Below, one piece after another: positions 1 to 64,000 of a DNA stretch of 64,000 nucleotides; positions within the stretch are counted from its first letter, which is position 1, and the number at the start of each line of letters is the position of its first letter. The notes beneath the pieces were generated by a model. That model ran no database searches, was not told where the DNA came from, and saw only the letters and a program-made list of their open reading frames with translations. The position numbers and the translations under genes are program-made. Origin of the DNA: Lophium mytilinum (taxonomy: Eukaryota); contig MU004204.1 in the NCBI GenBank assembly GCA_010093605.1, positions 266,959 to 330,958 on the forward strand, in the 5' to 3' direction.

Positions 1-250
1 GGAGCCTGCACTGACTTGGGGTCTGATTGGCTGGGTCACACACTATCATATAACAGGCTAGAGCGTTTTGTGGACGACATAAGAATCCCATCCGGGGCTT
101 CCTAACCCCTCCGCAGTATGCAGCCCTAAATACAACGCCAATCACACTTACCCAGTTGAACCCATTTCTTGAACGACCGTTACCCCCTTTGGATACTCTC
201 AACCATACACTCGCTTTAAGCCATCGAGGCACTAGCCGCAAGCTTGCCAG

Positions 251-1990
251 ATGATGACGTTTTCTCCGCAGTTTCTAGTCTTTGATAGTAAGACGGGGCC
301 AAAGAGCGAAGACCGGGGACTGATCTACTGCTCGTCTAAAGAGTCCAAAGTCCAATGGCCACCATCAGTTCGAAGAGGAAGACCGCGGAAAGGCGGGTGC
401 TCGCCGAAGACCCCGTTGAAACAGGTTGAAAGATCTCCAAAGCAGCGCTATGAATTCGTCCATTGTTCGGATAGAAAACCACCCAATGACGCTTCTAGTC
501 GAAAGCTCGTTCGGACCCATGTCATGCATAATCATCGAAGGGCTAAGATGCGTGGGGTCCAAGACACCGAAGTCGAGGGTCAAAATAGTCCCACAGAACC
601 AACCGTTGAGCTTGCCCATTTCCCTATCCCCTCCCCAGGGCGCTGGAGCCGTGACCCCTTCGATAGCTTCCCCCTGAAAATGCGACCGCACATGCACGAG
701 CTGCTTTACCTCTGTAAGTCCTATAATCTTCGCTCGCCAGATCATCAATCTCAGGCATCACATGACATCTTTAATTGATGCGACGATCATAGACGTCTCC
801 GCCGCATCCACCTATCTCTACCCCATCGAAGCTCTCCACGGCCTCAATCCAACATCAACCCTCTGGGTGCCCCTCGCACTCACTGACCCGGCTTTGCTGA
901 GCTCGCTCCTCTTCTCCAGCGAGCAGTTTTCGGCGAAAGTTCATGGTCAGAGGGTGCCGTCCTCCGCACTTAAACACCTAACGCAAGCGGTACGGATCCT
1001 CAATGCGCGGTTGCAGAATCCTGGAGAGGAGATCAGTGATTCGACCATCGCTGCAGTGGCTGGTCTAGCCTTGACAGAAGTGAGTGGTGCTCCCATAGCT
1101 TAACCTTGAGTACACTAACGTAGCTATGCTGGCAGCAAGCAAGTGGTAACCAGGCAAACTGGCGCATCCACATGAGGGGCATACAGCGAATGGTCGAGAT
1201 GCGCGGGGGCATGCAGGCCTTCCACAGTAGGCCAATCCTGCATGACAAGCTGTGCCGGTAATCCCAAAATGCTTCTACCTTCAGCCCCAGTTAGCTGTTG
1301 CTAAATCAGTGCAGTGCCGACATATGCGGCTCTATATATTCCCTCTCGCAGCCCTACCTTCAACCTCAGCTCGAGGCCCTTCCCAGCTACGACAGGTCAG
1401 AGCGGCCTCTCCCTCCAGGCTTCCGGGTTCTCCACCACGCGTACGGATTCGACGCTTATTTCCTAGACATTCTCTATGATGTACACAGCGTGACTGAGCA
1501 CCTCAAAACCGCCGACCTAGTAAAATCAGACATCATTCCCTCACGGCTCCGCTCCCAAATCCGCTCAGTCCAATACCGGCTTCTCTCCGCCCAGAACGCT
1601 GCCACTAGCACATCTGACGATATAGACCACCTCCTCGCCACTTGCCATCTATCCCTCCTTCTCTATACCGGCATCGTCCAGAATGAGTTCTGGGCGTCGC
1701 CGGTAAGCGCGCAGTTCGTAAAGCAGCTGCAGTGTTGCCTTGGGAGGAGGGAGTTGTTTGTTAGTGAGGCGATGCGCGCGATGAGGGTGTGGCTGCTTTT
1801 TCTCTCGGGGGCCGTTATTAGTGAGCAGAGCGAGAGGACTTGGATTGCAGAGGGTATTGAGAAAGTAGCAGAGGAGCTGAAACTAAGGAGTTGGATTGAG
1901 GTAAGGGGAGTGCTGGAGGAGTTTGCGTGGGTTCCGAAGGTGATGGATAGGGGTGGCGAAGAGCTATGGGGAGAGCTTGTGAGAATGTGA
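251..1990 (+). CDS. Fungal-specific transcription-factor-domain protein (no Zn cluster seen; N-terminal AT-hook-like RRGRPRK)
   Basis: Three GT-AG introns (714-792, 1080-1135, 1258-1314) join the ORFs in frame. Motifs SRKLVRTHVM, DPFDSFP, ALTDPALLSSLL, ISDSTIAAVAGLA and WRIHMRGIQRMVEMRGG are typical of this fungal family. Confidence 0.75.
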
Positions 1991-2417
1991 GGGAGACAAG
2001 AGATCGGGAGCGCCGAATGCACACACATTTTGCGTACAACCTTCTAACGTCGTCTTGGGTAGCCTCGCGAGTTTAGTAGTAATCAAAATCGCCGGACCTG
2101 ATACAGGGCTTGACGTAGGCTGAGAGTAGCGGAAAGGAGGAGATAAATTTGAGCACTACAATTATACAGCTTGCGAAGGATGAAGATGTGGAGCTAACTG
2201 CCCAGGAGGCGAAGGTGGCAGTTACCAGTGATGGCGTATTAGAGTAAGTGACCCGAATAGGATCCCGGATCGCTATCAGACTATCATGCCGACAATGTCG
2301 ACGCTAAATCACTAATTTCAAACTAACTATATGTTCTTAGATTGATTATTCTCTACTCTAGCTATGCATGGCAGTATTTGAGTATCTCATCGTGCAATAA
2401 TAATGAAGTGTCAGTAC

Positions 2418-3101
2418 TCAAAAGCTCCCGAAACCGCCTCGCCATCCTCCAAAACCAAATCCACCACGTCCTGGTCCATAAAAGTTTCCACGGCCGGTCC
2501 CGTAAGCTCCACGCCCTGCGAACCCGAAAGGTTGCCCGAACCCGCCGCGGCCTCCCAAACCGCCGAAAGCTCTCATCTGAGGACCACCACCTACTCCAGG
2601 ACCTCCCATTCCCATACCTCCCATACCACCCATACCACCCATACCACCCATACCACCCATACCACCCATACCTTGCCCTCCACCACCAGCTCTATACTGC
2701 GCCAACCAAGCCCTCAGCCCTTCCGGGGTTTTCGTAGCTTTGTGAAAGGCATTACCATAAGAGTCATCGGTATCCCCGGCTTCGAAAAAGGCGTCTTTTT
2801 CTTCCAGTGTCATTGAAGCATGGATCCTACGCATCTCTAGTCCTCGAGCGTGACCAGGGTCTTTGTTCGGGTCCTTGTTGTAGACGCGGCGCAATATCTC
2901 GAGCTCGGCGATGTGTTCGGAGATGGGGCGGCCGCCTATCATTTCTTCGCCGTTGTTGGGGCTGGGTTGGGAGTGGTGGGATTGGGTTTGTGAGGGGGCT
3001 TGTGAGTAGGTGCTCTGGGTGCCTCGTGAGCTATGAGTGCTGGGAGTTCCTCCACCGCGTCCGCCGCGGAAGGATCCGCCGCCAAAGGGTCCGCCGAACA
3101 T
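2418..3101 (-). CDS. Gly/Met/Phe-rich low-complexity protein A (GGM repeats, RGG-like ends)
   Basis: Intronless ORF from the ATG at 3101 (MFGGPFGGG...). TATA-like run about 120 nt upstream. N-terminus shared with the neighbour at 4271. Confidence 0.7.
   Translation of the reverse strand: MFGGPFGGGSFRGGRGGGTPSTHSSRGTQSTYSQAPSQTQSHHSQPSPNNGEEMIGGRPISEHIAELEILRRVYNKDPNKDPGHARGLEMRRIHASMTLEEKDAFFEAGDTDDSYGNAFHKATKTPEGLRAWLAQYRAGGGGQGMGGMGGMGGMGGMGGMGGMGMGGPGVGGGPQMRAFGGLGGRGGFGQPFGFAGRGAYGTGRGNFYGPGRGGFGFGGWRGGFGSF
2620..2670. repeat. 9-bp coding tandem repeat (CCCATACCA)n encoding GGM
   Basis: Directly visible tandem units. Confidence 0.9.
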
Positions 3102-3710
3102 GATAAGTGATGGATTTTGGTGATCAGAAGCCTTTAGAAGAGGGCAAGAAGTTAGAGTTTTAGAAGTTGTGCGTAGTAGAAGCGTGGAGGAAGTAAGGAA
3201 AGTAAAGAAAAGGAGTGATATATATAACTCGAAGTCTTGAAAGCCACGTAGGGCATGAACGTGGCACATCTACGGCCTTGGTGAAGTCGTAGTATATCTG
3301 TGACGTGGGTTATACTGTGCTGTCTTGTTTGCTGGAGCCGTTTCCCCCTATCTCTCATTCAAGCTGTGAAAGATGAAAGCCGCAGAGAAACTGTCCATGG
3401 ATTTTCATCCGTCACCTAATAGGCTCTTCGACGTAGCCAGATTATCCTTCCATCCAGAAACCTATTTGCCAAGGCTATCTCGTACGTGGAGATTATTATC
3501 ATGAAAAGAATCTGAAGTTAGGTTTCATCCTTCAAGTACTTCTTTCACTGACGCCAATATTCAATGCTAAAGTAATCCAGGGGGAATGTAAAGTGTATAT
3601 CAAGGGGATAAACTACAATATTCAACTGTCTACCTATATTTCCAGCCCCACGCTATTGTGGATGTCCTACAGCCGGCTTTAGCTAGCATCCTGATTTGCC
3701 GAATATCATA

Positions 3711-4271
3711 CTAGTGCCACGGACAAGGACAATTAGGGTCAGCGCATGGAGCTTCACCGCCACCAAATCCTCCCATACCTCCAAGGCGTCGTCGTCTACC
3801 TCCCATACTCGGCATCCCTCCCATGCCTCCCATACCTCCCATCCCTCCCATCATGCCTCCCATGCTTCTCATTCCACCTCGCATGCCCCCCATGCCACCC
3901 ATACCTGCCATTCCACCCATTCCCCCCATACCCGGCATTCCGTCCATGCCTGGCATCCCTCCCATGCCTCCCATACTGCCTCCCATAGGGCGACGCCTAC
4001 CTCCCATAGACTCCATCCCGCCCATGCCTCCCATACCGCCCATACCGCCAAACATCCGCGGATCTCTACCACCGGGGCGCCTACGCCGGCCACCGCCCAT
4101 GCCCATGCCACCCATTCCATCGCCATCTGAGTCGCCTGAGCCATAGGGGTCAGGCTGGCGAGGTCCACGGCGGCGTCCGCCTCCGCGCCTGCCTCCGCCC
4201 ATTCCCCCGCCGGGTCCGCCTATGCCTCCACCCATACCACCCATCCCTCCGCCAAAAGGGCCGCCGAACAT
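3711..4271 (-). CDS. Gly/Met-rich low-complexity protein B with C-terminal CADPNCPCPWH
   Basis: Intronless ORF from the ATG at 4271 (MFGGPFGGG...) with many GGM/GM repeats and Arg clusters. Confidence 0.7.
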   Translation of the reverse strand: MFGGPFGGGMGGMGGGIGGPGGGMGGGRRGGGRRRGPRQPDPYGSGDSDGDGMGGMGMGGGRRRRPGGRDPRMFGGMGGMGGMGGMESMGGRRRPMGGSMGGMGGMPGMDGMPGMGGMGGMAGMGGMGGMRGGMRSMGGMMGGMGGMGGMGGMPSMGGRRRRLGGMGGFGGGEAPCADPNCPCPWH

Positions 4272-4472
4272 GTTTTGCAAGTTGTTGATTGCAGAGGGGG
4301 TTTCAGAAAGTTGTTAGAGCTCAGGCTTTGTCTGAGTTCTTGGAAAGTGTGTGTAGTGGGAGCTGGAGTTGGTGAGTGGGAAAGCAGTGGAGGGAGGGGG
4401 GTAGATATACCTCAGGAGTTGCAGGCTTACCACGTAGGGGTTATGGTGAAGGGAAGGGGTTTTTTTTTTTTG

Positions 4473-4507
4473 NNNNNNNNNNNNNNNNNNNNNNNNNNNN
4501 NNNNNNN
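4473..4507. other. Assembly gap (35 N) between poly-T and poly-G runs
   Basis: N characters in the sequence. Confidence 1.
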
Positions 4508-4665
4508 GGGGTGGTACGCGGTGGGCTTGACGTGTGCGGTGCTGTTACTGCTGTCGTGTTGGCTGTTGATGGTGAAGGAGAGCGTGAAGATGTGGGATCA
4601 CTGGGAGTGGCATGTAAGGTAGAAGGGGTTGGCAAAAATTACGTGGATTAGCTATTTTGTCCTCT

Positions 4666-6378
4666 CTATGCTGTCGTGGAATATCTGACGCATCGTTAGC
4701 ATCGAGTCTCAATCGCAGAAAGTCGGACTACTCACTGTATGATCACAGACTTGGTCTGTGAGTACTCCTTCAAAACCGCCTTACCATTCTCCCTCCCAAC
4801 ACCGCTGCTCTTGTACCCGCCAAACGGCACAGTTGGATGGAATGGCAACTGGTTGTTCACCGTAACCGTCCCTGCTTCCAACTTGTTCGCAATCCTAATC
4901 GCGCGATCGATATCCTTAGTGAAAACCGCCGCGCCAAGCCCATACTCAGTGTCATTCGCCTTCAGCAACACCTCGTCCTCAGTCTTGAACGTGTCGACGA
5001 CTACCACTGGCCCGAAGATTTCCTTTGACACAATCTCCGCACCCTTAGCCGGCTTGAAGAAGATGGTCGGCTCGACGTATAGCCCCTTTTCTCCCCAGCT
5101 GTTGCCTCCAGTCACCGTCTCCGCCTCCTTCTTGCCTTGCTCCAAAAATCTCAGCACCGTCTTGTGCTGTGCGGGGTGGTATAGCGGGCTGCTCATGGTG
5201 GTCATGTCATGCGGATCCGACCCGAGGGTGCTGGCACTATGCTCGACCATCGCCTTCAACGCACCCAGGTACGCCTCTGCAATATCCTCATGCACATAGA
5301 TGCGCGTGCCTAGGATACAACCCTGGCCATTCAGCGCCATGAAGCTCGCGCCCGACTGCGCGGCATGGCCAAGATCTGCATCTGGGAACACGATCACGGG
5401 ACTCTTGCCGCCAAGCTCGAGGGTAACGCGCTTAAGATTCGAGTTCGTGCCGGCAACCTGTACTTTCTTGCCGGTCGCGACGCTACCCGTGAAGCTGATC
5501 TTGCGGATCTTGAGGTGGGAGGAGAGAGCTGCGCCAGCTTCGCCCGCGCCAACGAGGATGTTAAGGACGCCAGGGGGGATGCCGGCCTCGATGGCGAGCT
5601 GGCCGAGGAGGAGAGAGCTGAAGGGGTTGAATTCGGAGGCTTTGCTGATGATGACGTTGCCGGCGGCGAGGGCGGGCGCGGCTTTCATGGCAAATGTGAT
5701 GATGGGGCTGTTGAAGGCGTTTATGGCAGCGCAGATGCCAAGGGGCTCGTTGCGGACGATCTGGGCGCTGTTAGCTGTGACATCTTCTCACTGGTTCAAT
5801 TCAAGAACTTGAAAGGGCGTGTAAGATGAAGTTACGAACTCGTAGGAATCCCTGGTCGTCCGGCTGGACCTCTCCAACGTGTTTGTCGCAAAAGCCGGCG
5901 AAGTATCTGAAGAGATCACCGGCGCTTTTAGGTTCATGGAAGCCGCCGAAGAATGCTGGTTTGCCGACGAGAACGGATTCTAGGTAACCAAGTTTCTCGG
6001 CATTCTCTTCGATCAGTGTGGCGTATTTCCACAGGAGCTGTCCGCGTGTAGCCTGGGAGTTGTCAGTGAGTCTCACTTCTTGCGTTCGGCATGGCTGCAT
6101 ACTGGTGATAGTCCTATCCATTCTGGGAACGCTTTGGCGGCAGACTCAACTGCGAGCTCAACGTCTTCAGTATTGGCGTAAAAGAGCTCTAATATCGGTG
6201 TGGAGTTAGTGTCTGATCCAAACTGCGTTACCAATGGGAGACAGGTGAATCACGTACCTTCCGCAATCACCGAATCGTCTACAGCTGACCTTAAAGTCAC
6301 CTTCTCCGTCCCCTTTGTTTTTACAAATTCGCCATGGATGAATTGGCCGCTAGGAATAGGATACTTAAAGGTCGACAT
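4666..6378 (-). CDS. Aldehyde dehydrogenase
   Basis: Start MSTFKYPIPSGQFIHGEF. Motifs ISFTGS, TLELGGKSP (catalytic Glu), NGQGC (catalytic Cys), EIFGPV and PFGGYKSSGVGRE. Several introns; last exon QYSTTA*. Confidence 0.93.
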
Positions 6379-7321
6379 GGTGCTTGGCGTTTTGGAGACT
6401 CGAGAAAATGGAAGACAAGAATAGCACGGGAAGGCTCAGGTTATATAGGCGAACTAAGCTCTTGTAGAACAAACATACAGTTCTGGGCGGAATTCGACGG
6501 ATCAATGAGATATTCTCTTTGCACCATTCGGAGACACGAGACGACCCTGGCCCACTGGTTACTCTTCCCAGTCTTCCACAAACAGAGGTCCGAAATGACC
6601 CGGATAGCCCCATCAACCGAGAACATACTCAATTCTGACGGACGGAAGAGCTTTCACTGCCATTCCGTTAGTATATGTAGTTCCATGACCCGTCCGGGAC
6701 GATCCCGAATGCCGGCTGAGGCAAAGCTAGAGCAAAAGATCCCGAGTACCGCGTTGTTTTAGACTCTAGACTACGAAGGCAGATTCGCAGCCATAGATTG
6801 GTGGCCTCGTGTCCGCAATCTGGTTTTTGGTGCGTACAATTGGTTGAGGTGTAGTTTCAGAGCACATATGCATGATGTGCGGGGATAGCTGAGCGCTAGA
6901 GCACACCCCGCATCAAAGGGCGTTTCCACAAGGCTAGGTACCCCGCCCAAACCTAGACTCTACGTAGCCGGATTTACGTTACACCATTTGCATAAAACAG
7001 TGGGACGGTTGGACGGACGCTGCAGCTTCCGGGAGCTTCAATTGTCAGTCATACAACTTCAGTCGAGATAGTGTGCATAAAAGAGCTTGCCAACGGCATG
7101 CGGAAGAAGCGTCATCCAGCTCTTCTTCTCGTGACGGGTAAGTCTATGTGCTCGTTCCATGGATGTATGATCGTGGACGGAAGTGAACGGGAATGCTTAC
7201 ATTTAAGCCATAGAACCACTTTCCACGATCCAGCCAAAACTTTTCTATAAAAGTCGGCATTCTACAAGCTTTTGAGATCCTTTCTTGCTTCTAAAGCCGA
7301 GCGAAACCTGTGTCCGAAATC

Positions 7322-8145
7322 ATGGAGTCTCTAGCAGGAAAAGTATACGCAGTCTCTGGTGGCGCATCTGGCATGGGCCTGGCAACCGCCCGTCTCCTCG
7401 CACAATCGAAAGCCCGCGGCATCTCTATCGGCGACTTCCAAGATGCCAACTTCGAGGCTATCAAGAAAGAGCTTCAGTCTATCAACGCCTCCACGGAGGT
7501 CCATACCTTCAAAGTCGACGTCTCAAAATCTGCCTCCGTAGCCGCTTGGATCGAGAGCCTTATATCGACATTCGGTGCCTTGGACGGATCCGTCAATGCC
7601 GCTGGAATTGCCCAGCCAGTAGGCGTACGCAAGTCGCCAGCTGTCTTGGAGGAGACCGACGAGACCTGGCATCGAACTATGGGAATCAACCTAGACGGCG
7701 TGTTTTTCTCCACCAGAGAGCAGATTCGAGCAATGGTAGCGCTTCCAAAGGGGCCGAGAAGCATTGTCAACATTGCGAGTATTGCGGCTTTGGTTCACGG
7801 CCCAGACACGTATGGCTATTCGACGTCGAAGTCTTCGGTTGTGCATTTCTCCCAAAGTGTGGCTAAAGATGTGCTGCCCCACGGGATCAGAGTTAATGCG
7901 GTATCGCCAGGTGCGTCAGCTTGAGCGGAGATGATTGAATTTTACTGACGAGTATTGTAGGAGCAACTGCGACGCCTATGTTAGCTCAATTTTTTGCTCC
8001 ACAGGAAGAGAACGCACCCATCGATACGCAGGGGTGGCAACTTGTGCAGCCAGAAGACATTGCCCGGGCGGCAGGGTGGTTGTTGAGCGAGGCGTCTTCG
8101 CAAGTTTCTGGGGTCAACGTACCAGTCGGCCCGGGTGCTCCGTGA
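7322..8145 (+). CDS. Short-chain dehydrogenase/reductase
   Basis: SGGASGMG Rossmann motif, NAAGI, NIAS, YSTSK catalytic YxxxK, IRVNAVSPG. One intron at about 7911-7960. Confidence 0.93.
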
Positions 8146-8422
8146 TCTACATGTAGACTGTATAATCTTGTCCCCCTGTGGTTCCGTATAAAGGACGAAA
8201 AGAAGAGTACCTCGATGTCGAGGATTTGTTGTTTACGTATTGGAAAAACCCACCCTGGGACATAGGAATTCTATTGATCAGGCGTCTATGTGAGAATGCC
8301 ACTCGTGACCGTCTGAAGTAAGACTAGATCTAAGATCTCATCTTCATAATCTTGGAGCTGCCGTATACCTGTTTCTCGAATTGGTCGCCTGTGACAAACC
8401 AACAGTGATGAGGTCAATCATC

Positions 8423-9562
8423 TTACTGTCCGTCTGCCTTTGGCTTCGCTAACTTCTGTGCTTCATCCGAAGCGATCATTTGATCGTACTCTGGACGAGG
8501 GATTTCCAATCCATCGACGAGTCGGCCATAGGTAATGCCACCAAGGCGGCTCATGGGGCGCAGGATCTGTTGGTGAGTTGGATGAGCTTGGGCAGATTTG
8601 GAAGAATAAATGTGAAGTTTGCAGGAATACACGTACGCCGGGATCAATCTGATTCCCATCCTCGTTTACCGAGTCTTCTCGCGCCCAGAAGTTGACCCCC
8701 TCGATGATCGCCATCACCCCTGTCTTCTTGCCTGCCGTCGATCGACTCTCGAATTCTTTAGTATCCATTAGCTTCCCCTCGACGCTGAAAACTGCTTCCT
8801 TGACACGCGAAGCGGCGACCTTCTTGCAAGGAGCTGGATGCAGTCCAGAGAGTGCCCACTCGGAAATGCCCTATGATTATGTCAGTCTCCAGGTAACTCC
8901 AACAACATCCCGACTAGGAGAAGCGGCTCACATAGGGCGCATTGACTGAGGTAGAGTTTGCAGCCTCGACGTAGTGCTCGGATATAATATTGATACAGCC
9001 TGGAGCTCTAGCATAAGAAGGTAACCCATAATTACTATTAAGGACATGATGCGTACATTCGCCGGTCTCGGTGAGGTTCCGTAGACTGTCTTTCATCAAG
9101 TTGAAGCCTCCGGCAAATCCGATGATGAAAACCGGAGGATCGTGGTTGACCATGTTGAAGTAGCTGAAGGGCGAGAGATTCGTGCTAGATCCTGTTGATC
9201 CAATCAATCAGTGCACCGACGTCTTATTGTCGGCTTTTCCGTCACTAACCATCCTTTGATATTGTACTAACAAAGCCTATTGGTCTAGGGACAATCGCAG
9301 AGATTAGAAGTTTGTAATTGAAGACCGCAGGGCGACCCTCTGCGTAAGGGTCGATTTCTCGATGTTCCTTCGTGAGGCATTCTCCGCCGTCATTTGCACC
9401 GTCGCCAGGTTTCCAATTGGGATTCTTGGTCTGTGTATATGCGAAGCCTTTGGATGCATCCCATTCGGGACGAGAAGCTTCTACCTTTTTGAAATCCGGG
9501 TGTGGGTTGCGCTTGATGCTCTTCTCGGCGTCCAGCAGATGCTGTTTTGAATCTGCACTCAT
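8423..9562 (-). CDS. Flavin reductase-like FMN-binding split-barrel protein (DIM6/NTAB type)
   Basis: RNPHPDFKKVEASR, YKLLISAIVPRPIGFVST, NLSPFSYF, KDSLRNL and RLGGITYGR across spliced exons. Confidence 0.88.
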
Positions 9563-9914
9563 GATCACTGATTTCTTGGGAACGGTCTGATTCGTGCTAA
9601 GGTCTTGGATAATGGGATTTCTTGCCAGGGTCTCGCGTTTTATATATAGATTAGATGTCCGGAGTTATTTTGATGCTCGGCTTTGTGGTGCTGTTGCTTT
9701 TGTTAGACGGGCACGGACGGACGTCATGCGGAATTGCCCCGCCTCTGGCTAGAAGCGGTAATAGAAGGCGGGCGGGTCCTACGATAAGACAACACAAGTG
9801 CGGGGAGATGACTTCGGGCGAGTGATTTATATCAAACACGTCTTAAAGAGCCTTAGGCATCCTTTTTGTTGTCCAAGGGATCTTCTATCCTAACATTAGC
9901 CTAAGTTCAACATC

Positions 9915-11270
9915 ATGGCGGACCAATTCGAAACTTTTAAGCTTGGAAACTTCAAGTTGAAGTCAGGAGGGGAGATTCCAGATGCGTACATCGCGTACAA
10001 AACATTTGGAGACCCAAGTCTTCCTGCAATAATCTACCCGTCATGGTATTCCGGAGGTTTGCTACATCTTTGGACGTGCATATCAGAGGCTAACCAAATG
10101 AAGCGATATCGGACAATTTTTGGCTCATCGGTGAAGACAAGACGCTCAATCCGAAGAAATACTTCATTATCGTAACAGCCTTATTTGGCAACGGGCAGTC
10201 ATCATCGCCATCCAATATGCCAAGTCTGAGACCGTTCCCAGATGTCCTGTTCTACGACAATGTTAAAGCACAACATACTCTCGTGACCAAGCATTTGGGT
10301 ATTACTCATGCCCGCGCCGTGCTGGGCTGGTCGATGGGGGCAGGGCAAACCTATCAATGGGCGACGCAGTACCCAGAGTTCATGGACATTGTAGTGCCGT
10401 TCTGCGGCTCTGCAAAGACATCGCTGCATAACCAAGTGTTCCTCGAAGGCGTAAAATCAGGTTTATTTGCAGCAAAGGGCACGTCCTCAGCCGGAATATC
10501 GAAGGGAGAAATCCGAGCGACAGGTGCAGAGTACCGAGGGTTCACAGAAGAGGAAAAGAACAACGGCTTGAAAGCGCTCGGTCGGGTGTATGCTGGCTGG
10601 GGGTTCAGTCAGGCTTTCTATCGCGAAAAGCTCTATGAAAAGGTTCTCGGATTCAAGGACCTTGAAGATTTTGTATGTACCCGTTCCAGGAATTCAGCTT
10701 CTTAGCGTTGACCATATGACCAGATGGTGAACTTTTGGGAGAAGTGGGCATGCTCAAAAGGTAGGTTTTGGTCTGGCTTCATAGCAGTCGCTGCCGACCG
10801 CTGACTTAATGGCTATTTTGAAGATCCGGAGAACATGCTAGTCATGGCACATACCTGGCAGGCTGGTGATTGTTCGCAGCAGGAGCCATACAATGGCGAT
10901 TTTGCAGAAGCTATGCAGGGGATCAAGGCGAAAGCGCTGATTTTGCCAGGACAGACGGATCTCTACTTCCCGTAAGCTTTTCGAAGGACCATGTCACAGA
11001 CGGCTGACGTTTGTCAAGTCCTGAAGATTCAGAGATCGAAGTTGCGAATATGAAACCCGGAATTGGAGAGTTGCAGATCTGGCCTTCAATTTGGGGCCAT
11101 TGGGCAGGCGGTAAGTGACCAGAACAACTATTGAATTGAGCTGAGACTGACGTTCTCAAGGTCCTGGAGATAGCAAGGAAGATTTGAAGTGGCTCGATGA
11201 TAAGCTGAGATACTTCTTTGAGAAGCACAAAGATACGTTATCGGAGAAGGTAGGCTCTTTGACGTTGTAA
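9915..11270 (+). CDS. Homoserine O-acetyltransferase-like alpha/beta hydrolase
   Basis: Nucleophile elbow GWSMG; YPSWYSG, LFGNGQSSSPSN, TDLYF (Asp) and WGHWAG (His). Multiple short introns. Confidence 0.85.
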
Positions 11271-11552
11271 CGAATTTCAGTCTAGAAATATGCTTCCGAG
11301 GGATTCGATTTCCGGGCTAATCTTTGCCTCACTTTGCTGGCCAGCGGAGCTTGAATCTTGAGACAGGTCAATGGGATTAAGGTGTGCGAGCCAGCGATGA
11401 AGCTGTGCCTCATGCTACCGGCGATCGGATTCGATTGGCGCTGTTATTGACGAAAGGGGGGGGAGGAGGACCAGAGTAGATATATGGGAAAGATGAGACT
11501 AAAGCGCCTATAATATACTCCATGCACGGAATACTGGCTACCATCTTACCGG

Positions 11553-12033
11553 TCACCCCACCTTCTGGCCATCCTCTATGACCATGTACTCATCCCCAAC
11601 CATCATTTTCATCTGGCTGTCATCCATGAAGTTATCGTGGTCGCCAGTCAGCGCCGCGCCCTCCTTGTCATACATGAATTTGGCTAGACACAGGTAATCC
11701 GGAAAGACAAAGGTGCAGATGGCGTCGTAATCTAGCAACTTCGCTTTGTTGTGCATGATGTCTTGTATCATTTTGCGGTCCCTTTGTAGATGGTATGTCT
11801 GCAGGGGCACATTCAGACGTTCAGACTGCAATAGGGCACGGTGGGAGGGTTACCAAGCTGTAGCTAATTACACCCGCTCGCTGCACGACGGGGGCAGCTT
11901 TCTGTGCATGTACGTTGTTATAGTGGTTTATGAAGTCCTCGTCGGACATGCCCTCTTTCTTCTTGATAAGGATGGTGACTTTGACGACCTTGCGGAAGCC
12001 CGTCGTGTTGGGGTAGCCGGCTTCGAGCACCAT
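11553..12033 (-). CDS. EthD-domain protein
   Basis: ILIKKKEGMSDEDFINHYNNVHA, YDAICTF and DHDNFMD fit the EthD pattern. One intron. Confidence 0.85.
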
Positions 12034-12430
12034 GATGGATGGCGGACAAGGTAACGATGCAGGAATTCAAATAAATCAACGCAGGGCTAGTTGGTAGAGT
12101 ATTGCGAAGACAATAGTAAGCACTCGCAGTAGAGGATGGAAAGGAGATGCTGGGGTAAGAATATATGGTGAATAGGCGGGATTAGCGGGTCGGCGAATTA
12201 CAGATCACATCTGGCCGACTCAGTAGTGCATGAGGCACATCATCCCTCCACCTTGATGTCCCCATTCCTAACCTCCCTCTCCATCACTAATTCGTCTTTC
12301 ACCCAAAGAAAGGCTCCACTATATTACTGCTCGCTACCTTGACGTCGTAGTTCTCTGAAACACTGTCCTTCCTCAGCGCCCCGACACTCGCTGCAGTTGC
12401 TACCGCCAGCCCCGCTGTCTCTTCCGGTGG

Positions 12431-15400
12431 ATGCTCCTCACTCGTGGTAGTCGGTCCCTGGAGCATGTCTGGGTAACCCGTGGCAGCCTCAAACACCAAC
12501 TCCGACCCTCGAGAAAGGCTCCCGCGGCCTTAGCCTCAGCCTCGCGCTCGTCCAGTTCCTCAGCCTTGAACACTGCTCGTCTCACCGCCACCGCGCCACT
12601 GCCCGCCCCTCAGACACGTCCTCGCCATCGCCAGGCTCCAACAGCTTTGCGACATAAGAGCCACTCGGTGACTGCCCTCCGTCCCTACACCATGACGCCC
12701 CCAGTCACTATGACGGAGCCTATCAATAATCGAACCGCCCAGCCTGAACGACTCACCGAGAACCTGGAGAGGCCGACCTTGGATGATCGGTCGTACAGAG
12801 TCATTAGGCTGGCGAACCACCTCGAGGCCCTGCTCATACATGACCCGGAAACGGATAAAGTCAGCGGTGCGTTGGATGTAAACGTTGGAAGTTTCAGCGA
12901 TGCGGAGGACATGCCGGGCATTGCCCACGCCGTAGAGCATCTATTATTCATGGGCACGGAGAAAGTGAGTTGACCTTGCGTCCCACACAAGTGAAGCGGT
13001 ACTGAAATTGAACGGTTGGAGCATCTGAGCTTTCGAGATGTCCTTCGGGTGGAAGCTTTGGCATATCTACAGTGTTCAAGACATGCTAACGTTACTACTT
13101 GTAGTATCCTAAGGAGAATGCATATAACCAATATCTTACCTCACACTCCGGGCACTCCAATGCGTACACTGCGGCCACCTCGACGAATTACTACTTTGAA
13201 GTAGGGGCATCCTCGAAAACCTCGACTAGTGACGCCACGTCTGCTTCTAGCCCTCAAGACCTGACGGCTTTGAAAGCAGAGTCACCATTGTATGGAGCTC
13301 TCGATCGGTTCGCACAGTTCTTTGTGGCCCCATTGTTCCTCGAAGAAACTCTGGATAGGGAGCTCAAGGCTGTCGACTCGGAGAACAAGAAGAATCTACA
13401 AAATGATACTTGGAGGTTACATCAGCTTAACAAATCCCTTTCAAATCCCGAACATCCTTACAACCACTTCTCGACAGGTAGTTACAAGACTTTGCACGAC
13501 GAACCGCTTGCACGCGGGGTGAAGATTCGGGATGAGTTCATGAAGTTTTACCATACACATTACTCGGCGAATCGAATGAAGTTGGTTGTTCTTGGCCGTG
13601 AGAGTTTGGATGATCTCGAAAGCTGGGTTGAGGAGCTGTTTTCTGCGGTACCTAACAAAAATCTCTCTCGACTACGATGGGATGATGTTGCTCCGTATAC
13701 GGAGAAAGAGTTGGGAATGCAAATATTTGCAAAGCCTGTCTTCGAGATGCGGAATTTGGAACTAGACTTTCTGTACCAAGATGAAGAGGAGCTTTACGAG
13801 TCTCAGCCAGGACGTTACTTCTCACATCTCATTGGCCATGAAGGTCCAGGTAGCATTCTAGCTTATATCAAAGCGAAGGGATGGGCCAATGGACTGTCAG
13901 CGGGAGCACAGCCTCTATGCCCGGGATCTGCAATCTTTGTTGTCAAGGTTAAACTTACTGAGGAGGGTCTGAAGCACTACAAGGAAGTTACGAAGACGAT
14001 ATTCCAATACATTGCAATGATGCGCGAATCGCCGCCCCAGGAATGGATCGTGGATGAGATGAAGCGCATGAGCGAGGTTGACTTCAAGTACAAACAAAAG
14101 AGTCCTGCAAGCAGAACCACAAGCTCGCTCAGTGGGATCATGCAGAGACCGTACCCTAGAGAACTTCTTTTAAGCGGACCCAGTCTTATTCGCAAGTTCA
14201 ATGCTGAAGCGATCAACAAGGCAGCTACGTACTTACGGCCGGACAACTTTCGGTTGACTCTGATCAGCCAAGACTTCCCAGGAGACTGGGACCAGAAAGA
14301 GAAGTGGTATGGAACCGAGTACAAGTATGAGAAGATACCAGAAGATTTCCTGGCCGAAATCAATAATGTGGTTGCGAGCCCGGCTAGCGATCGCCCGGCC
14401 GAGCTTCATCTACCGCACAAGAATGAATTCATCCCAAATCGCCTCGAGGTGGAGAAGAAAGAAGTTGAGGAGCCGCTGAAGACGCCGAAGCTTATCCGAA
14501 ACGATGAGAATGTCCGGACGTGGTTCAAGAAAGATGACCGTTTCTGGGTTCCTAAGGCCAGCGTGCTCATTACCTTACGATCGCCTCTCGTTAGCCTGAC
14601 GCCCCTCAATACAGTTGTGTCCCATCTCTACCGAGAACTGGTATACGATGCCTTGGTGGAGTACTCTTACGACGCTGAGATATCTGGTCTTAATTACTCG
14701 GTCGCTGCACACGCACCTGGCCTCGATGTCAGTGTCAGCGGCTACAACGATAAGATGGCGGTTCTTCTCGAGAAAGTTCTAATCTCAATGCGAGACTTGG
14801 AGGTTAGCGAAGACCGTTTCAACATAATCAAAGAAAGACTGGCACGTAGCTTCCGGAACTGGGAGTACCAGCAGCCGTACCATCAGGTCGGAGTCTTTAG
14901 CAGGTGGCTCACAACCGAGAAGGGCTGGATCAACGAGCAATTGCTTGCTGAGCTGCACAACGTCACTGCGGCTGACGTCCGCGCTTTCTTCCCTCAACTC
15001 CTCGCCCAGGTTCACATTGAATTGCTTGCACATGGAAACATTTACAAAGAGGATGCTCTAAAACTGACTGACATGGTCGAGTCAATCTTGAAGCCAAAAA
15101 TACTGCCATCTTCTCAATGGCCTATCCGACGCTCGCTACTTTTGCCGCCGGGGTGTAATTTCGTCTACGAGCGAAACCTCAGAGATCCGGCGAACGTCAA
15201 CCATTGCATCGAATACATGCTTTATATTGGCGATCCTCTGAACCGGCAACGGAAGGCGAAGCTCCTTCTCATGGCCCAGATGGCGGACGAGCCAGCATTT
15301 GACCAGCTACGAACGAAAGAACAGCTTGGCTACGTCGTTTTCAGCGGGCCGACGATATCGAATATGTGGGCTGGATACCGTATCTTGATCCAGAGCGAGA

Positions 15401-16206
15401 AGAGCCCCGAATACTTGGAGGGGCGAATAGACGCGTTTTTGACCCAGTTCGGACAGATGCTGCACGACATGAAGGATGAAGACTTTGAAGGGCATAAGAG
15501 GAGCATCATCAACAAGCGGCTAGAGAAGCTTAAGAATCTGTCACAGGAGACGAACAGGTTTTGGAATCACGTTCTGAGCGAATGCTACGATTTCGAGTCG
15601 GGTAAGTGCTCAGCAGCTTCGCCTATCTGATGCTGAAAATATGCTAATCTTTAAATAGCTGACCATGATGTGGAGCATCTCACACCTCTCACCAAACAAG
15701 ATGTCGTTGAGTTCTTCAATCAGTTCATCTCGCCGACGTCACCGACGCGTGCTAAATTGGCAGTCCACATGCTAGCCCAGTCATCGCCGGCTGCAGAACA
15801 GGACGAGCAAGTGGTCAAGCTCGTCAGCGAGCTGCTCACAGCCAATAAAGTGGCCGTCAAGGACGATGATCTCCAGAAACACTTCGAAGCAGTGGAGAAA
15901 CCCGCCAAGCAAGACGACCTAGTCGCAGCGCTATCCTCCTACCTTGGCGAGCTGAAGCTAGAGGCGGACGTTGTGACCAAGGTGGTGGAGCAGGGCAAGG
16001 CAGCGCTGGCGGCTGCCTTGACGGAGACAGAGAGCCAGAAGGAGGTGGTGGAGGCAGATGGTGAGACGCACGTGAAGCTAGGCAACGGAACCACACCAGT
16101 AGTGATCCACGATGTGCATGCGTGGAAGGCTGGGCTGGAGGTTAGCAAGGGTGCTCGACCAGTGCAGGATCTCAGCGATTTCGAGGAGATCGAGGCGAAG
16201 CTGTGA
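12431..16206 (+). CDS. STE23: Insulysin / a-factor processing metallopeptidase (M16A)
   Basis: Inverted zinc motif HAVEH, AVDSENKKN, HLIGHEGPGS, DQLRTKEQLGY. Introns about 12965-13104 and 15602-15658. Alternative start ATG at 12692. Ends AKL*. Confidence 0.95.
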
Positions 16207-17622
16207 GGGACGGGATGACGTTGGGCTCCAGTAGTTGGCTCTGGTGGCAGGCTGGGAGGACGAGTTGCATGTTTCTGATAGCGGTTGGATCAGCAGCTAG
16301 GCATCGGTGGCAAGTGCATGACACATGGTGTGAGGACTTGCAGATAGGGTTGCATGATTTGCATTGGGGCGCTTCGTGGAGCTGCTTGAGGACCTTGTAC
16401 AGGAAATGCAGGTGCCCGGCCATGCATACATAGTAAAACTAGAAACCCCAGCGAGGTGCATGCTGTTAAGAACGAACAGCATAGTTCATGTGGTGCTCGC
16501 CGGGTACGGTTTTGGTGCGTCAAGCGGCGCTGGGCCAAACACTGGCGGTTTGAAACAGCAGCGGGTGTGAGGCATGCGAAGAGTGTAGGAGAGCCCACGC
16601 GCGACTGGGCGGCATAGCGAAAGGAGATGCAGCAAGACAGTGCCTCTTAATGAAACTGCGGCATAGCCAGACATAAACAGCTGCACAACGGGTGGCTGTC
16701 GTGCGCTCTCGGCTTGTCCGGCCCCCTACATTCACCCAGACTGCAGAGTGCGTCGGACGGCAGCACTTAAATGGTGCAGCGCCCCGTCTGCACGCGAGGA
16801 AGCGCTCGGCTTGGCTGCTTGGTGGTGCCTTTCAACAGCCCAGTCATCACGTCGGGAGGGCGTTCGCAGAGTCGCGTCGAGGTGCGCGCAACCTTGCTAG
16901 AAGCGCAGGGAGCAGATGCGGGTGAAGGAGGGCTCCGCTCCGCCCAGCCAATTGCCCCCCGCGCCTAGCGGTGCATTGATCGAAAGGGCACACTGGCTGG
17001 GCGGGCCTGAGGCTGAGAGGCAGGCTGAGAAACCGGATTTGATTGTCTTTACGCCCTGTTTACCGTGTCTCGCGGTGATTTGCGTGCTGCGCTTTGGCTT
17101 CATCGACGCGCGAGCTGCACACTCAAATCGCCAACACCACACGAACGCGTTCACCACTCCCCTCCCTGTGCTCCCGACCCGTCTTAGTCGCGCCCATTGC
17201 AGCTTGCCCTACGCTTCTGCACCCCGTCTGCGCTGCAGAGCCTGCTTCCCGTCCCGAGGACTGCCACCCCGATATACCCTCATCACGCCCCTCTCGTCCC
17301 TCCTTTCTCTTCCTCAGGCTTGCTCTCCCCCAAGACCTCTGCTCTCTGTCCCTCTCCGCTTTGCTCACGTCTTGGACACCCTCACCAGCTTTGATACTCG
17401 CATCCTGTACTTTCCTCGACATTGAATTACTTCTGTTCGCGTCGCCACAGCCTATTTTATATCGCGTCCTTCAACAGCCTCGTACTCGACACCCGTCTTG
17501 CTTTTCTCCCAACACACCACCACCTCAATTGGCCGCTAGACTATCCAATCCTAGAAACCAGTCTTTGATAGACTTGCAATTACTCTCAGTCTTTCGTTTG
17601 GATTCAGTCTACCACCGCCATT

Positions 17623-19084
17623 ATGACTACTCACGTCCCCACGCGTCAGCCCTTCGCTGCTCTCGACAGCCCCAGGCTCCAATCGCTCTCCAACATCAAG
17701 AATCGCCAAAATGGTATGCTTGTCTACTACTCTGCTCTCACAAAAGACGCGTAATTCCATGTGTGCGTTTGTTAACACGATATCCATAGCTATCCCAGTA
17801 TCCTTTTCACCCTCCCAGAAGCCCACCCAATCAACAAGCACCAAACGCCGCTACAGCCCCTCCGTCTTCGATGCTGAGAATGATTCTGAGAACATCGATC
17901 CCTCCATCTTCAATTCACCCACCAAGCGCTCCAAAACCACCGATGGCCTCGCCAAACCCTCCCAGTTCATCACTACCACCCAATCTGCCCGCACCAGCCC
18001 CACCACATTGCCCTCCCCTCGCAAAATAATAACACCAACTCTACCGTCTGTCCGCAAAGCTATATCCTCACCATCCACTACATCCTCAACCCCAATTGGT
18101 TCTTCTCGCGGTTCCCCAAAGCACAAGCGTGTCGGCCTCCTTTCAAAGCGTCGTGCATCCTCCTCCCCATTTCGTCGCATCGACCCACCCGCTTTCTCGC
18201 CTTCAATGGCTAATGGCAACTCTGGTCTTCCTTTCTCAATCGACGCTGCCCTTAGCGGCACTATTCCCACCTACACTCCCAAGCCAGCAGTTACCGCCAT
18301 GCCCACTTTAGAGGAGGCTATGCCAAAGACCTGGTTCTTCGATATCCACGAAGACACCCCTGAAGAAGAGGCCACGAACCTGATGGAGCATTCCGCATGC
18401 ACACTGGACATCTCCTCGGACGACGACGGCGAAATGAGGAAAGCAAGGGAAGGTGCTGAAAGGGGCAAAGAAAACATCCCACCACCGGACTTCGTCTTCG
18501 CTTCCACCTCCACAGATGCAGGGGCCAACGTTGAGGATGCTGCTACCGAGATGACTGGGTTGGAGGGTGCGGGCGCTATCCATGAAGTCAAGCTACCTAA
18601 GCTTCGCCGTCCCCTTCTCCAAGATGCTATGGACCAGGATCGCTCGCCCCTTTCTGACTTGCCTGCTAAGGACTATTACGGGCCTGGGTGCGATGAGTCG
18701 TCGTTCGTGACGGTGGATGCTGCTATTGAGAAGCCGTCTGGTCTTTCCAAGGAGTTCGACTTTGCTGTCCCTACGTCGCCATCACCGCTTAGGGAGCAGG
18801 ATGTAGTTGGGGAGGAAAAGCCCGTCGAGGCTGAGGCCCCGGTTGAAGTCGAGGCTCCAGTTGAGGTTGAGGCTCCAGTTGTCGAGGCCTCAGCCGAGGC
18901 TCCACTTCCAGTCGAGACCGAGGTTGATGTGCCGCTACAAGTCGAGCAGGAGAAGGAGATCCCAATCTACATCGACGAGACCGCCGGACCTGCTGTGGAA
19001 GCTTCTGTCCCCGCTGAGGCCCAAACCTTAGAGGAAGTCGCTGTTCTCGTCTCACTACCTGATGAGACCGATGAGGAACTATAA
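17623..19084 (+). CDS. Disordered fungal protein with D-box, ABBA and KEN motifs (Acm1-like candidate)
   Basis: ATG at 17623 (MTTHVPTRQPFAAL); intron 17714-17789 joins it to the long ORF. Motifs FDIHED, KENIPP, RSPLSDL and several SPxK/R sites. Confidence 0.8.
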
Positions 19085-20400
19085 CAGCACTGCCACGTGT
19101 ACTCTTCGTCTCTCTTCATTGCTGTCGTCTGGTCTTATCTCCGCTAGAGACAATACGTCGTCCCAACCACCTCTTACTTTGCTCCCTTCCTGGTTTCCTT
19201 CTCAATGCTGTCTCTCTCTTGGCCTTTCCTACTTGGTTGTCCCCACCGGTAAACACCAGCCTTCCTTCATGTCACCATGAACAGGCGGTCCCTTTTCCGG
19301 GAAGGTGGGCCGAGACGGAACACGGTCATGACCACAACAACATTGAGACAGCGGACTGCGAAGCTGCAAAGATTGCCTGGGAGCTGAGACGACCACACCA
19401 TACCGCGATCACAAGAACCTCAAGTCCGAGATCTAGAACAACGAAACTCATACCTCTCTTACTTATACACTCTTTACAATGGGTAATGCACTGCTTTTTT
19501 GGCGTCTCGTCGGGGCGCTGGGGTCTATTCAGGCGTTTACCGGGCCTGAGTCCCCCCTTTCCTGTCATTTCCTTAATGTTGGCTTTCTGCTTGGCTGGTT
19601 TCTTGCGATTGCTTGTCCACTTTTCTTGCCCATCGACTACCCCCTTTCCCCGATTGTCTGTCTGGTATTTTTTGGCGTTGCTAGCTTTTGTGTTTTGTGT
19701 TTGATGTTGTTACGTTGGGAATGTGTTGGAGTATTGAGGTGGTGGGAGGCGGTTGGGTCGTATTGGTATTAAGAACGAAATACACGGATTGCACTTAACA
19801 GACCATGCTTTCATTATTACCCACCAATCATGCTAATCCCATATATCTCTAGATGCCAACCAATGCGCTTGGCATCGGTCGTGCGCTCTACGCTCGAGCC
19901 GGCTATACTTTTCCGCCTCATCGTGTCATCAACGGATAACGGCAACGGCCTGACTTCCCATTGAGTCCTCGTCTCTAAAAATTGCCTTTTATGGCGTGCT
20001 AACAACACGCTTAATTCATTGGCCAAGACTTGTAGTAGGGAGAAAACGAAAGCGCCAAGACGAATATCGGAGACTACTTACACCTGACCATGCAAAGCAG
20101 ATTACTTTTTGGGATCCTCACGACAACGACCTCTTAAAGCCGAGTCTGCTATGCTCCTCATCGCTTGCAAGATCCGGTGAAGTGGTTTGGATAAGATACC
20201 CCGCTGGTGTGTTAGGCTGGGGAGCGTTTGAGAGCTGCGGTAAGTGAGGACTTTATATCTGCGGATTCCCTCAGATTATGGAAGGGTGTCGATTTGTATC
20301 GCTTGTGTCCCTGACTCGATTGTGGTAGTAAGTCTTTTCAACCTTGCAGTCTTGATATCCATGTTCTTTGAAACTTTCATTACCTTCAAGAAATTGAGAT

Positions 20401-22064
20401 ATGTCCAACGCCTCCCCCAACAGCCCGGTCATCCCTCTCCGAAAAACCAGACGTAAAAGCCATCAACGTCGTCGACGAAGAGCTCGGCGCAGAGAACCGC
20501 CCACGCTACATCGCCGAAGATGACCTCTCCGACGAGCAAAAGAAGGAGGAAGCACCCGTTATGTGAGTAACGAAATGCAAACTCCTCTACCACTCTCCAA
20601 ACAAAAACGTACTCCATCTAACTTCCAAACAGTCGCAAAGTCGACTGGCGCCTCATCCCCATCCTCGGTGGCCTCTACTCCATCGCCGGCCTGGACCGCG
20701 TCAACCTCTCCAACGCACGTGTGGCCGGCATGAACGAAGACATGCGCTTCGACATCGGGAACCGCTACTCGATCGCCTTGCTAGTCTTCTTCATCACTTA
20801 CTTCCTATTCGAACTCCCCTCTACCTTGACGCTGCGGCCGATTGGGCCGAAGATCCAGCTGAATGCGCTGGCGTTCAGTTGGGGCGCTGTCATCCTAGGA
20901 ATGGGGTTCGCGAACGACTGGAGGGTGATTGTGGTGTGCCGGATGCGGATTGGGATCTTTGAGGCGGGGTTCTTGCCGTGCTGTCGACGTGGTACCAGCG
21001 GTATGAGATCCAGCAGCGGCGAGTAGTGTTTATGTTTGTAGAGCTTAGGATGATTACGAGGGGTTGGTAGACAGTCACTGATATTGGCGTCAGCATGGCG
21101 CTCTGGTACCTGATCAATCTCTTTGTCTCCGCCTTTGGAAACATCCTCGCCTTCGCTCTCGTCAAGCTAGACGGGTCGTACGGTATAGCCGGCTGGCGCT
21201 GGATCTTCATGTACGCCCCCTCCCCCTTTCCCGCCTACCAAACCCTAACCCACCTCCCCCCAGCATCGAAGGCGCCGCCACAATCGGCTTCTCCCTCCTC
21301 GGCTACTTCCGCGTCATTGGTTTCCCCAACATCCTCCTCGCCTCCAGCGACCGCCGCTCCTTCACCACCTCAGAGCTCTTAACCGTGCTGAACCGCGTCG
21401 ACCGCGACCGCGGCGACTCAGCCCCCGACGCGCTAACCTGGCCTAAATTCTGGTACCACCTGTGCGTCTGGCAGCTATGGGTCTACGGGCTGATGTTCAT
21501 GACCTCCTCCGCGCCCATCTACGCCTTCGCCTACTTCATCCAAACGATCCTCAAAACGATGGGCTACCCCACCGCCATCATCTTCCTCCTCTGCGCACCC
21601 CCCTACCTCTTCTCCATCCTCTGGACCCTCGCCAACGCCTGGCTGGCCGACCGCACGCGGCTGCGCATGCCGTCGTCACGCTGACGGGCCTGCTACTAAC
21701 CGCCTACTGGCGCCAACAATGGCGTGCGGTATTTCGGCGTGTTTTTGGGCGTGTCCGGGTGCAATGCGAATCTGCCGACGACTATTGCGTTTCAGAGCAA
21801 TAATGTGAGGTCGAGTAGTAGGAGGAGTATGGCGAGTGGGATTCAGTTTGTGTTTGCGGCGGTTGGGGGGATTTATGCGAGTACGACGTTTAAGCAGAAG
21901 GAGTATCCGAGCTATCGGACGGGTGTGTGGTGTGCGGTTGCGACGTAGTTTTTGCTTGTGGTGTTGGTGGGGGTGATGACGGTGCATTTTAGGGGGTTAA
22001 TAGGAGGGCGGATAGGGAAGGCTTTGTTAGTCAGGAGGAGAGGAAGTTTAGGCATACGTTTTAG
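20401..22064 (+). pseudogene. Decayed MFS transporter (allantoate/nicotinate permease-like, ACS family)
   Basis: RKVDWRLIP, LDRVNLSNA, GIFEAGFLP, GWRWIFIIEG and APPY are recognisable. Frameshifts or deletions near 20430, 20985, 21672, 21710 and 21997, plus an in-frame TAG at 21946. Confidence 0.85.
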
Positions 22065-22419
22065 AGGGAAGGGAGTGGGTTGGGGGAAATAGGGAAGTAG
22101 AAATGGGGAAGGGTGGATGTATAAAGCTTAGTTTAGATGATGGGGCAGAGTTGAATGCTACACGTGAGGAGTTTGAAAAGAACTTAGACGGCAATACGAA
22201 TGATGACCGTTTTGGAGTATTTCTAGCATCGACTGTGGCTAGATTCTCGTGTCTTGGTATACTAGGTGGCTTATGTTGAGGGCCTGTCTAGCTACGCTCC
22301 CTTAGAAAGACATTCTTGCCGAGTTTTCCCTATACGTACTACCTTCGCCGTAGACAAGCTTATGGATGTACAGTTACACGCGATCGCCGGTATGAGGCGG
22401 GATGGTGAGTAGACCTAAC

Positions 22420-23505
22420 TCAGCTCGAAGGCACTTCATCCACCCACGGAATCGCAGACTGAGCGCCTACCTTTTGTACAGTCTCCGAGGCGGCTCGGTT
22501 TGCATACTCGATGGCGGCGTCGATATCAAAGGACGTTGCGCCACGAGCAACCGAGACAGCATACGCCCCTACGAAGGTGTCGCCAGCAGCAGTGGTGTCT
22601 ACTACTTTGACCTTTCGGGCCGGTAGAACTTTGGCTGGCTGAGACTTGGTATGGCGGGCAGCTGTTTGGTAGTATACCCCCTGAAATCTTTAGGATAGAG
22701 CTGTAAACAGTCGAGATGCAGACTTACCTCGGCGCCTAGAGTGATTATTACATTCTGAACGCCTCCGTTGATGAAGACGGAGGCTACATCGTTCCATGAT
22801 GTTGGGTTTTCGATTCCGGATAGAATAGAAGCTTCCGTCTCGTTCACGATCAAGTGATCAAGACCCTTGTAGGCGTCTTCCGGAAGAGGAATTGCGGGAG
22901 CTGGGTTCAGAATAACCACAATATTGCGTTCCCTTGCGGCTTTCATATTGAGAAGAACCTACCTTTTGTTAGGCATGTGTTGATAGACATGTCTGGGTTC
23001 ATTGTCCAGTTTTAAATGCACGAGAACCTACCACTTCGATAGGAACTTCCAACTGGAACAGGGCAACCGTGGTGTCAGGTTGGAGAAGGTCTACGACCGG
23101 CACATTATAGTTGGCTCCAGGGGACAGCAGAATCCTGTTCTCTCCAGTTTGACTTTCAACAAGAATGACAGCCACTCCAGTCTTCTGATTCGGCAACTTC
23201 TGCACTTTTGACGTTTCTACTCCGCCCGCTTGCAAACTCTTCAAGAAATCGTCCGCGAATTGGTCGTCACCCACAGCCCCAACCATGCGGACCTCTACAT
23301 CTGTGGACTCCCCTTTTCGGGCCTGTGACCGTGTTCGAGACACTCTTGCGCATGCTACTGCTTGGTTGGCACCCTTGCCGCCAAACCCCGTGTCGAATGA
23401 TTCCGCAGTTAGCGTCTCGCCGCCAGCAGGAATCCGGGCTGTCCGAGTGACGAGATCGACATTCAGAGAGCCAATTACTGAGATGACGTGGTGGCTGGAC
23501 GACAT
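22420..23505 (-). CDS. RBK1: Ribokinase (PfkB family)
   Basis: VIGSLNVDLV, GGKGANQAVA, GAVGDD, LNPAPA, IVNETEA and DTTAAGDTF. Two introns. Confidence 0.92.
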
Positions 23506-23890
23506 TCTGAATGTCTGAATAATCAAATTATCAAGGGAAGAAAGAAGATGAAGGATGGTGGTGATCGAGAATTGGAGAAGAACCCCTGTAACGGCTTTAG
23601 CCGCAAACTATATTAGTGGCTTGGCAATATCGAAGTGGACTACTTGATGCCTTCTCACCCTTTCCTCCATTGACTCTACAATACCTTTCAAACTCGACAA
23701 ATTCAACCATATATCTGCGTTACTAGTTAGACTTCAGTCACTACTTTCATCTCGACTGATCGTTTCACTTAATCCGGAGCCCCAATTGACTTTAGTACTT
23801 CGAGCTGGCCGATTGTGCAATCAGTAAATGCGCTGCCTAAGCAAGAGAGACACAGCCCCAAGCGATTGTATGGATCGTTAGCGGCAAACT

Positions 23891-25063
23891 ATGAGGATAT
23901 CACCATTTCGCGTTCGACTCGACAAGTCTCTCTCAAATGTAATCTCCAAACACCAATTGCGAAGGGTTTCGGAATCCAGCAATATCTTCCTCCCGCGATA
24001 CGTCCGCCGAGCCTTCTGGGAAACTTTCGATCCCACGGAAGGCGCCACGAATCCGAGACGAGAGCAGCGTCTCCAAAGTCAGGCGAGAATGCTAGAATAA
24101 GCGAGAAACCTCTTCGATGCCGCACCACCGGAAAGTCTTGAAAGCGCCACGCACAGGTTAGCCCTAGTTGAAAACCGAATTCGGTTCGAGGAGTGGTATG
24201 AGCCGTTTCGTCGGGTAGATGAAGGCCGCGCACGACTCTATGAAGTCCTCACCCAGTGTCCGTTTCCGGTTTTGCTTGAGACTAGGTCGATATGGCGACC
24301 AGGAAATGAACTGGACCGCGACTTCTTGCATATCAGGAGGAAGCTTTACCCGGTGTTGGAAGACCTCCAATCCGAAAAATATCGCGGCAACATGAAAATA
24401 CGACATGACGCTGCGTCTTTCTTTGAGCTCGCAATCGAGAGTTCGGAATCAACAGAGCAAGCATTTCGAAGCCTTATGACCCAGTCACCTAACAAAGCTA
24501 CTCTTGAAAAGATTTTCTCGCAATACCTGTTGTTTGGGGACCCTTACAATGGGGTTTCTCGTAAGTTGTGGGGGCTCCACAAAACTTTCAACATGGTGTT
24601 GCGGACTTCAATGAAAGGGCCGTCTTCGCATACAGGTTCAAAGATCCGAAAACCTGGGGCCAAGCGTCCTACGAGTCCAGTGACAGGGTCCGATTCTCAT
24701 GGAGTGGGTTCAAAGTTCGACCAAGCCAGCTCTGATCAATTCGCGACGTGGGTCCAAGAACTCAAACTCCTAAAAGAGCTTCAACGCAACACATCCAACT
24801 CGGAATTCACTTCCAACCGTTCTCCGAAGCTGGTTCGAAAGTTTCCTGAGCCGCCTTCGACAAAGCGGCAGATTATTCGAAAACATACCTCTGTCGGGAA
24901 ATTGGTTCGAAAGTTTCCTGAGCCTCCTTCGACAGAGCGGCAGATTCTTCGAGAATCTATATCTACACCTGAAAGCCGTCGGGGGGAAGTTGTTCGACAC
25001 ACTCTTGCGCCTCCTTCCCTAGAGGGGCAGATTTTTCGAAATTATAGATCTAAACCTGAGTGA
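23891..25063 (+). pseudogene. Orphan reading frame of about 390 codons interrupted by one TAA (24098-24100), with C-terminal 24-aa repeats
   Basis: ORFs 23891-24100 and 24272-25063 are in the same frame with no other stop between them. Confidence 0.55.
24827..25040 (+). repeat. 72-bp coding repeat (KLVRKFPEPPSTxRQI): two copies plus a degenerate third
   Basis: Units start at 24827, 24899 and about 24986. Confidence 0.85.
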
Positions 25064-25561
25064 CGTCTCGGGGAATTGCAAGGCATAGCGGATGGCGAAT
25101 CTTCGTCTCCTCTTTCTTTGCCAGCCAAGAGTAGAGCGAACGAGGAGCCCTTCCAACAGCACGGTTGGTTAGCACTCTTAAACCCCGTTTTCTTCGTGCC
25201 CTGTACAAAAGAAGAAGGTACGTGTTCGGATTTAGAAAACATCACCCCCGTATTTACCAGATTTGGCATCCAGTAGTGCTGTTGTGTTCTCGGATTGCAT
25301 TGGCCGCCAGCCTCCCCAGTGTCAGCTAGTCGAGCGAGCTTGTTAACCCAGAGTGTATGTTATATATGTTCAATCTGTAATTCGAAGCGCGGATTTGGTT
25401 CACTCAATGTTGGTATAAACGTATTATAGTCCACACTCTCGACCGTCTCGAAGATATAGAAGCCGATGATCTCAATCCCTTCGAGCACCTACTGATCCCT
25501 AGTGTGCCCTTGTGAGAATTATCCCGAAAAGGGGAATGTGTATATCAGATCCCCGATCCGC

Positions 25562-26330
25562 TCACACTTTCTCTCCCTGTATAGTCGCCACCACCTTCCG
25601 CGAATGCCTCGACGCCCTGAACTCCAGATACCAGATCCCCTGCCACGTACCCGTAGCCAACTTGCCATTGCTAATCGGAATCGAGACGCTTGCGCCTATG
25701 AGTGCACTTTTAACGTGTGCCTGTGTGAATACCTGTCAGCCTAGATCCAGCCACGACTCTTTAAACTTAAACAGGCTCCCAACGACAATCCCCGCCCATA
25801 CTCGCAGACAACCTTCCCAAACTCACCGGCATATCATCGCTCCCCTCCGCATCATGCCTATACAACCTCTCCTTGCCTCCCTTGTCCTCCGGCACAATCC
25901 GATCCAACGCATCACTCATATCCGCCCTGACATCCGAGTCGTAGTTCTCATTCAGGCTCAGCGCGCAGCTCGTATGCTGGATGAACAGGTTCAGAATCCC
26001 GACTTTGTAGTTCTGCAGCTCGGGCAGCTCCTTCACGATGTCCGAGGTGATGAGGTAGGAGCCGCGGGACTTGGAAGGAAGTGTGATTGTTTTCTGGAAC
26101 CAGGACATAGTGGCGGGCGTTGGTGTTGTGAGAGCGGTTGGTGGGGTTGTTATTTTGGTGGCGGGAGAAGGGTTGTTGCACGCGCAACAGGCGCAGGTAG
26201 TGGTGGGGTAGGCGGGGGTTTTGGGGGAGGATGTGAAGGGTGATTGGAGGACGCGGATGAATGGGCCTGGGAAGAAGGCGAAGACGAAGATGAGGAGGAA
26301 CAGGAGGGTGTTTGTTGATGAGAGGGGCAT
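25562..26330 (-). CDS. YjbQ/UPF0047 family protein (core starts at ATG 26108)
   Basis: [38 protein letters not shown] and GTWQGIW. One intron. Confidence 0.9.
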
Positions 26331-26603
26331 TGGGTGATTTGTTTTAGAGCTGTCGAGAGCTCGACGTCATGCGGGATGGGTTAATAAGCGAGTTTTGGGT
26401 TTAGAGCTTTTAGGGAGCTATGCAAATATCGGGTTTGAGCGATATATTCAAAGTAGGGCGTTTCAAGGTATAAGTGCCTCAAATACAGGTATGTATCACA
26501 TTGCAGATTCAGTTGAAGTAGCTGATGTGATTTCCTGCTTCAACTCGCCACTAGCATACGATTTCTACATATATACATGTTTAGCAACGCCGATTCCAAA
26601 CTC

Positions 26604-27432
26604 TCATCGTTGGCCTAATGGCTCGTCTGTGATACGCTGCGACTCTTGCACTTCAGCTGGGTCGCCGGTTGGCTTCAATGGGTATGATGTGGAAGGGAGA
26701 GACTCCAGATGGGCGCGGTGGTGCTCATGAGCCTGGAGAACATTAGTATCAAACAATGGTTCCAGTGAATAGTCACTCCTGATTGGTAGGATTGACATGA
26801 AGCCAACTAAGTGCCAACTGGGTACTTACAAAAGGCAGTCCACAATAAGTGCACCAGCAAATCTGCGGCTTGTCGGTGTTGATGAAGATCTTAGGATGGC
26901 CTAGAGGTCCTCCGCCACCATCACACGAAACGACCCTTTCCTTAGTCCAGCGGACAGGTTGCTTGTGAATAAGTTCAATGGCAGCGTAAGGGCGTGGCTA
27001 TGATACAATCCAGGTTAGCCCTCGTCAGGAATGTCCACTTCTCTGGGCCAATTGCACCAATTGGAGTTCACCAAATCAATCTGGGGAATCAGAAGGGCAT
27101 ACCTGATCTTCCATGATAGTCTGTTCGAATCTCGGCCCCGTCATAGCTACCGCCCTCGGCTGTTGACTCCGACTCCAGATGCCCTTGTTGTTCGGGGCCT
27201 GGCGATTTGGCGCCTGAAACACGCGCAGCTCCTCTGCAGTCTCCACACTCTCCTGTAGCACTTGATCGAAGCTCCCTTCGGAGGATGTAGGGACGGCATT
27301 GGTGGCAGAGACGTTTGGCTTCGGGGCCTTCGGGGAAGGGTCGTTGGAGGGGACCTCGCCGGTACTGTACGCGCGAAGAAAAGGCCGGACGAGGAGGTAG
27401 GGTGCGCGAGCGCGCACCGTAGAGGAAAGCAT
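26604..27432 (-). CDS. NDUFS6: NADH:ubiquinone oxidoreductase zinc-binding accessory subunit
   Basis: Mitochondrial presequence-like N-terminus; PYAAIELIHKQPVRW, CDGGGGPLGHPKIFIN and CTYCGLPF. Two introns. Confidence 0.92.
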
Positions 27433-27673
27433 CGTAGTTCAGTGGACGTGGGGGCTTGCCGCGGCTGGCGGAGCTTGATAGTGGTGTAGAGAGGGATGAA
27501 TGGACGTTGAAGATCAGCCTTGGCACAGATTCAAGGCGGGTCAAAGCTTTCCATATTTTTGACTACCTCTCCACCACCTGCCACCGACTCCGTTACGCCT
27601 CGAGCTTATTGCAGGTTCTACACAAACAACTAACCATTACTACGTTAGCTACGGTCGCTACAGCTTGCCCATC

Positions 27674-28623
27674 ATGAGTACTTCAAAGGAACCCAAGATG
27701 ATGTCTTCGCGACTACTCACTATGAAGGTAGGTTTCGCTCCCTTTACATGAAATATGTAAACGCGGTACTAAGACTCATCCAGTTCATGCAACGCTCAAC
27801 CGTCAAGAATTCCTCCCCTACATCCTCCACCGGCCCCTCTACACCCACTTCAAACGGACCTCATGCAAAGCGCCAACGTCTTTCCTCAGGCTCATACACG
27901 CCCACCCCGTCCTCCGACTATGTCGCCATGCAGGCCGCTCTTGCGGCTGAGGAGGCCAAACGCTCGGAGGCAGTGGAGCGGCAAGCGGCTGAGGCGGGTG
28001 AGACGCGGTGGGTGTTGAGCTTCCGGGAGGATCAGGCGGCGCGAGGGAAGGTCCAGATGAGGGTTGTGCAGGCGGGGTTCGCAGAGATAGATGGTGAGGG
28101 TGGCGAAGAGAGTAGTGAGGATGAGGGTGGAAGTGGGCTAGGCGGAGGGAGGATGAGGTTTGGGAAGGGGAAGAAGGTTCAAGTCGGTCTCCCGCTGAAC
28201 AGAGATCTCGAACTTAAGGACTGACAACACCAGGTTACGAATTCCTCCGCCGACAAGGAAGAATCGTCAGACTCAGACTCAGATTCAGATCCTTTGGACT
28301 CCGACCCCGACGCTGACCCCACTGATGCGCTCATTCGCTCCGCCCAAGCTCGTGCCGATCGTAAAGCAAAGAAGCAGGCCGCAAAGGCTGAGGCTGTCAA
28401 AATGGCAGAGACACGGCGTAGGAAGGAAGTAAACCTCAATCAAAACAAGGGGAGACAGATATCATCAGGTGGCGGCCTCAGCATGGCAAACACAGCTAGA
28501 GGCATAACATGCCATAACTGTGGGCAGGAAGGGCACATGATGCGAGACTGCCCGCAGAACGCAAGGAGGAAAGGAGTAGAAGACCGGTGGAACGCTAACC
28601 AAGACCTCAAGATCTTGCGGTGA
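27674..28623 (+). CDS. Mpp6-like nuclear protein with C-terminal CCHC zinc knuckle
   Basis: Spliced N-terminus SSRLLTMK|FMQR and a GRMRFG motif resemble Mpp6. CHNCGQEGHMMRDC knuckle at the end. Confidence 0.7.
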
Positions 28624-29635
28624 TGTCTTTCGATCAGGCTCGACACCAGGTACGTCTGCGAACGAAGTATTCGTAGAAGATATACACTAGGTATATCTCT
28701 ACTCCTTTGGGGTTTTGTATGCTGTAATATTCCATGAGTCGTTGCTGCCCACGAGCCGCTCACTCTGAGCAGACGATCCATCGCTGCTACCATGGAGTCT
28801 CAATCGCTAAGTGCGATGAGCATGCTTGCACAGTTACTTTAGGACATAAGACATGATTCCTCACATTGTGTCTCAGACCACAAAATCCATCAATTTGTCG
28901 CATCGATGTTGATATCGTGAATGTCGCGTCGATAAGACCTTCGAAAACCTGCCTAAGGCAAGACCACGCCATACCCCATAAGCACTCAGACTGCCCACAA
29001 AGCAATATCAAGCACTCTGAGTCGTCCATGAGAGGTTCAATTCCATTGAATAGTGTATGGCAGACAAGATAAGAGGTCCCCCACCAAAGAAAGAGAAAAT
29101 CACAAAAGCACACCCTCGAGAACAATCCGCCTTCGCCTATGAACCTCATGCCGATGATGTGCCTACTCCACCATACCCCGTTCGATGTCATTGCAATTTT
29201 TTGAGACCATGTCGCGTCTAGAAACCGAGAAAGTGCTAAGAGCATCAGAATCTGCGGGATTGTGACAACCGAGATAGATGGGTAAGGGGATTGCCGATTG
29301 CCGTGTGCCGAAAGGTCATTCATCGTCCTTTCTTGCATGGTTCCCGAACACACGCCGCCTCCCTGTTCATTGCTCGCCGTAGCCCCTGGCCATTTTTGTC
29401 GAATATAAAGCGAAGAAGAAGATCAGCTTTCGAGGATGTCTTGCTGATTGTCGTGAGAGCAGTTCGATAAAATGATCCGTTCGTCATGCTGTCTTTCGGG
29501 AAAACAATCCACCACTCGCTAGGAGGATTAGTTCACTTGCTCCTCTACCGTTGAGAGCATCAGGAAACGATGTTGTATAGAATTGAAGAGTGCTAGGAAA
29601 GCGTTGGTGAAACATACCTTTGCCATCATCTCCTC

Positions 29636-30588
29636 CTATCGCCTAATGTAGACAAACATGCCAGTGTCAGGAGCGTACTTCCAGTTACCCGGCTTGAGAT
29701 CCTCCTGTATGGTAAAGAAGGTCCTTAGCGTCCATTCTCCATCAACTTCCTTGCACCAGAACTGTTGATCTGGCTGAGGATTATCAGGCGCAACGGGATG
29801 CATGGAATAGGCACCTTGCTGGTACGCCTGGCGGCGATTGTCCATATCAACTTGGTCCTTGGTGCGACCCATATGGTAGTGGTGGTAAGGGCCATAGCTA
29901 GCCATCGGCTGGCCCGTGTATTGAGCTGGGTATGGAGTCGAGCCCAGACCAGGCTGCTGGAAGGGCTGCTGGAAGGGTTGCTGGATGGGTGCACCAGCCA
30001 TGCCGACGGCCGGCTGGTTGGCATAGACGTAGGTCTGCTGCGGAGCTTGAACTTGGGGGACTGCCACTGCAGTATAGCCGCCTCCGGGCTGCGCGTAGTA
30101 GACCTGCGGCGCCATAGGGTAAGCATATGTCTGAGGGTACGCAAAAGTTTGAGGGTACGCATATGTGTAAGCGTATGGAGATGGGTATGTGTATGTAGTT
30201 CCGTAGGGAGTGCCATAGAAAGTGGGCCCCACAGTTGGTGCCCCCGCACGCTGTGCAATATAGGTATGGGTGTGGCGGCGATTGTCAAAGGGCTGAGGCC
30301 ACTGCCAATTACCCCACGGGCCACCGTTCATGTTGTTGAACGCCATCGCGTTGAACAGCGTCTGGACGGGGCAGGAAAGGAGGTGATTGTAAAGTTGGTG
30401 TAGGACAAGAAGGCAAGAGTCTGGGGTTTGCAGGCTTGTGACGTAGATTGGAGTGAGGTGCAGTACGGAGCGGGAAGCGGTGAGAGGCGGAGGAAAGAAG
30501 GACAGAAGAGAGCTTGGCCGCTAATCGTACTTACGTAGGTCACGTTGGGGTTCTGCTGGCCTTGGCCGATATTGAAAGGCGCCGCCAT
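29636..30588 (-). CDS. Tyr/Pro/Gln-rich protein with small C-terminal globular domain, function unknown
   Basis: Exon MAAPFNIGQGQQNPNVTY|GTAAGT...CAG|TLFNAMAFNN splices in frame into the 236-aa ORF. Confidence 0.75.
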
Positions 30589-31906
30589 CCTCCTTGGTCT
30601 TGGGGGTTCGTCCTCGATTTCCTAGACGTGTTAGTGGTTATTATGGGAAGAGCGAAGGGCCAAACTCACCAAGTCTGTATAGCCCCAGCAGCACATGGAT
30701 TCGTGTGTTGGGGTTGTAGGAAGTGAGAGACTTATAAGTTGCCCGAGAGGCGGAGAGGGAAGGTACTTAGTTCTGAGAACGGGCGTGACTACCTGACATC
30801 ACGACCATGTGATCCTTCATCGGCTTAGGTCGGAGTTAAACTAGTGGAGCTCTCTGAAGTATAGTGGATTTGCACTCGTTGCTTGAACATGTCTTGATGA
30901 ACTTGAGAGATATGTGGTGTCAATCAACTTGATACTTCGCTGAACCAGCTCAAGCAAGGTCAGATAAAAGAACGGAGATTCATAATCTGTTCATAAATTC
31001 GCCGAAAATAAGATGCTGATAACCCTCATTACCAAAGATATAGCTGGAGAGATGGGAATGAAAGACGCTGAAGTGGCGCAAGACAAACGATTTCTTAAGG
31101 GCAAGATAGACCAGAATCGAGGGTTCACTTGTGATAACGTTACGAGGATGAAACCAAATAGGTCGCCTTAGACACAAAGCAACGATTTAGAGACTGGGCC
31201 GCGATATCCACCACGTATCGTTTTTGCATGGAACGTTATCAGATACTCGATCTGCAAAGGCGAATCCGGCTGTTCGGAGACGAAGGAAAAGAATTCAACT
31301 TGAGACTTGCCAGTGTTGCGCAGCACGCTTCACAGGAATTCAGGATACGAAAATCATCTGGTTGGTTGGTGGCTATTGCTACCTCCCACCTGTTTCGGCT
31401 TGCGAATCGACGAACGCAATCAGGGCAACAAGCAGCGCTCCTAGTCTCTTGATCAGCATAATCATAATTCGATTCGTAAGGGCTCGACTCAGCAGACTCA
31501 CCAGCGATCACAAGGTAGCTGGCAATCGTAAACCCCGTTTGCGCACTCGTTTGAACATCGGCATGGTAATGTATTACGGCCACCACTGTCCATGCGATTA
31601 AAGACAACAGTACAACTTATCAATATAAGACCAGTTCGAGCCCAGCTCGCAAGTCCATTCAACTATCGTAAACCTCGTATAGCTACCTCAATACATTTTG
31701 TACTCGTAAATGTCGTTAATAGCCGTTATTTGCCCCCATGCGCCGCGCCGTGTCATTATCACCCTTTACTATATCCGTCTGAGTCAAGAGGCTAAGCTCC
31801 AAAGTCTGTAGTCCTGTACGCGCCTGGCCTTTTTTCCCGTACAAGAGCCGAAAGAAAACGCTAAATGTGATGGACTGAAATGCTCCCGTCCTAATAATAG
31901 ATTATG

Positions 31907-33421
31907 TTAAGCGGCCGCTGTGACATCCCGACTCTTTCCTTTGGCGCGACCTTCTATCCCCGAAGATGCCCGGAGGAGGTCTTTCAACGTCAGCTCCGCT
32001 TTCGTCGCCGCGTCGAGGGTTGCGGAGGAAGAGGTGCTAGGCCGTTCTGCAATGGTCCGGTTCCAGGGGATCCAGGAGGTAAGAGATGATAGAGTTGTAG
32101 AGCGGTTCCTGGAAGAATGAGGGAAGGACGTGAGAGAGGAGTGTCGTCTGTGGACAGGCGTCGGCGTGAAGATGGGTTTGAAAGCCATAGCAGGGTCATG
32201 GAGGACCGAGTTCGAGTTGGAGAACGACTTACCTGCCTCTTCGAGCGAGGCAGGGAAGTCAAAAGAGAGCTGCTTCGACGCCGTCGGTGTAGTGACAAGC
32301 GTGATGGATGGATGCGGCGTCGCGTCCGTGTTGACAGCCCACTGCGACCCTGGCGTCTTCGCCGTCGACGACTCCGCCTGTGCCGCGTCCCCATTCCCAG
32401 ACGTGTCTTCCTCGCCGTTGAAGGACGGTACACCCCCTCTCTTCCTCTTGCTCCCACTGATCACGCTCTTCAAACTCCCATACGCAGACTTCTTCCCCAC
32501 ACTCCCCGCAGTGGTGCTTGCCCTACTCTCCCCCGCCAATCTCTCGTTGCTACTGCTCGCCTCTGGCACAGCCGTCAATGTGTTGTCGCCCCACCCCGCG
32601 AACCGCCCAAAGGCATTCCCATGCTCGTGTCTCTGCCTCCGCCCCACCAAGCCCACCGCCACGCCTAAGCCAGTCCCCGTCGTGATCTCGCCGGTAGGCG
32701 GTAGATGGGCATCATACTCGTCTGCGAGACTCAGCCTACTACGAGCACATATCTCTGCGATTGCGTCGATCGCGTCTCGGATCTCGGGGTCCACGGCGCG
32801 TAGTATTCCCCCGAAGGAAAACTCATCAACGGGGGGTAATGTGTCTACCTTGGCCGCGCCGAGGGGACTCCTGCCATTCATGCTGTGCGATTCGGGGAGG
32901 AGGCGGGGCGAATTGACGCCTGAGCCGCCACGACGGGAGCCAGAGTAGGTACGGACGACAACAGGCTGGGAGGAGAGCGAGGTGCGGGTTGATGTCGATT
33001 TGGCGGCGGCGCGGGCTCTGAAGGCACCTGTGTTAAGGGCACGAAGGGCAGCAGAGACGTGGAGGGGGTTCGAGGGGTCGGAGAGCGAGGATGGAGGGGC
33101 GGTCGAGGCTGAATTGGACGTCGTGATATTCGAATCGTGAGGGTGTCGGAGGGTACTACTGCCGTCTGCTGTCGCACTGGAGCCGGTGTTGTCGCCCCAG
33201 AAGCTCGAGAGCACGCCCAGCGAGACGGACTGGCGATCAGTCGTCACTGGTGTAAGGGCGGGCGGCAGAGTATTCGAGGTGGTCGAGTCGGCGATGCCAT
33301 GGTGGCCGTGGACCGTCGCGGCGGGCGGGTTATGCAGAACAGCACTGCTCGCGATGGCTAAAGGGGCCGGAGCACATTGAGACTGGCGGCCGTCGTCCTG
33401 GGGCATTGTGGGCGGTGTCAT
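31907..33421 (-). CDS. Ser/Thr-rich fungal protein of unknown function
   Basis: Uninterrupted ORF of about 500 codons with a helical island IDAIAEICARSRLSLADEYDAHLPP. Confidence 0.75.
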   Translation of the reverse strand: MTPPTMPQDDGRQSQCAPAPLAIASSAVLHNPPAATVHGHHGIADSTTSNTLPPALTPVTTDRQSVSLGVLSSFWGDNTGSSATADGSSTLRHPHDSNITTSNSASTAPPSSLSDPSNPLHVSAALRALNTGAFRARAAAKSTSTRTSLSSQPVVVRTYSGSRRGGSGVNSPRLLPESHSMNGRSPLGAAKVDTLPPVDEFSFGGILRAVDPEIRDAIDAIAEICARSRLSLADEYDAHLPPTGEITTGTGLGVAVGLVGRRQRHEHGNAFGRFAGWGDNTLTAVPEASSSNERLAGESRASTTAGSVGKKSAYGSLKSVISGSKRKRGGVPSFNGEEDTSGNGDAAQAESSTAKTPGSQWAVNTDATPHPSITLVTTPTASKQLSFDFPASLEEAGKSFSNSNSVLHDPAMAFKPIFTPTPVHRRHSSLTSFPHSSRNRSTTLSSLTSWIPWNRTIAERPSTSSSATLDAATKAELTLKDLLRASSGIEGRAKGKSRDVTAAA

Positions 33422-33992
33422 GCAAGTCAATGCGCGCGGTGCAAGCTGTCTGGTAGCTGCGCGTGAGGGATGTGTTGTTCACTGAAAATCCCCACTGAAG
33501 CCCCCCGCCTGTACGACCCCGGCGACCATCCTTGCGGCCAGTACTGTAAGTCGCCGACGGCAGACGGAGTGCCACCGACTGCCCAAGATCCACTTGACAC
33601 ACTCGAGAGGGGCAGTCTTGGAGCTGACTGTTATTTGTATATAAGGTACTGTGGCGCTGTCGTGCAAATATTGCCTAGCTACGCCTGTGAAACTGCTGAC
33701 GAGATGTCGTGGCCGTTATCCTCTCGCACAGGCTGCAGACACTATGCTTTAGAGGGAGACATGCAGCGCAGCTCGGCGTGGCAGCATCGTGCTTCTAGTA
33801 ACACGGTGGGTACATCTCGTCCACTCGTGGCGGCTGCTTGCGTGTGTAGGGTGCTATCTATATTGGAAACGTGGTAGATGTATAGCCAGAGCTGCTCTCC
33901 TCGCACATGATGCCAGCATGAGGCCTGCATACGGGGAAGTCGGTATATCAAGAACCCCCTGATGCTCTTGCAGTACCCTTCGTTGCCAGTAT

Positions 33993-35835
33993 TCACAACA
34001 AGCCGAGTTCCCCCTTCAACCATTTGCCTGATCCGCCTGGATGCTCCTCGAGGATCTGCATCTCTGCCTTCACGTTCAGCAAGAGCATCCTCTGAATCTC
34101 TGCTCTCCACTCCGGCTCCGGGCCGTCTTCTGCAAGGACGTCCCACTCGAGCATCTTCCGAGCTTTGTGACGGTCTCGTGTTGTCAACTTAAGCAGCCCC
34201 CCAGCCTGGCCTACCGCTTTCTCGGACGCCTTAGTTGCCAGAACGGAGTTTGAAGTCAAGTGGCAGCTCTTGACTCCGATCCAGCGTATCTGCGGTAAGT
34301 TCAATGGTCGAGATGCGGCGAAACTAGCAGCATGCGAATTCTCGTGAGCTAGAGAATATGACCCATGCTTGTAAGTGGAGAGGATGGCAAGGCCATCGGG
34401 ATCAAAGTCCATCATAGCGTAGAGAGGGATGTGTGGTGCGACAGTCGTAAGTTCGCGGAGGAACGCCCGAGTTTCCAGGTCTGGATAGCCTTTGGCCTGA
34501 ACCTGGTCAGCTGGGGAGGCCGTGGGGTGACACCACATACAGTCAAGAGTATCCCCTGCGAACTGATATCCACCCAGAGGTTTGAATGGACGAGCGAACG
34601 GAAAGTGGCCTAGCAAATGTTAGTTCATATGAGGAAGCAACTAGGCAAACACTGATAGACCTCTTTCTCTACTACGACAATCCAGCGAACCGTAGACACC
34701 TCGAGAATGTCATCTTCGTTAAGATTCGGGACGAGGGTGCCCTGGGATCGTGTGAGAGGATGTTTGATATACGACTGACGGGGGCGAACCTCTCGGTTGG
34801 TGAGACCATCGATGGCTGTACCTTCTAATCTCCGAATGCTGAAGTTCCCAACCATGAGCCCCTTTGCTGCGGCCGACTGAAAGTGAGGTAAGTCTAGTAT
34901 CATCTAACAGTTGCAGCCACAAGAAACGTACAACGTTGAGCAAATTCCGGGAGATACCAAAAGTACATGCTATATCGTCGACATAGCGATCAACTACAGC
35001 TTGCTTCACGAAAAGATCGGGACTACGATAGTAGATATCTCTAGTGGATGTGAGAATCTCTCTTCGCAGTCACTGACTATTTGGAAGCTCACCTCTTCGT
35101 AATAACAGCGTTTGAGGTTAATGCATCGTGGACGAGCTCGAGAATGCGAACAAGTACAGCTAGCCCGACTGTCAGTAAGGTAGACACGGTTAGTGAGGCG
35201 AGGGAGCGCAACTGAATCTCCAAGCTTCATGGGCGGTGCTTCCTGGGAAGGTGATGCTTCGAGTCTGGAGTCCACCGTCTACCGTGACGATACCATTCGT
35301 TGGATCAATTCTCCGGCCTGTGCTGCCAGATCGAGTTTTTAGGCTAATTGAGAGCTTGTCGTTCTTTTCGAGCAGGGCGTCAACGATGCTCTCGAAAACC
35401 AGCTCTATCGTCTTGATGACCCAGTTCCTATGAAACAGCCGTGTTAGTATAGAAAATGAACCAATGGCAGCGTGGAAATGCATGCCTATCGCGAACACTT
35501 GGTGACATCTCTTCGACTTTGGTTGAAGGTTCTTGAGAATTCGAAATGGCCCTATGGGAAGGATCCGCTATGGTCTCTGTCTTTCGTGCCATGCCACTGA
35601 TATGATCAGTATAGTAGTTAGTGAATAAGTCGTCCTCTGAATGAAACAGAGTCGTCTGTGAAACTCCAGTGGTTCCCAGAAGGTCGTTGAAGTCGTCAGT
35701 ACTCGCGGTTAGTGATTCTTGAGAAGAGCCTTCATTCGATATAGCTTTAAAGAGCATATCGTCGAAGCTCCCATCATCCATCATTGCATTCACCGCTTGT
35801 TCGCCGTGAAAGACACGAGATGATGTCCCGGCCAT
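33993..35835 (-). CDS. SPO11: Meiotic double-strand-break transesterase Spo11/Rec12
   Basis: KRDIYY (catalytic Tyr), VDRYVDDIA, AAAKGL, VVEKEATF, AKGYPDLETR and DFDPDG (Toprim). Seven introns splice in frame. Start may be 35835 or 35784. Confidence 0.95.
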
Positions 35836-35879
35836 GAAGGTACGAAGTAATATATTCTAGGCCGAGCGCACGTGCCACC

Positions 35880-35925
35880 TCAACGACGCGCTCCAGCGCT
35901 CTTTCCTCTAAACGCACGCGTCCCG
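35880..35925. promoter_or_regulatory. MCB-like boxes (ACGCG 35886, ACGCGT 35916) in the SPO11/CAF-1 shared promoter
   Basis: Motifs are seen directly; function is inferred. Confidence 0.5.
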
Positions 35926-36045
35926 ACTTCCCCAATCCCCAATCCTCAACCCACATTCGCACCACCACCGCACCTGTACAAGACCGCCATAGAGTGCTTC
36001 TCAGTTGTCCGTTTGCTTGTTCCTGTTGCATTTCCTGCGCTCGCC

Positions 36046-38064
36046 ATGTCCGAGGTTCTTCCCCAGAGCCTCTCCCCATCCCGCAAACGTCCTCACGAGG
36101 ATGACAGAGCGCCCGCCGAAGCAGCCCCTCCGATGGCGTCCGCCTCTCCAGCTCATTCAACTACCTCTACGTTGACGTCGCTATCTAGCATGACTACTCC
36201 TGCTACCTCCAACCTGCCCAATGCGCGAGCGGCGTCCCCGGCTCCAAGCAGCAACAACTCGGTGTCAGGCCAGGCCAATGCCCAGCCGGGCATATCTACG
36301 AATGGTGCCAAGCCTCAGAAGAGAAGGAAACTTACACCCAAGGAACAAGAGGAGAAGAAGCTGGAGAGGGAGGCCAAAGATAAGGCGAAGGCTGAAGCCA
36401 AGGCCCAAAAGGATGAAGAAAAGCGGGTGAAAGATGAGGAGCGGCGGAAAAAGAACGAGGAAAAGGAAGAAAAGAAGCGAGCCAAGGAGCTTGAGCAACA
36501 ACAGAGAGAGAACGAGAAGCGAAAGAAAGACGAAGAAAAGCAGAAGAAGGAGAAGGTATGTCGACCCTTTGCCTGCCAGAGTTCTTGGGACAGCTACTAA
36601 AGTCCTACAGTCTCAGCTCCGATTGAACGCCTTCTTCAAGCAGCCTCAAAAAGGCTCCGCGGATAGCCCCAGTAAACCACTACTGTCAGCAGACCCAATG
36701 GACAGGAGGAAGTCGCTGTCCCTTGAGCCCGGAATACCGTCACGATCCCCGTCCCCAAGCAAGCGAGCTCCGAAGTTGACGGATTACGAGCGCTGTTTTC
36801 TTCCTTTCGAACTTCCCTCTCGCTCTATTATAGCACCATATAATCAGTTTATCGGTGGAGAGGACGAAGTAGAAGCAGCGCGCCAGCGACTAGACAATCT
36901 CGCACCACAAGACCACACGTCCATGGAAGTCAGCCAGCCTGAATCCTTCAAGTCTCAATTGGCCAGCCGTGGCCCTCGCGGCTCAAAGACCATTCCGATG
37001 AGGGACATCATCGCGCACATCAATGGGTCCTCTGCACATCCCATTGACCTGACGGACGAAGCTGCCAGGGCCAGCGCGCAACCCTTGGACCTATTGAAGA
37101 AAGTACCCATGAAGTACCTTTTCTTCCCCGAGGATGTGCGACCACCGTACTACGGTACATTCACAAAAGTCCCCACTCCGCAGGAGGCAGCCAGGCTAGC
37201 CCGAAACCCCTTCTACCGTGGGCTGCCCGAGGCTGACTACGACTACGACTCGGAGGCGGAATGGGAGGAGCCAGAGGAAGGAGAAGATCTGGACTCGGAA
37301 GGAGACGATGATTCTGAGGCGGACGACGATGATCTGGAAAGCTTCCTCGACGACGAAGACGCGGCGGAGAATAAAAGAAGGCTTATCAGTGGAGATCTTG
37401 AACCTGTGAGCACTGGTCTTTGCTGGGAGGACGGGAGGGGGGTAGCTAGACGCGCGGATGGCTCCGGAGAGATCTGTCTCGAGTTCAGAGAGCTGAAGAT
37501 GGGGATGCTTCTTGGTATGTAAACATTCTGTTTTCATGATTTTCTAGGCTAACGTTCGCAGAACCACGTCCCGCGTCCATCGATCCTTTTTCAACAGCAT
37601 ACTGGGAAAAGGTCGCTACTACCTCTCCTCTCACCCTACAGTCTAGAGAGAGTGGTGCAGGCTCTTTAAGCGGCTTGATGAATCCTCCTAGGTTGCCGCT
37701 TACCTCGCGACCGAATTCTATGTTGAACGGTCACAACTCACTCCTTGCAAATAAACCGGGCCCGAAGCCAGCTAAAGTGCCTAGCGCGGCACAATTTGCA
37801 AAGCCGAAGCGAATGGTACCTCCTGATCAGTTACAAGCGTTCAAAACCGCGATATCGGGTAGTGACCTGACCAAAATAGCGCTCGTAGAGGCGTTGAAAA
37901 AGCAGTGAGTAGCTACTTTGCTTCAAAGAATGACACACAAATGCTGACCAGACTTAAGATTTCCTAAGCTACCGAAGGACGTGATCAACAACACTCTCAG
38001 CAACGTTGCGGCACGTGTCGGCGCCAAAGAAATCGAGAAACGATGGGTCCTGCTCGCGCCTTGA
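36046..38064 (+). CDS. RLF2: Chromatin assembly factor 1 large subunit (Cac1/Rlf2/p150)
   Basis: K/E/R coiled coil, PIP box QLRLNAFF, EDVRPPYYGT, YDYDSEAEWEE acidic region and a C-terminal winged-helix-like end. Three introns. Confidence 0.92.
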
Positions 38065-40318
38065 GATCAGCTCCCGAGTCGCAATTCCGCTCAGCGCTAC
38101 GGAAACACCCCTCGATGTCTAAATCAAGGCATACATATTATCAGAAATACTGGCGTCATCACAACATGAACGAGTATGGATATGCCACCGCTCAGCAGCT
38201 GCCGCTGCAGCCGCAGCCATCATTACTGTCACATATTACGGTTACCCTTCGGCAGGTTACCGGAAGTGTATGCTACGTACGATATGTATTCAAGAGAGAA
38301 GGGAAGTTGTCAGAACTAGGTGTTATATCTCGCATGTTTCTTTCTCAACAGCTGGCCGGGCGGCTGGAGCTTCAAAGGAGCGACGGATATGTACGCACTG
38401 ACATTTTACATGTGCGCCTAGGGAATAGATCTAGGGTAGGAGTGAGGTAGACTCCGGAATCGAAGCTGTGATGCTCAGGATGTGTCACTCAGTGCATGTG
38501 ATTGTTCCCTAAAAGTGCGCTAATCTCGGAGTATGCACTCAACATAGTCGACCGCGACGAGCCTGCCTACCTACGCCGCTCCCGTGCATCGTAGAGGCGG
38601 CTAGGCAGTCATGCAGCCTTTTTAGTCGAGCTATGATAGGTGAAGGAGTGGACGAGGGGTAGATGTTGGTGGGGGAGTTGGAAGTTCCCAATAAATGCTG
38701 GCACAGGGAAATCGAGAGCAAGCTCGAGATGGCAGCTCTACGATAGCCCCAGGACTGGGGAGAGCATGCTATCGGCTCCCAGCTGCCGCGTTTCCAACAT
38801 TGTAGCTTTTCTTAAGGCCAAGCGTCCGATGAATATCGAATAGGATGGAGGCTATGTCACGTGAGTGCATATCAGTGAGCGTGCATTTCTCCTACGCTCA
38901 AGTACGTGTAACAACAGGCCTCCAGATGATCCACTAAATTGGAGTACAAGCTTTTCTCCACAACGGACGGACATGTCTCCATTGGCGGCAATAACTTGAC
39001 TGCCAGCTGGCACAGGCTGAGCGTGTGAGACGCTCTGAAGCAGCTTGATACACCCGGCGGACTCCCTCAAGGCTGATCGGTAGAACCGCGCGCCTTCTCT
39101 AAACAAGACTCCTCTCATTAGATCAGATTGCGGATAAGTCGGTGTTGCAAGCCATGGAGTACCGTTGTGCTTTGCTGCCTAGCAGGCTCGCGGGCAAAGC
39201 CGTGGGTTTGGAGGTAGTCCCTCGTGATACGCACCGTCTTACTAGTGAGGAGGGAGGGGCTTTGGGGTTGGTTCCTTGGTGTCTTAGTCCAACGCCTCTT
39301 AAGCGCCCGAACGGGATGCGGATGCGAGTGAGCGTCCTCGGGCTAGTGGCCCCGTGCCGTACCGGAGCGAGTGCTCGTGCACACGGGGCATGCTTCCATT
39401 TCTTCAAGAAGTTAAAATGGCAAGACAATCAGTAACTTTCAATAGGGTCCGGAGAAGGTGGTAGTCAGTTGTGTCTACAGCTCGGGATCAAGATGCAGGC
39501 GTGGCAGGCACTTCACGACCAGCGCAAAGCACTGTACATAGTTCTAAAGGAACTGCTGGCATGTAGCGTAAGGACGCATCGACTAGTCTACACTGAAGTT
39601 TTTGCAGAAGTTGGGAAAGTCGATACTGGATGGGTGAGGTTGAAAATAGCTGTAACCCCGGCAGGCGCTCGGGACATGGTGGAGAAATCGAGGCCAATCA
39701 AAAGCCCCTTATCTCAACCCTCCGCTCTATTTTTAGTTCTTCCACTCTCGACATCGCCAAACACCCAGCCACCAGCCGGGCGCCTCATGGTGGATTAACT
39801 CTTCTCCGGACCGCTGTCTGTTGGAAGCGCTGGCTCCAACCTAGAAGCAGTCTACCGTGCAGCCCGTCCCGGCGCCCAGCCGCCCACCAACCCATCTGGC
39901 GGTCTCTAACGACGCCTCTGCAGGAATCGACTCGACGAGAGCGCGTCTCATGTTTTCCCTGGAGCCTCATCAGATGCGGAGAAGTCCTATTTTCAGCTTT
40001 TTTGAGCTCGCCAGCCGGACCCCCTTGCGGACCTGCAAATCTTAGAGCTTATTCTTAGCAGACCATGCAATCACGTCGACGCGAAGGCGGGTTTGTGCGC
40101 GCCATGGCTGGCGTCTCATGCCGTGGCACCGAGTAGCTAGAATGATAACACACATAAGGGCCGCGGGAGCATAACCTCCCTCCGCCGCGCCCGTCTGACA
40201 GTACTGTGCCGCTTTCTCTCGACACGCTGTCCCGCTCTTTTACTCGGTTTCTGACGTGAACCATTGCTCTATGCTTTTGCCTGGTTGCAATCCTTACGCA
40301 TAAATCCTTTACGCGATT

Positions 40319-41838
40319 ATGGCTTCTCTTCTCTATTTCCTTTCTGCGTCTGTGCTGTTTGCTCAGTCAACAGCCTTCAATTGCTCGAAAGCTCCCATCT
40401 ACGTCGATATACACAAGCGTGCTGTCCATGGGACTGATGTGTTTCAATATGGCTCGTTCATCGGCGTGGGAAACCCGGCACAGAACCAAAGCTTATGGCC
40501 GTCGTTGATCCGCAACCACACTGTGATTACAGATTCACATTACTGTGATCATAGCTCCCTCTCGAATTGTGCGCAGTCTACTCGAGGGAACTTCGATACT
40601 TTGCTCTCTACCTCGTATGCTCCCTCGTTGAGCTTTCAAGGCGCTTTTGCTCACATCAAGACAGATTCGTAGAAGAGAACAACTTCCAGTCACTGGACCA
40701 CAACATAAGCGACCTAAACGGAACCTTCACCGGAGAATTCGGCCAGGACGATCTACACCTCTATACCCATTTCTTCGAATCCGATGGTGCTTCACAGAAT
40801 CTCATCACCAACTACACGGTCGAGGTCGCCACGAACGGCAGCGCTGCTCCAGGCATCGTTGGTATGGGGTATTCTTCTACCCTACTACAGACACTTTATG
40901 ACCAAAATATGATTGCGGGCCGAACCTACTCCCTATATATCGGATCTGGAATGGACCGTGCTGGCGGTGTCATCAACGGCAGCAATGTCTTCGGCGGCTA
41001 TGATGCCGGTCGCTTCAAAGGCGATGTCCACAAATACCCAATGCGCACCGACGATGCCTCTCCTTTCCCAGTAACTGTCCAGGACATCGTCATCAGCGAT
41101 GGTGGAGACTCTACCAGCAACATTTCACTCTTTGACCCAGCCAGCTTCTCCGACTTGAAGTCCCGGCCAGACCCTTTCGAAGCCAGGCTCACCACCGAGC
41201 AATATCCGCTCTCTCTCCCATACGCCATCACCCAAAACTACATCAAGAAGCTATCAGCAGGACCATCCGGCAACTCCGATGGCTCACTAAAGCTTAACAA
41301 GCCATTCGCTGGCACCATGACCATCATCCTCTCCGATGGCTTTACAATCACAATGCCCAACAATGTTATGTTCAACGCCAGCGGCATCTCCCCCGTCGCC
41401 GCCCGTGACGAAAACTCCACCGAACCCTTTCTCCTCTCCGTCGCCTTCCTCAGCCAGGTCTACCTCATGGCCGACTACGACACCTACCAGTTCTTCCTCG
41501 CGACCGCCATCCAAGAGCAAAAAGCAGTCATGCCCCGCACCTTCTGCCCCAAGTCCACCCCAGTCCCTTACATCCCGCCCAAAACCTCCAGCTTTGCCCA
41601 CCAAGGCATGATCGGCGCGGTGATAGGCGGCGTCGTCGGCGGCATCGGCCTCATCTGCTTCGCGAGCTGCCTCTTTCTCGGGATCCGGTCGTCGCGCGCT
41701 GCGAGGAAAGCGGAACGAGCCGAGGAGGAGGAGAAGGCGAGGGGGAAGGCGACGATGTTGCAGTTCGATATCGACGATAAGATGGATTTTGATGCGCCGC
41801 CTAGGACGGCGACGCCGTTTTTTTGGAATAGGAGATGA
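40319..41838 (+). CDS. Pepsin-fold (A1-like) type I membrane protein, catalytic motifs degenerate
   Basis: Signal peptide, IGVGNPAQ, GIVGMG, YSLYIG, FGGYDAGRF, AFLSQVYLMADYD and a C-terminal TM (GAVIGGVVGG). Intron 40615-40664. Confidence 0.82.
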
Positions 41839-42876
41839 TCGGTTTGGGATTGGGCATGGCGTTTGTGGGGACCGAGGGATGGCGTCTTAATTATACCCAT
41901 GTTGTATCAAAGCATTCGTTTGCGTAGTGCTTTGTTCTGTATATAGAATAGGGATGGGGGAACTGGGAATGAATCTTGTTCGTAGTCGTTTATCTAGTGC
42001 TTCGATAAGTGTGATTTATTCCACGGGCTCACTGTTGTGCTTATTGCTGTATTCAGGAACGTGTTTAGTCATTTGCTATCCCGAATACGAGCACAAGTAT
42101 GAATCAACATATTCGGGTACTGGATGAAGACGTGGGGAAGCAGCAAAGTATGGCTCAGCTCAGTTCACTCTTTGTGTGAGGGCTAGGAAGTAACAGAAAG
42201 AGAAGAAGGCACAGCTTATAGGGCGCCGATGGACGATGAGAAGCACGTGACTAGAGCTTAGCGAGGTTTTGCGTCAGCTACGCTAGCCACTTCAACCGGC
42301 CTTAGTTAAACCGTAGGTTCCACCTCTACCAAACGTTGCAAAGTTGGATATTGACAAGGGGCGAGGAAGAAGGACGATAGAACGAAAAAAGTGTTGACAT
42401 GTCTAGGATTTAAATGTATTTTGATTAGATGCTGATTTTTCATCTTCCCTAAGCAAAAACCCGGACTTGAATAGTCACTTCAATAAACTACATCCCCGTA
42501 CGCTAACGATTACACCTACAGCAGATTTTCGTAGAAAATCAACGCATGCAAAGCCAGATTCTAAAGGCCCATGTCATTATTTCCGCTTTGAGATGCGGAC
42601 TGCGAGGTCTTGTGGCCTGTGCGCTATAAGCACCAGCCTTCTCGTAGTCAGCGGAACTTTCATCCCAGACCACTGCAGAGCGCGAAACGCTTTCCGTGAG
42701 CCCTAAACCATCCGACCTTGACATGTTGGGAGAGGCAATGAGAGCGACTGACTCGCGCAGCCTTCCTGACTCCTAGGTTGTCGGGTTGCGTCGGGCTGCG
42801 ATATGCTATTAAACCAGCCCACCCGCCGGCAGCACTTACGAACGCAAGCACGCCTACGCATTGAAACTCGACTTTG

Positions 42877-44693
42877 ATGACCCGAACAGGCAAATGTGAC
42901 ATATGCCGGCAGAGGAAGGTCAGGGTAGGTACTCCCCCGACAATGTACTTGGACACGGCACTAATAACCTAGTGTGATGAACGCCGTCCTTCTTGTAGGC
43001 AATGTGCGAAAAAGAACCGGCCTTGTAGTTACGGATACGGCAAAGTCGCAGTCTACGTAGATGAGAGCGAGCAACAGGGTGGTCTACGACCTAAGTGCCC
43101 GAATGGCAACTCTGACACGGCGCCACTGGCTCGTGCAGATACTGTCTGGGAATCGGCTGGAGCCATTACCAAATACACGGCACCAGGAGCCATCATCATT
43201 CTCAGTGTTAGATCTTCCCGCGAGGCTAAGTCTGGAAATGGTATCTTCCAGACGCTCACCCCGGTCTGTGTCTCAGAAAATGGCAGATCCTCGACACCAT
43301 TCAGCAGTGTTCCAAGAGTCCGGAGGAGCCCAAGCTGCTCCGAGACGAAATTGTGCACCCAGTTTATTGCAGTCATCGGTACTGAGCCCCCGAATCAAAA
43401 CCCTTCGGAAATTTGGGGAAGCTGGATCCATCTCGTCCCATCAATGATCGGCAGGCATTCGACTCTGGACTATGCAGCCGCTGCTTATGCTAGCGGGAGT
43501 ACTGCATTCCTCAGCAAAGATCCAGCGCAAGCAGCCACTGCTCGGGCAAGCTATTCGAGGGCACTGAAATCTCTACAATCGGCGGTATTGGTTACCAGCT
43601 CCGAATTTCTAATCGAGACTTTGAGTGCGGTAAAGCTTCTCTCAACGTTCGAGGTATGCGTCTTTCACAGTTTTATGATTGAGAGGGGGTCTCTGACCAG
43701 CGAAAGGTGCTCATGGGTATGGCATCCTTTGCCTGGGTATCCCATAGCCAGGGCCTAGCGAAGATGCTGGTTTCCCGTGGGCCAAGAGTAGTAGACGACG
43801 AGATTGAGAGGTCCATATTCTACTCCAGCTACTTTCTTGAGGTAAGCCCATACCCATAGCTCTGCAAATAATCATCCAAAAGCCTAACAGCCTCGAAGGT
43901 TGCAGAAGCCATCCTCAGTGACTCAGTCTCGGACTTCGATAACGAGGACTGGCTTTTCTTTCCACCACCGGAGACCACATCTGAGTGTCCAGCTTTCGAC
44001 ACTGCTTGCCAGGCAATAATGCAACAATTCGTTCGAATTCCACGGCTGATGAAGCTCGTACGTGCATACCTGCAAGATCCCTGCAATCTCACCCTCGGAA
44101 CCGAAGCCGTAGACCTCGCAAGAAAGCTCTACCTAAGCAACCTAGACACTCTTGTGTCAAAAGCCTTGCTCGATCTCACGGATGTAGTCCCCACAACCTC
44201 CCCAGATCTCCGAGATTTCTTCCCAGAATCGTTTGAGTACCACTCCGTCAAGATACTGGACCTTTTAGTCCACTACTGGACGTGCCGGATCTTTCTTCTT
44301 GGACTGATCCAAAGCCTGTGCGACACACCATATTTCTCAACGGCATTCTCGCTTCAGGATGTGATTGAAGAGGATGAGCGAGTCGCTGGGTATATCCTTA
44401 TGTCTAGCGAGTTCGCTGCAAGCGTGAAGCCAATGCCAACAGGCGCGGTCGTGATGATATTACCTTTGCAAATCTCCTTTGGGGCATGGTATCGGAGCGA
44501 ACGGCGAGAAAGCTACTGTGGGGAACGCTGGAACCGTGCTGTCTGTATGAAGAACTGGAGTCTGGATAGTTCGAATGGTTGTTTGAGTATCTGGGGTGGC
44601 CGGGCACAGTCGTTGGATGAATTGGAGGCGAAAACGAGGACTTTTGAAGGGGCGTCGCTTGAGCCTTGGATGCGTAGAAAAGTCAGCAGTTAG
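42877..44693 (+). CDS. Zn(II)2Cys6 transcription factor
   Basis: MTRTGKCDICRQRKVR|CDERRPSCRQCAKKNRPC across intron 42925-42972. The frame stays open into the fungal TF domain, with two further introns. Confidence 0.9.
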
Positions 44694-44829
44694 AGTTGGA
44701 GCAATAGAGTCGGAGGAGTGGATTATGTCTCCTCAGACTAGAGACGTAGGATATAGGTGCCATACAGCAAGTGTTGTTCAGTTTGCATTACTTTCTCGTG
44801 CGTGCACCCCTTGTGAACGTCCTCCACGT

Positions 44830-44960
44830 CGGAGTAACAAGCGGCCGATTTGTGGTGGGCCTTAAATGTCGATAACGTTGAAAATTCTACGTAGAGTTAA
44901 ACTCTTTTTCGGAGTAACAAGTGGCCGATTCGTGACGGGCCTTAAAGGTTGATCATTGGA
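44830..44960. repeat. Imperfect direct repeat of about 50 bp, 80-bp period
   Basis: CGGAGTAACAAGYGGCCGATTYGTGRYGGGCCTTAAA at 44830 and 44910. Confidence 0.85.
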
Positions 44961-45749
44961 CAGAAAGAGCTCGGTATACCGTTTCCCTGGGGGCAAGGGG
45001 TTTAAACGTTATACTATATAGGAACATTATGTTAAACAATTACGTGGAAATAAAATTAGAGGCCGTTACACGTTCAAGAACACTTTAAACTAAGCTTACT
45101 TACTTCCTACACCTTTTCTAGTAGATACGCTTTACCTATAAGAAACACCTTGTATGGAAGACGTTGGTGGAGTTTTTCCAAAATAAGGAAACAGGTGTCG
45201 GGTCCTTTCCTCTCTAGCATGCTTAGAGTACTCACTACTCAGCATCTGGTGTATATCCTTCCTCCTTCCGCTTAGTAGCTAGCTTCCTCACCATCATCAA
45301 TACAACAACAGCCTTTGACCTCTGGTCTTGATATCTTTTCCATCTGATTGCCGCTCACAGGGGCCGAGCGAACCCCTAAAAGGATCAAGGCCCGTGCCAC
45401 AACCCGACCACATATCACTCCGACCGTCCGACGTGGAGACGACATACGAAGTACCCAAACGCGACCGCTTCAACCATACTCAAAGCATCTGGACCCGAAG
45501 TAGGCTTGAATGAGATTAATCGTAGAGCTATAGTACGGCGCATTTAAGAGTAACTCCGGCATTAACTCCGCAGATATGTAACATGCGCAGGGCGTGACCC
45601 CTCATCGCGAATGCTGGCCGGAACTTACGTGACGCCATAGCCGTCCTGCTGTATAAGATTAACCTGCAATACCTTTCGTCGACTCAACAAGTCGAAAGAC
45701 CATTTACCACCAGCAACAAAGCACCGTACGAGGGAACTCATCAGGAACA

Positions 45750-46937
45750 ATGGCCTCCGCCACCATTGATCGTCTGCTCGCCGAATCCAAAGCGGAGTAC
45801 CGGCAATTGGGCAAGTCCGGATTGCGTATCTCAGTGCCCATTCTAGGAGCTATGAGCCTGGGCGACAAGAGGACTCTGCCGTGGTCTCTCGAAGAGAAGG
45901 AAGCACTGCCCATACTCAAAGCTGCGTACGATAGGGGCGTCAACACATGGGACACGGGTATGAGACTCTACCATGCATGTAGAATGTAAACTTCCACAGC
46001 TAACGCCTGGCGCCAGCAAACACCTACAGTAACGGCGAAAGCGAACGAATCATTGCAAAAGCAATCGAAACCTACAAAATACCACGAGAGAAGGTCCTCA
46101 TCTTGACTAAGTGCTGTAGCTATGTCGGAGAACAACCTGAGCTGCGGGCTGTATATTTCCGCGAGCAATTACCAAAGTTGAAGGATTATGTTAACCATGG
46201 AGGACTATCAAGGGCGGCGATATTCAACCAGGTCAATGCTTCCCTGAAGAGGCTGAACACGGACTACATCGATCTGCTGCAAATACATCGGTACGACAAG
46301 GTCACGCCAATTGAGGAGACAATGGAGGCATTGAATGATCTTGTCAGAAGTGGCAAGGTCAGGTATATTGGAGCGAGCAGCATGTGGGCCACAGAATTCG
46401 CGGAGATGCAGTTCGCAGCAGAGAAGCACGGCTGGACGAAGTTTGTGTCTATGCAAAACCAGTATAGCCTGCTATATCGGGAAGAAGAAAGAGAAATGAA
46501 TAGGTTCTGCAATAAGACAGGAGTTGGCTTGATTCCTGTAAGTATTTTTGGTATATTCCTCTCTTTCTCAATCACTGACAAGCCTCACACAGTGGGCACC
46601 CCTTTGCCGCGGCCACCTCGCTCGTCCAGCATCCCAATATGGCACCACCGATCGTTCCGCGGGAGAGCAGAAACAGTCTTTCTTTACGTCTGGAACATTG
46701 GACGCTGATAAAAAGATCATACAACGCGTGGAAGAGCTGGCGGAGAAGCGTGGTTGGAAAATGAGCGAGGTTGCCTTGGCTTGGATCAATAAGAGGGTCT
46801 CATCGCCGATCATTGGATTTAGCACTGTTGAAAGGATAGATGAAGCTCTTGGAGCACGAGACAAGACTTTGACGAATGAGGAGGAGAAGTATCTTGAGGA
46901 GCTCTACCAACCTCGTGCGATAGAGGGGCATTTCTGA
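45750..46937 (+). CDS. Aldo-keto reductase (aryl-alcohol dehydrogenase-like)
   Basis: [43 protein letters not shown] and [16 protein letters not shown]. Two introns. Confidence 0.93.
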
Positions 46938-47219
46938 GGTGGAGTGGAGGGAGAAAGTACGCACATATATCACTCTACTAAAGCTGTAGGAAACTGCACC
47001 TTCGTTGTCCTGTAACCTCAGCATCCACCGCCGCCACCATAGATGGTGTCACCTAAGCAACAAGCATCGTAGCAAAAGAGATACAAAATTAAGCAAATTA
47101 GAAGGCTCGTGCACATCTCGTCACTTAAAATCAAAGCACAGCCCAAGGAAAAACCTCTCATCTCATCTATAATCTTACCTCGTGGAATGACTTAGTCCGC
47201 TCCGTTAGCAGCCTCGAGG

Positions 47220-47975
47220 CTACGTACTTCGAGCATCCGGATCCAGGTGCCTACACCGCCAATACCCACAGTAGCAATACTGACCCCCCTGGAAGTACCA
47301 CGGGCCGTAATCCACCGTAAGCTGCTCTCCAACCTTCACCGCCCTATTGCCCTTCATCATAATCGCAGTTACTCTCGTCCTCCCCACTCGACCCGTGACA
47401 AAACGTGCCTTCGCGTTGCAAGAGTGGTTCACAAACCGTGCGAAGGACCCTTCATGTGTCGCATCGATAGACCCACATGGCTTCGAGGATATCGATGGAC
47501 CCAGTGGCACTTGAACATGATACCCGACTTCGCTCGTATCGTAAAGATGCCCAGGAGGGTTCAAGACGCCAGTGTACTCACCAATCACCGTACGCGGCCC
47601 GATCCTCTTCTTCGCAAATACACCGACGCCCATACCTTCGACCTCTTTCAGCTCAAAGAGCTTCTCCCACTGTGCTTCCTTGGCACGGAAGGCTTCGAGG
47701 CTGCATTTGCAGCTGTTAGGCTTGGGGGTTTCGTCGCCGCACAAGAGACACATGCCTTCTGTAGTCGTTAGCAGGGTATCTAAGGACGGTTTCCAGGTTT
47801 TTGGGCCATTCCAGCCTTTTGGGCGGTTGGTGGGCCACTCGGATGGGTTGAAGGTTACGGAGCCGCATTGCCTTGGGATTGTTTTTGAGCGGATATTTTT
47901 GGCGATGCGGCGTCTGCCGGATATGGAGGTGAAGCGGAAGGGCTTGGATTTTGGGGGAGCTTTGAGTCGCACCAT
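47220..47975 (-). CDS. Small SET-domain protein A
   Basis: GVGVFA, IGEYTG, RFVNHSC, EQLTVDYG and post-SET CYCG..C. Intronless. Confidence 0.9.
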   Translation of the reverse strand: MVRLKAPPKSKPFRFTSISGRRRIAKNIRSKTIPRQCGSVTFNPSEWPTNRPKGWNGPKTWKPSLDTLLTTTEGMCLLCGDETPKPNSCKCSLEAFRAKEAQWEKLFELKEVEGMGVGVFAKKRIGPRTVIGEYTGVLNPPGHLYDTSEVGYHVQVPLGPSISSKPCGSIDATHEGSFARFVNHSCNAKARFVTGRVGRTRVTAIMMKGNRAVKVGEQLTVDYGPWYFQGGQYCYCGYWRCRHLDPDARST

Positions 47976-48384
47976 ATTTTGAATGGCTGATGCTGTCGGT
48001 AACCTGGTGTCCGCTGAGGTCTGTAAGTGCTTTCGTATGTTTCTTATTAGGAATCGAGATCTTCAATGTTGATGGAGAACGGGGTGCTGCGAAGAACGGG
48101 GCACAAAATGGCGGGTAGACAAAAGAACAAAGACTCGGCTGACAATGAGATGCAGCGTGGCTAGCACCTCTGATAATTGGTCTTTGTGACTTTGTTGCGG
48201 ACATAGGCTCTACCCATCAGAGTCTTTGTCCCATTATGTGCAGGTAATCCCTTTCATCGTCAAGCAGATAAGATCGACTGCACGTGGCAGACCTCCGGCA
48301 ACACAGATACTACCATACGCAGGTAAAGTTGAGGAGAACAACTCCCAAGAAGATAAACCAATCGTCGAATAATCAGCCGCAAAA

Positions 48385-49740
48385 ATGTTCAAGCGAAGCT
48401 ACTTTTACTATATAGATCAAGCAGGTAAGAGGAAAACGGCAAAAAACACCTCACCGGAAGGCCTAAGTAAAGTTATTCCTACGCGTTTCAATGGTCTCAA
48501 ATTTTTCAAGAGCCGCCAGTGGGCGGAGTTCAAAAAGCCTGATAACTGGATAGACACATGGCCCCTAACAACGCTCGCAGATGTTGTCACCACTGACGGA
48601 CTTAGGGAACCATTATGCCGAAACTGTGGTAATCATTTTTCAAATATGTGCGATTGCAAAATCAATGATTTTCGGAAGAATTACGAGAAGTGGGACAAAC
48701 ACTATTTTCTGCAACACACGGGCGACGCGAAGGGCCTCGGGCTTTTCTGCGGAAAAAAATTCGGGAAAGATCTTAAGGGAGGAGTTCTTACTGAAGGTGA
48801 CTTTGTAGGTGAGATGACGGGCATTTTGAGACCTCCCGGTTATGACTTCGGTAAGAAAGACGGATACAGCGTTCGCTTCCGGATCGGCAACTGTAGGCGC
48901 CCCAGCGTCTGGGGATACGTGGATCCATATGATACGGGCAGTTACATGAGGTTTGTCAATCACTCCTGTGATTCCAATTGCGAGTTTCAACATAGCAGGG
49001 TTGGGAACACCCGCATTAGTTCTGTTGTCGTAAAAAAGGGCAAAACTCTCAGGGCGGGTGACGAAATCACTACGGATTATGGCCCGGGGTATTTCGAAAA
49101 CATCAAAGAATGTTATTGCGGGACATCGCAATGTCGGAAGCCACCACAGAACGACGATGATGAAGAGGATGATGACGATGAGAAGTATGATGAGGATGAC
49201 GAAGACGAGGATGATAAGGATGACGAAGATGATGATGAGGATGATTGCGATGATGGCGATGATAGGGATGGCGACAGCGGAGAAGGCCCACCTCCAAGTG
49301 ATGATGAAATGGACGTAGATCAAGAGGATGGCGACCTTTCTCCACGGCAACCCAAACCAAGCTCCTACAAGGGAAAGGGTAAAGGCAGAGCTGAGCCTAT
49401 ACAAGAAAGTGAAGATGAAATGAACATAGATGAAGATGAAGAATCGGACAATGAGATTGGGACCAATGGTACAGGTAAGGGATACCGCGGAAAGAAAACG
49501 TACAATATCATAAGCAGTCGGTCGGCTCTGGAAGTTTCTCGTAGTCGGAAAACGAAGATCAGTGCGAGCAGCGCCAAACCAACTTCTTACAAGCAGGTGA
49601 GCTCTCACGCCCGACCAAACCCTGGCGACCTTAAAAGAAAAAGGCCTGCTGTAGAAGAAGAGGCTCGCTCGGACCAGAGCGAGGCCGATGAGGCTCCTCA
49701 TAGGTCTATTAAGAGGTACCGTAGAAGGGGATTCAAATAA
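48385..49740 (+). CDS. SET-domain protein B with acidic tract and basic tail
   Basis: KGLGLF, VGEMTG, RFVNHSC, DEITTDYG and CYCGTSQC, then a long D/E run. Intronless. Confidence 0.9.
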   Translation: MFKRSYFYYIDQAGKRKTAKNTSPEGLSKVIPTRFNGLKFFKSRQWAEFKKPDNWIDTWPLTTLADVVTTDGLREPLCRNCGNHFSNMCDCKINDFRKNYEKWDKHYFLQHTGDAKGLGLFCGKKFGKDLKGGVLTEGDFVGEMTGILRPPGYDFGKKDGYSVRFRIGNCRRPSVWGYVDPYDTGSYMRFVNHSCDSNCEFQHSRVGNTRISSVVVKKGKTLRAGDEITTDYGPGYFENIKECYCGTSQCRKPPQNDDDEEDDDDEKYDEDDEDEDDKDDEDDDEDDCDDGDDRDGDSGEGPPPSDDEMDVDQEDGDLSPRQPKPSSYKGKGKGRAEPIQESEDEMNIDEDEESDNEIGTNGTGKGYRGKKTYNIISSRSALEVSRSRKTKISASSAKPTSYKQVSSHARPNPGDLKRKRPAVEEEARSDQSEADEAPHRSIKRYRRRGFK

Positions 49741-50307
49741 GACCAGAGACAAGTTGAGAGACATAAGCTCGGTAAGGTAAGTACACCAGAATACCCGGCT
49801 TAAAGCGTGCGGGAGGTGAGCATCTGCAAGAGGTAAGTCTTGGTATTGCCGAACTAGTGGTCAGAGATAAAACTCTTTCCGAAGCTGCGTATTAGTGCAT
49901 TCGGTATTTATAAATACTCTGCGGTTATGTGATTTTTGAGAACAGTGGGGATCCCCGCCATGCCAAGCAGTTCGTAATGACATGCTGCGACCTCCCTAGT
50001 CGCATCACAACCACCTGCTTCATTAAGCATATTCGCCATTATCCGACCGGCGAACACGATGATTTACTCAGACCATATGCTTGGCACTTGCCGACGTAGG
50101 ATGGTGTTATGGATACCGCCTGGGCACCGAGGTGAGACTGTCTAGGTGGGAATGGCTTGATTTGAATTCACGGTGTTGCGTTACGTGACACTAGTAGCAC
50201 GTCTTCTCCTTATGTTACTCCGGAATCTTCCTTTAAATTGGCGTGCTGCGCGACCGAACTTACTGCTACGACCTTTTTCACACCTTACTCGGTGAAGTGG
50301 ATGCACA

Positions 50308-52970
50308 ATGGTTAATTGGTTGTCTATCTTCGCAATTGCGTTGCTATGTGCACGCGGATGGGCCATCACTCCCGAGTAAGTCGCGTACCAAACCTTTTAT
50401 CTGAAGCGAAGTCAGCCGTGGAACTTGTCACTTCTTCTGCTACCTAGAGTTGCTTCCGTTGCTGTGCTCTACTCAAATTGCACCCCGCTAACAGGTATGT
50501 ACATAGGCAAATGCTCAGCGCCCCACGTCGCTCAGGAGCTGTGCCTAATCCTACTGGCGAATATGCTATATTTTCCGCAAGCTCTTATTCTTTCGAGAAA
50601 CGAGCATCATCGTCGAGCTGGAACTTACTTCATTTAAAGAATGGAAGCATTCAGACGCTCGACGCGCTCACCGAGGACGTTTCTGAGGTTGTGTGGATTT
50701 CAGGAAGCAAATCTGAAGTGATATATGTTAATGCGACTAACGAGGAGATCCCTGGGGGTGTGACCCTGTGGCTTGGTGATCTCTTCGAACCATCAAGGTA
50801 CCTTTTCATCATTTCTCCTACCCTACAATGCAGGACGTCGATTGATTGAGTATATCAGCTTCAAACTAGTGGCTTCTTTACCTGGGGCGTTCTCCGGATT
50901 GAAAGTCTCCAAGACACATTCGGGCGATCTTAAGTTCCTAATCAATGCGTTGGCTTATCCTAATGGTGGGTTTTCGTTGTCCGCTCTGGCGGAGCATGGC
51001 ACTAATGGATTCTCTAGGCACCATATACAATGCCGAGACAGCCTCAACGCCAAAAGGTACCGGCAGATTGTATTCAGACACTTTCGTCCGCCATTGGGAC
51101 TTTTGGTTGACTCCTGAACGTTATGCCCTTTTCTCGGGGACTCTCAAGTCAAAAGAAAATCATGCACTATCCCAGGACGGGGTGCAAAACCGCCTTACCA
51201 ACCTCAACTATACTGTAACGCGACCTGAGACCCCTGTTCAAGTAAGGCTCCAGCTAAGCCCACCACATGTCCTCCTCCTAACCCTTCATTATAGCCTTTT
51301 GGAGATGAAGGTGATTATGATCTAAGTCCGGATGGCAAGTGGGTGGCATTCCTTTCGAAAGCTCCCGAACTAGCAAAGGCAAACTACACCGCAAGCTATA
51401 TATATCTTGTTCCTTTCGATAGCCCCGAGGTGGCGCCCATAGCGATCAATGGGCCGGGGACACCAGCCCAGGGTATTGGCGCACTTGGGTAAGTTGCAAC
51501 CCGCCTCGACACTCACGGACACTAACGTTGAGAAGCGCTTCTGCGGGGCCGAGATTCTCGCCCGACAGCTCAAAGATTGCATTCTTACAGCAGGATGGTA
51601 TTAGCTACGAGTCGGATAAAAGCAAAGTCTACGTTGCAGCCGTCAGACACTCCGCGCCCTACGGTGGAGGGTGGTCAGCCATTGCCGGTGATTGGGACCG
51701 GTCCGTCGACTCTCTTGCATGGAATCCAGATGGGAAGTCACTACTAGTTTCTGCGTCAGATCTTGGAGAGGAAAAGCTATTCACTCTTCCCATTGACGCG
51801 CCATCCGATTACGAGCCTCGTAACTTTACCACCGCGGGCACGAACGTTGCAGACTTCCACGTCTTGCCCGATTCTAGCGTTCTGGTGTCCGGTAATAGCA
51901 TTTGGTCGTCTAGAGACTTCTACATCAAGTCTGAGAAAACCACAAAGTATTTGTTCTCCGCCACCACGACAGACCCTGAGCTTGAGGGCTTGAGCTCCGA
52001 TGATGTGGAGCAGTTCTACTTCATTGGCGCTTTGGGGATACCGATCCAGAGCTGGATAATCAAACCCAAGGGGTTTCAGGCCAATGCCACTTATCCTCTA
52101 GCATTCATCGTCCATGGAGGACCTCAAGTAGGTTGTGATTCCCGTTTCTATCTCCCCTCGCTGAGCTAGACCAAAGGGTGGCCATTACAACTCCTGGAGT
52201 ACACGCTAGAACTTCAAGGTGTTCGCCGATCAAGTAGGTCATATCTTCCCTGCGATTTGATTGGTTCCAAGAAATTGACTTCCTAGGGATACGTGGTTAT
52301 AGCTCCCAACCCCACAGGCAGTTCAGGATGGGGGCAGTTCCTGCAAGACTCCATCCAGAACCAGTGGGGTGGTCATCCCTACGACGATTTGGTCAAGGCC
52401 TGGGACTACATAGAAGCTAACCTGACATATATCGACACCGACCGCGCCGTTGAACTCGGAGCAAGTTACGGAGGATACATGACAAACTGGATCCAAGGCC
52501 ACGACCTCGGAAGGAAGTTCAAAGCCTTAGTCGCGCACGACGGTCTGGTAAGCACCCTCGGTGCTTATGCTACGGAGGAGCTTTGGTTCACTCAACACGA
52601 GTACAATGGCACCCTCTGGGATAATCGCGAGAATTATGAGAGATGGGATCCTGGTACGTTACCAACATCTCACTCCATGTTTGTGACCCCAACTGACTTC
52701 GCTCAAGCTGCCCACATCAAGAATTTTAGCACCCCGCAGTTTATTATTCATAGTTCGGAAGACTACCGGCTGCCGGAGACAGAAGGGATTACCATGTTCA
52801 ATTATCTTCAGTCGAGAGGCGTGCCGTCCAGATTTCTCAGCTTCCCGAACGAAAATCATTGGGTCTTGAAGCCAGAGAACTCGTTGCAATGGCATGAGAA
52901 TGTGCTGGGATGGATTAATCATTACTCGGGTATTGGTGGTCCTCTTAGTGATGATGCCATTGGCAGTTGA
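50308..52970 (+). CDS. DPP5: Secreted dipeptidyl-peptidase V (S9 family) with one in-frame TAG at 52207
   Basis: Signal peptide, [26 protein letters not shown] (Ser), DYRL (Asp) and ENHW (His). The small exon 52177-52233 reads [14 protein letters not shown]. Confidence 0.88.
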
Positions 52971-53889
52971 TCGGCGGCACGAAGCTGGGCATGTTCTACG
53001 GCTTGTGGCGATGTGACCGCTGCATAAAACCTCCAAAAGCTTTGACCTGTAGAGGCTATAGGCTCGGCAGTCACTTCTGCATCTACATCATCTATTCGTG
53101 TAGATCTATACATTTGAGTACGTACATTCGGCATCAGCTTCCGTCCTACGTAGCTATAGAGCATCACGTCACTCTCCTTTCTATCACGTATATGAGCTCA
53201 TGTATTCACTCCAATATAATTCCCTGTTCAAGTCAATCAATTTTACGAAATCTGGCGCTTTCGCCAGAAATCAGTATGCTGTTTGTATGCATGAGATTGA
53301 AAGTCTGCGCGAAGTATACGTACTTGGGAACAAACCTCGAAAGTAGAGAGTCTGCAGTTGGCATGGTGATTTGGCTGAAATTATCTGTTCACCCGAGAGG
53401 CGCGTCGGACTGACCTCGTAGGAAGCATGAGGCTTGGAAAACTTGACATAGCATTTTCAGAACACGGTCTACGAAGTCTTCATGTTTCTCACGTGAACGT
53501 GCTTTAATCTTGCTGGGGGTGGTGAAATGGACAGTTAGAGGGAACGCCAGAGAAAACGCAGGAATGAAATTCTCGCTCACTCGCTAGTCAGTAGTCACGT
53601 ACCTTCTGCTTAACACACACCTGCAAACTGACCAAGTGCCACAGAGGAAGCACGGCTGGGAAGTTTTAGTACTTGCTGTTTGAATAAAGACACCAGTGTA
53701 GATAGCATGTATGTTCACACGTAGTCAATCTTGATGCAACTTCAGGTAAGATAATGAAGTACATAGTATATATTTTGGAGGTGAGGTGAGATCAGGTATC
53801 TCTTCTACGGAGTCTCTTGCGGAGCGCTGAACCTTGAGCAAGACTGTATTTCCGCTCACCCATGGTTCGTATCGCTATAGCTGTCACAT

Positions 53890-56200
53890 TCAGGCGGCCG
53901 ATGAGACGCTCGCCCTTCGATTCTTCTTACCGAGATACGTACTATCCGGCAGCATGTTGAGTTTGTCTTCGCGCTTATCAAGCCTCTTGTTCTGGAGCCA
54001 GAACAGCACACCACCAACAGCTGCCAGAATAGCAACGGTAGCGTAATTCCAGACAAGCAAAGGATCGTCACTCAGCGAGACAAATGCCTGGCCGATGGCG
54101 TTACTGAACGCCGACATGAAGTGCCAGTAGCTAGTCACCAGCGAACGCATGTTTGTAGGCGCCTTGGTGAAAGCGTACTCCAGGCCGGTGATGGATGCGA
54201 AAATCTCCGAGAAGCCGATGAGGACGTAGGGCACGGTCTGCACCCAGACGTTTATGGGCGCGGCACCCTCCTCGCAAGTGTTCATGTACTTGCCGCATGG
54301 GCCGAGCTTGTAAATGTAGTGCTGGATGATGGTTGCGGAAATCATGGCGCACGAGGCTAGGCCGAAGCCCAATGCGATTCGCTTGACAGGGGTAAATTTG
54401 ATACCCTTCTTGCGAAGGAAGGGGTAGAGGAAGTTGTCCACGATTGGAATGAAGATAACCAAAGAGATTCTGGCCATGGGATTAGCTTATAATGTGTCAT
54501 AATATTTTGTATCTCACTTACGGGTTCAAGTTGGTGATGATGTCGTTAGGCACGCCATGGAGCTCCATGGTTGCCGCCTGAGACGTGAGGTTGTTGTTCA
54601 TTTGGTTGTAAGTAAGCCCTATAGAGCTTGTTAGAATGAGAGCTTTCGAAAAGCATTACGACGACTGACAATAGAGGGGAATCCATGTGAAAACTCGGCA
54701 CGCTTTCAATCCACGGGCAACCTGGTCAACCCAAGGATCGTCAAAGGTCATCCAAGCTGGTTTTCTTTCGCCAAGATGGCTAGGCTTCACGTCATTCCAG
54801 AAGTTGGGGTCCGTAAAGTTCTTCTTGCTATAGAACGCATTGTGAGTGGCAAATCGGACAGCTAGGGAGGCGTCGACTTACAGTGTGACTGGGTTAAATG
54901 ACCATTTACCTTTCTGCGCCAGTCCCCACAATAGCCAGAAATTCTTTAGCACTGATCCCGTTGGAGGGCTTCTGGTGTACTTGTTCCGGCAAGCGTACAA
55001 CACAATGGGGCAGAAGCAAAACATAATGGTTGGTAGGAGGAAGGCACACCAGAATCCAACGTATTTCTCGACATAGACCATAGATATCTGACCTGTCAAG
55101 CTGCCAACATTGACCATCATATCTTACACATATTAGCGGGGTTTTGTGAAGAAGGGGGAATGGATTAGGACAGATACTGAATCCTCTGGTATTGGCTGTC
55201 CTGGAGTGCCGCTTGAATCGTCTTTTGACACAATTCCAGAACAATGACACCAGAGGACTCTGGTAAGTGTATTAGGACCTTACGTACAAAAGTATAAGAA
55301 GATCCGGGCGATGGTAATGTTTGGGTCCGAGATTTGGCGTTCACCGGTCTTAGGGTCTATCACGATCTTTGGCTTGGTCTGCTTATATTGCTCCGCAATC
55401 AAGGGAGACACGTTTGCCCTATGGTTGTGTTAGTCAAATTGTCATACAATAGTGGTTATCAAGAAAGACTCACTTGAAGGCTCCTGTGCCGAGACCAAGA
55501 AGAATGAGTCCGGGAATGAAAGCGCCGAGGGCATGACCGCTAGCGATGACAGATGGAACGGCAGAGACGACGATGACGATGTGGCCAAGGATAGCGACGG
55601 CAACGGCGACCATAATGGTGTTGAAGCGGCCGAGATATTCATCCGCAACGTAGGCGCCGATTAATGGGGTAGTGTAAGCCCAGAACGAGTTGACTTTGAG
55701 GCGTTAATTCTACCAAAAGCCAGGGAAGAAAGCTATAGGGGTGACTACTCACAGGTCCCGAGCCCAAATGACGCTCTTTGGCCCATATCCAAGGCTCCCG
55801 ACTGGCCGTTCGCGCCACTTTTACCAGTAGTCGATCCAGGAGGCAACGGGCGCTGAATGTAATTGGTATCTTCAGTGAAACGTTAGTACTCTGCTTTGCT
55901 ATGTAAGTTCACAGAGTTGTTGAATATATACTCACAAAGCACTTGACAGCCGTAATAGCCAAATCGCTCGCACATCTCCGTGAACGCGATCGTATACGCC
56001 ACCCACGGAATCTTGCCAGAGACACGAGTGAGCGTCGCTAGCTCCTCTTCGGTAGGGTCTTCCCCAGAATCATCGTCCGGACGGTTCGAGTCGGCATGGC
56101 TAACGCTGAATTCCTTCTCGCTTTTGGCATACTCCGCCAGCCCTTTCGGGGTGCGGGCCATGGCCACCTCCTCGATGTTTGTGCCGGCTGCCGCAGACAT
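53890..56200 (-). CDS. PTR2: Proton-dependent oligopeptide (POT/PTR) transporter
   Basis: EMCERFGYYG (ExxERFxYY), GTGAFKANVS, YMMVNVGSL and LEYAFTKAP. Multi-exon; the 5' exons checked and the long 3' ORF are intact. Confidence 0.93.
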
Positions 56201-58078
56201 GGTAGTTTTGGACAACAGGGGAGCTTCTGCAGGAGGAAGATCTAGACATGGGAAGAGGGTAGAGAGAATCTTTTATAACTTCACGGGAGTAACTGGGGCA
56301 AAACATCATGGTTGCTACTGTAAAGAGAAGGTAGCAAAGCAGTCGCGAGATTGTTGTGTTACATTGCAAAGAGCGGCGACCAACGACGTCCGACCGTCTT
56401 GGGAGACAGGCTTTGGGAAGCCAAACGTCTTTACAAGGATTGATAGAGAAAGCAATCGAGGCGCCCAAGGCTTGGCATATATTGGCACATTGTCGATCTT
56501 CTTGGGTCTTGGCGCAGGAAGCTCCCCAGAATAACGCATGGTGCAGGGCTAAGGCCGGATCAAAGCGCGAACTGTGCCGCCGGTGATAAGACGCTATTCA
56601 CTGCCAAGGCGCACTGCAACCGAGTTCACGGCGGAGGGTGGCCAGATGCTCAGCAGCGCAATCGAGTTTCCTGAACGAGGGTCGACGACGAGCAGGGCGA
56701 CCGGCAAGGTGCCCGCGAATGGCGCCAGCCACCCGGATGCATCGTGCCGCCAGGGTGGCCGTTTACCAAGAGTACGGGGGCGGAAAATCTTGGCGCTTCT
56801 TGGCTTATCTTCACGGGTTCTACAGTAGAATATATCTCTATGCCCGAGACGCTGTCACTGATATCGCTCCGCTTTGGGCACTCTCCGGGATTTGCTGGTT
56901 GGTGGAGGCGGGGATGCGCATGCTTCAAATATTCTAGAACAGTGCCAGGAGGCCGGGTCGGAGGCCTTCCAGAATGTCTAATATCTTTGCAGGCCCTGTG
57001 TGGATGGAAGCATGGGATTTCAACAAGGCAGGCACGGGACATTTACGAGGCCGTAAGCGTTACCATGTCATACTGGAATAGGAAAATGCGCGACAGGCGA
57101 AAGAAAGCACGCGATGATACAAGAAAATACAAGGGATGTGAGCATATAGAACTCCAGACAGCGATGAACAGAATAGTGAGAGATGAGGAAGGAAAGTACG
57201 GTGTACAGGTCGGTGCAAGCCCGTGAGAGCAGACGAGAGTAACGGCAACAGGCTTGATAGCGCCCTATATTATCAATGCTCTATACAATTGAATGAGGGT
57301 TGCCATGGAAGACGAAAACACATCCCTTTGGAGTGATGTGCGAAGGGTGGGCCCACTCGAAGAATCGGGTACTCCGTCTTACTCACGTGACAACCGTCCC
57401 ACCAGGGCTCCTCTCCCGGAGCCCCGAGCTCTTTTGCGCTAATTGGTATTCTGAACCATGCAGAATGCGGAAGGTGGAAATACGCCAGAACACAGCCAGA
57501 AGACGCAAGGCCTTGGCATTTCGAAGTTGAATTGCGATCATGTCACTTTTGAGCAGCCTGCTTTCTCCGCGCTGCTTTGCCATCACTTCACACTTCCGCT
57601 CTGGCAGAGAACGCTACACCAGCTCACTACTGCCTACAGCGACCCACACATCATCTTACTGATGCGACAGCATAGATCTAACGCTCTCAAGGTGTATCCG
57701 GAACTCACTCCCGTCTGTAATAGTTCAACCATGTCGTATGTTAACCCGCAAAAATAGCCTTTCACGTAGAGCAAGTTTAGCAAGCCTCCATAACCGACTT
57801 GTAGTATCTTCGTGAGTACTACAGTGTGGCAACTTAGACGGAAGAAGACGGGCTTTGGTGACGGGAGGCCTGAGCGGGAGGCCTTAAGAGCATTCTCACT
57901 TCTTATAGGTTACACAGGGGTGGCTGTTTCGAGTTAGATGCACGTTGGGGGCGTTATTATAGGGCTAGCCAAGCTTAAGCTTGATCCATCTGCGACCATC
58001 AATCACAACAACACTGCTATAAAGCCTTGCACTCGCCACGTTAAGCATTTCGCAGCCTTTACGCTTCTTCTCGAGACA

Positions 58079-58124
58079 CATGCTGCACCGTCTAATTGAA
58101 CCATGCTGCACCGTCTAATAGAAC
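58079..58124. repeat. 23-bp tandem duplication
   Basis: CATGCTGCACCGTCTAATWGAAC x2. Confidence 0.9.
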
Positions 58125-58399
58125 CCATACTACGTCAATAAGACAAAGGTTCGTCGACTATGGACAATAGGCCAGGTGAAGGTTCGGAGAGAAGCGCTGA
58201 GACGTGGCGGAGGTTTCGAGACTCTTTCTATAGGACTAAGAATCCCTTTAACAAAACTTCATTCTAGAGATCCGATTACGATCCGTATGGATTCATCGAC
58301 AATTCTCTCGCAAACCTATGCCTTCGCAGTCCGTGCAGACTTTCTTATAGGGAACAATAATTTGTTGGGTGTAAAACAGCGTGCATTCCTTAGTAAAGG

Positions 58400-61300
58400 T
58401 CCCTATAATACACACATTAATTTATATAAGGACTATTAGAATCCTATCTAGAGAACTTAATTTTTTTACTATATCTTAATACCGCCTAACTTAATAATTA
58501 GTAAGGCTATTAATACTATTATAGAGGCTATATACTAACTTTTTCTAGTATTATAGTACCTTTAAAAGCCTTTAATATCTATATTTCTATATAGTTAATA
58601 TATAGTAAAGTCTACTATATCTTCTTTAATTAGAAGGCCTCTACCTCTACTATTAGTACTCTAGATAAGGCTATTTCTAATTCTCTAGATATATTAATAC
58701 TAGCTTCTAGAAAGGTACTAAAGGCTTTAAAGGCTATAGTAGCGCCTATAAAGGCGCCTATATCTATAAAGGCGCCTATACCTATAAAGGCTTCTATAAA
58801 AGTATAGGCATATATAATAAAGTAGGCCGCCTAATATAAAGAAAAGGCGTACTTAATAGAAGAGAAAAACCTATTATAGAATAAAGTAGAGGCTTAAGTT
58901 ACTAAATATCTATTAGCTACTACTATATATAAGGCTATAGATAAGAAGCCTAAAGCTATAAAAGGCTCTATAAAAGGTAGTAGCGCCCTTTTAAATACTA
59001 TAGTAGCTTCTACTAACTATAGAAAAGGCTCTACTACTAGTTATAAAAGGGGCTCTACTACTACTAAGTTAGTAGCTAAGCGCCTAGTAGCTCTTAAGAA
59101 AAGGCGCCCTAATATTACTATTAATTTATCCTAGGGCTAGAGTATTAGTAGTACTTTATATAACTAGCACCCTAGTTTACTTAAGGCTAGATATATATAT
59201 ATTAAGACTCTAAATAAGTATAAGTATTAAAATATAGAGAATAGAATAGACTCTAATCTATTAAGAAATAGTAATAGTAAAATACCGCCTAGCTAAAAGC
59301 TATAAGATAGGTACTATAAGCGTTACGCTAATAAAATTATAGTAGATATAGAGAAAGTAGATAAGAAAGAAAAAAAGAAAAAGAAGAATAATCTACTAAT
59401 ATTATCTAAGCTAGGTAAGAAGATAAATAAGAAGCTTAAGCGCTTTATAGAATAGTTTATAGTAAAGTATCTTAATAGAACTAGTAGGCGCCTCTCTATA
59501 AACTAGATAAATAAGATTAAGGTAAAGGCGTATATAAAGAAAAGGAGGTAGTTATTTACTAAGATAGACTTAACTATATCTAATATTAAGATAATATTTA
59601 TGCCTATAAAGTAGCTTATTAATAACTTTATTATACTTATATTATTTAAGTTATTTATAAATAGTAAGACTATTAGCTAAACTATATAGCTAAATAGTAT
59701 ATATATTTAGCTTAATAGTAGGGTTATTAAAAAGAAGCTTAAGAAGATAGTAGAGAGAGCTATTTAAAAGGGTAACTATAATACTATTTATAGAGTTATT
59801 AAGTATATAGCTAGCATTAGAATATTTACTAGAAGAGAAGAAATGCGCTATTATAACCTAGAGGACTTCTTAATAATAGAGTTTACCTAAGTATATACGC
59901 TAATAGATATAATATAGAGGAACTATCCGCGCTTAATAATTATAGTTATTTTTAAGTATAAGGTCTTATATAATACCTAGGCGCCGCCAGCTAAGAGAAA
60001 GAGATTTAAGTAGCTTAATAGCTTATTACCTGCGTCTATATTAGGTAAGAGGTACTATACTAGTAAGCTATTAAAATAGTAGTATATCTAACTAGGTTAC
60101 TTTACTAATAGAGAAGATCTTAAGCTTAAGATTATAAAGAACTAGATATATATAGGTAGTAATTACTTAAATAAGAATAATAGTTACTTTATTAATAAGG
60201 GTAAGTAGTACTATATTCTTCTTCTAAAGCACTATAAAATATAAGTAAATACTATACTTAGTAATAATACTATAATTTATACTTCTTTTATAAAGCTACT
60301 CTAAGAGCTAATAGAAAATAGGCTAATTAATAAGTAATACTAGAGGCCCGTAAGAACTATATAGGTATAGTTAGTATAGTAGATAGTATAAAATACCTAG
60401 AATACTATAGCTAGCTTTATAAATATATAGATAAAGATAATATAGATAAAGATAGCTATATTAATATCTAAGATAGACTTTAACTAGCCTCTATAGTAGC
60501 TATAGTAGGCTTTTTTTCTATTCTATTCTTAGCTACTACTATACTAGGGGGCTTCTACGCCGCTAAACCCCTATACTATAGCTAGATATACTTCTTCTCT
60601 ATCTACTTCTACTCTATAGCCTATTTCTACTCTATAGCCCTTTATAGCGCCTCTTTCTTATACGCCTATTATTTAACCTAGAAGCTTAAGCCCTATATTA
60701 GAAAAATCTAAAACTATAAAAGTTAGAGCTATTAGTACTTAGTAGTAAACAGCGTAAACTTTTAGTAAACTATATAAATTATATAATATCTATATAAACT
60801 ACTAGCGCAGGTAATATTACTATATAAACTAGTAGTAGTTTACCTATATACTATATAGCCTAATAATACTTAATTATTATCTATTATTTTAAACTATTAA
60901 TAATTTAGTTCTATAGTATCTTTTACCTAATTAGCCTTAGTAGTACTAAAGCTAATATATATATACCCTATATATAATACTACCTATATTCTACTATAAA
61001 ATAATTCTATTTACTACTCTTTCCTCTCTATAGTAGTGCAAGGCGGAGGTAGAAGTAAGTAGAAATAGTAAGTACTTAGGCTAGAATATCTAATCTTTAT
61101 TCTATAAATAGTTAGTATAGTAAAGTTAGGGCTATAGTAGTTAAAAAGTAGATTTAATAGATATATAGAGAATAGGTAGAAAAGATATAATCTATTTATT
61201 CTATAATTTAGTGCTAGGTCTAGCTTATAAATTATAATTAGAATGCTTAATATATTCTTAGGTAGACTTTTACTATATTACTACTAAGACCTATTATTTA

Positions 61301-64000
61301 AGAGTTAGGCTGTAGTATATAACTATCTATAAATAATAAAAAGTATATAACTATTCTACTACTAATATAAGCTCTAGTAGTAGTTTCTTATATTTATATT
61401 ATAGAATAGCCTCTAGTATTATAGCTATAACGCTACTGCCTCTATAGCTTCTTCTTTCTATTTACTTCTTCTATATTTCTTATTTCCCTCTATATTAGTA
61501 TACTTTACTTCTTCTATCTATATTTTAGGTTACTACTTCTCTATTTATAGTCTCTTCTATTATACTTCTAACCTTAGAAGTTAGAATACTATTATTTTAT
61601 AACCTAGCCTATAGTATACTTATATACTAGAAGATAATAAAAATATATACTCTCTATCTAGTAGGGTAGTTATAGAACCTAAAATATACTTAAAGAAATA
61701 GGCTAGAGTCTCTTTTAAAATATAAGAATATAGAGAGTATACTATAATAATTATAGATAATCTTATATAATTCTAGATAATCTTATATAGTACTATAAGA
61801 AGAGTTAGAGATATTAGAGTAGAGATAGCTTTATTTTCCCTCTTTCTACCGCGTTATTATATAGTAGATAGTTATCTATTACTAGTATATATAAGGGCTA
61901 GGTTATCCCTATAATACTAGATTAAAGTATATCTAGCGCTAGTAATAGAGTATATATTCTATTTACCCGCTTATTTTCTAAGAAAAGTAGGGCTAGAGAA
62001 GTAGTAGTTAGGGTAGAGTTAAAAGCTAGTAGAAAATATAAATATATAGTTATATATAGTAGTTAGAAAGATTAAGAGCTATATATATAAAAGATTATAC
62101 TAGAACTAAGGCGCTATTATATAGAGTAGAGTAGAAGGAATAGAAAAACTTAGTAGAAAAAAAATTCTATAAAGTAGAGTAGAAGAAATAGAGAAACCTA
62201 GTAGATAAAAAAGCTTATAGAGTAAAGTAGAAGAAATAAAGAAGCTTAGTAAATAATATAAGCTAGTAATACTAGAGTATATTACCTTTATCTAATATAG
62301 CTCTATAGAACTATACTAGTTTAACTACTAACCTAGATATTAGTATACTATTAGCTTTCTATTATAGTAGATACTATTAGTAAGCTATACCTATATACTA
62401 TCTCTTATTCTCTATATTCTAGCTTTTTAAATAAGTTTCTACTAGCTTTAGCTTCTACTATAATTTATTAGTATATGTAATTTTAATATCTACTATATTT
62501 TAAATAGTTAGCCTTAAGTTAATCTCTACTATAACTCTTCTACCTTTTTAACTCTTACTACTTTCTACTACTCTATAGTATAGAGAAAGAAATGCAGGGT
62601 AGGCTTTTATATCTATAGAATAGAGAAGAATAGTCCTATTATATATATAGGTAGGCGCTAGAAATTTAAGGCTTAGGTGTATATCTTTTAACTAATAGTT
62701 ACTATATACTTTTCTCTTAAGTATACTATTAAAATCTTATATAAGTATATCTTTATAGTAGTATACTATTATTACTAATAGTTATTCTTAATTAGCCTTA
62801 GGTTTAATCCCTTATATTATAGCTTAACGCGCTAGGTATTATAACTATAGAATATCTCTAAATAGGTATTATAAGACTAGTAGTATTTTTAAGTATATAT
62901 AGTTTAGGGGGTTTATATTAAAAGTAGATAGATAAGTAGTTTTTAAGTTAGAGCTTAGAGTAAGAATAGGCTTTAAGATATAAGGTATATATATATACTA
63001 CGCATCTATTAAAAGTTAACTTAATAGTAGTATAAAAATATAGAAGGTATATAGAGAGTATATATAGATAGACTTATATAGTTCTATTTAAGGCTGCTTT
63101 CTACCTATATATATACTAGAAAATTAGTAATTTCTTAAGAAGGTACTTACTATACTAAGTATATACGCCTTCTATATCTACTTTTAAATATCTCTTAGAT
63201 AATATTAGAGGAGTAGAAAATAGTAGAGTTAGTATTCTTTTCTTTATTTCTTACTATATAAGTATATATAATTTCTAAGGCCTTCTTAATACTAGTCTAA
63301 GCTATAATTAGGCCTATTTTAGCCTTATATAAGGCTGCCTCCACCGCCTTTAAGCTATCTAGGTCTTCTATAGATAATACCTCCTCTATAGTATTTTCTT
63401 TATTCTAGTTAACTTTCTTTATCTAGTTCTTTCTATTATTAAAGTAGTATATATTTAATTTATCTTTATCTTCTATAAGGTTTATAGGCTCTAGTTTATT
63501 AGATAGCGCTTTATATTTATTCTTTAAGGTTACACCTTAAGTCTCTTATTCTAATACTACTATTTCTAAGTTCTTCTCTCTAGCCTTAGCTATTACTAAG
63601 GTCTCTAGTAATAATAGCGCCTTTTATATACTTCTAGTCTTCTAGTATATTAAGATCTATAGCTTATCTATAAAGATATAGGTCTCTAGTAATAATAGCG
63701 CCGCTTATATACTTCTAGTCTTCTAGAATATTAAAATCTATAGCTTAACTATAAGAATATACTTAGTATAAATTTAGACTTCTAGTTAGAGATTATAGTT
63801 ATTTTTTTCCTCTTTTTCCCTATATATAGCTATATAGTAGCTAATAGCCTTACCTAAAGTAGTATAATTTAAGTAGAATAATATTAGGTTTATAAGGCTA
63901 ACTTTAAATATAGAACTATCTTTAGAGTTAATAAAGTAGGTATATATTAGTAAGAGAACTAAATATAGATTAGTAAATATATAATCTTCTTATATATAGT
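58400..64000. mobile_element. RIP-mutated AT-rich repeat/transposon relic block, family not identifiable
   Basis: Abrupt GC drop, extreme TpA excess, near absence of CpA/TpG, surviving GCGC/GGCGCC islands and no ORFs in the track. Confidence 0.85.

What the first reader, a model, noticed from the sequence alone, without database searches (positions are those of the whole stretch)
17623..19084. Probable Acm1-like APC/C pseudosubstrate inhibitor in a filamentous ascomycete
Seen: a disordered protein with an N-terminal D-box-like RQPFAAL and full CDK sites (SPTK, SPFR, SPRK). It then has, in order, an ABBA motif FDIHED within WFFDIHEDTPEEEATNLMEH (18338), a KEN box KENIPP (18467) and a D-box RSPLSDL (18641), and a second ABBA-like IPIYID near the C-terminus. 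Known: budding-yeast Acm1 inhibits Cdh1 through an ABBA(A-motif)-KEN-D-box array, its A-motif being FxLYEETxEE-like (from memory), and it is usually described as budding-yeast-restricted. Inference: this is an unrecognised Acm1 orthologue or analogue. I see no kinase P-loop or other catalytic domain.
Basis: partly seen in the sequence, partly recalled or inferred. Interest (0 to 1): 0.75.

Follow-up and report, generated by a model that had tools for sequence, protein, structure and literature searches.

The report
Mould cell-cycle brake resembling yeast Acm1
A widespread mould protein that databases often mislabel as a thymidylate kinase carries the same three docking signals, in the same order, that budding-yeast Acm1 uses to block the cell's protein-destruction machine, so moulds probably have a brake of this kind that was thought to be missing.

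Summary
Observation confirmed. The gene is two exons (17623-17713, 17790-19084; splice seen in two runs) encoding a 461-aa, largely disordered protein. ABBA, KEN and D-box lie at the stated places; 3 of 200,000 shuffles give them in that order. Of 368 relatives from several Pezizomycotina classes, 320 keep the ordered triad. In a diverse 113-sequence alignment all six invariant columns are degron residues. The ABBA is of the fungal-Cdh1 type, and the Cdh1 pocket is largely kept. The family has no Pfam match, is single-copy here, is not MadBub, and its frequent 'thymidylate kinase' label is wrong. Aspergillus species have it, although a 2018 paper states that Acm1 has no obvious homolog in A. 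nidulans. Best reading: a Cdh1 pseudosubstrate inhibitor working like Acm1 (0.72). Orthology is not shown: five searches found no link to the Acm1 chain in the PDB, and Acm1's S102-P site and NEN are absent (about 0.55).

The parts
17122..19798 (+). span of a spliced contig over the gene (about 500 nt before the ATG); contig ends do not define transcript ends
   Evidence: run X1 record 2; RNA status of the run is a guess
17623..17713 (+). coding exon 1 (30 codons + 1 nt)
   Evidence: matches N-terminus of P0002
17714..17789 (+). 76-nt GT..AG intron
   Evidence: joint in 2 of 2 runs; donor GTATGC, acceptor CCATAG
17790..19084 (+). coding exon 2 to TAA; whole protein 461 aa
17644..17664 (+). N-terminal RxPF D-box-like motif (possible counterpart of Acm1 DB1)
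   Evidence: 185 of 241 near-full-length relatives; RxxF is an 'inconclusive' D box in PMC5179498 supplement
17885..17902 (+). xEN[IV]DP, a KEN-like motif lacking K
   Evidence: 283 of 365 relatives
17915..18175 (+). cluster of CDK consensus sites (SPTK, SPRK, SPFR) and basic SPKHKR patch (NLS-like, inferred)
   Evidence: mean 2.5 full sites before the ABBA vs 0.3 after it, n=311
18176..18253 (+). conserved RIDPP and PFSIDAAL blocks, partner unknown
   Evidence: conservation 0.83 and 0.84; EH1 consensus met in 0 of 320
18338..18355 (+). ABBA / A motif FDIHED (aa 214-219), preceded by W at -2
   Evidence: consensus in 363 of 368; W in 363 of 365
18359..18394 (+). predicted helix directly after the ABBA motif (aa 221-232)
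   Evidence: AlphaFold2 model of the 91% identical P0002, pLDDT 86-90 there
18401..18427 (+). TLDISSDDD, hydrophobic-acidic block resembling a phospho-SIM (resemblance recalled, not tested)
   Evidence: pattern in 314 of 320; conservation 0.89
18467..18484 (+). KEN box KENIPP (aa 257-262)
   Evidence: KEN in 367 of 368; second P in 364 of 365
18641..18688 (+). D-box RSPLSDL (aa 315-321) with a conserved extension (acidic, two aromatics, G) to aa 330
   Evidence: strict pattern in 326 of 368; position counts; pLDDT 86-90
18959..18976 (+). C-terminal ABBA-like motif IPIYID (family mode I/FxIWxS)
   Evidence: loose pattern in 134 of 228, strict in 7 of 228; variants

Best explanation
A disordered pseudosubstrate inhibitor of the APC/C coactivator Cdh1 (CdhA), conserved as one family across filamentous ascomycetes. 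Shown: gene structure, motif array, its conservation. Inferred by analogy with Acm1: the ABBA motif and following helix dock between blades 2 and 3 of the Cdh1 WD40 propeller, the KEN box on its top face, the D-box between blades 1 and 7, so that one chain fills all three degron sites and keeps cyclins off Cdh1 from G1/S to late mitosis. The conserved residues after the D-box may hinder Apc10. CDK sites and a basic patch in the N-terminal half would set stability and localisation, and the N-terminal RxPF box would time its own destruction. Whether it descends from the same gene as Acm1 is a separate question (about 0.55).
For: Six of six invariant columns in 113 diverse sequences (mean column identity 17%) are degron residues: F214, K257, E258, N259, P262, L318; R315 in 112 of 113. 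Variable positions follow the published degron preferences: ABBA P3 I/V/L, P4 H/Y, P6 D/E; D-box P3 P/A, P5 mostly G, P6 D/E, P7 L/M; P after KEN. Order and ABBA-KEN distance are as in Acm1: 38-47 aa in 320 proteins against 37 (F61 to K98), while the KEN-D linker is free (24-75 aa). AlphaFold2 gives no globular fold (pTM 0.23) but a confident helix right after the ABBA, as in Acm1 residues 61-80. Fungal Cdh1 reads phi-x-phi-phi-x-D/E and fungal Cdc20 K-x-x-phi-phi-x-D/E; 0 of 320 family members have K/R at P-1, whereas this genome's MadBub has two K-type motifs. In 118 Cdh1 relatives I311 is kept in 115, R338 and H355 in 118, P374 in 113; this genome's Cdc20 has S, R, H, A there. T at ABBA P7 (313 of 365) is shared with Acm1 alone among the 9 printed ABBA instances. 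An unprompted weak Pfam match to the cyclin-A APC/C-binding region appears in 6 of 113 members (best E 0.018).
Against: No binding or activity data. No sequence link to the Acm1 chain in the PDB at E<=10 in five searches. Acm1's S102-P after KEN is present in 0 of 320, NEN in 1 of 320, a full CDK site near the T161 position in 62 of 311. Cdh1 K333, which pairs with Acm1 E65, is K/R in only 77 of 118 and S in this genome; I344 is T. Lysines are not excluded from the core: only 30 of 320 have none between KEN and the D-box extension, though density is lower than in the N-terminal part (4.3% vs 7.5%). In A. nidulans PucA alone is needed to switch off CdhA at G1/S, and the authors see no redundant pathway, so this protein is not sufficient there. 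Several equally conserved blocks (RIDPP, PFSIDAAL, LDISSD) are not explained by the Acm1 model. Five full-length relatives have M at D-box P4.
Confidence: 0.72

Rival explanations
1. A very high-affinity APC/C substrate, not an inhibitor: the three degrons only time its destruction (as ABBA does for cyclin A or Clb5), and its real job lies in the conserved N-terminal blocks (SPKxKR, RIDPP, PFSIDAAL), for example as a nuclear adaptor or repressor.
For: Those blocks are as conserved as the degrons (0.76-0.84). Lysines remain near the degrons. ABBA also serves substrates.
Against: All three motifs in Acm1 order with fixed ABBA-KEN spacing and a conserved D-box extension are the Acm1 design. RIDPP is lost in the four Aspergillus proteins read while the triad is intact. 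EH1 consensus is met in 0 of 320; no Pfam family.
Confidence: 0.17
2. A pseudosubstrate inhibitor aimed at Cdc20 or a meiotic coactivator, like S. pombe Mes1, rather than at Cdh1 in mitosis.
For: KEN and D-box bind all coactivators; Mes1 inhibits both Slp1 and Fzr1. The genome has Cdc20 (L001) and a third, divergent coactivator-like gene (L003). K333 is lost in this Cdh1.
Against: The ABBA is of the fungal-Cdh1 type and lacks the -1 lysine. This Cdc20 has S311, E325, E333, E344, A374 at the A-motif contacts.
Confidence: 0.07
3. The filamentous-fungal securin, or a detached MadBub degron cassette.
For: Securins are disordered, fast-evolving KEN/D-box proteins (own knowledge). The securin Pfam model found nothing anywhere in this genome, so the securin gene is unaccounted for.
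Against: MadBub is a separate gene on contig C9 with TPR, KEN, ABBA-KEN-ABBA and kinase-like motifs. No TPR or securin Pfam match here. The degrons sit in the C-terminal half and the tail behind them is unconserved (0.16), leaving no conserved separase-binding segment.
Confidence: 0.03
4. A thymidylate kinase, as about 37 of the 120 listed relatives are named (counted by eye).
For: Only the database names.
Against: No PF02223 match. No P-loop pattern in 262 proteins; 5 of 106 pattern hits in the second set, 4 of them on the conserved SP site. Disordered model. The real thymidylate kinase gene is on contig C7.
Confidence: 0.005

Closest known systems
S. cerevisiae Acm1 (APC/C-Cdh1 modulator 1; PDB 4BH6; PMC3690534)
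   Same: Disordered; A/ABBA motif, helix, KEN, D-box in that order; ABBA-KEN 38-47 vs 37 aa; D-box P3/P6/P7 match; T-x-E flank after ABBA; extra N-terminal D-box-like motif; CDK sites.
   Different: About twice as long; KEN-D linker median 47 vs 21 aa; no S-P after KEN, no NEN, no conserved T161-like site; invariant W at ABBA -2 and an LDISSD block; extra N-terminal blocks; no detectable profile match.
S. pombe Mes1 (PMC3084671)
   Same: Small pseudosubstrate inhibitor using KEN and D-box.
   Different: Meiosis-specific, binds Slp1 and Fzr1; no ABBA is mentioned in the passages read; homology not tested.
BubR1/Mad3 ABBA-KEN-ABBA cassette (PMC5179498)
   Same: Multivalent blocking of coactivator degron sites by ABBA, KEN and D-box.
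   Different: Needs TPR, Mad2 and Bub3 and targets Cdc20; fungal copies use K-type ABBA motifs; a separate MadBub gene exists in this genome.
Emi1/Rca1
   Same: Interphase inhibitor of APC/C-Cdh1 with a D-box.
   Different: Metazoan, with a zinc-binding region; this protein has two cysteines and no such domain.

Membership tests
Acm1 | A/ABBA motif Fx[ILV][FHY]x[DE] N-terminal to the KEN box | tested here: met
   363 of 368 relatives; consensus
Acm1 | Helix directly after the A motif | tested here: met
   predicted only: helix 221-232, pLDDT 86-90; Acm1 helix
Acm1 | KEN box about 37 aa after the A motif, then an inhibitory D-box (DB3) | tested here: met
   ordered triad in 320 of 368; 38-47 aa and 24-75 aa
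Acm1 | N-terminal Cdc20-specific D-box (DB1, RxxL) | tested here: inconclusive
   RxP[FL]xx[LIVM] in 185 of 241, mostly with F at P4
Acm1 | Detectable sequence homology to S. cerevisiae Acm1 | tested here: not met
   no hit at E<=10; 4bh6 chain A is in the library but I never saw the Acm1 chain listed, so there is no positive control; no intermediate yeasts were reached
Acm1 | S102-P CDK site after KEN; NEN before KEN | tested here: not met
   0 of 320 and 1 of 320; NEN is dispensable for inhibition
Acm1 | pT161 14-3-3 site about 42 aa after the D-box | tested here: inconclusive
   [ST]P at +30 to +55 in 135 of 311, full site in 62 of 311; SPLR is present here; no background computed
Acm1 | Inhibitory D-box extension acting on Apc10 | not testable with these tools
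   a conserved extension exists; the defining paper was not held, known only through
Acm1 | Binds and inhibits Cdh1, not Cdc20 | not testable with these tools
   complex prediction unavailable; only indirect motif and pocket evidence
Acm1 | G1/S expression and loss in late mitosis | tested here: inconclusive
   MCB-like words 7 vs 2.4 expected in 1 kb before the ATG (9 of 1000 shuffles), but 4 vs 2.1 (168 of 1000) upstream of the contig start, and the thymidylate-kinase control was flat
Thymidylate kinase (PF02223) | P-loop NMP kinase domain | tested here: not met
   true gene elsewhere
Mad3/BubR1/Bub1 | N-terminal TPR domain (PF08311) with KEN1 and ABBA-KEN-ABBA | tested here: not met
   only match in the genome is on C9
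Securin | PF04856 match / separase-binding segment | tested here: inconclusive
   no match here, but none anywhere in the genome or controls
Mes1 | Homology to Mes1 and meiosis-specific expression | not tested

The most novel reading that the evidence does not exclude
The family is more than a long Acm1. Besides the central ABBA-KEN-D triad it keeps a second, degenerate set (N-terminal RxPF box, xENxDP, C-terminal ABBA-like motif) and a near-invariant SIM-like LDISSD block between ABBA and KEN. It could therefore bridge two coactivators, as BubR1 does but without TPR or Mad2, or be gated by SUMO and CK2: an ancestral ascomycete APC/C inhibitor of which budding-yeast Acm1 is a trimmed form.
Probability: 0.12. 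Interest if true: 0.85.

Novelty: new variant of a known kind. Interest (0 to 1): 0.66.

Why it matters
Print places Acm1 in Saccharomycetales only (PMC5179498) and says no Cdh1 inhibitor has an obvious homolog in A. nidulans (PMC6078057). This family supplies a single, testable candidate in moulds, including Aspergillus, Fusarium and Pyricularia species. It would add a missing layer to models of G1/S and mitotic-exit control in hyphae, and make the origin of Acm1-type inhibitors (ancient gene versus repeated invention from short motifs) directly testable. It also exposes a propagated 'thymidylate kinase' mislabel.

Tried and rejected
Sequence link to Acm1: phmmer with the core and with P0371, hmmsearch with profiles A1, A2, A4 gave only chance hits (a complex-I subunit, ubiquitin variants, E 0.3-1.8). 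Foldseek with the low-confidence model: nothing at E<=0.001. ESM Atlas: only unnamed Ascomycota clusters. Pfam: no family for the protein; ZapC_C in 5 of 113 and seven single hits treated as noise. Complex prediction with a Cdh1 WD40 domain was not available, so there is no verdict. No run is on record as RNA; the splice joint is the only expression hint. Promoter: ACGCGT is not enriched in the window (9 vs 10.0); the CGCG peak upstream is mostly explained by GC content (11 vs 7.75, 126 of 1000); eight regions and two patterns were tried, so the one low value is post hoc. EH1 reading of PFSIDAAL rejected (0 of 320). Ubiquitin mimicry of the LDISSD-KENIPP stretch rejected as chance (E>=1.4). 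Range outside Pezizomycotina could not be judged: only the best 120, 150 and 120 of 772, 606 and 415 hits were shown. Three key papers were not held.

Full report
Gene. The ATG at 17623 opens a 91-nt exon; a 76-nt GT..AG intron (17714-17789) leads into a frame ending at 19084, giving 461 aa. Contigs of 2 of 2 public runs skip exactly these 76 nt (the runs' RNA status is a guess). The nearest named protein is from Mytilinidion resinicola, 464 aa, 91% identical, with the same N-terminus. The gene is single-copy in this genome (second hit E 0.28). It lies downstream of an M16 peptidase gene, with a PfkB kinase gene further on; nothing ties these to it.

Observation. In 200,000 shuffles the ABBA, KEN and D-box patterns came in this order 3 times. 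There is no Pfam family at E<=1 and no P-loop. AlphaFold2 on a 113-sequence alignment headed by the M. resinicola protein gives no fold (pTM 0.23, 218 of 464 residues under pLDDT 50) but confident islands at the ABBA-helix and the D-box.

Family. Searches found 772, 606 (50% clusters) and 415 relatives, of which 120, 150 and 120 were listed; pooled, 368 distinct proteins, not independent of each other. Named rows include Dothideomycetes, lichen fungi, Leotiomycetes (Oidiodendron, Bisporella), Sordariomycetes (Fusarium, Pyricularia, Metarhizium, Colletotrichum) and Eurotiomycetes (Onygenales, Exophiala, ten Aspergillus rows including A. undulatus, A. stella-maris and A. flavus) (class names from my own knowledge). 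I did not see the A. nidulans protein itself. ABBA is present in 363, KEN in 367, the strict D-box pattern in 326 and the ordered triad in 320 of 368. Most of the 48 misses are one-residue D-box variants or fragments; five have M at P4. For alignment A2 I picked 113 of the 262 proteins then in hand, by eye, for length and diversity. Its six invariant columns are F214, K257, E258, N259, P262 and L318. The KEN-D linker and the tail are unconserved (0.17, 0.16).

The variation is degron-like. He et al. (PMC3690534) give A/P/S at D-box P3, G at P5, D/E at P6, V/I/L at P7 and P after KEN. In A2 P3 is P/A in 111, P5 G in 71, P6 D/E in 94 and P7 L/M/I/V in 113 of 113. ABBA P4 is H/Y in 110 of 113, within Fx[ILV][FHY]x[DE]. 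Against the KEN consensus, P-1 is G in 318 of 365 rather than D/N.

Which coactivator. The supplement of PMC5179498 says fungal Cdh1 reads phi-x-phi-phi-x-D/E and fungal Cdc20 K-x-x-phi-phi-x-D/E. No family member has K/R at P-1 (0 of 320), whereas this genome's MadBub carries two K-type motifs around its second KEN, an internal control. The genome has Cdc20, Cdh1 and a third coactivator-like gene. Mapping S. cerevisiae numbering through, 118 Cdh1 relatives (120 listed, two animal proteins dropped) keep I311 (115), R338 (118), H355 (118) and P374 (113). K333 is K/R in 77 and S in this genome, L325 varies and I344 is mostly T. This Cdc20 differs at five of the five He et al. specificity positions. 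So Cdh1 is the likelier target, with one contact weakened.

Mechanism, inferred. As in the Acm1-Cdh1 structure, one chain would occupy the three degron sites and exclude substrates. A conserved stretch after the D-box (P11-P16) could act as the D-box extension described for Acm1 (known to me only through). Full CDK sites cluster before the ABBA (mean 2.5 vs 0.3), and 136 of 320 D-boxes contain [ST]P. In yeast, ACM1 is switched on at S phase and stabilised by CDK; if this holds in moulds, loss of PucA would also remove this protein, which reconciles it with the finding that PucA is essential for CdhA inactivation. That step is my inference.

Membership. Works like Acm1: likely. Is an Acm1: unproven. 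For: motif set, order, spacing, helix, the T-x-E flank (Acm1 alone has T at P7 among nine printed ABBA motifs, but cyclin A2 and BubR1-272 match three of five flank positions against Acm1's four, by inspection), one copy per genome here. Against: no profile hit to Acm1 in five PDB searches, without a positive control; S102-P and NEN absent; T161 equivalent not conserved; extra modules. Short motifs can arise afresh (PMC4654906), so convergence is possible. I put orthology at about 0.55 and file it as a variant, not a member.

Rivals. Substrate with another job (0.17), Cdc20- or meiosis-directed inhibitor (0.07), securin or MadBub piece (0.03), thymidylate kinase (0.005); see the fields above.

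Novelty in print. Eight searches (Acm1 with pseudosubstrate/Cdh1, Pezizomycotina, ABBA/fungi, filamentous, Mes1/evolution, cyclin A/Mad3, Candida albicans; CdhA with inhibitor/KEN) listed no paper that, by title, abstract start or the passages read, describes such a protein in moulds. The library lacks most subscription papers, including Burton 2011 and Qin 2019 and possibly alignments in supplements I did not see. What I read: PMC3690534 passages, section 7 and part 2 of section 5; PMC6078057 passages; PMC4114781 passages and introduction; PMC5717348, PMC12401543, PMC4654906, PMC3084671 passages; PMC5179498 passages, supplement search and part 2 of supplement 1; all others as search listings only.

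Verdict. A real, strongly conserved, mis-annotated family with the full Acm1 degron array; probably the missing Cdh1 inhibitor of filamentous ascomycetes. The kind of mechanism is known, the family and its range are not recognised in what I could search, and no binding has been shown. Interest 0.66.

Noticed in passing
window 18401-18427: LDISSD[DE] block between ABBA and KEN is as conserved as the degrons (314 of 320) and resembles a phospho-SUMO-interacting motif (resemblance recalled).
   Followed up: partly
window 18176-18253: RIDPP and PFSIDAALSG blocks are highly conserved with no known partner; RIDPP is absent from the four Aspergillus proteins read.
   Followed up: partly
P0453, P0464, P0487, P0491 (Aspergillus): A canonical-looking RxPLx[DE] D-box sits just before the xENIDP motif, making a second D-box/KEN-like pair in the N-terminal part.
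   Followed up: no
window 16500-17500: GC-rich upstream region with the window's highest CGCG count and several MCB-like words; only marginal after controlling for composition.
   Followed up: yes
L004:961-1806 (G000 C2): Cdh1 has a roughly 35-residue Ala/Ser/Pro-rich insertion inside the WD40 domain relative to yeast and human Cdh1, also seen in three other Cdh1 proteins read.
   Followed up: no
L003:1432-2814 (G000 C6): Third, divergent Cdc20/Fizzy-family gene, possibly the meiotic coactivator.
   Followed up: no
L001:1405-3237: Cdc20 appears intronless (one 610-aa open frame).
   Followed up: no
G000 whole genome: The securin Pfam model finds nothing, so the securin of this fungus is unidentified.
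   Followed up: no
P0378: A family member from Chaenotheca gracillima is named 'RNA helicase', a second mislabel.
   Followed up: no
window 19235-19272 and 19434-19636: A 38-nt stretch of the 3' region matches another contig of run X1, and parts of the long 3' region are conserved in the related organism of run X2.
   Followed up: no
window 12431-16206 and 22602-23505: Neighbours: an M16 (insulysin-type) peptidase gene on + and a PfkB carbohydrate kinase gene on -.
   Followed up: partly

Follow-up and report, generated by a model that had tools for sequence, protein, structure and literature searches.

A head-to-head pair of SET genes in Lophium mytilinum, its large ascomycete family and HMG-box core sites upstream of the family genes

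In this work, we describe two adjacent SET genes, A and B, which by their sequences are not a unique module, being members of a large ascomycete family. HMG-box core sites are enriched across the promoters of this family, including a cluster in the A/B spacer, and this enrichment is new here. Our whole reading is that an old inverted duplication left A and B with an HMG-controlled bidirectional promoter, and that their products are nuclear lysine methyltransferases, with induction probable in the sexual cycle, the substrate and stage being what we infer; we give it a probability of about 0.5. The genes lie in a window of 64,000 nucleotides, to which all coordinates refer:

47220..47975, minus strand: gene A, SET protein of 251 aa with N-module, pre-SET zinc finger, SET and post-SET (ORF and Pfam)
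47253..47276, minus strand: post-SET CxCG...C of A, whose cysteines, together with C186, would form the zinc site closing the active site (alignment)
47304..47630, minus strand: SET core of A (Pfam, family alignment)
47667..47948, minus strand: N-module of A, residues 10-103 (conservation, model secondary structure)
47703..47750, minus strand: predicted single-zinc pre-SET finger of A, C76-x2-C79...C89-x-C91 (cysteine conservation; putative zinc binding)
47976..48384, no strand: spacer common to A and B, 409 bp, putative bidirectional promoter
48127..48229, no strand: five HMG-box core sites, ACAAAG four times and ACAATG once, in both orientations (word count)
48385..49740, plus strand: gene B, SET protein of 451 aa with acidic and basic tail (ORF, Pfam, BLASTP)
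48616..48657, plus strand: predicted pre-SET zinc finger of B, C78-x2-C81...C89-x-C91 (alignment)
48814..48816, plus strand: Met144 of B, replacing the channel tyrosine (GEMTG versus GEYTG in A; alignment)
49153..49455, plus strand: D/E-rich tract of B, about residues 257-357
49465..49737, plus strand: basic tail of B with LKRKRP and KRYRRR (sequence), putatively NLS-like
58500..64000, no strand: AT-rich RIP-mutated block (GC, RIP index), context only, with no link to the pair shown

The A/B locus

As an earlier note on this DNA had described, A and B are uninterrupted SET genes in head-to-head orientation, each a single open frame, with 409 bp from ATG to ATG. The Pfam SET family is above cut-off in A (E 2e-13) and B (E 2e-10) and no other family was found in the Pfam scan of either protein, in line with the claim that they are without the domains of canonical lysine methyltransferases (KMTs). 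NHSC, DYG and the post-SET CxC..C are present in both, and B does carry an acidic tract (18 D/E in residues 271-290) followed by basic clusters at its end. Both start codons stand in similar TCAGCC..CAAAA(T)ATG contexts. RNA contigs from one spliced run, for which the growth stage is not given, cover parts of both frames, and none of the 15 listed splice joints, of 20 in the run, falls in A or B, where cover is thin. RNA depth was 0.65-3.4 over A/B and 12-110 over most neighbours, figures from one contig run that can neither rank expression nor show stage specificity.

The two proteins are 32% identical over 250 residues (BLASTP, E 1e-40), N-terminal motif string included. This string, noticed earlier as an unusual feature of the two genes, is indeed common to A and B but not special to them, being a hallmark of the large family. 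At 4-fold sites, only 11 of 33 positions are identical and blastn gave no A/B match longer than 28 nt, which indicates an old duplication too diverged for RIP. The composite RIP index is -0.36 in A, -0.54 in B and -0.59 in the spacer, all without RIP signature, and the suggestion that the copies had diverged enough to escape RIP holds. The RIP block reported about 9 kb away was also recovered: from about 58.5 kb, GC falls to 24-27%, the composite RIP index is 1.6-1.8, and RNA contig cover is absent past position 58752. The pair arose long ago by a local, inverted duplication within one subclade (A, B and the gene on C7), age and subclade both being counted as shown.

A SET family apart from the canonical enzymes

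Word-index protein searches were insensitive (five matches for A, B alone for B, seven for the profile), and the family came from HMMER representatives: 225 at E<=1e-10, with the family motifs in most of the best 150 of these 225. In ascomycetes, this fast-diverging family of compact proteins comprises well over 100 clusters at 50% identity. Six copies are present in this genome, two on C24 (A and B), two in tandem on C5 and one each on C7 and C13. The family can be told by an N-module rich in W and P and by a pre-SET finger predicted to bind one zinc; the SAM and catalytic motifs are intact, and the Phe/Tyr switch carries a small residue. The catalytic motifs are near-invariant (H184 in 165/169 rows, Y223 in 163/165) and the switch residue is V, I, L, A, T or C in 161/166 rows; in the canonical enzymes of this genome it is Phe (Set2, DIM-5, EZH) or Tyr (Ash1).

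Our IQ-TREE analysis used 51 rows (40 family, 6 canonical-type and 5 bacterial-type), with the Set9 row and an Ash1 fragment left out. The 40 family rows are split from the canonical-type and bacterial-type rows by a branch with support 81/94 (bootstrap 81, few canonical rows), and A, B and C7 group with three outside rows at 95/89. The partial DIM-5 row, on a long branch, lies in an unsettled fork with family and bacterial-type rows. A and B do not group with Set2 in this tree, in which canonical rows are few and the Ash1 fragment is outside. By this phylogeny, a check proposed in the earlier note, the family, A and B included, falls in none of the canonical KMT clades as far as the few canonical rows reach. 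A bacterial origin of the family was considered, and the tree does not show one. One family member, L060, is a pseudogene with several stops and a deletion; an RNA-editing-type premature stop was rejected on these same features.

The SET fold, GxG, RFxNHxC and the catalytic Tyr are present in both A and B (Pfam, model and fold search, alignment). The AlphaFold model of A has a pLDDT of 93.4, and its SET core shows GxG (residues 116 and 118), channel Tyr134, I-SET Tyr152, RFxNHSC (180-186), the family RVG (196-198), Val221 at the Phe/Tyr switch and catalytic Tyr223. The post-SET cysteines are conserved in 162/162, 161/162 and 156/157 family rows, and the predicted pre-SET ligands in most rows (C76 in 152/152, C79 in 145/151, C89 in 139/157, C or H at 91 in 143/157). 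The N-module consists of a beta hairpin, a W/P-rich loop (W47, P52, W55, W61), a short helix, the zinc finger and a helix ending in W103. Folded alone (pTM 0.44), it had no PDB match at Z>=2, which is no proof of a new fold; within the full model of A, the strands of the N-module can be aligned to N-SET segments of known KMTs. The A orthologue of Mytilinidion resinicola is 77% identical; its residues agree with those of A at 46/50 family-conserved columns and at 137/184 of the others (p 0.007). Together with the values for A versus B by codon position (0.53/0.58/0.27), this comparison indicates purifying selection.

The best structural matches to the A model (NSD2, SUVH6, Set2, G9a and ATXR5) are tied at Z 14.6-15.6. 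With the H3K36 KMTs SET2/NSD/ASH1 (NSD2 Z 15.6, Set2 Z 15.1), which are also the top profile matches, A and B share the SET core, the zinc site of NHSC and post-SET CxC..C, and N-terminal strands packing on the SET core. They differ in that Pfam shows neither AWS nor SRI nor WW, and in having just four pre-SET ligands, a DYGxxYF rather than F/YxYN end, Val/Thr at the switch and 25-30% identity. An AWS domain before SET had no Pfam match at E<=1, and the Atlas feature look-alikes to AWS/pre-SET (score 0.78-0.81) are a lead only. In G9a, as in A/B, DYG is followed by aromatic residues. The H3K9 KMTs SUV39/G9a/DIM-5 have the same N-SET to post-SET topology (G9a Z 15.1, SUVH6 Z 15.2), but A and B are without their nine-cysteine, three-zinc pre-SET (PMC2474616) and without Phe at the switch. 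Neither the SET1/MLL traits (N-SET, SET_assoc, RRM, large size) nor the CXC domain of E(z)/KMT6 was found in A/B with Pfam. A resembles Set9/SUV4-20 (KMT5), the Set9 of this genome included, in having Val as switch residue and in ending with YG..YF, but SUV420H1 reaches a Z of only 9.9, A and B have NHSC and not NHDC, and the N-region is different. This genome has its own separate Set1 (L011), Set2, Ash1, DIM-5 (L012), E(z)-like gene (L030) and Set9 (L028).

Compared by description only, groups 7, 9 and 10 of Ding et al. 2022 are also Pezizomycotina Cluster-1-type SET-only proteins without assigned function, group 7 being Pezizomycotina-specific (PMC9692433); the uncharacterised Aspergillus SET groups are likewise SET-only (PMC9676040). 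In the portions available of both surveys, neither protein sequences or motifs nor a promoter motif or sexual role are given for these groups. The nearest non-fungal matches are small SET proteins, presumably bacterial and chlamydia-like, with EYTG, GNFTRFINHS and DYG..YW; unlike A/B, they are without the pre-SET and post-SET cysteines, have Tyr as switch residue and form a separate tree branch.

HMG-box core sites upstream of the family genes

The five core sites of the A/B spacer lie 152-253 bp from both start codons. Only 0.63 were expected (p 0.002), and the cluster has the highest count of 570 sliding 400-bp windows over positions 1-57,300. The motif was first noticed at A/B and C5, and then tested on 18 other family upstream regions, with the first in-frame ATG used as start codon for metagenomic genes. 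These regions held 50 core sites versus 10.1 expected, although two of the 18 had none; of all 6-mers, ACAAAG ranked first (p 7e-12) and ACAATG second (p 1e-8). With one minimum value per orthologue group, the enrichment persisted (20 vs 5.05). Counts were lower in downstream regions (10 sites in 17), in far-upstream regions (12 in 14) and for permuted words; upstream regions of 55 neighbour genes never had more than two sites (Mann-Whitney p 2e-7), and 11 other SET genes had 0-1 each. The L060 pseudogene has no core site upstream, and a long-branch subclade of the family has 0-2. Orientations across the family are balanced and 45/57 sites fall at -100 to -300. A Kozak artefact behind ACAATG was rejected, given the equal orientations and the commoner ACAAAG. 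In 238 kb of this genome, four of the eight clusters of at least four sites are at family genes and two more at an HMG-box gene, which we take to resemble PaHMG8.

The spacer hexamers match the HMG core and PaHMG5 consensus of PMC3730723 and also ATTGTT, the core given for MAT1-2-1 in PMC4559316. The full PaHMG5 consensus, (A/G)ACAAAGAA, is absent from the A/B spacer, and the strict 9-mer occurs in 3/23 family upstream regions. The DNA methylase, Rad51-family and STE3 receptor loci have at most two sites per 400 bp, and Spo11, in the 64-kb window, is without a cluster. Since these core meiotic and RIP-related loci lack such a cluster, the ACAA(A/T)G enrichment is not a general meiotic signature, and a general meiotic regulon was rejected. 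A search for MAT1-1-1 gave no match, but its control stayed silent too. Neither the family nor its promoter motif was found described in our literature search, most subscription papers being outside its reach.

The promoter signature suggests that family members may write protein or chromatin marks in the sexual cycle. Factors unrelated to mating, e.g. Rox1-like proteins, bind HMG cores too. The same enzymes might serve a non-sexual programme (Rox1/PaHMG8-like, hypoxia, vegetative differentiation) or answer to another factor with a similar core, which we consider rather unlikely. The lack of clusters at core meiotic and RIP-related loci, the rarity of the strict Ste11/PaHMG5 9-mer and the RNA contigs of unstated growth stage over A and B fit such a programme, but ATTGTT is the MAT1-2-1 core (PMC4559316) and in Podospora those MATA_HMG factors that were assayed on this core function in the sexual cycle (PMC3730723).

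Possible roles of A, B and their family

We propose that the spacer drives transcription in both directions, that the five ACAA(A/T)G sites in its centre would bind a sequence-specific HMG-box factor of the mating-type class (MAT1-2-1 or Ste11/PaHMG5 type), and that A and B would be jointly induced, chiefly during mating or sexual development. Each protein would fold alone, bind zinc at the reduced pre-SET finger and the post-SET site, bind SAM and methylate a lysine of a nuclear target, histones or other chromatin proteins being the likeliest. The small switch residue may widen the lysine channel and favour multiple methylation.

More speculatively, the acidic tail of B may hold basic histone tails, and B, without channel tyrosine, may prefer already methylated lysine, in a relay with A that needs no binding. 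The channel position is Tyr in 133/169 family rows, Leu in C7 and Met in B and in P0019, and the Met of B against the Tyr of A implies that the two may act at different methylation steps. Tyr134 of A is presumably the equivalent of EZH2 Tyr641, by alignment and EZH2 residue numbering. By analogy only, A and B recall wild-type EZH2 and its Y641 mutant, of which one keeps and the other lacks the channel tyrosine and which cooperate in raising trimethylation (PMC3914023); A and B have, however, no CXC domain or PRC2 context, and Met is not among the described EZH2 substitutions. The fullest form of this idea is tentative and clearly less likely than not: mating-type HMG factors would directly induce a fast-evolving and repeatedly duplicated SET family that writes a stage-specific histone mark, with A/B as a two-step relay in which the Tyr copy primes and the Met copy completes. 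Such a mark may serve dikaryon nuclear identity, RIP or other genome defence before meiosis, or the chromatin of meiosis itself.

It is unlikely that the substrates are non-histone or non-lysine ones (e.g. mating-type factors, ribosomal or spore proteins). A and B are without reader or chromatin domains, their family's switch residue is unlike that of this genome's Set2, DIM-5, EZH and Ash1, and many fungal SET groups are not histone enzymes (PMC9692433). Nevertheless, every top match by structure or by profile is a histone KMT that has pre-SET/AWS and post-SET zinc, and the NLS-like segments and acidic tracts would fit nuclear chromatin work.

The earlier proposal of a co-transcribed two-component module stands in part: with five centred sites in a common 409-bp spacer, co-regulation is plausible, but a dedicated module is not borne out. 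We find an obligate one, as an A-B heterodimer or with B as histone-binding partner of enzyme A, distinctly improbable. B did lose the channel Tyr and gain an acidic tail (at least 12 D/E per 20-residue window in only 9/169 family rows), and adjacent family pairs occur three times. However, C7, the closest third paralogue of A/B, and C13 are solitary, and none of 13 distinct metagenomic loci whose flanks each extend 2 kb or more, none of them an A or B orthologue, had a second family member, so the expected pairing in other genomes was not seen. The other pairs, at C5 here and in two consecutive Delitschia accessions, belong to other subclades with near relatives as pair-mates, and in this genome A/B is head-to-head and C5 head-to-tail. 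By subclade and orientation, family pairing recurs only as independent local duplications, and gene arrangement lends no support to a heterodimer. A is also modelled confidently as a monomer, and no B orthologue was found among Mytilinidion proteins of 248-790 aa, a limited search in which truncated gene models are frequent and absence is not implied. Finally, an enzyme with an inert histone-binding partner is not required, because A and B both keep SAM and catalytic motifs.

Birth-and-death duplicates of little consequence, with A functional and B catalytically dead or drifting, are very unlikely. Besides the missing channel Tyr, the family has a pseudogene, the branch of B is longer than that of A (0.54 vs 0.10), and the B orthologue P0019 (51% identical) is partial with NFSC in place of NHSC, so that B may be decaying in some lineages. 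Yet, despite saturation of the A/B synonymous sites, B retains a frame of 451 codons with every zinc ligand, NHSC and DYG, and shares its channel Met with P0019. Cargo of a transposon or Starship-like element, to which intronless genes and a RIP block 9 kb off might point, was rejected as extremely improbable: no transposase or recombinase family occurs among 101 neighbouring ORFs scanned, the flanks are ordinary spliced genes, other copies lie in DNA of about 50% GC, and the genes beside each subclade (ribosomal L5, HVA22, AMP-binding, PrpD) stay the same from one fungus to another.

Histone methylation in fungi is credited to some six conserved SET enzymes. Surveys list further fungal SET groups without function (PMC9692433, PMC9676040), and in Podospora 7/32 SET genes, with no activity known, are reported in a preprint to change in sexual development (10.1101/2024.12.09.627484). 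The head-to-head pair matters less than the family that A and B expose. With its own zinc module, altered active site and HMG-box promoter signature, this family offers a cheap and direct test of mating-type factors rewriting chromatin and, if the fullest form of the idea is true, it would be an undescribed class of ascomycete sexual-cycle chromatin writers under mating-type HMG factors.

The gene pair and its family

The pair of SET genes is real, and the earlier note described it correctly: two open frames lie head to head at the positions claimed there, with start codons 409 bp apart.

47220-47975, minus strand: gene A, open frame of 251 aa
48385-49740, plus strand: gene B, open frame of 451 aa

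SET was the sole Pfam family over the cut-off in each product, and the two share 32% identity (E 1e-40) over 250 residues, a stretch that begins with the basic motif near the N-terminus and extends to the post-SET cysteines. The deposited model of B (P0014) begins at Met88 and lacks the N-module; the alignment favors the longer frame, as does the likeness of the sequence around the two start codons. In the single expression run, whose RNA nature is shown by GT-AG joints in neighbor genes, RNA contigs covered parts of both A and B, and none of the 15 listed of 20 joints fell inside them. No RNA contigs of this run fell on the AT-rich block starting at ~58.5 kb (GC 24-27%, composite RIP index 1.6-1.8), the RIP block reported near the pair; the index is negative for A, B and the spacer between them. 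A convergent aldo-keto reductase gene (45454-47122, plus strand) has a spliced transcript contig that stops 98 bp from the A stop codon. Genes for Spo11 (Toprim domain; 33996-35856, minus strand) and chromatin assembly factor 1 subunit A (36431-37522, plus strand) adjoin each other ~11-13 kb from the pair.

The Lophium mytilinum genome (43.4 Mb, 49 contigs) has 34 SET matches, including look-alikes of Set1, Set2, Ash1, DIM-5, E(z), Set9 and Set3, as labeled from their motifs. Many of the 34 (G000, loci L016-L038) are SMYD/TPR-like split-SET genes outside the A/B family. The latter is a separate family of six genes, each a single frame: A, B, a head-to-tail pair on contig C5 and the solitary C7 and C13. 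Beside the C5 pair lies a NACHT-WD40 (NLR-like) gene, separated from it by a short TA-rich stretch (L039:564-4547 and 5299-7871). A full HMMER scan yielded 1665 representatives at E<=0.001, of which 225 also passed E<=1e-10, and the family was examined through the best 150 of these 225. The named fungal sources among 30 proteins looked up were Dothideomycetes only (Mytilinidion, Lepidopterella, Glonium, Cenococcum, Delitschia, Cucurbitaria, Paraconiothyrium, Didymosphaeria and Trypethelium), with an orthologue of A in Mytilinidion resinicola 77% identical. The Atlas clusters of the family are from Ascomycota, and its range is likely wider than Dothideomycetes.

HMG core sites upstream of family genes

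Five ACAAAG or ACAATG words (HMG core sites) lie in the spacer at 48127-48229, at distances of 152-253 bp from the two start codons, and this count is the highest of the 570 sliding windows compared. Because these words were first noticed after the fact in the spacer and at C5, a separate test was made on 18 further upstream regions of the family (those of C7, of C13 and of 16 metagenomic loci, leaving out a near-duplicate and a pseudogene). An unbiased 6-mer ranking placed ACAAAG first (29 vs. 5.8 expected) and ACAATG second (21 vs. 4.5). Together they occurred 50 times against 10.1 expected, with 0-6 per region and two zeros, and the enrichment held with the minimum per orthologue group (20 vs. 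5.05, nine groups). Among controls, 55 neighbor-gene upstream regions had 0-2 sites each and 11 other SET genes 0-1; 17 downstream regions had 10 sites, 14 far-upstream regions 12, and permuted words gave lower counts. Orientation was balanced, and 45 of 57 sites lay at -100 to -300. Four of the eight clusters of at least four sites in 238 kb of genome are at family genes and two at a PaHMG8-like HMG-box gene. Upstream of the pseudogene L060, a single case, no intact site was found.

The family promoter word matches the core of HMG-box sites, A(A/T)CAA(A/T)G, and (A/G)ACAAAGAA is given for PaHMG5, the Ste11 orthologue, which drives the sexual cycle in Podospora (PMC3730723); the Fusarium MAT1-2-1 core is ATTGTT (PMC4559316). 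Two ACAATG half-sites that form a perfect palindrome ~110-145 bp upstream are kept in one subclade (L050, L070, L073) with mostly diverged flanks, which suggests a dimeric HMG site.

The best overall explanation, with a probability of about 0.5, is that A and B are HMG-induced nuclear lysine methyltransferases. We infer an HMG-box factor that would bind the spacer center and switch on both genes, probably at mating or fruiting. The products would enter the nucleus, bind zinc and SAM, and methylate a lysine multiple times, probably on chromatin. A mating-type reading calls for caution, since the full 9-mer (A/G)ACAAAGAA occurs in only 3 of 23 family upstream regions and is absent from the spacer, no cluster was found at the DNA methylase, Rad51-family, STE3 and Spo11 loci, and HMG factors outside the mating system recognize this core as well. 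Non-sexual control through the same sites is unlikely, being nonetheless the strongest of the alternatives.

Eleven core sites, including two full (A/G)ACAAAGAA words, lie upstream or in the 5' part of an HMG-box gene that presumably resembles Rox1/PaHMG8 (L127:574-1494). Another HMG-box gene, split by an intron (L137:1250-1950, minus strand), we take to resemble MAT1-2-1; a search for an alpha-box gene gave no match, and neither did its control. An ORF of 388 aa that has no Pfam family (L042:8318-9481, minus strand), ~2 kb from the C13 family gene, carries five sites at its start (L042:9190-9564) and is a candidate for co-regulation.

An altered active site

The model of A (pLDDT 93.4, whole chain) has tied structural matches (NSD2 Z 15.6, SUVH6 15.2, Set2 15.1, G9a 15.1, ATXR5 14.6), which places it with the classical histone KMT fold but with no single one of these enzymes; a non-histone substrate appears rather improbable. 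The SET core is preceded by a beta hairpin and a W/P-rich loop, and by four ligands (C76 in 152/152 rows, C79 145/151, C89 139/157, C or H91 143/157) that we interpret as a predicted one-zinc finger in place of AWS or the nine-cysteine pre-SET. Residues were counted in 169 rows: the best-150 matches, less two duplicates of the genome's own genes and the non-family P0013, P0082 and P0156, together with the members from this genome and from metagenomes. P0013, a metagenomic protein of 802 aa, has two tandem SET domains. One subclade (P0044, P0046, P0052, P0054, P0061, P0065, P0066) shares an N-terminal region, probably helical and without Pfam match, before the W/P module.

The family keeps intact motifs for SAM binding and catalysis (G116 and G118 159/169 each, R180 168/169, H184 165/169, C186 166/168, Y223 163/165) and the three post-SET cysteines. 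The Phe/Tyr switch position (for its logic, the available part of PMC3178901) holds V, I, L, A, T or C in 161/166 rows and Phe in 3, whereas in the genome's own KMTs it is Phe in Set2, DIM-5 and E(z), Tyr in Ash1 and Val in Set9. The channel tyrosine (Tyr134 of A, in GEYTG) is Tyr in 133/169 rows; B and P0019, its partial orthologue, have Met there and C7 has Leu. From alignment and residue numbering, we take it to be Tyr641 of EZH2. Loss of Tyr641 leads to a preference for dimethylated substrate, and wild type and mutant cooperate (PMC3914023, available part). With no channel tyrosine and an acidic tail, B may take its own share in a division of labor, in a later methylation step with histone-tail capture; such a relay would need co-expression and no A-B complex.

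History of the pair

An IQ-TREE built from 51 rows, with canonical clades thinly sampled, put 40 family rows on one side of a branch (81/94) against six canonical-type and five bacterial-type rows, in line with the non-canonical status proposed earlier. A, B and C7 are in one group of six rows (95/89), the C5 genes group together with one further row (99/97), and two Delitschia proteins, encoded on the same contig and numbered consecutively as accessions, join one further row in another part of the tree (100/97). A 187-row FastTree agrees. About half of the 80 metagenomic loci taken are bacterial-type or other SET genes; bacterial-type small SET genes form tandem pairs or triples on L081, L088, L098, L100, L105, L113 and L122. 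None of the 13 distinct metagenomic family loci with at least 2 kb on both sides, none an A or B orthologue, had a second family member. Together with the separate grouping of the pairs, this indicates that pairing is recurrent local duplication and not a fixed module. The earlier proposal of a two-component module (heterodimer, or enzyme plus partner) thus finds no support, and an obligate A-B heterodimer is slightly less probable still than a non-histone substrate.

A and B are old copies. Their identity by codon position is 0.53/0.58/0.27, 11 of 33 four-fold sites are identical, and blastn found no match >28 nt between them; the view that they are diverged enough to escape RIP therefore holds. 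Compared with its orthologue, A shows purifying selection (46/50 vs. 137/184 identical, p 0.007). That B is a drifting copy seems very improbable. From one fungus to another the subclades have stable neighbors (ribosomal L5, HVA22, AMP-binding, PrpD), and the 101 flanking ORFs include no transposase family. The family genes are therefore established residents of the chromosomes that arise and die out there, and mobile-element cargo can be practically dismissed. One family member (L060:5343-6100), near an AT-rich stretch, is pseudogenised by several stops and a deletion.

In its available part, Ding et al. (PMC9692433) leaves the function of SET-only groups 7, 9 and 10 unassigned, and one of these may be the A/B family. 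Uncharacterised SET groups also appear in the available parts of PMC9676040 and PMC2474616, and in a Podospora preprint (10.1101/2024.12.09.627484) sexual development affects the regulation of 7 out of 32 SET genes. The available portions of PMC12884345, PMC8105982, PMC6652019 and PMC7344243 contain nothing on the family, and no description of it or its promoter motif was found in the literature in scope, which excludes most subscription journals. The main result is an uncharacterised SET family that combines an altered active site with a family-wide HMG-box promoter signature.
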